DNA from: Calditrichota bacterium
Lineage (GTDB): Bacteria; Zhuqueibacterota; Zhuqueibacteria; Residuimicrobiales; Krinioviventaceae
Assembly (NCBI GenBank): GCA_013152225.1
Contig: JAADGR010000313.1
Location: 1-39,735 of the forward strand
Length of the DNA stretch: 39,735 nt
Direction: 5' to 3'
The notes under the pieces are model-generated. The model did no database searches and was not told the origin of the DNA. It worked only from the letters and a program-made list of their open reading frames with translations. Within the stretch, counting starts at the first letter, position 1, and each line of letters starts with the position of its first letter. The position numbers and the translations under genes are program-made. Positions 1-39,735 of the stretch are shown in pieces.

Positions 1-183
<183 letters not shown>

Positions 184-215
184 TTGAAATCTTATTTTTT
201 GATTTGGATTGATAA

Positions 216-365
216 ATGCGAGATTTAGTGATATTGGAATGTACGGAGTGTAAACGAAGAAATTACACTACCGATAAGAACAAAAGAAGCCAAAGCGGCC
301 GTGTAGAATACAAAAAATACTGCCGCTGGTGTAACAAAAGAACGGTTCATAAAGAAACAAGATGA
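216..365 (+). CDS. rpmG: 50S ribosomal protein L33, zinc-ribbon type, 49 aa
   Basis: Manual translation [49 protein letters not shown]. Canonical tuf-rpmG-secE position; below ORF-track cutoff. Confidence 0.97.
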
Positions 366-377
366 CGAAGCTTGTTT

Positions 378-451
378 AGGCCTGTAGCACAATTGGCTAG
401 TGCACCGGACTCCAAATCCGGCGGTTGGGGGTTCGACTCCCTCCAGGCCTG
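378..451 (+). tRNA. tRNA-Trp (CCA); 3' CCA tail not encoded
   Basis: Acceptor stem AGGCCTG/CAGGCCT, anticodon arm CCGGA-CTCCAAA-TCCGG (anticodon CCA at 412-414), T-loop GTTCGAC, discriminator G451. Typical location before secE. Confidence 0.97.
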
Positions 452-531
452 CTTTTTTTATATCAGGATATCGACGAACTGAGCTAATCAGTGCAGGTGA
501 AATTAATTAAGAATCTGAAGAGCGGCCAGAT

Positions 532-714
532 ATGTTCCAAAAAATGATGAAATTTTTCAGAGACGTCAAGCTGGAAATGTCAAAAGTGAGTTGGCCAACT
601 CGTTACGAGTTAAAGGGGCAGACAACAATCGTGATTTTTGTCTCCTTTCTTTTTGCAATATTTATTTTTCTAGTTGATCAAGTTCTTTCTAGGTTCATTA
701 ATTTTCTTTATTAG
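532..714 (+). CDS. secE: Preprotein translocase subunit SecE
   Basis: EMSKVSWPTR motif followed by one transmembrane helix; upstream of nusG. Confidence 0.97.
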   Translation: MFQKMMKFFRDVKLEMSKVSWPTRYELKGQTTIVIFVSFLFAIFIFLVDQVLSRFINFLY

Positions 715-737
715 GCCGTTTTGCTAAAAGGTTAAAC

Positions 738-1277
738 TTGGAAGATAACGAATTAAAGTGGTACGCAATTCATGTTCTTTCCGGACATGAGAACAAAGTA
801 AAAGCCTATCTCGAAAATGAGATTGGTCATGCCGGTTTGGAGCAGAAACTCGATAAAATTCTGGTACCCACTGAAGAAATCACAGAAATGAAAGAGGGTA
901 AAAGACGAGTGCGTACAAAAATTATGTTCCCCGGTTATATGCTTGTGAGAATGGTTTTCGATAAAGAAACGCGGCACTTGATCTTGAACACACCAGGTGT
1001 AACGAACTTTGTTGGAAGAAAGAATGAGCCTATCCCTCTCAAGACAGATGAAGCTGAGAGGATTATGGGAAAGACGGAAGGTGGGGAAAAAGACCGCTCC
1101 CGCGTCCCCTTTCATGTCGGTGATGCGATCAAGGTCGTTGACGGGCCGTTCACTGATTTTACGGGCTTTATTGAGGAAGTGAACGAGGAAAAAGATAAAG
1201 TTAAAGTCATGGTGAGTATCTTTGGGAGATCTACACCTGTCGAATTGGATTTTTTGCAGATAGAACTAGAAGCTTAA
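738..1277 (+). CDS. nusG: Transcription termination/antitermination factor NusG (TTG start)
   Basis: WYAIHVLSGHENKV, FPGY, KOW motif VVDGPFTDF, IFGRSTPVEL. Confidence 0.98.
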   Translation: MEDNELKWYAIHVLSGHENKVKAYLENEIGHAGLEQKLDKILVPTEEITEMKEGKRRVRTKIMFPGYMLVRMVFDKETRHLILNTPGVTNFVGRKNEPIPLKTDEAERIMGKTEGGEKDRSRVPFHVGDAIKVVDGPFTDFTGFIEEVNEEKDKVKVMVSIFGRSTPVELDFLQIELEA

Positions 1278-1289
1278 GGTGAAAAACAA

Positions 1290-1715
1290 ATGGCAAAGAA
1301 GGTAATTGGCTCCATCAAGTTGCAGATTCCGGCGGGAAATGCAAATCCTTCGCCTCCGGTTGGTCCTGCTCTGGGGCAGCATGGCGTAAACATAATGGAG
1401 TTTTGCAAGGCGTTTAACGCAAAAACGCAAGATAAGCAGGGTCTTATTATACCTGTTATTATTACGGTTTATGCCGATCATTCATTTACTTTTATCACCA
1501 AAACGCCGCCTGCGCCGGTCTTGCTGAAATTGGCTGCCGGGTTAGAAAAGGGATCGGGTGAGCCGAACAGGAATAAGGTGGGCAAGGTCTCCAGGGAGCA
1601 AGTAAAAGAAATCGCCGAATCAAAGATGGTTGATCTGAATGCCAACGATATAGAAATGGCGATGCGGATGATTGAAGGTACTGCCAGAAGTATGGGGATT
1701 GTTGTAGAAGGATAA
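1290..1715 (+). CDS. rplK: 50S ribosomal protein L11
   Basis: [25 protein letters not shown]; GTARSMG. Confidence 0.99.
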
Positions 1716-1756
1716 ACTTTTTCGGATTATCTCATATTAGAAGTTTTGGAGTAAGA

Positions 1757-2455
1757 ATGAAACATAGCAAAAGATATAATGGCGCAGCCGAAAAAGTTGA
1801 CCGATCGACTGCACATAGCATGGAAGCGGCTATAGCGAAAGTACTGGAAGCGGCCACCGCGAAATTTGATGAATCCATCGAGTTGAGTGTGCGGCTGGGC
1901 GTTGATCCCAGAAAAGCCGATCAAATGGTTCGGGGTACTGTTTCGTTGCCGCACGGAACAGGAAAAACTATCCGCGTACTTGTATTGACCAAGGGTGAAA
2001 AAGAAAAAGAAGCACAGGAGGCTGGGGCGGACTATGTCGGCGGTGATGATTTGGTTGCAAAGATTCAGGGCGGCTGGCTTGATTTTGATGCCGTCATTGC
2101 AACACCCGATATCATGTCTCAGGTTGGAAAGCTGGGGCGTATTCTTGGCCCTCGCGGATTAATGCCAAACCCAAAAGTCGGTACAGTAACTTTTGACGTT
2201 GGTCAAGCCGTCAAAGACATTAAAGCTGGAAAAATAGATTTTCGCGTTGATAAATACGGAATTGTGCACGCTGCGATAGGTAAAAAATCTTTCAAGCCCA
2301 AGCAATTGGTAGATAATGTGCGCGTGTTTATGGATGCAATTAATCGTCTAAGGCCGTCGACTGCCAAGGGTGTGTATTTGAAAAGTATTTCACTTTCAAG
2401 CACAATGGGTCCCGGTGTACGTATAGATAAAAGCACTGTTAACGAAGAAGCTTGA
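1757..2455 (+). CDS. rplA: 50S ribosomal protein L1
   Basis: [32 protein letters not shown]. Confidence 0.99.
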
Positions 2456-2493
2456 CAAACAAAGTTAATATACATCATTAAGGAATATTTTTC

Positions 2494-3012
2494 ATGCCAC
2501 GGCCAGATAAAATTCAAAAAGTACAAGATGTTAGCGAGAGCTTGAGTCAAGCAAAAAGTATTTTTATGACTGATTTTACCGGTCTTTCTGTGGAAGAGAT
2601 GACAGCTCTTCGCCGGGAATTCCGCAAAGCGGATGTTCACTATGTTGTTGTGAAAAATACTTTGGCCAAGCTGTCTGCTGAAAAATCCGGTTTTGATAAT
2701 ATGGTCAAGTTCCTCAACGGACCGACCGGGTTGGCAATGTCGTTTGATGATCCAATAGCGCCTATCCGTATTATTGATAGTTTTCAAAAACTGCATAATA
2801 AGCCATCTATTAAAGCCGCTATTGTTGAAGGTGAGTTGTTGGATGAACAGGCAACTCAGGAAATTCGCAGTATTCCATCGCGGGATGTTTTGTTGGGGCA
2901 GGTTGTAAGCGGTATTGCCTCTCCAATTTCAGGCCTCGTCGGTGGGCTGCAAGGGTTGTTTAGAAACCTTGTCTATGCACTGGATGCTATAAAAGAAAAA
3001 AAAGAATCATAA
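2494..3012 (+). CDS. rplJ: 50S ribosomal protein L10
   Basis: DFTGLSV..MTALR, VVKNTLAK, LNGPT; synteny. Confidence 0.98.
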   Translation: MPRPDKIQKVQDVSESLSQAKSIFMTDFTGLSVEEMTALRREFRKADVHYVVVKNTLAKLSAEKSGFDNMVKFLNGPTGLAMSFDDPIAPIRIIDSFQKLHNKPSIKAAIVEGELLDEQATQEIRSIPSRDVLLGQVVSGIASPISGLVGGLQGLFRNLVYALDAIKEKKES

Positions 3013-3048
3013 GAATATAATTATTTGTCACTTTAACGGGAGGTAGAA

Positions 3049-3483
3049 ATGCCCGAGAATGAAGCTGTTGCAGTTGAGCAAGAAAAATCCACTGAAGCTC
3101 TTGACCCCAAAGTTGAAGATCTTTTGGGCACGATCGAACAGATGACTGTTCTTCAATTATCTAAATTAGTAAAAGCTCTTGAGGACCGTTTTGGTGTAAC
3201 CGCCGCTGCTCCTGTTGTTGTTGGTGCGCTACCCGGTGGTGCTGCACCCGCAGCCGAGGCCGAAGAAGAGAAAACGGAGTTTGATGTGATTCTCAAAGCT
3301 GCCGGTTCCAATAAAATTCAGTCGATCAAGGTCGTTCGCGCCGTCACAAGTCTGGGCTTGAAAGAAGCCAAGGAACTCGTTGATAGTGCCCCCAGTGCTG
3401 TCAAAGAAGCTATAAGCAAAGACGAAGCCAACGATATTAAAAGCAAATTGGAAGAAGTTGGGGCTGAAGTAGAGATCAAGTAA
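3049..3483 (+). CDS. rplL: 50S ribosomal protein L7/L12 with N-terminal extension
   Basis: [20 protein letters not shown]; SD GGGAGGT just upstream of the ATG. Confidence 0.98.
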
Positions 3484-3507
3484 GCTAAGATATTTCTTCT
3501 AATAAAT

Positions 3508-3539
3508 AAAGCCGGGCTTTTATAGTGCTCGGTTTTTTT
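3508..3539 (+). terminator. Intrinsic terminator/attenuator between rplL and rpoB
   Basis: GCCGGGC (3511-3517) pairs with GCTCGGT (3527-3533), followed by a T run. Same position as the E. coli rplL-rpoB attenuator. Confidence 0.7.
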
Positions 3540-3576
3540 AAAGTATTGTTCGAAAATTTGAAAGGAAGTGAATCCT

Positions 3577-6500
3577 TTGGCAGTTGGTTTGAGAAGACCC
3601 CGAAAATCGTTCTCAAAAATTACAGCAGCGGCTGAACTACCGGATTTGTTGGATATACAGTTACAGTCATTTGAGGAATTTATCCAGGCGACTGTTTCCC
3701 CTGATCAAAGGGAAGATCAAGGGTTGCAAGCTGTTTTCAATGGTATTTTTCCGATTGTTGATAGCCGCGAGAATTTTGAGCTCGATTTTATCGAATATTA
3801 TATTGACAAACCCAAGTATTCACTTGCAGAATGCCAGGAACGAGGGACAACATATTCTGTTGCATTGAAGGCGAAGCTCCGCCTCTCGATAAAGGACGAA
3901 TATGATCCTAATGATCCTCTGGCAAACTCTATTGAGCAAGTTGTTTATTTGGGAAATCTCCCTACAATGACGCATCGCGGTACGTTCATTATCAATGGTG
4001 CTGAGCGGATCATCGTGAGTCAACTGCATAGGTCGCCCGGCGTTTTTTTTGATGAAATTATTCATCCCAATGGCACAAAACTTTATTCAGCCAGAATAAT
4101 TCCGCTCAGGGGTTCCTGGGTAGAGTTTACAACGGATATTTATGATTTGATGAACGTGTTCATCGATCGACGTAAAAAATTCCTGGCTACAACGCTTTTG
4201 AGAGCTATTGGCTATTCCACGGATCGTGAGATTCTGGAAGCGTTTAATCTTGTCGAGGAAGTGAAGATTAACGACAAGGTGTGGGATGATCTCATTGGTT
4301 CAAAGGTGATTGATGATATTATTGACGTTGAAACCGGTGAAGTCATTGTTGACAGGTATAGCGAAATTGAACCTGAAAAGGTTGAGGCTATTGCTGCGTT
4401 GGGACTGAAAAAAATCGAGGTTTTAAAATCGGATAAAATTTTTGGTCACGATGTTATTAGCAACACACTTCTTAAAGATCCCACCCATTCCAGGGCAGAA
4501 GCGCTGGAATTAATTTACCGACAATTACGCTCCGGTGATCCCCCTGATGTAGATACGGCTCGGTTGCTTGTGGAGCGTCTCTTTTTTAATCCGAAACGAT
4601 ATGACCTGGGAGACGTTGGCCGGCATCGGTTGAATCGAAAGCTTAATCAGGATATTGATCCTGAAACTCTGTGTTTGACCAGAACTGATATTATCGGCAT
4701 TATTGCCTATTTGCTTGATCTGCGCAAGGGAAAGATGTCTGCTGATGATATCGATCACTTGGGCAATCGCCGCGTTCGTACGGTTGGTGAGCAGCTTTCC
4801 CAGCAAATGAGCGTTGGGCTTTCGCGCATGGCAAGAACGATCAAAGAGCGGATGAACTTGCGAGAGAGTGAAAATCCGACACCTCAGGATTTGGTGAACG
4901 CACGGACGATTCTCTCTGTCATCAATACTTTTTTCGGAACAAGCCAATTGTCGCAGTTTATGGATCAAACCAATCCGCTTTCCGAGATGACCCACAAACG
5001 CAGATTGTCGGCGCTTGGCCCGGGCGGTTTGACGAGAGAGCGCGCCGGTTTTGAAGTTCGCGACGTGCACTATACACATTATGGCCGACTTTGTCCTATA
5101 GAAACACCGGAAGGCCCGAATATTGGTCTGATTTCTTCGTTAACCACTTATGCACGTATCAATGATTTTGGTTTCATCGAGGCTCCCTATCGTGTCGTTG
5201 AAAAAGGCGTAGCTACGAAAGAAATTAATTTCTTAACTGCGGATGATGAAGAGCAGCAAATTATCGCGCAAGCGAATGAACCCCTTGATGAAAAGGGCAA
5301 TTTTGTCAATGAACGTGTCAGATGTCGATATCGCGGTGAATTTCCCATAGTCACTCCTGACAAAGTTGCTTACATGGATGTTTCTCCAACTCAAATCGTT
5401 TCTGCTGCTGCGGCACTCATCCCGTTTCTCGAACATGACGATGCGAACCGTGCTTTGATGGGATCCAATATGCAGCGACAAGCGGTACCACTGCTTCGGC
5501 CGGAAGCGCCTTTTGTAGGAACCGGAATGGAAGCCAAGGTTGCTCATGATTCCCGCGCTGTGATTCTTTCGAAATGCGACGGCGTAGTAGAACAGGTCGA
5601 CTCGAAGCAGATCGTCATTCGAAAAGCCAAGAGCAAAGAAACAACGGATGATCTTGCCGAGCTTTTAGATTTTGATGAATCGGAAATTGTAACTTATGAT
5701 TTAACAAAGTTTAAACGAACGAACCAGGATACCTGTTTAAATCAAAAGCCAATAATTGATGTCGGTGATCATGTTAAAAAAGGTCAGGTCATAGCCGACG
5801 GGCCGGCTACCGATGGCGGCGAACTGGCACTGGGCAGAAATGTGCTCGTTGCTTTTATGCCGTGGCGTGGTTATAATTTTGAGGATGCGATTGTTATTTC
5901 AGAACGGGTTGTTCAGGAGGATATTTATACATCTCTGCACATCGAATCTTTTGAACTACAGGTTCGGGATACAAAACGCGGCGAAGAAGAGTTGACATGC
6001 GAGATACCAAATGTAAGCGAAGACGCAACAAAAGATTTGGATGAAAATGGAATTATCCGCATTGGTGCCGAGGTCTCTGCGGGAGATATTCTTGTTGGTA
6101 AAGTTACGCCAAAAGGAGAGACCGATCCCACGCCGGAAGAAAAGCTATTGAAAGCAATCTTTGGCGAAAAAGCGGGTGATGTCAAAGATGCATCCCTTAA
6201 AGGTTCCCCGGGATTAAAAGGCGTTGTTATTGATACGAATTTGTTTTCCCGCAAGAAAAAAGATGCAACAACAAAGCGGAGAGACAAAAAAGCGCTCGAA
6301 GAATTGGAAGACTGGCTGGTTCGCGTAAACACTGAAGCTGCGGAAAATCGGCGGAAAAAATTGTCTGGTGTTCTCGAGGGCCAGGTTTCGGCCGGCATAA
6401 GAGATTTCGAGTCTGGCAAAATTGTGATTAAAGCCAAGACCCAGATTAAAAAATCCAATATTGAAAAACTCGATTTTGATAATATTGATTATTTGAATCC

Positions 6501-7380
6501 ACTAGTAGAAGATGAGAATACGAATTCTCTTGTTGAAAAAATTAATGCTCGTTATGAAAAGAAATTGCGCGACGTCCAGGAAGAATACGAGTTGCGCAAA
6601 TTTAAAATAGTTGTCGGTGATGAGCTGCCTCCGGGTATCACTCAACTTGCCAAAGTTTATGTTGCCAAGAAGCGAAAGTTGATGGTTGGCGATAAAATGG
6701 CAGGGCGCCATGGTAATAAGGGCGTTGTAGCAAAAATTGTCCCCAAGGAAGATATGCCTTATTTGCCCGATGGAACACCAGTAGATATTGTTCTCAATCC
6801 ACTGGGTGTGCCTTCCCGTATGAATCTTGGGCAAATACTTGAAACAAATCTTGGCTGGGCAGCGAAAAACCTGAACATCAACTATGCCACTCCTGTTTTC
6901 GATGGTGCTTCCCTTGATGAGATAAAAGAGGAAATGGAAAAAGCCGGAGTTCCGACAAGCGGAAAATCGCAAGTTTACGACGGACGAACCGGAGAGTTGA
7001 TGGATGAAGAAGTAACCATCGGCTGGATTTACATGCTCAAGTTGTCTCATTTGGTTGAGGATAAAATTCATGCACGTTCGATAGGACCATACTCTTTAAT
7101 AACGCAACAACCGCTTGGTGGTAAAGCTCAGTTTGGTGGTCAAAGATTTGGTGAAATGGAGGTTTGGGCGCTCGAAGCTTACGGCGCGGCATACACCCTC
7201 CAGGAAATCCTGACAGTAAAAAGCGATGATGTTCGAGGGCGTTCCAAGACTTATGAAGCTATTGTTAAGGGAGAGAATATTCCTGAACCCGGCTTGCCCG
7301 AGTCTTTTAACGTTTTACTTCGAGAATTACAAGGATTGGGCTTGGATGTTGAATTGAGAAGTGATGGTAAGAAAAAATAG
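3577..7380 (+). CDS. rpoB: RNA polymerase beta subunit (TTG at 3577 preferred; GTG at 3568 possible)
   Basis: [54 protein letters not shown]. Confidence 0.99.
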
Positions 7381-7466
7381 TTATCTCTGCCCAAGGAGCA
7401 TCATCTTAAAAATTGAAATGATTAAAAAAATAACCAGGCTCAGTTTTCGAGTTTGGAGGTGATATT

Positions 7467-10400
7467 TTGAATTATATGATTACTCAGGACATTCCAAAAC
7501 ATAGCACGAAATTTAATTCTATTTATATCGGTCTGTCTTCTCCCGATAAAATTCTTGAACGTTCCCATGGAGAAGTAACAAAGCCGGAAACAATAAACTA
7601 TCGTTCTTTCAAGCCGGAAAAAGATGGACTTTTTTGCGAGAAAATCTTTGGTCCTGTTCGGGATTGGGAATGTCATTGTGGAAAATATAAAAGAATTCGA
7701 TACAAGGGTATTGTATGTGATCGTTGCGGTGTAGAAGTAACGATGAAAAGTGTCCGGCGCGAACGTATGGGGCATATCACTCTGGCTGTTCCTGTCGTGC
7801 ACATCTGGTACTGGAAGTCTTTGCCTTCCAAGGCAGGCTATGTTCTCGGCATGAGTATGAAAAACCTTGAAAGGGTTATATATTACGAGTCGTATGTCGT
7901 TGTGCAGCCGGGAGAAAGCGGTCTGAAAGAGAAGGAACTCGTCACCGAAGAAGACTATCTGGAAATATCAACCAGAATGAAAGAGGTTGAGGCTGATGTG
8001 CCGGAAGAGCAAAGGTTTAAAGCGCAAATCGGCGGCCAGGCTGTTCTGGATTTGCTGAAGCGGATTAATATTGATTATCTTGCAAAATTTTTACGAGAAG
8101 CCGCTCGCACTGAAACCTCTATTCAGCGTAAAAATGACGCATTGAAGCGACTTAAAGTCATTGAAGCTTTTCGGCGCGCAAATAAATTCAAAGAGAACAG
8201 GCCGGAATGGATGGTGATGACTGTCATTCCCGTTATTCCGCCGGAACTGCGTCCATTGGTTCCTCTGGAAGGAGGGAGGTTCGCAACTTCTGATTTGAAT
8301 GATTTATACAGACGGGTTATTATCCGTAATAATCGTCTTAAAAAGCTCTTAGAAATCAAGGCGCCGGAAGTTATTCTTCGAAATGAAAAAAGAATGCTGC
8401 AAGAGGCAGTGGATTCACTCTTTGACAACGGACGCAAGTCTTCCGCTGTACGAAGTGACGGAAACAGAGCATTGAAGAGCCTTTCCGATATGTTGCGTGG
8501 AAAGCAGGGACGTTTTCGTCAGAATCTCTTGGGAAAACGAATCGATTATTCCGGGCGTTCGGTTATTGTTGTCGGCCCGGAATTAAAACTCAATCAATGT
8601 GGTTTGCCGAAAGAAATGGCTCTCGAACTTTTTAAACCGTTTGTTATTCGCAAATTGGTTGAGCGCGGATTAGTTAAAACGGTAAAAAGCGCAAAGAAAT
8701 TAGTTGATCGACGCGGCGCTGAAGTTTGGGATATCCTTGAAGAAATCATTGATGATCATCCTATTATGCTCAATCGCGCACCAACCTTGCACCGTCTCGG
8801 CATTCAGGCTTTTCAGCCTGTTCTGATTGAAGGTAAAGCCCTTCAGATTCACCCCCTTGTTTGTGCTGCGTTCAATGCGGACTTTGACGGTGATCAGATG
8901 GCCGTGCACGTACCTTTGTCTTTCTTTGCACAAATAGAGACCAAGGTGCTTATGCTTTCAAGTCATAATATCTTGTCTCCCGCGCACGGGCGGCCGCTTG
9001 CCATTCCAAGTCAGGATATTGTTCTTGGTATTTATTATCTTACCAAGCGCAAATCCGGTACTTTGGGCGAAGGGATGATATTTTCATCTCCTGAGGAAGT
9101 GATGATTGCCCGTAATGATGATCGTGTTGATTTACATGCACCGATCAAAGTTCGAGTTGATGGTAAAATTATAGATACAACCGTGGGACGCGTTATCTTT
9201 AACAGTGTGATCCCCGAAGAGTTGCCTTTTGTTAACGAGTTGTTGACTAAAAAAGCAACTGAAGAACTGGTTGCCCGTGCATATGCCACTTTGGGTAATT
9301 TGAAAACCGCCGAAATGCTGGACAAACTGAAGGAGATTGGTTTTCTGCATGCCATGAAGTCCGGTGTGACCGTTGGCCTCGGAGATGTGATTGTACCAAA
9401 AGAAAAAGATGAACTTTTGGACGAAGCTTACAAAAAAGTAGAAGCTATCCACAAAAGATATGAACGCGGTATTATTACCGATGGTGAACGATATAACCAG
9501 ATTATTGATATTTGGACACATACAACGAGCAATGTTGCAGAGAAAATGTTTGAACGGCTTAGCCATGATCGCCAGGGATTTAATCCGATTTTCATGATGG
9601 CCGATTCCGGTGCAAGAGGGTCCAAGGAGCAGATTCGCCAGCTAGCCGGAATGCGCGGTCTGATGGCGAAACCTCAAAAAAAGATGACCGGTTCGATGGG
9701 CGAAATTATTGAAAGTCCGATCACGGCAAACTTTCGCGAAGGCCTTTCAGTGCTCGAATACTTTATCTCAACTCATGGCGCAAGAAAAGGACTGGCAGAT
9801 ACGGCGTTGAAAACGGCTGATGCAGGCTATCTTACGCGCCGACTTGTTGATGTTGCGCAGGATGTTATTATAACGATGGAAGACTGCGGAACGATCCTTG
9901 GTTTGCGAGTTGGAGACTTGAAGGAAGGTGAAGAGGTCATTGAAACAATGCGTGATCGTATCGTCGGGCGAGTGGCAGCCGAGGATGTTTTTGATCCCGA
10001 ATCAGGCGATATCATCATTGAGGCCGGGGAATTAATTTATGAAAAAGTTGCCGATCTCATTGCTCAGAGCGGGCTCGAAACAGTGATGATCAGATCCGTG
10101 TTGACGTGTGAAGCGCAGCGTGGCGCGTGTGGGCGATGCTATGGGCGAAATCTTGCCAACGGGAAAATGGTCACAATCGGAGAAGCTGTGGGTGTAATGG
10201 CTGCTCAGTCCATTGGAGAGCCGGGTACGCAGTTAACTTTGCGTACATTTCATATCGGTGGTACTGCCTCCCGTATCGCGGCGCAATCACAGGTTGCTGT
10301 TAAACGTAATGGGACTGTAGAATGGGAAAATCTCAAAGTCGTCAAGCGAGACGATGGAATTATTGTTACGCTTGGCCGCAATGGACGATTGAAAATCCTC

Positions 10401-11702
10401 GACGATGATAATCGTGTCATTGAAAGATTGACCGTCCCTTATTCTGCGGAGCTTTTGGTAGAATCCGGGGCGAAAGTACAAAAAGGCGACGTTGTTTTTA
10501 AATGGGATCCGTACACGGCATCCATCATAACGAATACCGACGGAACCGTTCAGTTTATCGATATTATTGAAAACGTTACTTTTCGCGAGGAACTGGATGA
10601 GACAACGGGTTTGAAGCAAAGGCTTATCATTGAAACCCGAAGTCGCAATCTTAGCCCGACCATTCAGATTCTTGATGATGCCGGAGAAATCATTGGGTCT
10701 TATGCCGTTCCTACTCGCTCACATTTGCAGGTAAGAGAGGGTGGTAAGGTTCAAGCCGGCGATTCTCTGGTGAAAATACCAAGAGAATTTGCGAAAACCA
10801 GAGATATTACCGGTGGTCTGCCGCGAGTTGCTGAATTGTTCGAAGCGAGAAAACCCAAAGAACCCGCTGTGGTCAGCGAAATCGACGGTATCGTCCGTTT
10901 TGGTGAAATAAAGCGCGGCGTCAGGCGCGTCATCGTTACGTCCGAAGATGGACATGAAGAAAAGATTTATTTAATCGGCTATGGAAAGCATGTTCTTGTC
11001 CATGATGGTGATTTTGTTCATGCGGGAGAAAAACTCTCCGAAGGTGCTGTAGCCCCTCATGATATTTTGGCAATTATGGGCGCAAACAAAGTTCAGGAAT
11101 ACCTTGTCAATGAGATACAGGAAGTGTACAGATTGCAGGGTGTTCGCATCAATGACAAGCATATCGAAGTTATCGTGCGTCAGATGCTGCAAAAGGTAAA
11201 AATCGAAGATGCGGGCGACACAAAGTACCTTGAAAATGATCAGGTTGACCGACTTTCCTTTTTGCGTGAAAACAATAAAACTCGTAACAAAGTGGTTGTT
11301 ACTGATCCGGGTGATTCCAAGTTGCATGTGAATGACCTGATGGATGCTGAGGAGGTCCGCGGAATTATCGAGAAATTAAAAGCAAAAGATAAAAAGCCGC
11401 CTCTTACCAGGCCGGCGAAACCAGCGACTTTCCAACCATTGCTTCTGGGAATTACCAAAGCATCATTAACGACAGAAAGTTTTATCTCCGCTGCTTCCTT
11501 TCAGGAAACAACACGTGTCTTAACAGACGCTTCTATTGAAGGCAAAATCGATAATTTATACGGGTTGAAGGAAAATGTCGTCATGGGACATCTTATCCCT
11601 GCGGGTACGGGTATCTCAAAATTTAAAAAATTAAGAGTTAAAGGCCCGTTGCTTGAAGAGGAAATCGAGTTGACTGGTGCTGGTGAAATTGAGGAAGAAT
11701 AA
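7467..11702 (+). CDS. rpoC: RNA polymerase beta' subunit (TTG start after SD GGAGGTGA)
   Basis: Zinc finger CHCGKYK...CDRCG, catalytic [35 protein letters not shown]. Confidence 0.99.
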
Positions 11703-11725
11703 AACCTTTTTAAAAAATAAAAAAC

Positions 11726-11754
11726 TTGAAATTTAGAATTTAATTCTTTATATT
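11726..11754 (+). promoter_or_regulatory. Putative sigma70 promoter of the str cluster
   Basis: TTGAAA-17 nt-TATATT, with an A-rich UP-like tract at 11712-11724. Confidence 0.65.
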
Positions 11755-11782
11755 AATAGGCTTGAGTGATTCAGGAGGAAAA

Positions 11783-12154
11783 GTGCCTACAATAAATCAG
11801 TTAGTTCGAAGTGGAAGAAAAAGAGTTGTGAAAAAAGGGACAGCCCCTGCTCTGAACGGTTCGCCGCAACGAAGAGGTGTCTGTACTCGAGTTTATACGA
11901 CAACACCGAAAAAGCCGAATTCTGCGTTGAGAAAAGTTGCACGTGTTCGTCTGACTAACGGTTTCGAAGTAACCGCTTATATTCCAGGTGAAGGGCACAA
12001 TCTGCAAGAGCACTCGATTGTTTTGATTCGTGGAGGTCGAGTAAAAGATTTACCTGGTGTTCGATACCATATTGTTCGCGGCGTTTTGGATACAAGTGGT
12101 GTTCAGGATCGGAAACAAAGTCGTTCAAAATATGGAACCAAATTAAAAAAGTAA
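11783..12154 (+). CDS. rpsL: 30S ribosomal protein S12 (GTG start at 11783)
   Basis: [35 protein letters not shown] at 11773-11778 favours 11783 over 11762. Confidence 0.99.
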
Positions 12155-12201
12155 GTTATCCCTGATTTGTAGTCGAACATTTGAACTTTTGAGAGAAAAG
12201 A

Positions 12202-12672
12202 ATGCCAAGAAGAAAGCGAGCAACAAAAAGGCAGGTTTTGCCTGATCCTAAATATCACAGTGTTTTAGTGACAAAATTTATCAACGGTCTGCTGGAGAGT
12301 GGTAAGCGCAGCGTTGCTGAAAAAATATTTTACAGAGCGTTAGACGGCATCTCCGAAAAGGCAGGCAGTGAAGGTGTTGAAGTTTTCGAAAAAGCGATCG
12401 GGAATGTGAAACCGATTTTAGAAGTTCGCTCTAGAAGGGTAGGAGGAGCGACTTATCAGGTTCCTGTAGAAATTCGCGGCGACCGCCAACAAGCTCTGGC
12501 AATACGATGGCTTATCAGTTACTCTCGTGGTCGTTCCGAGAAGACTATGGCTGAAAAGCTGGCAGCCGAACTTTTAGCTGCTTCCAAGAGTGAAGGCGCT
12601 TCGATAAAAAAGCGCGAAGATACGCATAAAATGGCGGAGGCTAATAAGGCTTTCGCGCATTTCAGATGGTAA
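12202..12672 (+). CDS. rpsG: 30S ribosomal protein S7
   Basis: [25 protein letters not shown]. Confidence 0.99.
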
Positions 12673-12698
12673 TGGATTCAATTTAATTTGATCCTTTT

Positions 12699-12907
12699 AC
12701 CGGTCTTGCAGTCCAACTCCATTTTGCAGTAAGCACGATGGAAAGTAGTTGTTAAGACTTGGTGCAAGTTTACGACTGAAAATATTCCTTTCCTTGTTAA
12801 CCACATACTTTGAGGAGCATTTCGGTCGCGGGTTGCGCTACGGTCACTGCTGGGCGCGCATGCGAAATGAAAAGCCCTGAAACGGGCAAAGCGAAAAGTA
12901 AGTGGTT
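12699..12907 (+). ncRNA. Candidate structured cis-regulatory RNA upstream of fusA (family not recognised)
   Basis: Several nested complementary segments found by eye (see findings); the 240-nt gap is much longer than any other spacer in the superoperon. Confidence 0.5.
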
Positions 12908-12912
12908 TTTTT

Positions 12913-14997
12913 ATGTCCAATTCAAAATCATTAGAAAACGTCAGAAATATCGGCATTATGGCGCATATCGATGCCGGTAAGACGACCACCACGGAGAGAA
13001 TTCTTTTCTATACGGGAAGGGTTCACCGGATCGGTGAGGTCGATGATGGCGCTGCGACAATGGATTGGATGCAGCAGGAGAAAGAAAGAGGTATTACCAT
13101 TACTTCCGCTGCTATTTCGTGTCAGTGGAAGAAATATAAAATTAATATAATTGATACACCCGGTCATGTCGATTTTACGGCAGAGGTCGAAAGGTCGCTG
13201 CGGGTGTTGGATGGAGCTGTTGCAATTTTTTGCGCAGTCAGCGGTGTTGAGCCGCAGTCAGAGACCGTCTGGCGACAGGCTAACAAGTATAAAGTTCCGC
13301 GTATTGCTTTTATTAACAAGTTGGATCGCGTTGGCGCAGATTTTTATCGTGCGGTACAAATGATACGTGATCGACTTGGGGCAATTCCGATTCCCATCGA
13401 GTTGCCAATGGGACAGGGTGATGACCTTGCAGGGATCATCGATCTCATTAGAATGAAGGCCATTGTTTATGACGAAGAAAAACTTGGTGCGGAATGGCAG
13501 GAGCTTGATATACCTGACGAGTTTCAAGAGCAAGCACAGAAATATCGTGCAGAATTGCTTGAGGCGCTTTCTGATTATGATGATAATATATTAGAAAACT
13601 TTCTGGCCGGGAAAGAAGTAGCAGAGCGAGATATTCACCTTGCATTGAGAAAAGCAACTTTGGACGTTGAACTTGTTCCTGTCTTGTGTGGTGCTGCTGT
13701 TAAGAATAAAGGTGTTCAGGCGTTGTTGGATGCGATTACTCGCTATTTACCCAGTCCGCTCGATATGCCTGACGTTGAGGGATATAATCCCTATACCGAT
13801 AAAGCAGAATCGCGTCCGCCTTCAACCGAGGCTCCTTTTACGGCCCTGGCATTCAAGGTTATGACTGATCCCTATGTTGGGAAATTGACATATATTAGAG
13901 TTTATTCAGGTGAAATTGAGGCGGGTAAAACAGCGCTCAATTCGACATCTGGAAAGAAAGAAAGGATCAGCAGAATCCTTCGCATGTCTTCGAATAAAAA
14001 AGAAGATATTAATAAAATGACTGCCGGCGATATAGTTGCCCTTGTGGGATTGAGATCGACTCGCACTGGCGATACGCTTTGCGATCCCAAGCATGTTATT
14101 TCGCTTGAGAAAATGCAATTTCCCATACCTGTGATCTCTATAGCCATTGAGCCGAAATCAAAGGCGGATGAAGAGCGGCTTGTAAATTCCCTCGGTTTGT
14201 TGTCTGATGAAGACCCTACATTTCAATTCAAGGTTGACGAAGAAACGGGCCAGATGATTATTTCCGGGATGGGCGAACTACACCTCGATATTCTTGTTGA
14301 CAGGCTTTTGCGGGAGTTTAAGGTACAGGCAAATGTTGGGCGACCGCAGGTTGCTTATCGTGAAACAATTACCGAAAAGGTCTTGAGTGAGATCAAGTTC
14401 ATAAAACAGACCGGCGGTAAAGGTCAGTATGCTCACATTGTTGTCGAGTTTGAGCCATCTGAATCCGAAGATATTTTTGAGTTTGAAGATAAAACAGTCG
14501 GCGGCACCATTCCGAAAGGATTTATAAGGCCGATTTCGCAGGGGATTAAAGAATCCATGGTTAGCGGCGCTATTGCCGGTTATCCGGTCATTGGAGTTAA
14601 AGCGACACTGCTGGATGGCTCGTTCCATCGTGAAGATTCCTCGGAACTGTCTTTTAAAATTGCCGGTTCGATGGCTTTGCAGGATGCCATGAGAAGAGGG
14701 TCGCCAATCCTGATGGAGCCAATGATGGCTTTGGAAGTCATAACTCCTGAGGATTATTTTGGCACCGTTCTCAGTGATCTTGCCACTCGACGGGCGAGAA
14801 TTGAAGGCCACGAAAAGAGAGTTGATTCCCAGGTAATTAAAGCAATCGTGCCATTAGCGGAAATGTTTGGCTATGCAACAGCATTAAGGAATATGAGCCA
14901 GGGGCGCGCTGTTTTTACCATGCAGTTTTACAAGTATGAAAATGTTGACAAAGATATTGCCAAAAAACTTTTAGAAAAAATGGGTTTGGCAGCTTGA
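12913..14997 (+). CDS. fusA: Elongation factor G (divergent)
   Basis: [33 protein letters not shown]; 694 aa; str-operon position. Confidence 0.96.
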
Positions 14998-15039
14998 GAC
15001 AGAATTTGAAATTAATAGATGAATATTAGGAGATAAGTT

Positions 15040-16242
15040 ATGGCAAAGGAAAAATTTGATCGTTCAAAGCCCCATGTCAACATTGGGACGATAGGTCACG
15101 TTGATCATGGCAAGACGACGTTAACTGCTGCGATAACGATGTACCTGGCCAACAAGGGTCAGGCAAGCATCAAAAAGTACGATGAGATCGACAATGCTCC
15201 GGAAGAGAAGGCTCGCGGAATTACGATCAATACGGCTCACGTGGAGTATGAGACAGACCAGCGTCATTATGCACATGTGGATTGTCCTGGTCACGCGGAT
15301 TATATCAAGAATATGATCACCGGTGCAGCGCAGATGGATGGAGCTGTTTTGGTTGTTTCGGCGGCTGATGGTCCGATGCCGCAGACACGTGAGCACATCC
15401 TGCTTGCGCGTCAGGTGAATGTACCTTCGATCGTGGTATTTTTGAACAAGACGGATCAGGTTGACGATCCGGAGTTGTTGGAACTGGTCGAGTTGGAAGT
15501 ACGCGAATTGTTAAGCGCGTATGACTTTCCCGGTGACGAGATACCGATTATCAGTGGCAGTGCCTTACGAGCGATGGAAAAAGGTGTAGCCGGCGATTTT
15601 ACCGGAGAAGAGTGGAAGCCGGTTCAGGATTTATTGGATGCAATAGATTCATACATTCCGACACCTGAGCGAGATAAAGACAAGCCCTTCCTGATGCCTG
15701 TTGAGGATGTTTTTTCGATCACGGGTCGAGGAACGGTTGGCACAGGTCGAATCGAGCGTGGTATCATTCATGTTGGTGATGAAGTAGAGATTATTGGTCT
15801 TGGTACGCATCGCAAGTCGGTGTGTACGGGTGTTGAAATGTTTCGCAAGTTATTGGACGAGGGTCAGGCCGGAGACAACGCAGGATTGCTTTTGCGCGGA
15901 GTTGACAAGGACGAGTTGGAGCGTGGTCAGGTTGTTGCGAAGCCGGGTTCGATCACTCCGCACACCAAGTTCAAAGGAGAAGTTTACGTATTGAGCAAAG
16001 AAGAAGGTGGTCGCCACACGCCGTTTTTCAATGGATATCGTCCTCAGTTTTATTTTCGCACAACGGATGTAACGGGTTCGATCAAGCTTCCTGACGGTGT
16101 TGAGATGGTCATGCCTGGTGATAACATAACGATGGAATGTGAATTGATTACAGATATCGCCATGGAAGAAGGTTTGCGGTTTGCAATACGTGAAGGCGGG
16201 CGCACGGTTGGCGCCGGTGTAGTTACTGAAATTATCGAATAA
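15040..16242 (+). CDS. tuf: Elongation factor Tu, copy 2
   Basis: [29 protein letters not shown]. Confidence 0.99.
16060..16242 (+). repeat. Direct repeat of bases 1-183 (duplicated tuf)
   Basis: 179 of 183 nt identical by manual comparison; 4 synonymous differences at window positions 15, 51, 120 and 129. Confidence 0.95.
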
Positions 16243-16285
16243 ATAGAAAAGTTGTTGTCATTGCTATATATTTTGGAGTTAGTAA

Positions 16286-16594
16286 ATGGCGGGTCAAAAA
16301 ATCCGAATCAAGTTAAAAGCTTACGATCATAGGCTGATTGACAAGTCCACAGAAAAGATCATAAATACTGCAAAACAAACGGGTGCCATGATTTCAGGCC
16401 CGATTCCTTTGCCAACGCGACGCAGTGTTTATACTGTATTACGTTCTCCTCACGTTGATAAAAAGTCTCGTGAGCAGTTTGAGACGCGTATTCACAAAAG
16501 GTTGGTGGATATTCACAACTCTTCACCAAAGACGGTAGACGCTCTGATGAAACTAGAGTTGCCCGCGGGTGTCGATGTTGAAATCAAGGTATGA
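16286..16594 (+). CDS. rpsJ: 30S ribosomal protein S10
   Basis: [32 protein letters not shown]. Confidence 0.99.
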
Positions 16595-16659
16595 TGGGTT
16601 AGTGGTTTGATTTGTCGTTAATAATAGACTCGAATTAATAAAGTTAAAATTCATTTGGT

Positions 16660-17286
16660 ATGGAAATGCTTTCAATACTTGGAAAAAAAGTTGGCATGAC
16701 CCGAATCTTTGACGAGGCCGGAAATGCTTTTGCAGGCACAGTGATAGAGGCGGGACCATGTTTTGTTACCCAGATCAAGACCGAAGAGACAGATGGCTAT
16801 GATGCTATTCAGGTTGGGTTTGCGGATAAAAAAGAAAAACATACGACCAAGCCTTTGCTTGGACACTTGAAAAAAGCCGGTACAAAACCGTTTCGGGTTC
16901 TCAAAGAATTTCGGGGTTTTGATAAGGGTGAAGATGTTAAACTCGGTGACGAGATTAAGGTTGATATTTTCACTATTGGCGATCGTGTGTCTGTGACAGG
17001 AGTGAGCAAAGGTAAAGGATTCGCGGGTGTTGTACGGCGTCACAATTTTGGTGGCGGGCCAAAAACCCATGGTCAAAGCGACAGACTGCGTGCCCCTGGC
17101 TCTATTGGTCAAAGTTCCAGCCCATCAAAGGTTATGAAGGGTATTCGAATGGGTGGCCGAATGGGCGGCGTGCAAAATACAGTGTCGCATTTACGAATAT
17201 TAAAGATTGATCCTGAAAACAACATAATGGTCGTAAAGGGAGCCATTCCGGGCGCCAATAACGGTATCGTTTTAATTAGAAAGTAA
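16660..17286 (+). CDS. rplC: 50S ribosomal protein L3 (start 16660 or 16666)
   Basis: GKKVGMT, SKGKGFAG, RAPGSIG. Confidence 0.99.
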   Translation: MEMLSILGKKVGMTRIFDEAGNAFAGTVIEAGPCFVTQIKTEETDGYDAIQVGFADKKEKHTTKPLLGHLKKAGTKPFRVLKEFRGFDKGEDVKLGDEIKVDIFTIGDRVSVTGVSKGKGFAGVVRRHNFGGGPKTHGQSDRLRAPGSIGQSSSPSKVMKGIRMGGRMGGVQNTVSHLRILKIDPENNIMVVKGAIPGANNGIVLIRK

Positions 17287-17292
17287 TGGGAT

Positions 17293-17922
17293 ATGGAGCT
17301 AGATATCTATACAAAAAATGGGGATCTTGCTGGTCGCAAATTAGAGGTTTCCGATAAAGTTTTTGCTGCTGAGCCGAATGAGCATACGGTTTATCTGGCT
17401 GTCCAGGCGCAAAGAACAAATTCGCGACAGGGAACGGCTGCGACGAAAACAAGAAGTATGGTTTCAGGAGGCGGGAGAAAACCGTGGAAGCAGAAAGGGC
17501 GCGGTACGGCACGTGCTGGTACGATCAGGTCTCCTATTTGGAAAAGTGGTGGTACGGCTCATGGTCCTCAGCCACACCCGTATTTGTATAAATTGCCACA
17601 AAAGGTGAAAAAATTAGCAAGGATTTCAGTCCTTTCAGCAAAAACCCGTGATGAGCAGATGAAGGTGCTGGAAGATTTTACTTTGACTGAGGTGAAAACC
17701 AAAGAAGTCTTTTCTCTGCTTAAAGGATTTGGTCTGACGGCATCGAAAACGCTTTTATTGGTCAATGAGTATGATTCTGCTATTTTATTGGCAAGTCGCA
17801 ATATTAAAAACCTTAAAGTCGCGATGGCCGTAGATGCATCTACTTATGATTTGTTAGATTGTAAGGCATTGCTTATCACAGAGAGTGCCATGAAAAAGTT
17901 GGAAGGTATTCTATCATCATGA
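17293..17922 (+). CDS. rplD: 50S ribosomal protein L4
   Basis: RQGTAATKTR, KPWKQKGRGTARAG. Confidence 0.98.
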   Translation: MELDIYTKNGDLAGRKLEVSDKVFAAEPNEHTVYLAVQAQRTNSRQGTAATKTRSMVSGGGRKPWKQKGRGTARAGTIRSPIWKSGGTAHGPQPHPYLYKLPQKVKKLARISVLSAKTRDEQMKVLEDFTLTEVKTKEVFSLLKGFGLTASKTLLLVNEYDSAILLASRNIKNLKVAMAVDASTYDLLDCKALLITESAMKKLEGILSS

Positions 17923-18227
17923 AAAAAAAGCAGGAAATTCTTGTTCGCCCAATTCTAACAGAAAAGATGCTGAGAATGCAGGATGATTTGGGCAAGTATG
18001 CTTTTGTAGTGAACAAATCTGCGAACAAAATAGAGATAAAGAAAGCAATTGAAAAAAAGTTCGATGTAACAGTGGATTCGGTCAGGACAATCAATGTTAT
18101 TGGAAAATCCAAGCAGATGAATACGCAAAGAGGGATTACCACCGGAAAGCGATCTGACTGGAAGAAAGCTATTGTAACATTGAGAAGCGGCGATGAGATC
18201 GATTTCTTTGAAGGCTCAAAAGGTTGA
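17919..18227 (+). CDS. rplW: 50S ribosomal protein L23
   Basis: RPILTEK, ANKIEIKKAIE, WKKAIVTL; ATGA overlap with rplD. Confidence 0.98.
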   Translation: MKKKQEILVRPILTEKMLRMQDDLGKYAFVVNKSANKIEIKKAIEKKFDVTVDSVRTINVIGKSKQMNTQRGITTGKRSDWKKAIVTLRSGDEIDFFEGSKG

Positions 18228-18253
18228 GAGCCGAGTTCGAGGAGAATAACTAG

Positions 18254-19075
18254 ATGGCTTTAAAAAATTTCAAACCGATTACCCCTGGTCAGCGCTATAA
18301 AAGTGTCAATTCTTTTGCAGAGATTACCAGCACTGAACCTGAACGTTCATTGCTGGCGCCACTTAAAAAATCCGGCGGAAGAAACAATGTTGGCCGTGTT
18401 ACAGCCAGAAGAAGGGGCGGCGGTCATAAGAGGAATTATCGTATAATTGATTTTCGGCGGGATAAATTTGAAATTCCTGCAAAAGTAGCATCCATTCAAT
18501 ATGATCCGAACAGAAGTGCATTTATTGCCCTTCTCAATTATACAGATGGAGAAAAACGATATATCCTTGCACCGATTGGGTTGGAGGTTGGAGATACGGT
18601 TCTATCCGGAGAAGCTCCGGAGATCAGAACCGGAAACTCGATGCCTTTGGCCAAGATTCCTCTGGGCACAACAATTCATAACCTTGAAATGAAAGTCGGT
18701 AAAGGCGGTCAAATTGCGCGCGGAGCCGGTACTTATGCTCAACTCGTCGCAAAGGAAGGCGAGTACGCACAGGTAAAATTACCGTCCGGTGAAGTTCGGA
18801 TGGTACGGCTGGGTTGTCGTGCAACCATTGGTCAGGTTGGCAATACAGATCACGAGAATATAACTCTTGGCAAAGCAGGGCGAAGCCGTTGGCTTGGAAG
18901 GCGCTCCAAAGTCAGAGGTGTTGCCATGAACCCCGTCGATCATCCCATGGGCGGAGGCGAGGGAAAAAGTTCAGGTGGGCGTCACCCGTGTACACCATGG
19001 GGTAAACCAACAAAAGGTTACAAGACGCGCAAGGCAAAACCTTCTGATTCTTTTATCATTAAACGAAGAAAATAG
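18254..19075 (+). CDS. rplB: 50S ribosomal protein L2
   Basis: [32 protein letters not shown]. Confidence 0.99.
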
Positions 19076-19089
19076 CGAGATTACTATCG

Positions 19090-19371
19090 ATGGCAAGATC
19101 AATTAAAAAGGGTCCGTATATTGAGGAGAAGCTCCTGGCTAAAATAGAAGAGCTTAATAACTCAAACCAAAAAAGAGTAATTAAAACATGGGCGCGCCGA
19201 TCCACAATTCCACCGGAATTTGTCGGACATACGTTGGCCATTCATAACGGGAACAAGTTTATCCCGGTATTCGTCTCTGAGAATATGGTTGGTCATAAAT
19301 TGGGAGAGTTTGCCCATACTCGAACTTATCGAGGCCATGTAAATAGAAAAGCCGAAAAGTCCAGACATTAA
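19090..19371 (+). CDS. rpsS: 30S ribosomal protein S19
   Basis: [25 protein letters not shown]. Confidence 0.99.
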
Positions 19372-19393
19372 CAAAAGATTCGGAGTAATTCAA

Positions 19394-19741
19394 ATGGAAG
19401 CCAGGGCGATAGCTAAATGGATTCGCATGTCACCCTATAAAGTTCGCAGGGTCGCGAAAATGGTTCGTGATATGGATGTGAATAGTGCCATAAATGCGTT
19501 ACATTACAGTGCCACAAGCGCATCGGAGCCTTTGGAAAAAGTTCTCCGATCCGCGGTGGCCAATATGCTTAACAATGAAGAAGCATCAAAATTGTCGCCG
19601 GAAGATTTGTATATCAAAGAATTGAAAATTGATGGTGCTTTTTCTTTAAAGCGATTCCGTGCCGCTTCAATGGGGAGGGCTGCAAGGATAATAAAACGAA
19701 CTTGTCATATTTCGGTTGTTGTGGCCGACAGGAAAAACTAA
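19394..19741 (+). CDS. rplV: 50S ribosomal protein L22
   Basis: RMSPYKVRRV, SAVAN, KRTCHISVVV. Confidence 0.98.
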   Translation: MEARAIAKWIRMSPYKVRRVAKMVRDMDVNSAINALHYSATSASEPLEKVLRSAVANMLNNEEASKLSPEDLYIKELKIDGAFSLKRFRAASMGRAARIIKRTCHISVVVADRKN

Positions 19742-19766
19742 CGTGTTTTTATTGTAGGAGATAGGT

Positions 19767-20405
19767 TTGGGACAAAAAACAAATCCTATAGGTTTCAGGC
19801 TTGGTGTTATCAGGAGCTGGGATTCGAAATGGTTCGATGAAAAGAATTTCGATAAAAAGTTAAAAGAAGATTTAATGCTGCGGAAATATATTCGTAACAG
19901 ATTACAGCGTGCGAGTATTTCCAGAATCGAAATCGAAAGAACGCCCAAGAAAATCACCCTCACGATTCATACAGCAAGGCCCGGCATTGTTATTGGCCGA
20001 AAAGGCAGTGAGGTGGACAAGCTGCGCGAAGAGTTGCAGAGGGTAACATCGAAAGATATTCAACTGAATATTAATGAGATTAAACGGCCGGAACTGGATG
20101 CCTTTCTTGTGGCTGAGAACATTGCCAGTCAATTGGCCGGAAAAGTTTCTTTTCGTCGTGCAATGAAAAAAGCGATCATGTCCGCAATGAGAATGGGAGC
20201 AGAGGGAATTCGTATCAGTTGCGCAGGAAGACTTGGCGGGGCTGAAATGGCTCGACGTGAGCAATACAAAGAAGGCCGCATTCCTTTGCATACATTAAGG
20301 GCTGACATCGACTACGCCACTGCCATCTCCAAAACAACTTATGGGACGATAGGTGTTAAGGTATGGATTTGCCGTGGCGAAGTTATCGGTGATCAAATGA
20401 TTTAA
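19767..20405 (+). CDS. rpsC: 30S ribosomal protein S3 (TTG start)
   Basis: [36 protein letters not shown]. Confidence 0.99.
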
Positions 20406-20429
20406 AGATATTTGTGGAGATTGTAGTTT

Positions 20430-20849
20430 ATGTTAATGCCAAAAAGAGTGAAATATAGAAAACAGCAACGTGGCCGTATGACCGGGAAAGCGGTTCGTGG
20501 ATCGCGTTTGGCTTTTGGTCAATTTGGATTGAAAGCCTTGGATCCTCATTGGATTACTGCCAGACAGATAGAAGCTGCGCGTGTTGCCATGACTCGATAT
20601 GTCAAGAGAACCGGTAAAGTCTGGATTCGTATTTTTCCTGACAAGCCATGCACCAAAAAGCCTGCTGAAACCAGAATGGGAAAAGGCAAGGGCGCTCCGG
20701 AATATTGGGTTGCCGTTGTAAAACCCGGAAGAATTATTTTCGAGCTTGACGGTGTGTCTGAAAGTATCGCAAAAGAGGCATTGCGGCTGGCCGCACATAA
20801 ACTCCCTTTAAAGACAAAGTTTGTGACCACCTCGGATTTCGGAGAATAA
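20430..20849 (+). CDS. rplP: 50S ribosomal protein L16
   Basis: [24 protein letters not shown]. Confidence 0.99.
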
Positions 20850-20853
20850 TAGC

Positions 20854-21054
20854 ATGAAGATGGATGACATAAAACAACTGTCTCTGGATGAGTTGGAAGT
20901 ACGACTCGAGGATGCTGAGGAAGAATTTGAAAATCTTCGTATTCAGCATTCAACTCACCAGCTTGACAACCCGCTTCGAATACGAATGGTAAGGCGTGAT
21001 ATTGCAAGGCTAAAGACCGTGATCCATGAATATGAATCCGGCGTGAGAAGTTGA
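20854..21054 (+). CDS. rpmC: 50S ribosomal protein L29
   Basis: [20 protein letters not shown]; synteny. Confidence 0.97.
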
Positions 21055-21101
21055 CTGAGCCATTCAAGTAATAATAATTTTGGGATTTTGGAGAATTCAT
21101 A

Positions 21102-21356
21102 GTGGAACGAGCACATAGAAAAGTTAAGGTTGGCGTTGTCTCAAGCGACAAGATGGATAAGAGTCGCGTTATTCAGGTGCAACGAAATATCAAACATCCA
21201 CTTTACAAAAAGTATGTGAGAAAAACGACAAAATTCATGGCTCATGATGAAAATAATGACAGCCATGTAGGTGATGTTGTGAAGATCATGGAAACGAGAC
21301 CCTTGAGCAAAAGTAAACGGTGGCGCTTGATCGAAATACTAGAGAGAGCCAAATAA
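21102..21356 (+). CDS. rpsQ: 30S ribosomal protein S17 (GTG start)
   Basis: [27 protein letters not shown]. Confidence 0.98.
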
Positions 21357-21396
21357 CTTTACTATCTCTGCAATTGTGAAGTAGAAGGAATGAATA

Positions 21397-21765
21397 ATGA
21401 TCCAGGAATCTAGTCGGTTAAATGTAGCTGATAACACCGGTGCGAAAAAAGTGATGTGCATTCGTGTTCTTGGCGGGTCAAAAAGAAAATATGCATCTGT
21501 TGGAGATATTATAGTTGTCTCTGTTAAGCAGGCAATACCCAATAGCCCTGTAAAAAAGGGCGAGGTCAGCAAGGCAGTGGTCGTGCGTACAAAAAAAGAA
21601 AAACGGCGTAAGGATGGCTCCTACATTCGCTTTGATGAAAACGCAGCCGTTCTTATCAATGATGCGATGGAACCTAAAGGGACGCGTATCTTTGGTCCGG
21701 TGGCGCGTGAGTTACGTGAAAAACAATTCATGAAAATTGTATCTCTGGCACCCGAAGTTCTATAG
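21397..21765 (+). CDS. rplN: 50S ribosomal protein L14
   Basis: [30 protein letters not shown]. Confidence 0.99.
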
Positions 21766-21803
21766 AAAATGTAAATTATTGGCCATAAAAGGCGAGCTTT
21801 CAA

Positions 21804-22139
21804 ATGCGTGTAAGAAGAAATGATCAAGTCCTGGTTTTAGCAGGAAATTATAAAGGAAAAAAAGGAAAGGTTCTTAAGGTCTTTCCTGAAGAGGATCGTG
21901 TTATTGTTGAAGGAGTGAATTTTATAAAGAAACATTCCAGACCTACGCAGCAAAATCCTCAAGGCGGTATTGTTGAAAAAGAGGCACCAATCCATGTTGC
22001 GAACATCATGGTTATCTGTCCAAAGTGCAATACGCCGAGCCGAATGGGTACTGTGGTTGTTTTCGATGAAGCACAACAGCGAAAAAACCGGGTACGCATT
22101 TGCAAAAGATGTGGTGAAATGCTGGTTTCTTCAAATTAA
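21804..22139 (+). CDS. rplX: 50S ribosomal protein L24 with C-terminal CxxC pairs
   Basis: KOW-like [26 protein letters not shown]; CPKC and CKRC. Confidence 0.98.
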
Positions 22140-22155
22140 TGTTGGATTTTAAAAA

Positions 22156-22722
22156 ATGGCTACCAAAGAAAAAAAGTACGTACCGGATTTTCTAAAACTA
22201 TATAAAGACGAAATAGTATCGCACATGCACAAAAAGTTTAATTATAAAAATGTGATGCAGGTACCTCGTCTTGAGAAAATAGTTGTGAATATGGGGGTTG
22301 GAGATGGAACGGAAAGCTCGAAGCATGTCGAAGCGGCTGCCGAGGAGCTTGCGAAAATAACTGGTCAAAAGCCGGTTATTCGCAGGGCAAAGAAAGCTAT
22401 CTCTAATTTTAAGTTGAGAGCAGGCATGCCAATTGGTTGTAGCGTTAATTTGCGCAAGTACATGATGTATGAGTTCTTGCAGCGCCTGGTTAGCATTGCG
22501 GTTCCGCGGGTACGCGATTTTCGCGGCTTGCCGATTAAATTTGATGGCAGAGGAAATTACAATATGTCTATCAAAGAGCAAATTGTGTTTCCTGAAATCG
22601 ACTATGATAAAATTGAAAAAATCCGCGGTTTCAATATTACAATTGTGACAACCGCGAAAACTGATGAAGAGGCGTACGAGTTGCTAAAAGAATTCGGAAT
22701 GCCGTTTATCAAGAGATCTTAA
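22156..22722 (+). CDS. rplE: 50S ribosomal protein L5
   Basis: [34 protein letters not shown]. Confidence 0.99.
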
Positions 22723-22755
22723 TCATTTTATTTCACAAATTCGCAAGGAGTTGTG

Positions 22756-22941
22756 TTGGCTAAAAAAGCTTTAATCGTAAAAGCACAAAAAGAATCCAAA
22801 TTTAAGGTAAGGAAGTACAACCGCTGTTCCCGCTGTGGGCGCCCAAGAGCATACTATAGAAAATTTGGAGTTTGTCGACTCTGTTTTCGTGAACTTGCTT
22901 TGGAAGGTAAAATACCTGGCGTTACCAAAGCAAGCTGGTAG
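22756..22941 (+). CDS. rpsN: 30S ribosomal protein S14, zinc-binding type Z (TTG at 22756; GTG at 22753 possible)
   Basis: [10 protein letters not shown]...[17 protein letters not shown]. Confidence 0.98.
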
Positions 22942-23007
22942 CTCGATTTATATGAGATTTTGTTTAATTAGTTTCAGCCGAATATTGGGTTGTTAGGGAG
23001 AAATTAC

Positions 23008-23406
23008 ATGTCAAACACTGATCCCATCGCAGATTATCTGACAAGAATCAGAAATGCGAGCAGGGCAAAACATCGCAAAGTAGATATTCCGTCTTCAAAT
23101 TTGAAAAAACAAATGACAAAGATATTGCAGGAAGAGGCATATATCAAAAGCCATGTTTTTATTGATGATGGAAAACAAGGCGTCATTCGAATCTACTTGA
23201 AATACGATGAGAATAATACAAGTGTGATTACCGGATTACAACGTATAAGCAAACCGGGATTTCGTCGTTATGTTAATCAAAAAACAATACCGAGGGTTTT
23301 TAACAACCTTGGCGTTTCGATACTAACGACATCCAAAGGCGTAATGACTGGTCAGGAAGCTCGACGAGCCGGTGTTGGAGGAGAAATCCTTTGCTATATC
23401 TGGTAA
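23008..23406 (+). CDS. rpsH: 30S ribosomal protein S8 (ATG at 23008)
   Basis: DPIADYLTRIRNA, RISKPG, GGEILCYIW; SD AGGGAG. Confidence 0.99.
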   Translation: MSNTDPIADYLTRIRNASRAKHRKVDIPSSNLKKQMTKILQEEAYIKSHVFIDDGKQGVIRIYLKYDENNTSVITGLQRISKPGFRRYVNQKTIPRVFNNLGVSILTTSKGVMTGQEARRAGVGGEILCYIW

Positions 23407-23426
23407 ACTTAAACTAGGAGAACGTT

Positions 23427-23963
23427 GTGTCAAGAGTTGGAAAAATACCCATATCCATTCCCGACGGTGTGTCGATTGATTTTAAAAATAACTATGTTAC
23501 GGCAAAAGGCCCAAAGGGTGAGCTTGGCGTACAGATACATCCGGACATGAAATTGACACTAAAGGATGGGACGTTGACTGTTGATAGACCTTCTGAAAGC
23601 AAAGAGCATCGTTCGCTTCATGGGCTTTCACGAACTCTTGTTGCGAATATTGTACAAGGTATTACATCCGGCTTTGAAAAAAGGCTCGAAATTGTTGGTG
23701 TAGGTTATCGCGCGGAATTGAAAGGTAAAAAACTGCTTATCTCTGTTGGATACTCGCATCAAATTCTTTATATTCCGCCCGAAAGTATTGAAGCTGCGGT
23801 AGAAGGGAATAACGTAGTTATTATTCGCGGTATCGATAAAGTCCTGGTTGGGCAAGTTGCCGCAAAAATACGTTCCTTTCGCCCCCCCGAACCTTACAAA
23901 GGCAAGGGAATTCGTTATGCCGACGAAGTTGTGAGAAAGAAGGCAGGAAAAACTGCTGCTTAA
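23427..23963 (+). CDS. rplF: 50S ribosomal protein L6 (GTG start)
   Basis: SRVGKIPI, GVGYRA, PEPYKGKGIRY. Confidence 0.99.
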   Translation: MSRVGKIPISIPDGVSIDFKNNYVTAKGPKGELGVQIHPDMKLTLKDGTLTVDRPSESKEHRSLHGLSRTLVANIVQGITSGFEKRLEIVGVGYRAELKGKKLLISVGYSHQILYIPPESIEAAVEGNNVVIIRGIDKVLVGQVAAKIRSFRPPEPYKGKGIRYADEVVRKKAGKTAA

Positions 23964-24006
23964 AATTATTAAATATGTGATTAAATTTGAATGATGAGTA
24001 ATAATC

Positions 24007-24378
24007 ATGCCAGACAGGATTTTAGGAAAAAAATTAGCCAGGAAACGTCGAAGAAAACACATCCTGAAGCAGATTCGAGGGACGAAAGAAAGACCTCGTT
24101 TGGTTGTGCATCGAAGCAATAAGCACATTTATGCACAAATTGTAGATGATGACGGTCGTCGAACAATTTCAACTGCATCTTCTTTGTCAAAGGATATCGC
24201 AGCCGAAATCAAAGGCGTTTCCAAGGTTGAACAGGCTAAAGAGGTCGGAAAGTTGGTTGCAAAATTGGCGGCCAAGAAGAAAGTGAAATCAATTATCTTT
24301 GATCGCGCCGGCTACTTGTATCACGGTCGTGTAAAAGCATTGGCCGAAGGCGCACGAGAAGGTGGCTTGGACTTTTAA
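24007..24378 (+). CDS. rplR: 50S ribosomal protein L18
   Basis: [32 protein letters not shown]. Confidence 0.99.
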
Positions 24379-24415
24379 TTATTTCTAACAATTGTGAAAA
24401 AGGAGTTGTAAGGAT

Positions 24416-24949
24416 TTGGATAGAATAAATCCCAACGAATTAGACCTAAACGAAAAAGTAGTTCATGTCAACCGCGTCGCCAAAGTTGTCAAAGGCGGTA
24501 GGAGATTCAGTTTTAACGCAATTGTTGTTGTTGGCGATGGCAAGGGACATGTTGGCGTCGGTCTCGGAAAAGCGAACGAAGTCGCTGATTCCATCTCAAA
24601 AGGCACTGAAGTCGCAAAGAAAAACCTCATCCTTGTACCACTTTTAAATGGTACTTTAACCCACGAAATTGAGGGCAAGTACGGTGCAGGTCGGGTCTTT
24701 TTGAAACCTGCTGCCCCGGGTACGGGTGTGATCGCCGGTGGCCCTGTTCGTGCTATCATGGAAGCGGTTGGTGTTACAGATGTTCTTACAAAGAGCCGTG
24801 GTTCTGCAAATCCTCATAATGTGGTTAAAGCCACAATGGTTGCGCTTGAGAACCTGATGGACGTTCAGAGCATAGCTCGAAAGCGAGGCCTTTCGGTGAT
24901 GAGAGTTTTTAATACCGTACCTAAAGTCAAAGACACTGTAGAAGAATAG
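24416..24949 (+). CDS. rpsE: 30S ribosomal protein S5 (TTG start)
   Basis: [27 protein letters not shown]. Confidence 0.99.
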
Positions 24950-24974
24950 AAATTGATGTATTAGGAATTGCTCA

Positions 24975-25169
24975 ATGGCAAAGAAAAAAGTAAAACAATT
25001 AAAAATTACTTTAAAGCGCAGCACAATTAAACGATTGGCCAAGCAGAAAGCTACGGCCAAGGCGTTAGGCTTGCGAAAATTAAATCAAAGTGTTGTCCAT
25101 TCGGACACTCCTGTGATTCGTGGAATGATCAATCGAATCTCGCATCTAGTTTCCGTTGAAGAACTGTAG
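24975..25169 (+). CDS. rpmD: 50S ribosomal protein L30
   Basis: [27 protein letters not shown]. Confidence 0.97.
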
Positions 25170-25213
25170 TGATTCGTCTGTTTATTGCTTAATATAATTT
25201 GTTTGAGGAAGAA

Positions 25214-25645
25214 ATGGATTTATCGACATTAAAATATGCAGATGGGGCTCGTAAAAACCGTAAGAAAATTGGACGCGGAGGAGCTCGCGGAGGAACTTCC
25301 GGGCGCGGACATAAAGGCCAGCGTTCCCGTTCCGGCTCTAAAAAGCACTTGTGGTTTGAAGGCGGTCAGATGCCAATCATGCGTCGTCTTCCCAAACGTG
25401 GTTTTAAGAATTTTAATAAAAAAGAAGTTCAAATTGTCAATCTTTGTGACTTGAACAAACTCAAAGTTGATGAAATTAATCCTCTGGTTCTCTTTGAAAG
25501 CGGATTAATAAAAAAGGTGAGCATCCCCGTCAAAATATTAGGCGATGGGCAATTGGACAGAAAACTGGAAATTTCAGCCAACGCGTTTAGTCGGTCCGCT
25601 GTCGAGAAAATCGAAGCTGTTGGCGGGAGGGCTACCACATTATGA
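25214..25645 (+). CDS. rplO: 50S ribosomal protein L15 (ATG at 25214)
   Basis: GRGHKGQRSRSG, FEGGQMP..RRLPKRGF, VKILGDG. Confidence 0.98.
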   Translation: MDLSTLKYADGARKNRKKIGRGGARGGTSGRGHKGQRSRSGSKKHLWFEGGQMPIMRRLPKRGFKNFNKKEVQIVNLCDLNKLKVDEINPLVLFESGLIKKVSIPVKILGDGQLDRKLEISANAFSRSAVEKIEAVGGRATTL

Positions 25646-26973
25646 TGGGGAGTCTGCAGAGTATCTTTAAGATTCCGGAACTCAAAAAGCGCATCATTTT
25701 TACCACGCTCATCCTGATCGTTTATCGGGTTGGCGGCCATGTTCCGATCCCCGGTGTAAACGCGCAGGCATTGCTGGAATACTTCCAACAAGCGCAGCGC
25801 GGTTTGCTTGGTCTTTACGATTTATTTGCGGGTGGCGCTTTTAAGCGTGCCACCGTTTTTGCTCTTGGTATTATGCCCTATATTTCTGCTTCAATTATTA
25901 TCCAGTTGCTTGGAGCAGTTGTCCCTTATTTTCAGAAATTACAAAAAGAAGGTGAGCAGGGCAGGAAAAAGATCACTCAGTTGACTCGTTATGGCACTGT
26001 TGCTATTTCTATCATGCAGGGCTATGGCGTTAGTGTGTTTTTGGAAAGAATCGGATACAGCACTTCCGGGCAACTTGTGGTTCCTCACCCGGGCTTTGGA
26101 TTTCGCTTGCTGACCATGTTAACGCTTTCGGCCGGGACGATCCTTATTATGTGGCTGGGGGAATTGATCACCGAGCGGGGGATAGGAAACGGGATATCTT
26201 TGATTATCTTTATTGGAATCATCGCCCGGTTTCCAAATTCGATTTTTGATGAGTTGCAGCAAGTCGCAAGTGGTAACAGAACGTTAATAACAGAATTGCT
26301 TTTATGGGTTATTTTTGTGGGCACTGTGGCCGGGACTGTTCTTTTAACTCAGGGGACGAGGAAAATACCCGTTCAGTACGCCAAGCGGGTCATCGGACGT
26401 AAGATTTACGGCGGCCAAAGCACGCATATCCCGCTAAGAGTCAATACCGCCGGCGTTATGCCGATCATTTTTGCGCAGTCGATCCTGTTTATTCCTCAAA
26501 CTGCCATGCAATTTTTTCCCAACAGCAATTTTATGATGTCTATAAATGCGCTGTTCGATTATCAGTCCTGGAGTTACTGGATTATTTACGGCGTTATGAT
26601 TGTCTTTTTCACTTATTTTTATACGGCTATAGCTTTTAATCCGGTAGATGTAGCTGATAATATGAAAAAGCAGGGTGGGTTTATTCCCGGTGTGCGACCC
26701 GGTAAAAGGACGTCCGAGTTCATTGATAATATTTTGACCCGAATTACTTTACCTGGATCTGTTTTTCTGGCACTTATTGCAATTTTTCCATCCGTTGTTG
26801 CAAAGTTTACCAATGTATCTTATAACTTTGCCAGCTTTTATGGAGGAACGTCGTTGCTTATTGTCGTCGGCGTTGCCCTGGATACTTTACAACAGGTTGA
26901 ATCGCACTTGCTCATGCGCCACTATGATGGCTTTATGAAGAGCGGCAAGATTCGCGGAAGACGGCGATTCTAA
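25642..26973 (+). CDS. secY: Preprotein translocase subunit SecY
   Basis: ALGIMPYISASII, GIGNGISLII, FIPGVRPG, GGTSLLIVVGVALDT. Confidence 0.99.
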   Translation: MMGSLQSIFKIPELKKRIIFTTLILIVYRVGGHVPIPGVNAQALLEYFQQAQRGLLGLYDLFAGGAFKRATVFALGIMPYISASIIIQLLGAVVPYFQKLQKEGEQGRKKITQLTRYGTVAISIMQGYGVSVFLERIGYSTSGQLVVPHPGFGFRLLTMLTLSAGTILIMWLGELITERGIGNGISLIIFIGIIARFPNSIFDELQQVASGNRTLITELLLWVIFVGTVAGTVLLTQGTRKIPVQYAKRVIGRKIYGGQSTHIPLRVNTAGVMPIIFAQSILFIPQTAMQFFPNSNFMMSINALFDYQSWSYWIIYGVMIVFFTYFYTAIAFNPVDVADNMKKQGGFIPGVRPGKRTSEFIDNILTRITLPGSVFLALIAIFPSVVAKFTNVSYNFASFYGGTSLLIVVGVALDTLQQVESHLLMRHYDGFMKSGKIRGRRRF

Positions 26974-26995
26974 GCCGTTTCCGTAATCGGAGAAG

Positions 26996-27652
26996 ATGAT
27001 GAGAACAATATTTCTTGGAGCGCCCGGCACGGGCAAGGGAACGCAAGCGTCCGTTTTGGCAGAAAAATATAATATCCCGCAAATTTCTACCGGGGATATT
27101 CTCAGGCAAGCGGTCAGTGAGGGCACTGAACTTGGAAAGCAAGCCAAATCTATTATGGAATCCGGTGGTCTTGTTTCCGATGATATCATTATTGCGCTGA
27201 TTAAAGAGCGTCTGGCGCGGCCGGATTGTGCGAGTGGTTATATTTTGGACGGCTTTCCGCGAACAGTACCGCAGGCGCAAAGTTTGGATGATATTTTACA
27301 AGATAGTGCGCCAATCGACGGTGTCGTTTATTTTGATGTTCCTGAAGAAATTATTATTACTCGGCTGACGAGCAGGCGGGTTTGCAGCAAGTGTGGCTAT
27401 ATTTACAATTTGATCACTGATCCACCGTCGGAAGACGGTAAATGCAGAATATGCGGCGGTGAGATTATGCAACGAGACGATGATAAAGAAGAAACCGTCA
27501 GAAATCGTCTTAAAGTGTACAAGGAAAAGACTGCTCCGCTAAAGGATTACTATTTGGAGCAGCAAAAGCTGTACGTGGTTGACGGGACCCGGAACGTCGA
27601 TCAGGTGCGGGCGGATATTGACAAGATTTTTCAGAAATTTTCTAAAGCGTAA
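26996..27652 (+). CDS. adk: Adenylate kinase with zinc-binding LID
   Basis: P-loop GAPGTGKGTQ, STGDILR, LDGFPRT, CSKC..CRIC, QRDDD. Confidence 0.98.
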   Translation: MMRTIFLGAPGTGKGTQASVLAEKYNIPQISTGDILRQAVSEGTELGKQAKSIMESGGLVSDDIIIALIKERLARPDCASGYILDGFPRTVPQAQSLDDILQDSAPIDGVVYFDVPEEIIITRLTSRRVCSKCGYIYNLITDPPSEDGKCRICGGEIMQRDDDKEETVRNRLKVYKEKTAPLKDYYLEQQKLYVVDGTRNVDQVRADIDKIFQKFSKA

Positions 27653-27653
27653 A

Positions 27654-28415
27654 ATGATTAACATAAAAAATTCGAGAGAGATCGAGTTCTTACGAAAGAG
27701 TGCTCAAATTGTAGCCGAATCACTTTTGTTGGCACAATCTCGAATTCAACCGGGTGTTCGCACCATCGATCTTGACAAAGAAATTTCAGAATATATTCGA
27801 TCAAAGGGAGCACGACCGGCATTTAGAGATTTTCATGGTTACCCTGCAAATATTTGCGTTTCTATTAATGACCAGGTTGTTCATGGCATCCCGGGACCAC
27901 GAGTTCTCAGAGAAGGCGATATCGTCAGTGTGGATATTGGCGTCGAATTAAACGGATATTATGGAGATGCTGCAAGAACATTTGCCGTGGGAAAAGTTTC
28001 GTCCGAAAAAGAAAAACTCGTGCGGGTCACGCGTGAATCGCTGTATAAAGGAATAGAAGCAGCGAGGGAAGGCAATCGTCTCTATGATATTAGTTATGCT
28101 ATTCAGACGCATGTCGAGAGTGCCGGGTTTTCCGTTGTGCGTGATCTTGTCGGACACGGGATCGGAAAACAAATGCACGAAGAACCGCAGATCCCAAATT
28201 ACGGTAAAGCTGACAGAGGGCCCAGGTTAAAGGCAGGCATGGTTTTCGCAATTGAGCCGATGGTTAATATGGGCGAATATAAGGTTTATACTCAAGATGA
28301 CCAATGGACGGTTGTTACACGAGATGGATTACCTTCAGCACATTTTGAGCACGATGTGGTGATTACAAAAAACGGAGCGGAAATTTTATCATTAGCAGCG
28401 AGTGAGGAAATTTAA
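27654..28415 (+). CDS. map: Type I methionine aminopeptidase (ATG at 27654)
   Basis: [38 protein letters not shown]. Confidence 0.98.
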
Positions 28416-28419
28416 CATC

Positions 28420-28638
28420 ATGGCAAAAGAAGCATCAATAAAAATTGATGGCACCATTCTCGAAACATTGCCCAACGCCAATTTTAAAGTGGAATTGGAA
28501 AACGGACATAAAGTACTCGCACATATTTCCGGCAAGATGAGGATGCACTTTATTAAAATATTACCCGGTGATAAAGTTACTGTGGAATTATCTCCTTATG
28601 ATTTGACCCGTGGTCGAATCATCTATCGATACAAATAG
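28420..28638 (+). CDS. infA: Translation initiation factor IF-1 (ATG at 28420)
   Basis: [26 protein letters not shown]. Confidence 0.99.
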
Positions 28639-28648
28639 GAGCAAAAAT

Positions 28649-28765
28649 ATGAAAGTCAGATCTTCGGTAAAAAAAGTATGCGAGCATTGTAAAATCGTTC
28701 GTAGAAAAGGTGTTGTCAGAGTTATTTGCAAAAGAAACCCCAGGCACAAACAACGCCAGGGTTAA
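28649..28765 (+). CDS. rpmJ: 50S ribosomal protein L36, zinc type, 38 aa
   Basis: Manual translation [38 protein letters not shown]; SD AGGAG; below ORF-track cutoff. Confidence 0.98.
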
Positions 28766-28798
28766 TTGTCTGAGTAACGAGAATTAAAGGAGAATATC

Positions 28799-29173
28799 TT
28801 GGCTCGTATTGCAGGTATAGATTTACCTCGGGATAAGAGAATTGAAGTTGCTCTTACCTATATAGCTGGTATTGGAATGTCTTCTGCACAGAAAATATTG
28901 GCAAAGACAAATGTAAACCCCGATATGCGTGTCCGCGACATGGATCCCGATGACATTGCCAAACTGCGTGATGTTATCGTAGGAGAATATAAAGTTGAGG
29001 GCGCTTTGCGCAGCGAAATCCACATGAATATTAAAAGGCTGATGGATATTGGCTGCTATCGAGGATTGCGTCATAGACGGAATATGCCGGTTCGAGGACA
29101 GCGCACGCATACCAATGCGAGAACAAGACGCGGCAAGCGTGGCGTATCTGTTGGTATCAAAAAGAAAAAATAA
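28799..29173 (+). CDS. rpsM: 30S ribosomal protein S13 (TTG start)
   Basis: [30 protein letters not shown]. Confidence 0.99.
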
Positions 29174-29202
29174 GTTTTGTTTTTATATTAGCGAGGTGAT
29201 CA

Positions 29203-29592
29203 TTGGCTAACCCCAGAAAACGAACATCGAAAAAGAAAGAAAAAGTAGAAGCGAATGGTATCGCCCACATCAAGGTAACATTTAATAACACAAATGTTAC
29301 TTTGACGGATGTCTACGGAAACGTGATTTCATGGGCAACAAGCGGTCGGTCCGGTTTTAAGGGATCGCGGAAAAGTACGCCCTTTGCTGCACAGCTTTCA
29401 GCAGAAGCGGCCGCAAAAGAAGCGATGGATCTTGGCCTGAAGAGAGTGGAAGTTCTCGTCAAAGGTCCTGGTTCCGGTCGTGAAGCGGCAGTTCGTTCTT
29501 TGCAGGCAGCGGGTTTGGAGGTTACTTCTATTAAGGATGTAACACCTATTCCCCATAACGGATGTCGACCGCCTAAAAGGCGTCGGGTTTGA
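29203..29592 (+). CDS. rpsK: 30S ribosomal protein S11 (TTG start)
   Basis: [36 protein letters not shown]. Confidence 0.99.
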
Positions 29593-29656
29593 CTATTAAA
29601 TAGAAATACTGATTTTTACGGCGACAAACGAGTCGTTAACGAGGAGGTCTTTTTAT

Positions 29657-30286
29657 ATGGCGAGATATACTGGTGCTGATTGTAAATTGTGTCGCAGGGA
29701 AGGAATGAAGCTTTTCCTCAAGGGCACAAAATGCAATTCCAACAAGTGCCCATTTGACAAAAAAGGGTATGCACCGGGTCAGCATGGACGCGCGAGAAGA
29801 TTCAAACAGTCTGAATACTCGATCCAGTTAAGAGAGAAGCAAAAAGTTAAAAGAATGTACGGATTGCTGGAGGCCCAATTTCATAATTATTTCAAGAAAG
29901 CGGAACGAGCCAAGGGTATTACCGGTGAAAATCTGCTCCGAATGCTGGAATGTAGGTTGGATAATATTATATTCCGCCTTGGTTTAGCACCATCCCGTGC
30001 TGCGGCCCGTCAATTGATTCGTCATCGCCATTTTTCAGTAAATGGGGCTCTGGTAGATATTCCTTCTTTTCAAGTATCTAGCGGTGACGAAATAAAAGTG
30101 AGAGATAAAAGCCGACAACTAGAGATGATTCATGGTGCAATGAAAAGGGTTCGTGACGGTAAAATGGTTTCATGGCTGTCATTGGATAAAGCGGGGATGT
30201 CGGGCTCTGTCCTGGAAGTTCCCGGTCGAGAGTCAATACCCGTGAATGTGAATGAAAGTTTGATTGTCGAGCTTTATTCAAAGTAA
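29657..30286 (+). CDS. rpsD: 30S ribosomal protein S4, zinc-binding type
   Basis: MARYTGADCKLCRREG...C...C, PGQHG, QLREKQK, IVELYSK. Confidence 0.99.
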   Translation: MARYTGADCKLCRREGMKLFLKGTKCNSNKCPFDKKGYAPGQHGRARRFKQSEYSIQLREKQKVKRMYGLLEAQFHNYFKKAERAKGITGENLLRMLECRLDNIIFRLGLAPSRAAARQLIRHRHFSVNGALVDIPSFQVSSGDEIKVRDKSRQLEMIHGAMKRVRDGKMVSWLSLDKAGMSGSVLEVPGRESIPVNVNESLIVELYSK

Positions 30287-30352
30287 AATTGGTCGAAAAA
30301 ACTCGATACAATTTCATTTGTCACTTGTCATTTATTTTATGGAGCAAACCGT

Positions 30353-31339
30353 ATGGCCTTACCAAGTTTTCAGATGCCAGAGAGCATTGAACTGGATGAG
30401 TCAACATATAGTACAACTTGTGGAAAGTTTATAGTACAACCACTGGAACGGGGATTTGGAACAACAATCGGCAACTCTTTAAGAAGAGTCTTGATGTCTT
30501 CCATTCCCGGTGCAGCGATTACAAGTATCCGCGTCGACGGAATCTTGCATGAATTTTCCACGATCCCCGGTGTTCTTGAAGATGTTTCAGACATTATTTT
30601 GAATTTGAAACAAGTTTGTATTAAGCTTATTGAAAAGAGACCCGAAAAAGTTGTCATTGACCTGAAGGGACCCAAAGAGTTTAAAGCAGGCGATATTCAG
30701 GAGAATACAACAGAGTTTGAAATTCTTAATCCCGATCTGCATATCGCGACTTTGAATAAAGATGCGGATTTCAAGTTAGAGTTGCGAATTTCACGTGGCA
30801 GAGGATACGTCCCATCCCAGGAAAACAAATTTCCTGATATGCCTTTGGGTACGGTTCCGATTGACGCAATTTTTACACCTGTTACCCGCGTCACTTATAA
30901 AGTGGAAAATACGCGTGTCGGACAAAAAACAGATTACGAACGGTTAATACTTGAAATAACCACAGACGGCAGCATCACGCCTGATGACGCACTCAGCTAT
31001 GCGGGCAAGATATTAAAAGATCATATCTCATTGTTCATTTCGATCGATGTGGAGACTGAGGAAGAGGAAACGCCTGAAGTGGATGAAGAAGCAATCCGCA
31101 TTCGCAACCTGCTCAAGATGAATGTTGATGAACTGGAGCTTTCCGTTCGCTCGCATAATTGCCTGACGGCTGCCAATATTCAAACAATCGGCGATCTTGT
31201 TTCCAGGGATGAGCAGGAGATGCTTAAATTCAGGAATTTTGGCCGAAAGTCTCTGACAGAACTCAATAAAATTCTGGAAGAAAAAGGTCTGCATTTCGGT
31301 ATGGATATCGAAAAATTTCTCAAAAAGTCTGAAGGTTGA
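30353..31339 (+). CDS. rpoA: RNA polymerase alpha subunit
   Basis: PLERGFGTTIGNSLRR, HEFSTIPGV, LELSVRSHNCL, NFGRKSL. Confidence 0.99.
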   Translation: MALPSFQMPESIELDESTYSTTCGKFIVQPLERGFGTTIGNSLRRVLMSSIPGAAITSIRVDGILHEFSTIPGVLEDVSDIILNLKQVCIKLIEKRPEKVVIDLKGPKEFKAGDIQENTTEFEILNPDLHIATLNKDADFKLELRISRGRGYVPSQENKFPDMPLGTVPIDAIFTPVTRVTYKVENTRVGQKTDYERLILEITTDGSITPDDALSYAGKILKDHISLFISIDVETEEEETPEVDEEAIRIRNLLKMNVDELELSVRSHNCLTAANIQTIGDLVSRDEQEMLKFRNFGRKSLTELNKILEEKGLHFGMDIEKFLKKSEG

Positions 31340-31367
31340 TTTAAAATAGATTTGAAGGATTAATTTT

Positions 31368-31835
31368 ATGAGGCATTTAAAGTCAGGAAGAAAACTGGGC
31401 AGGACAGTTAGCCATAGAAAAGCGATGTTATCAAATTTGGCAACAGCGATCTTGACTCATAAAAGTATTATCACCACAACGCCAAAAGCAAAAGAAGCTC
31501 GTTCAACAGTTGAACGTCTTATTACTTTTGCAAAACGTGGTGACTTGGCATCCAGAAGGATGGTTTTGCGAACCGTTAAAGACAAAAAATTAGTCAAAGA
31601 GTTATTTGAGGAAATCGCTCCTACGTATGCTGACAGAAATGGTGGCTATACGCGCGTGATAAAGATTGGACACAGAAAAGGTGATAATGCACCTCTTGCC
31701 ATTTTTGAAATGGTCGGCTATGAAGGTGTTCAGGCTGCGAAGATTGAGAAAGCGCGGCAAAAGCGCGAGGCAAAAGCAGAGAAAGAACGTAAGGAAGGTG
31801 AAACAACCGAACCTGAACCTGAATCTGAAGAGTAA
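31368..31835 (+). CDS. rplQ: 50S ribosomal protein L17 with charged C-terminal tail
   Basis: MRHLKSGRKLGR, RNGGYTRV. Confidence 0.99.
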   Translation: MRHLKSGRKLGRTVSHRKAMLSNLATAILTHKSIITTTPKAKEARSTVERLITFAKRGDLASRRMVLRTVKDKKLVKELFEEIAPTYADRNGGYTRVIKIGHRKGDNAPLAIFEMVGYEGVQAAKIEKARQKREAKAEKERKEGETTEPEPESEE

Positions 31836-31857
31836 AAACTATTTCATATTGTTATCC

Positions 31858-31886
31858 AAAGGGCAATCACAAGATTGCCCTTTTTT
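31858..31886 (+). terminator. Rho-independent terminator ending the superoperon
   Basis: AAAGGGCAATC-ACAA-GATTGCCCTTT perfect hairpin running into a T tract. Confidence 0.9.
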
Positions 31887-31952
31887 ATAACAGGCTCATC
31901 TTTGTCCCCTGCTTTTTTAATACATAACAAATTCGTAAAAAATCGAAAAGCA

Positions 31953-32007
31953 TGTCATCGCGAGGAGCGGAGCGTTAGTTTATCCCGAATTATCGGGGAA
32001 GCGATCT
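31953..32007. repeat. REP-like palindromic repeat remnant with an internal hairpin insert
   Basis: TGTCATCGCGAGGAGCGGAGCG...GAAGCGATCT resembles, from memory, a widespread repeat of roughly GTCATTGCGAGGAGCGAAGCGACGAAGCAATC. Internal CCCGA-ATTA-TCGGG hairpin. One copy in the window. Confidence 0.55.
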
Positions 32008-32125
32008 TCGACAAAATACATAACACCCCCGCTTCTTGCAAAATTCATATTGCTTTTTGGCCAATAATTTCTAAATTGAAACGTTTTGTTGCTCCGATAA
32101 AAATTAAATGAGGAGCTTTGGCGTT

Positions 32126-33424
32126 TTGTCGATTCGTGCGGATATTATTGTAAAAAGTGCTGCTCAGCTTGTCACTTCTTTTTGGGGACAGGCCGAGACA
32201 TCTCAAAAATCAGACGGCGGATTGCTCTTAATTGAAGACGCTGCTCTTGCTGCCCGTGGCGATAAAATTGTTGCCGTCGGAAAAACCTCCGCAGTTATGG
32301 AGGCTGTTGACGCTTCAAAAGCAAAGATCATCGAGGCTGGCGGGCAATCTATTGCCCCAGGTTTTGTTGACCCGCATACTCATCCTGTTTTTGCCGCAAC
32401 CAGGCAAGATGAATTTGAAATGCGGATTCGGGGAAAGACGTACCGGGAAATTGCAAAAGCAGGAGGGGGGATAAAATCGAGCGTCCGAAAGGCGAGAGAG
32501 GCCAGCGAAGATTATTTGCGCCGGCATGCGGCTCTTTACCTCGATCGTTTTCTCGCCTGCGGCACCACGACAATAGAGGCGAAAAGCGGCTATGGTCTGA
32601 GCGTTGCGGATGAATTGAAACTCTTGCGTGTTATCAAGGAACTTGCAGAGGCACATGTCGTTGAAGTGGTGCCCACATTTTTGGGTGCGCACGAAATTCC
32701 TGAAGAATATCACGATCGACGGGAATATTATATTGACTTGGTCATTGAAGAAATGCTCCCTCGCGTTGCAGAAGAAGAATTAGCAGTCTTTTGTGATGTG
32801 TTTTGCGAGGAGCATGTTTTTACTTTCGATGAGTCGAAGCGAATTTTGCAGAAGGCTCATAAAGTAGGATTGATTCCCAAGATACATGCCGATCAGCTTT
32901 CCGAGGGACGAGGAGCTGAACTGGCTGCTAAAGTTGGCGCGATTTCGGCTGATCATTTGGATTATATAAGTGATGAAGGCATTTCAGCTTTAGCGAGTTC
33001 GAGTGTTATTCCCGTCCTGCTGCCGGGCGCTGTTTTCTTTTTGGGTTTAAAAAAATATGCACCTGTGCGCAAGATGATCGACGCTGGACTGCCGGTGGCA
33101 CTTGCTACGGATTTTAATCCGGGTTCGTCACCCTCCCAATCCATGCCAATGATGATGGCGCTCGCCTGCACGCAGATGCGTATGACTCCTGCTGAAGCTT
33201 TAGTGGCGTCGACTGAACATGCTGCTGCCGCGATTGGCCGGGTGAATGATGTCGGCAGACTTGAAGTTGGTATGCAGGCCGATTTTGTTGTTTTGAATGT
33301 ATCGGATTATAAACTTTTGCCCTATCACTTTGGGATGAACTTTGTTGATAAGGTCGTCAAAAAAGGAAATATTGTTTTTAAATCTGGAAACGAGATTCAT
33401 GACAATGCGAATATCAAAATATAA
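32126..33424 (+). CDS. hutI: Imidazolonepropionase (TTG at 32126 or ATG at 32108)
   Basis: Amidohydrolase DPHTH, AGGGI, TIEAKSGYGL, HADQL, SADHL, ALATDFNPGSSP. Confidence 0.95.
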   Translation: MSIRADIIVKSAAQLVTSFWGQAETSQKSDGGLLLIEDAALAARGDKIVAVGKTSAVMEAVDASKAKIIEAGGQSIAPGFVDPHTHPVFAATRQDEFEMRIRGKTYREIAKAGGGIKSSVRKAREASEDYLRRHAALYLDRFLACGTTTIEAKSGYGLSVADELKLLRVIKELAEAHVVEVVPTFLGAHEIPEEYHDRREYYIDLVIEEMLPRVAEEELAVFCDVFCEEHVFTFDESKRILQKAHKVGLIPKIHADQLSEGRGAELAAKVGAISADHLDYISDEGISALASSSVIPVLLPGAVFFLGLKKYAPVRKMIDAGLPVALATDFNPGSSPSQSMPMMMALACTQMRMTPAEALVASTEHAAAAIGRVNDVGRLEVGMQADFVVLNVSDYKLLPYHFGMNFVDKVVKKGNIVFKSGNEIHDNANIKI

Positions 33425-34628
33425 AGTGCTAAAGTACCTTGGACTGTTTGCCTTTATCGCTGTGCTCCTGGCCGGATGCACAAACGACAAACCCCTTCCG
33501 AGTGGCTATGAACTATTACCACGCGAAAACAAAGGTGATGTTCTGGTAAAAACTGTGCGCGCAAATAAAGCATCAACTTATTGGAAAACACCAACAGCCG
33601 GATCTAGAAACACACTATTGCTTGGCTCTTATGACCACGTGAAATCTTTTATCGCCATGCGTTTTTTAACTTATTCCATCCTTGATACACCTTCTGTAAA
33701 TTCCGCTGTTGTGCGATTAACTCAAAATTATCATGTCGGCGATGGAGATTCTATTTCTGTGTCTGTTTATCCGATAAATCCGGATCATTCCTGGGCGGAG
33801 GCAGAAGTTCTGTGGAAAGAGATTAAAGATCAATTTATTGCAGATTCGGTCGTTGCCCGCTTTAAAGTCGCCCCTGTTGATAGTGGAATCATAGAATTTC
33901 CTTTGGATTTGGCTCTGGTCAACCAATGGGTTTCGGATGAATTTAACAACGGCATTGTTATGATTTTTGATAATGCGGATTTTATGGCCGAGTTAAATTC
34001 TTCCAATGCAGCGAGCAATTGGGGAAAGCTGCATGTTACATATACGAAAAAGGACGGTGTGCCTGATACGACCGACCTGGATGTTTTGAGTGATGCAAGC
34101 CTGTTGCAATTTGAATCTCCAACGCCGGAGTACCAACTTGATGAGCAGGTTGACAAATTATTGGTGGGAAATTTGACCGGGTATCGATCCATTATTAATT
34201 TTGATCTTTCGGGAATACCCAAAAATGCAACAATTCATAATGTCCTTTTGAATTTACATATAGATGGTGAAAATAGTAATACGAGAAGTTTTGGGATGCG
34301 TATAAAGGCAACGCCGATCCTCAATGATTCACTGGCATACCCGGAGAATCTGGAATTTGCCACTGGTTCCAAAGCTGCTATCGATGTTGCGCTCGGTTCG
34401 TTGCAGCAGCTTGATTTTTCTTCTGCGGAAGCAATGCTTGCCATGAACACCATTTTTCAGGGGTGGGTTTCCGGGCAGTTGCAGAATTACGGCTTGGGTT
34501 TGCTTCCCGCCGATGCTGGATTGAATGCGGCGAAAATGAGCTTTTATTCCGGCTTTGCCGATTCAAGTCTGGCGCCGACGGCCCGAATCACTTATTCTGT
34601 ACCGCCGTCCGGCAGATTTGATCCCTAA
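33399..34628 (+). CDS. Lipoprotein with two related beta-rich (DNRLRE/DUF4270-like) domains; candidate BamH-like protein (ATG at 33399 or 33405)
   Basis: Signal peptide with lipobox LAG-C, then TNDKPLPSGYELLP. Motif RSIINFDLSGIPKNATIHNVLLNL. Family assignment is inference. Confidence 0.6.
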   Translation: MTMRISKYKVLKYLGLFAFIAVLLAGCTNDKPLPSGYELLPRENKGDVLVKTVRANKASTYWKTPTAGSRNTLLLGSYDHVKSFIAMRFLTYSILDTPSVNSAVVRLTQNYHVGDGDSISVSVYPINPDHSWAEAEVLWKEIKDQFIADSVVARFKVAPVDSGIIEFPLDLALVNQWVSDEFNNGIVMIFDNADFMAELNSSNAASNWGKLHVTYTKKDGVPDTTDLDVLSDASLLQFESPTPEYQLDEQVDKLLVGNLTGYRSIINFDLSGIPKNATIHNVLLNLHIDGENSNTRSFGMRIKATPILNDSLAYPENLEFATGSKAAIDVALGSLQQLDFSSAEAMLAMNTIFQGWVSGQLQNYGLGLLPADAGLNAAKMSFYSGFADSSLAPTARITYSVPPSGRFDP

Positions 34629-34697
34629 AACTTTACTAATACCAATCAAATTCGATTTACGTTGTAATGAAATGCAGGATATATTTCAGGTACAATT

Positions 34698-35900
34698 ATG
34701 ATGAAAAAACGTTTTAACCAGATTATTCCGATTTTAATGCTATTCGTGGCATCCGGCTGTTTTGCGGATTCTTATTATTCTGCGTTAGGCCTTGGTATGC
34801 CGAGGTATTTTGTTTCGCCAAAAGCAGTGGGCATGGGCGGCGCAGGCATCGGCGTTGTCGATCGTTTTACATTAAACGCAATGAACCCTGCTGCGCTTAA
34901 TATTGGCAATATTACAACGGTCGCTGTGGACTTTCAGTATGAAGATGTTGAAAATAAATATGACGGTAATAAAATTACAACCCGAAATGGGAATGCGTCC
35001 GGTTTTAGATTTACCGTGCCATTAAAATCTTATTTGAAAATGATTATATCATTGCGGCCTCTGTCTGCTTCACGATATATTTTTCAAAAAGATTTTAGTA
35101 ATGATTATGTTACTTACAATCGACTTGTACGCGGGAGCGGAGGATTGAACGCTGCGGGTCTCGGATTGCAATATATTATCAAGCCCGGTCTGGCTGTTGG
35201 TGCTGTCATTAACTTTAATTTTGGCAGTTATAATGAAGAGTGGAAAACCAAATTTTCCGAACCCGGGTATCAAAATTCTAACGACAAGATTAACAGCCAT
35301 CTGTGGGGCGGCGGACTCCAATTAGGCGTACTTTTTAGTCCAATTAAAAATCTTGGCATTGGCGTTACTTATCAAAGTTCCAGTAATCTTCGTACCAACA
35401 CGCAGACAGAGTTTGGTACTGAAGGGATGATTGAATCCGAGACAATTCATCTTTCTTATCCCTCGGCACTCGGTACGGGCGTATCTTTTAGTCTTTCCAA
35501 GCTGGTGTTTGCGGCGGACTTTTTTACTCAATTCTGGAATAAATATACAGTGGCTGGAAAAGATATAAGCCATTTTGCTGCTTTTAAGAGATATGGCGGT
35601 GGGATGGAATATAAGAATAGCCGTGATCCGCTCGCTGCTTACGGCAAAAAGATTTCCTATAGGCTGGGTGGGTATTTCGCACAATTGCCTTTCAGGGATG
35701 TTGCCGGGAATGCCGTTAAAGAACAGTTTATAAGCTTTGGCTTAGGTCTCCCGTTTCAGGGAAATCAGGGACGTGTTGATGCGGCAGTGGAAATTGGCAA
35801 GAGGGGATCCTCAGCACAAATGAATTCTCAGGATTTTGTTATCCGCATTAGCGGCAGCGTAACCGGCGGCGAGTTGTGGTTTCAGCGACGGCATCAATGA
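34698..35900 (+). CDS. FadL/OmpP1-family outer-membrane beta-barrel; candidate BamG-like protein
   Basis: Signal peptide; plug-type motifs YSALGLG, GMGGAG, NAMNPAAL; alternating amphipathic strands; C-terminal ELWFQRR. Confidence 0.7.
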   Translation: MMKKRFNQIIPILMLFVASGCFADSYYSALGLGMPRYFVSPKAVGMGGAGIGVVDRFTLNAMNPAALNIGNITTVAVDFQYEDVENKYDGNKITTRNGNASGFRFTVPLKSYLKMIISLRPLSASRYIFQKDFSNDYVTYNRLVRGSGGLNAAGLGLQYIIKPGLAVGAVINFNFGSYNEEWKTKFSEPGYQNSNDKINSHLWGGGLQLGVLFSPIKNLGIGVTYQSSSNLRTNTQTEFGTEGMIESETIHLSYPSALGTGVSFSLSKLVFAADFFTQFWNKYTVAGKDISHFAAFKRYGGGMEYKNSRDPLAAYGKKISYRLGGYFAQLPFRDVAGNAVKEQFISFGLGLPFQGNQGRVDAAVEIGKRGSSAQMNSQDFVIRISGSVTGGELWFQRRHQ

Positions 35901-35910
35901 GAAAAAAATC

Positions 35911-35939
35911 TTGCATTTTTGAGACAATATAGCTAAGAT
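35911..35939 (+). promoter_or_regulatory. Putative sigma70 promoter for the TPR lipoprotein gene
   Basis: TTGCAT-17 nt-TAAGAT with an upstream A tract. Confidence 0.45.
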
Positions 35940-36017
35940 TAAGCCTGAGAAAATAACTTTTATTATGAATTCATTTTTTTGCTTTTAATTTCTGGACAAT
36001 ACTGGAAGGAGAGAAAA

Positions 36018-37295
36018 GTGTTTGCTAAAAAGAATTTGCACAAAACACTCACAGTTGCGCTCGTTCTCGGTTTTGCAATAATGCTTGCCGTCACTCTGAT
36101 GACGGGATGTGCAACAACAGGGGGCGGTCAGAAGCAAACCTTGAGTCCTGAGCGCCAGAAAGCGATCAAGGACTCGTTGAGGAAAATCTGGGATCGTAAA
36201 TTGAATATCGCGTGGAGTACCGGCTATGAACACACAAAGAATAAACTCTATCGCGAAGCAATTCCCTATTTCTGGAAGGTTGTGAAATTAGATACGATTA
36301 AGCGTTTTCCTGATCTCTATACCTTTCTCGGTGATTGTTACATCAAATTAAACAAACCGGACAGTGCTATGATCGTCTATCGGATGGGCACTGAAAAATA
36401 TCCGCAAAAATCTCATTATCATAGAAGCCTTGCGTGGTTACTGGCCGGGAAACAGCAGGCGAGTGAGGCGATCGAGGAGTATAAAAAAGCTATTGCGATT
36501 GACTCGACCAATGTTTCCGATTACAAAGCACTTGGAAATTTACTCGTCTCCGAAAATCGCAATGACGAAGCCATAGAAGTTTATCAGAAAATCCTCAAAA
36601 TGGAACCCAAGAATGCGGAAGCACAAAAAGTTTATGCTCAGCTTTTGGGGACAACCGGGGATCAAGATGCCGTCATTGAAGCGCAGGAGAAAGCGCTGAA
36701 AATGGATCCTGAAAATACGGATCTGATGTATACGCTTGGGGAAACCTATTTTAAACTGTCGGAATTTCAAAAGACTATAGAAAAATTTAATCTTTATCTG
36801 AAACTGAAGCCGAATGATACTTTTGCATTGGAGTATTTGGGGAAGGCACAGCAGAACCTGGAGCAATATCATGAGGCGATTGCGACCTATGAAAAAATTA
36901 TCGCCATCAAGCCGGATAGTAAAAAAATACTTTGTGACATGGCCACAAGTTATAAAGAACTGAACCAGCTTCGAAAAGCCCGAAGTATTGCAAACAAAGC
37001 TTTGAATATTGACCCGAATTATGGATTGGCCTATATTGTTCGTGGCGAGATATACGAAGTGGCCGTAGATAACTGCATGAACAAAAGAGGAGCTAAAAGC
37101 ACTTCTTTTGATGACAAGTTGATTTATAAACTGGCTTATGATCAATATGCCAAGGCGACGAAAGATATTCAATTTGCAGATTTGGCCAGACGTAAAATGA
37201 ACTATCTCCAGCCTGATATTCCTACAAAAGAAGATTATTTTATGCACCAGAGTCAAAAGAAAGCTAAAACAGCTTGTTACCAGTGGATTTACTAA
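36018..37295 (+). CDS. Tetratricopeptide-repeat lipoprotein (GTG at 36018 preferred over 35979)
   Basis: SD AAGGAG; hydrophobic signal ending MTG-C; multiple TPR units such as DYKALGNLLVSENRNDEAIEVYQKILKMEP and ALEYLGKAQQNLEQYHEAIATYEKIIAIKP. Confidence 0.85.
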   Translation: MFAKKNLHKTLTVALVLGFAIMLAVTLMTGCATTGGGQKQTLSPERQKAIKDSLRKIWDRKLNIAWSTGYEHTKNKLYREAIPYFWKVVKLDTIKRFPDLYTFLGDCYIKLNKPDSAMIVYRMGTEKYPQKSHYHRSLAWLLAGKQQASEAIEEYKKAIAIDSTNVSDYKALGNLLVSENRNDEAIEVYQKILKMEPKNAEAQKVYAQLLGTTGDQDAVIEAQEKALKMDPENTDLMYTLGETYFKLSEFQKTIEKFNLYLKLKPNDTFALEYLGKAQQNLEQYHEAIATYEKIIAIKPDSKKILCDMATSYKELNQLRKARSIANKALNIDPNYGLAYIVRGEIYEVAVDNCMNKRGAKSTSFDDKLIYKLAYDQYAKATKDIQFADLARRKMNYLQPDIPTKEDYFMHQSQKKAKTACYQWIY

Positions 37296-37318
37296 AGTAT
37301 GACTGTTTTGTGATTTTA

Positions 37319-37350
37319 GCGGGAGAGGTTTTCCTCTCCCGTTTTCTATT
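37319..37350 (+). terminator. Rho-independent terminator
   Basis: GCGGGAGAGG-TTTT-CCTCTCCCGT followed by TTTCTATT. Confidence 0.8.
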
Positions 37351-37395
37351 GTTTAACATGACCTTATGATTATGGTCGCATAAAGGAGTAAGTGC

Positions 37396-37836
37396 ATGTC
37401 GATCGCTGTGGGTTCGGATCACGCCGGTTTCAGGCTCAAAGAAAAGCTCGTAGCACATTTATCGGAAAAGAATATAGAATATTTTGATTTTGGTACTTTT
37501 GGCGAGGAACGTGTCGATTATCCGGATTTTGCTTTCAAAGTAGCGCAAGCTGTATCTTCAGGAAAATATCAGTTTGGTCTCGTCGTCTGCGGTTCCGGTA
37601 TTGGCGTTTCAATTACGGCAAATAAAGTAAAAGGCATTCGTGCCGCTTTGTGTTGTAGTGAATACATGGCAGAAATGGCCAGAAAACATAATAATGCGAA
37701 TGTTCTTGCCATGGGTGGAAGAACAACAGCAGCGGAAGATGCTATAAAAATCCTCGATGCCTTTTTGGAAAATGATTTTGAAGGAGGCCGGCATCAAAAA
37801 CGGATTGAAAAAATACACAATATGAGTGGATGTTAA
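37396..37836 (+). CDS. rpiB: Ribose-5-phosphate isomerase B
   Basis: GSDHAG, DYPD, CGSGIG..ANKVKGIRAA, HNNANVL, FEGGRH..R. Confidence 0.97.
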   Translation: MSIAVGSDHAGFRLKEKLVAHLSEKNIEYFDFGTFGEERVDYPDFAFKVAQAVSSGKYQFGLVVCGSGIGVSITANKVKGIRAALCCSEYMAEMARKHNNANVLAMGGRTTAAEDAIKILDAFLENDFEGGRHQKRIEKIHNMSGC

Positions 37837-37851
37837 GTTGTAATATAAAAG

Positions 37852-39165
37852 ATGGATGTTGGCAGCAATATGAACTCTTTGCAAAAAGTTGACCCGGAAA
37901 TTTTCGACGCAATTCATCATGAAATTGAACGTCAAAACAACAAACTGGAATTAATTGCTTCGGAAAACTTTGTCAGCACGGCTGTTTTGCAGGCGATGGG
38001 ACAGGTGATGACAAACAAATATGCCGAAGGGTATCCCGCAAAAAGATATTACGGTGGTTGCGAATTCGTCGATGTTGCCGAAGATTTGGCACGCGAAAGA
38101 GCTAAAAAGCTCTTCAAGGCGGAGCATGCAAATGTACAACCGCATTCCGGATCACAGGCAAATATAGAGGCCTATTTCAGTTTCGTTAACTATGGCGACA
38201 CAGTTATGGGCATGGCCCTTTCCGATGGCGGTCATTTAACGCATGGCAGCCCGGTCAATTTTTCAGGCCGTTTTTTCAATATGGTGCATTATGGTGTTAA
38301 TGAAAACGGCATAATTGATATGAACCAGGTCGAACAAATTGCCTTGAAAGAAAAGCCGAAACTGATCATCACCGGGGCCAGTGCCTATTCCCGGAAAATT
38401 GACTATAAAGCTTTTCGTGAAATTGCAGACAAAATCAATGCAAAACTTGTGGCTGATATTGCTCATCCGGCCGGTCTGATAGCAGTGGGACTCATTCCCA
38501 GTCCCATTGAACATTGTCATGTTGTAACATCCACAACTCATAAAACACTGCGTGGCCCCCGGGGCGGCCTGATTCTCGTTGGCAAAGATGGCGAGAATGA
38601 TATGGGAATCAAAACGCCAAAGGGAAGAGTAAAGCTTGTTTCTGAAATTATTGATTTTAATGTTTTCCCTGGTTTTCAGGGCGGACCTTTAATGCATGTC
38701 ATTGCTGCAAAAGCCGTGGCTTTTCAAGAGGCGCTTCAGCCGGACTTTGTTGATTATCAAAAACAAATTATAAAAAATGCCCAGGCTCTCGCTAACGAAT
38801 TGCTGAATCGTGGATATAAAGTTGTCTCAGGTGGAACGGATACACATTTAATGCTTGTGGATCTTCGTAACCATAATGTAACCGGCAAGCAAACGGAGAA
38901 AGCACTGGAAGCTGCCGGAATTACTGTAAATAAAAATATGGTTCCGTTCGATGATAAAAGTCCTTTTGTCACCAGCGGAATCCGTTTGGGCACACCTGCT
39001 TTAACAACACGCGGCATGCAAGAGAACGAGATGAAACTTATCGCCGAAATGATTGACACGGTTATTCTCGATATTGACAGCGAAACAACCCGGACAAAAG
39101 TTGCAAAACAGGTTTTCGACCTTTGTTCGAGATTTCCTCTTTACTCTGATGCTATTGCTGAATAA
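37852..39165 (+). CDS. glyA: Serine hydroxymethyltransferase (start 37852 or 37870)
   Basis: [31 protein letters not shown] lysine motif [12 protein letters not shown]. Confidence 0.99.
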
Positions 39166-39201
39166 AGATATTTTTCGTATCTGATTAAACTTTGGTTTAT
39201 T

Positions 39202-39648
39202 ATGAGATGCCCATTTTGTAATTATAGTGATACGAAGGTTATTGACTCACGTACCCGCGATGGCGGTAAAACCATCCGAAGGCGCCGTGAATGTCTCAAA
39301 TGTCGCAGAAGATTCACAACGCGTGAGCAATTGGATGAAGTGCCCCTGTGGATTATTAAACAGGATGGCAGGAGGGAAGAGTTTGATCGTCAAAAAATTC
39401 ATCGGGCCATCCAGGTTGCATGTGCTAAGCGTCCGGTTTCCATGGGAACCATTGAACAAATTGTCAATAAATTAGAATACGAATTGCGAGATATCAGCAA
39501 GGAAGAAGTCGATTCACATACAATCGGTGAATTTGTGATGCGGGAACTGAAGGAACTGGATGAGATTGCTTATGTGAGGTTTGCATCGGTTTATCGAAAT
39601 TTTCAAGCGAAAGAGGAGTTCCTGAGCGAATTGAAACAGTTAAAGTAA
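39202..39648 (+). CDS. nrdR: Transcriptional repressor NrdR
   Basis: MRCPFC..VIDSR..RRRREC..C..RFTT zinc ribbon, ATP-cone, AYVRFASVY. Confidence 0.98.
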   Translation: MRCPFCNYSDTKVIDSRTRDGGKTIRRRRECLKCRRRFTTREQLDEVPLWIIKQDGRREEFDRQKIHRAIQVACAKRPVSMGTIEQIVNKLEYELRDISKEEVDSHTIGEFVMRELKELDEIAYVRFASVYRNFQAKEEFLSELKQLK

Positions 39649-39735
39649 TGTTTACGGAGTGAGTTTTGGGATTATTCAGTGCGCGGTCATTTTCCGGGGG
39701 TGTTCATCCATCTGATAGTAAAAGTTTAACAAACA

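Follow-up and report, generated by a model that had tools for sequence, protein, structure and literature searches.

The window (the whole 39,735-nucleotide stretch of DNA that was analysed) is a ribosomal-protein/rpoBC superoperon, confirming that the locus has a core-gene setting. The gene order at its end is rpoA-rplQ-amidohydrolase-[lipoprotein, barrel, TPR]-rpiB-glyA-nrdR, and this string holds no catabolic genes near the barrel. The three consecutive, co-directional envelope genes described in the original prediction were borne out as plus-strand open reading frames (ORFs), and a hairpin lies behind them:

33399..34628, plus strand: gene for a BamH-like surface lipoprotein; ORF of 409 amino acids from 33399, open from 33342
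34698..35900, plus strand: gene for a BamG-like FadL-fold outer-membrane barrel; ORF of 400 amino acids with a match to the NCBIfam BamG model
36018..37295, plus strand: gene for a putative exported TPR protein; 425 amino acids from 36018, in an ORF open from 35979
37318..37343, plus strand: terminator-like hairpin with an 11-bp stem (7 G-C pairs) followed by a T-run, downstream of the TPR stop codon and ahead of rpiB

Homologues of the lipoprotein begin at the Met of 33405, and the database copy of the TPR protein (P0162) has 425 amino acids, consistent with a start at 36018. The hairpin probably marks the 3' end of the transcription unit. We surveyed 121 genomes of the phylum, probably KSB1/Zhuqueibacterota, and found the lipoprotein in 114, the barrel in 113 and an orthologue of the TPR protein in 98, mostly as single copies. 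Recurrence across the sample shows that none of the three genes is a chance ORF. G028, G070 and G084, each at least 93% complete, yielded paralogue-level matches to the barrel and no orthologue.

The translated barrel contains the motifs that had been quoted for it, YSALGLG..GMGG..NPAAL near the N-terminus and ELWFQRR at the C-terminus. Its signal peptide ends in CFA and is followed by an N-terminal tail, DSYYSALGLG; ELWFQRR forms the C-terminal tail. Against the NCBIfam BamG equivalog model (NF053685) the barrel aligns over positions 6-396 of 397 with E 1.4e-54 and a whole-protein score of 185.7 bits, below the curated cut-off of 250 bits, which is passed in only 9 of the 121 sampled genomes. 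It is the only strong match to this model in its genome, the runners-up reaching 87 and 81 bits, and a sequence search of the PDB at E<=1 returned BamG chains only, three in number. Two tail motifs, S-x-[YL]-S-x-x-G-x-G starting directly after the signal peptide and W-F-x-R-R at the C-terminus, are common to the window's barrel and the BamGs that pass the cut-off; both are missing from the genome's barrel paralogues, from its PorV-like gene and from E. coli FadL. The Pfam Toluene_X family (PF03349) was matched by residues 154-262 only (15.2 bits, E 0.0075), short of its gathering score of 29.7, and the PorV model NF033710 did not match the barrel at E<=1. Elsewhere in the genome that model has 29 matches at E<=0.001, the best on contig C249 (225 bits), and the window's barrel is not among them.

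We compared an AF2 model of the barrel (pLDDT 87.9), which displays long extracellular strands, with solved structures. The BamG chains scored highest, with Z of 42.6 for Bt4367 (9hiv chain F; rmsd 2.6, 375 residues aligned), 42.6 for Fjoh_1412 (9n2d chain B) and 41.8 for P. gingivalis BamG (9hjm chain F). Over the three, rmsd was 2.6-2.7 with 367-375 residues aligned, at a sequence identity of only 20-22%. Among structures other than BamG the best was E. coli FadL (Z 35.6), followed by TodX/TbuX (30-32) and PorV (25.1), members of the same superfamily of 14-stranded barrels. The BamG chains align from residue 21-22 of the model, whereas residue 2 of FadL aligns only at residue 33; in the predicted structure the barrel has an N-terminal extension of about ten residues relative to FadL, as in BamG. 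Together, the barrel shares with BamG its length, its FadL fold, the N-terminal extension, the conserved tails, the long extracellular strands and a BamH-type lipoprotein as putative partner, and differs in its low identity and its score under the curated cut-off. By the BamG-model match, the PDB search, the PorV search and the fold scores, the barrel is a BamG relative rather than a PorV or FadL/TodX protein, as had been proposed. The same proposal spoke of an orthologous pair, a wording that is not supported as it stands: a tree of 24 barrels has an unresolved backbone, fails to unite the window's clade with BamGs above the cut-off in a group free of FadL, PorV and the paralogues, and does not separate an orthologue from a paralogue of the BamG2/H2 type.

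The lipoprotein carries a signal peptide with a lipobox, LLAG-C (Cys27), followed by TNDKPLPSGYELLP, and the tail C-T-x-D-K-P-L-P-S-G-Y-E is invariant in 14 relatives. Beyond this tail it is made up of two CBM96/DNRLRE-type beta-sandwich domains (NCBIfam DNRLRE_dom, 9.1e-20 in two stretches). Neither Pfam DUF4270 (PF14092) nor NCBIfam BamH_fj (NF053686, cut-off 420 bits) matched it at E<=1, a search of the whole genome (93% complete) found no DUF4270, and of 20 scanned members of the lipoprotein family one gave a sub-threshold DUF4270 match (E 0.0057). NF053686 is a narrow model, since a genuine DUF4270 protein of the phylum gets only 25.6 bits. Profile comparison by hhalign aligned the lipoprotein family with five DUF4270 proteins over their full length (96.1%, E 3.6e-9, 354 columns). 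Likewise, the family profile matches 9hjm_G, labelled 'DUF4270 domain-containing protein', at 8.5e-8, in an alignment that takes in the signal peptide.

Foldseek searches with the AF2 model of the lipoprotein (pLDDT 93.7) placed three BamH chains first, 9his_G, 9n2d_C and 9hjm_G (2.0e-12 to 6.9e-12), with 8wab in fourth place at 3.1e-5; passages of Liu et al. name 8wab, a DNRLRE/chondroitin-binding module, as closest to the BamG-proximal domain of BamH. Structural Z was 21.8 for 9hjm_G, 20.1 for 9n2d_C and 18.1 for 9his_G, and the fits span both domains (345-350 residues) from the residue just after the lipid cysteine. The lipoprotein adopts the fold of BamH and shares a remote homology with DUF4270 proteins; its earlier assignment as DUF4270/BamH holds for the fold and the remote homology, and fails for membership of the Pfam family.

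Like BamH, the lipoprotein continues from its lipid cysteine into a conserved tail and has two domains, the first of them CBM96/DNRLRE-like. It is smaller, at about 380 mature residues; the solved chains, to which it is 10-15% identical, have about 440-520. Its shorter length and its position outside PF14092 and NF053686 suggest that it presumably does without the BamH insertions that bind BamM or BamI-K. It has one acidic residue among the six after the cysteine, whereas the Bacteroidota surface-export signal, in the part of Silale et al. that describes it, has at least two. The protein represents a compact BamH form that current DUF4270 and BamH models miss. As the lipoprotein family comprises at least 137 clusters (50% identity) with E<=1e-30, these models overlook a large branch, and surveys based on them will undercount FCB-type BAM complexes.

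The adjacency of lipoprotein and barrel is conserved, as anticipated. Both genes were found in 110 of the sampled genomes, and in 106 of these the lipoprotein gene immediately precedes the barrel gene on the same strand; among distant metagenome loci of sufficient reach, 9 of 9 show this order too. In 5 of 5 genomes with a cut-off-passing BamG the same upstream position is occupied by a DUF4270 gene. Furthermore, in one genus (three genomes) a Kelch-DUF4270-BamG module is the only pair found and replaces the native one, supporting functional equivalence of both types. The window's arrangement, with the barrel gene in an operon with bamH, differs from that of the principal genes in Bacteroides and Flavobacterium. 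Passages of two papers (PMC12578637, PMC12611786) bear out that the two genes stand apart, both in B. thetaiotaomicron (Bt4367/Bt4306), as had been stated, and in F. johnsoniae (Fjoh_1412/Fjoh_0823). The original prediction further placed the Bacteroides barrel gene near coaX and a TPR gene. The genome encodes BamA on contig C371 (503 bits), a BamD distinct from the TPR protein on contig C455 (137 bits; cut-off 81.4), and both SusD and SprA.

We consider it likely that the lipoprotein and barrel genes are the lineage's bamH-bamG pair, whose products extend the Bacteroidota/FCB-type beta-barrel assembly machinery to the cell exterior. By analogy with the solved complexes of F. johnsoniae, B. 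thetaiotaomicron and P. gingivalis, the 14-stranded barrel would sit against the back of BamA, and its extended N-terminal tail would plug the lateral opening, so that lipids would not be transported. The long extracellular strands would form a pillar, the docking site for the lipoprotein's first CBM96-like domain, with the lipoprotein's conserved lipidated tail wrapped round the barrel; the conserved adjacency of the genes and the conserved tail behind the cysteine would accord with such docking. The two-domain lipoprotein may thus arch above the BamA seam and aid assembly of outer-membrane proteins with large surface parts, such as SusCD-type proteins and SprA.

A different view, which we regard as unlikely, is that the two proteins form a unit of the BamG2/BamH2 type, homologues of BamG and BamH that act apart from BamA. 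Bt1785-Bt1786 (BamG2-BamH2) has the same operon layout, with barrel and lipoprotein genes side by side, and is described in passages of Silale et al. as not detected in BAM pull-downs and deletable; gene order alone would thus fit such a unit as well, and so would the undivided barrel tree and the score under the equivalog cut-off. Against this, the dispensable Bacteroides proteins are second copies, whereas the window's pair is the sole BamG-like/BamH-like pair in its genome, which offers no other candidate for the principal pair, and is core to the phylum, single-copy and near-universal (barrel 113/121, lipoprotein 114/121). SusD and SprA are present here, moreover, and FCB phyla that build SusCD and SprA have BamGH according to passages of Liu et al. 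It is highly improbable that the barrel functions as a channel of the FadL/TodX type through which hydrophobic compounds pass, fed by the lipoprotein as a glycan- or ligand-binding surface receptor: the FadL fold, the faint Toluene_X match and the two carbohydrate-binding-module-like domains would suit such a role, but Toluene_X stays below its gathering score, the BamG chains lead FadL by about 7 Z units and also cover the extra N-terminal tail, which in BamG closes the lateral opening (as passages on BamG describe), and this single-copy core gene stands in a housekeeping string free of catabolic neighbours. A housekeeping role, preferred from the start over fatty-acid uptake, is the better fit for a core, single-copy gene pair.

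With the bamH-bamG pair a known system turns up in a new lineage; the novelty of its occurrence outside the Bacteroidota had been overstated. The principle has been published already: passages of Liu et al. (2025) report BamG and BamH as conserved in 6 of 7 other FCB phyla, and Silale et al., in the part concerned, describe the bamG2-bamH2 operon. What the pair adds is a putative function for two genes whose public labels read 'hypothetical protein' or 'DNRLRE domain-containing protein'. Of the features here, only the TPR gene could lengthen the list of known parts.

The TPR protein has a lipobox (LMTG-C), some 7-8 TPR units and, at its C-terminus, a conserved module that contains two invariant cysteines and ends in CY-x-WIY. 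Pfam and NCBIfam return only TPR families for it, with no named equivalog above cut-off. It is taken to be exported, probably to the periplasm. It was considered as a BamD and rejected, not being among the genome's 48 matches to TIGR03302 (OM_YfiO) at E<=0.01.

We lean slightly towards regarding the TPR gene as an inherited neighbour, encoding a periplasmic scaffold for another envelope process with no physical or functional tie to the pair. Adjacency alone may be inheritance, because the whole rpoA-rplQ-...-rpiB-glyA-nrdR string is syntenic. Eighteen sampled genomes have the barrel and no TPR orthologue; the gene is missing from all of family f3 (0/8), all of f21 (0/5) and part of f8, and in f3 and f21 rpiB or glyA directly follows the barrel. 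In G084 the TPR gene persists at another site and the lipoprotein-barrel pair is missing, and no TPR gene follows the Kelch-DUF4270-BamG modules.

Other observations argue against mere neighbourhood. Of the 95 genomes with both genes, 79 have the TPR gene immediately after the barrel, and so do 7 of 7 distant metagenome loci (6 of them distinct), in which the lipoprotein is only 23-28% identical; the TPR protein, at 37-43% identity in these loci, is better conserved than both its neighbours. The hairpin parts the TPR gene from rpiB, not from the barrel, and a hairpin with T-run, differing in sequence, occupies the same site in 5 of 5 closer loci that bear the TPR gene (L012, L013, L014, L015 and L017); at this junction the distant loci have gaps of 10-24 nt and no hairpin. 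In the window's family the TPR gene is probably co-transcribed with the pair.

As a tentative and rather doubtful proposal, we suggest that in this phylum and in related ones the TPR protein cooperates with the BamG-BamH unit as a periplasmic part so far undescribed. Acting as an adaptor, it might pass lipoproteins or nascent barrels on to the FCB-type BAM, perhaps by holding the barrel's conserved C-terminal W-F-x-R-R tail. The invariant cysteine pair and the C-terminal CY-x-WIY module would mark such a component.

The original prediction placed three consecutive envelope genes among core genes, and both parts hold. Three co-directional plus-strand ORFs lie near the end of the window, the entire length of which is a single-strand ribosomal-protein/rpoBC superoperon, in the order rpoA-rplQ-amidohydrolase, then the trio (lipoprotein, barrel and TPR genes), then rpiB-glyA-nrdR:

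33342/33399-34628, + strand: lipoprotein ORF; lipobox LLAG-C, then TNDKPLPSGYELLP
34698-35900, + strand: barrel ORF, 400 aa
35979-37295, + strand: TPR protein ORF; lipobox LMTG-C
37318-37343: strong terminator-like hairpin between the TPR gene and rpiB

Relatives of the lipoprotein indicate the Met at 33405 as its start codon, and for the TPR protein a start at 36018 fits the 425-aa database copy. The HutI-like amidohydrolase gene (32108-33424) has its 3' end 26 nt within the lipoprotein ORF; only some relatives (loci L015, L042, L044 and, partially, L051 and L052) have such a gene in the interval from rplQ to the lipoprotein gene.

The barrel groups with BamG, as had been predicted, and not with PorV or FadL/TodX, by model match, PDB search and structure. 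It matches the NCBIfam BamG equivalog over positions 6-396 of 397 (E 1.4e-54), scoring 185.7 bits, below the cut-off of 250; Pfam gives Toluene_X alone, sub-threshold at 15.2 bits (gathering score 29.7). Among the 8 BamG-model matches in the window's genome the barrel is far ahead, the runners-up reaching 87 and 81 bits. A PDB sequence search (E<=1) returned three chains, all of them BamG (9n2d_B, 9hjm_F and 9hiv_F), and no FadL, TodX or PorV chain. The AlphaFold model of the barrel, built from 56 sequences (pLDDT 87.9, pTM 0.83), aligns with these BamG chains at Z 42.6, 42.6 and 41.8 (rmsd 2.6-2.7, 367-375 residues), compared with 35.6 for FadL, 30-32 for TodX/TbuX and 25.1 for PorV. Alignments to the BamG chains start at residue 21-22 of the model, ahead of that to FadL, whose residue 2 falls at residue 33; thus, the barrel has an N-terminal extension of ~10 residues, a mark of BamG according to both BAM papers (PMC12611786, PMC12578637). 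MAFFT alignment reveals tails common to the barrel and to BamGs that pass the cut-off, S-x-[YL]-S-x-x-G-x-G at the N-terminus and W-F-x-R-R at the C-terminus, which are missing from four paralogues in the same genome, its PorV-like protein and E. coli FadL. The backbone of a maximum-likelihood tree of 24 barrels is open and its deep grouping not settled, so the tree does not settle orthology. The barrel as PorV is ruled out by its absence from the genome's 29 PorV-model matches and by the structural Z of 25.1. One of those 29 matches is good (225 bits, contig C249) and many are weak.

The lipoprotein had been proposed to be a DUF4270/BamH protein. Its fold and a remote homology to DUF4270 proteins bear this out, but neither the DUF4270 nor the BamH_fj model matches it in searches of Pfam and NCBIfam, where Pfam gave nothing of note, and DUF4270 was not detected anywhere in the window's genome (93% complete). 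As a single sequence it has no significant match in the PDB (best 0.32, nebulin SH3). NCBIfam does detect two DNRLRE domain matches (9.1e-20); according to the legend of Extended Data Fig. 2 in Liu et al., the BamH domain proximal to BamG has its nearest structural relative in 8wab, a chondroitin-binding module that these authors term a DNRLRE-domain protein. Searching the genome with Pfam CBM96 matched two other genes and not the lipoprotein. Across 20 scanned members of the lipoprotein family, CBM96 was found in 15 at E<=0.01 (over cut-off in 8) and DUF4270 in one, sub-threshold. A word-index search found 13 homologues, and profile searching against 1.84 billion representatives yielded 5403 matches at E<=0.001, 137 of them at E<=1e-30, the best 150 being mostly full-length proteins of 380-410 aa.

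An 88-sequence profile of the family matched 9hjm_G, 'DUF4270 domain-containing protein', in the PDB (8.5e-8, in an alignment that takes in the signal peptide). Comparison by hhalign of the family with five DUF4270 proteins of the same phylum gave 96.1% probability (E 3.6e-9) over 354 columns that span both proteins. The AlphaFold model of the lipoprotein (pLDDT 93.7, pTM 0.86) has the BamH chains 9his_G, 9n2d_C and 9hjm_G as its top Foldseek matches (2.0e-12 to 6.9e-12, TM 0.56-0.62), followed by the isolated CBM 8wab at 3.1e-5. VIA-align places the BamH chains at Z 21.8, 20.1 and 18.1 over 345-350 residues, beginning one residue past the lipid cysteine. Judged by this BamH-type fold and by profile homology, the lipoprotein is a predicted compact BamH overlooked by existing sequence models. 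The most invariant part among its closer relatives is the post-cysteine stretch C-T-x-D-K-P-L-P-S-G-Y-E, which parallels the conserved N-terminus that BamH places in a BamG groove in the structures described in PMC12611786 and PMC12578637.

Conservation of the pair was surveyed across the window's phylum in a sample of 121 genomes; one genome, G088, is flagged unpublished and supports no claim here. The lipoprotein family is present in 114 (E<=1e-10) and the BamG model is matched in 113 (E<=1e-30). Counted from 117 strong lipoprotein rows, with partial-domain matches inside large proteins excluded, 110 genomes carry the two genes. The adjacency that was predicted to be conserved is found in 106 of these 110, with the lipoprotein match upstream, on the barrel's strand, and ending 76-272 nt (median 105) before the barrel match; the remaining four are contig-end fragments. 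Likewise, in a distant metagenomic subfamily of the lipoprotein (23-28% identical) the barrel comes next in all 9 loci that extend far enough. Three genomes that are 93-99% complete (G028, G070 and G084) have only paralogue-level BamG-model matches (66-92 bits) and lack a full lipoprotein match, reflecting either assembly gaps or true loss of a supposedly core pair. Named relatives are labelled 'candidate division KSB1 bacterium', which NCBI taxonomy equates with Candidatus Zhuqueibacterota, within the FCB group. The closest public contig (L011, JAACEJ010000661.1), which encodes 94% identical proteins in the same gene order, bears the label 'Actinomycetota bacterium', and the syntenic loci L016 and L017 are labelled 'uncultured Cytophagia bacterium'; at odds with the KSB1 labels, these look like binning or labelling errors.

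BamG exceeds the cut-off in nine sampled genomes. In 5 of 5 genomes checked, the gene immediately upstream, in the same orientation, is a DUF4270 gene (E 1e-24 to 1e-32); the two genes are located away from rplQ/rpiB, and upstream of both is a lipoprotein with a Kelch beta-propeller and a poly-acidic stretch past its cysteine:

L018-L027, in five genomes (genome:contig G063:C46, G092:C2, G060:C38, G115:C125, G097:C3): Kelch-DUF4270-BamG module

The three genomes of genus g10 hold their sole detected BamG/BamH-type pair in this module, and the compact lipoprotein family was not found in them. That the DUF4270 gene occupies the same position and orientation and is able to replace the compact type supports functional equivalence of the two. 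The Kelch lipoprotein has a candidate likeness to BamI of Bacteroides, a six-bladed propeller.

For a mechanism we draw on the solved complexes presented in PMC12611786 and PMC12578637, our own evidence being fold, homology, adjacency and core status. The barrel would bind the back of BamA, its N-tail plugging the lateral opening, and the lipoprotein tail would wrap the barrel with the lipid at the BamA-barrel interface. The two lipoprotein domains would overhang the seam and aid assembly of outer-membrane proteins whose extracellular parts are large. The window's genome encodes BamA (contig C371, 5113-7332), BamD (contig C455, 1948-2589), one SusD and SprA, a set that fits the correlation of BamGH with SusCD/SprA reported by Liu et al. 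Several Omp85-family paralogues occur in addition to BamA.

The literature we located on the subject comprises these two papers and a preprint (10.1101/2025.01.31.636011). Liu et al. describe BamG and BamH as conserved in 6 of 7 other FCB phyla and Silale et al. report a bamG2-bamH2 operon; the terms TPR, tetratricopeptide and KSB1 are absent from the main text of both papers. The BamH-BamG pair is thus already a known kind of system, and the TPR gene is the sole open lead at the locus.

Because the whole neighbourhood around the trio is syntenic throughout, the TPR gene may lie beside the barrel through inheritance, without a functional link. A TPR orthologue is present in 98 of the 121 genomes. 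Of the 95 genomes in which barrel and TPR gene co-occur, 79 have the TPR gene as the immediate downstream neighbour of the barrel; the remaining 16 include several contig breaks. However, 18 genomes, including every sampled member of families f3 and f21, carry the barrel without it, and rpiB or glyA comes directly after the barrel in 6 inspected loci that lack the TPR gene. G084, where no pair orthologue was found, retains the TPR gene at an unrelated site. Against simple inheritance, all 7 distant metagenome loci (6 distinct) have the TPR gene after the barrel, and its product there is 37-43% identical, above its neighbours. The hairpin at 37318-37343 splits the TPR gene from rpiB, with no comparable element between the trio genes, and all 5 closer loci have a hairpin and T-run of different sequence at the equivalent site. 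Weighing against a functional link, in the distant loci the hairpin is absent and the gap to rpiB is 10-24 nt.

Complex prediction with barrel 23-400 and TPR protein 17-411, each with an alignment, scored 0.00 and gave no answer. The TPR protein as BamD is rejected; the genome has a separate BamD gene (contig C455, 137 bits). The match of the TPR protein to Pfam TPR_Slam (38.2 bits, cut-off 35.2) is discounted because 30 other TPR families match likewise. Pfam, NCBIfam and a PDB profile search identify generic TPR families only, the last matching consensus TPR, OGT and APC subunits at profile positions ~100-345 and nothing in the N-terminal region or C-terminal module. Orthologues have in common a helix at the N-terminus, 7-8 TPR units and, at the C-terminus, a module that carries two invariant cysteines and ends in CY-x-WIY. 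Since the lipobox cysteine is missing from 4 of 14 orthologues, the protein is predicted to be exported and not always lipid-anchored; the cysteine pair suggests a disulphide outside the cytoplasm. As a lead only, the C-terminal module falls in unnamed ESM Atlas clusters (0.91-0.93), commonest in Ignavibacteriota, Bacteroidota and Balneolota.
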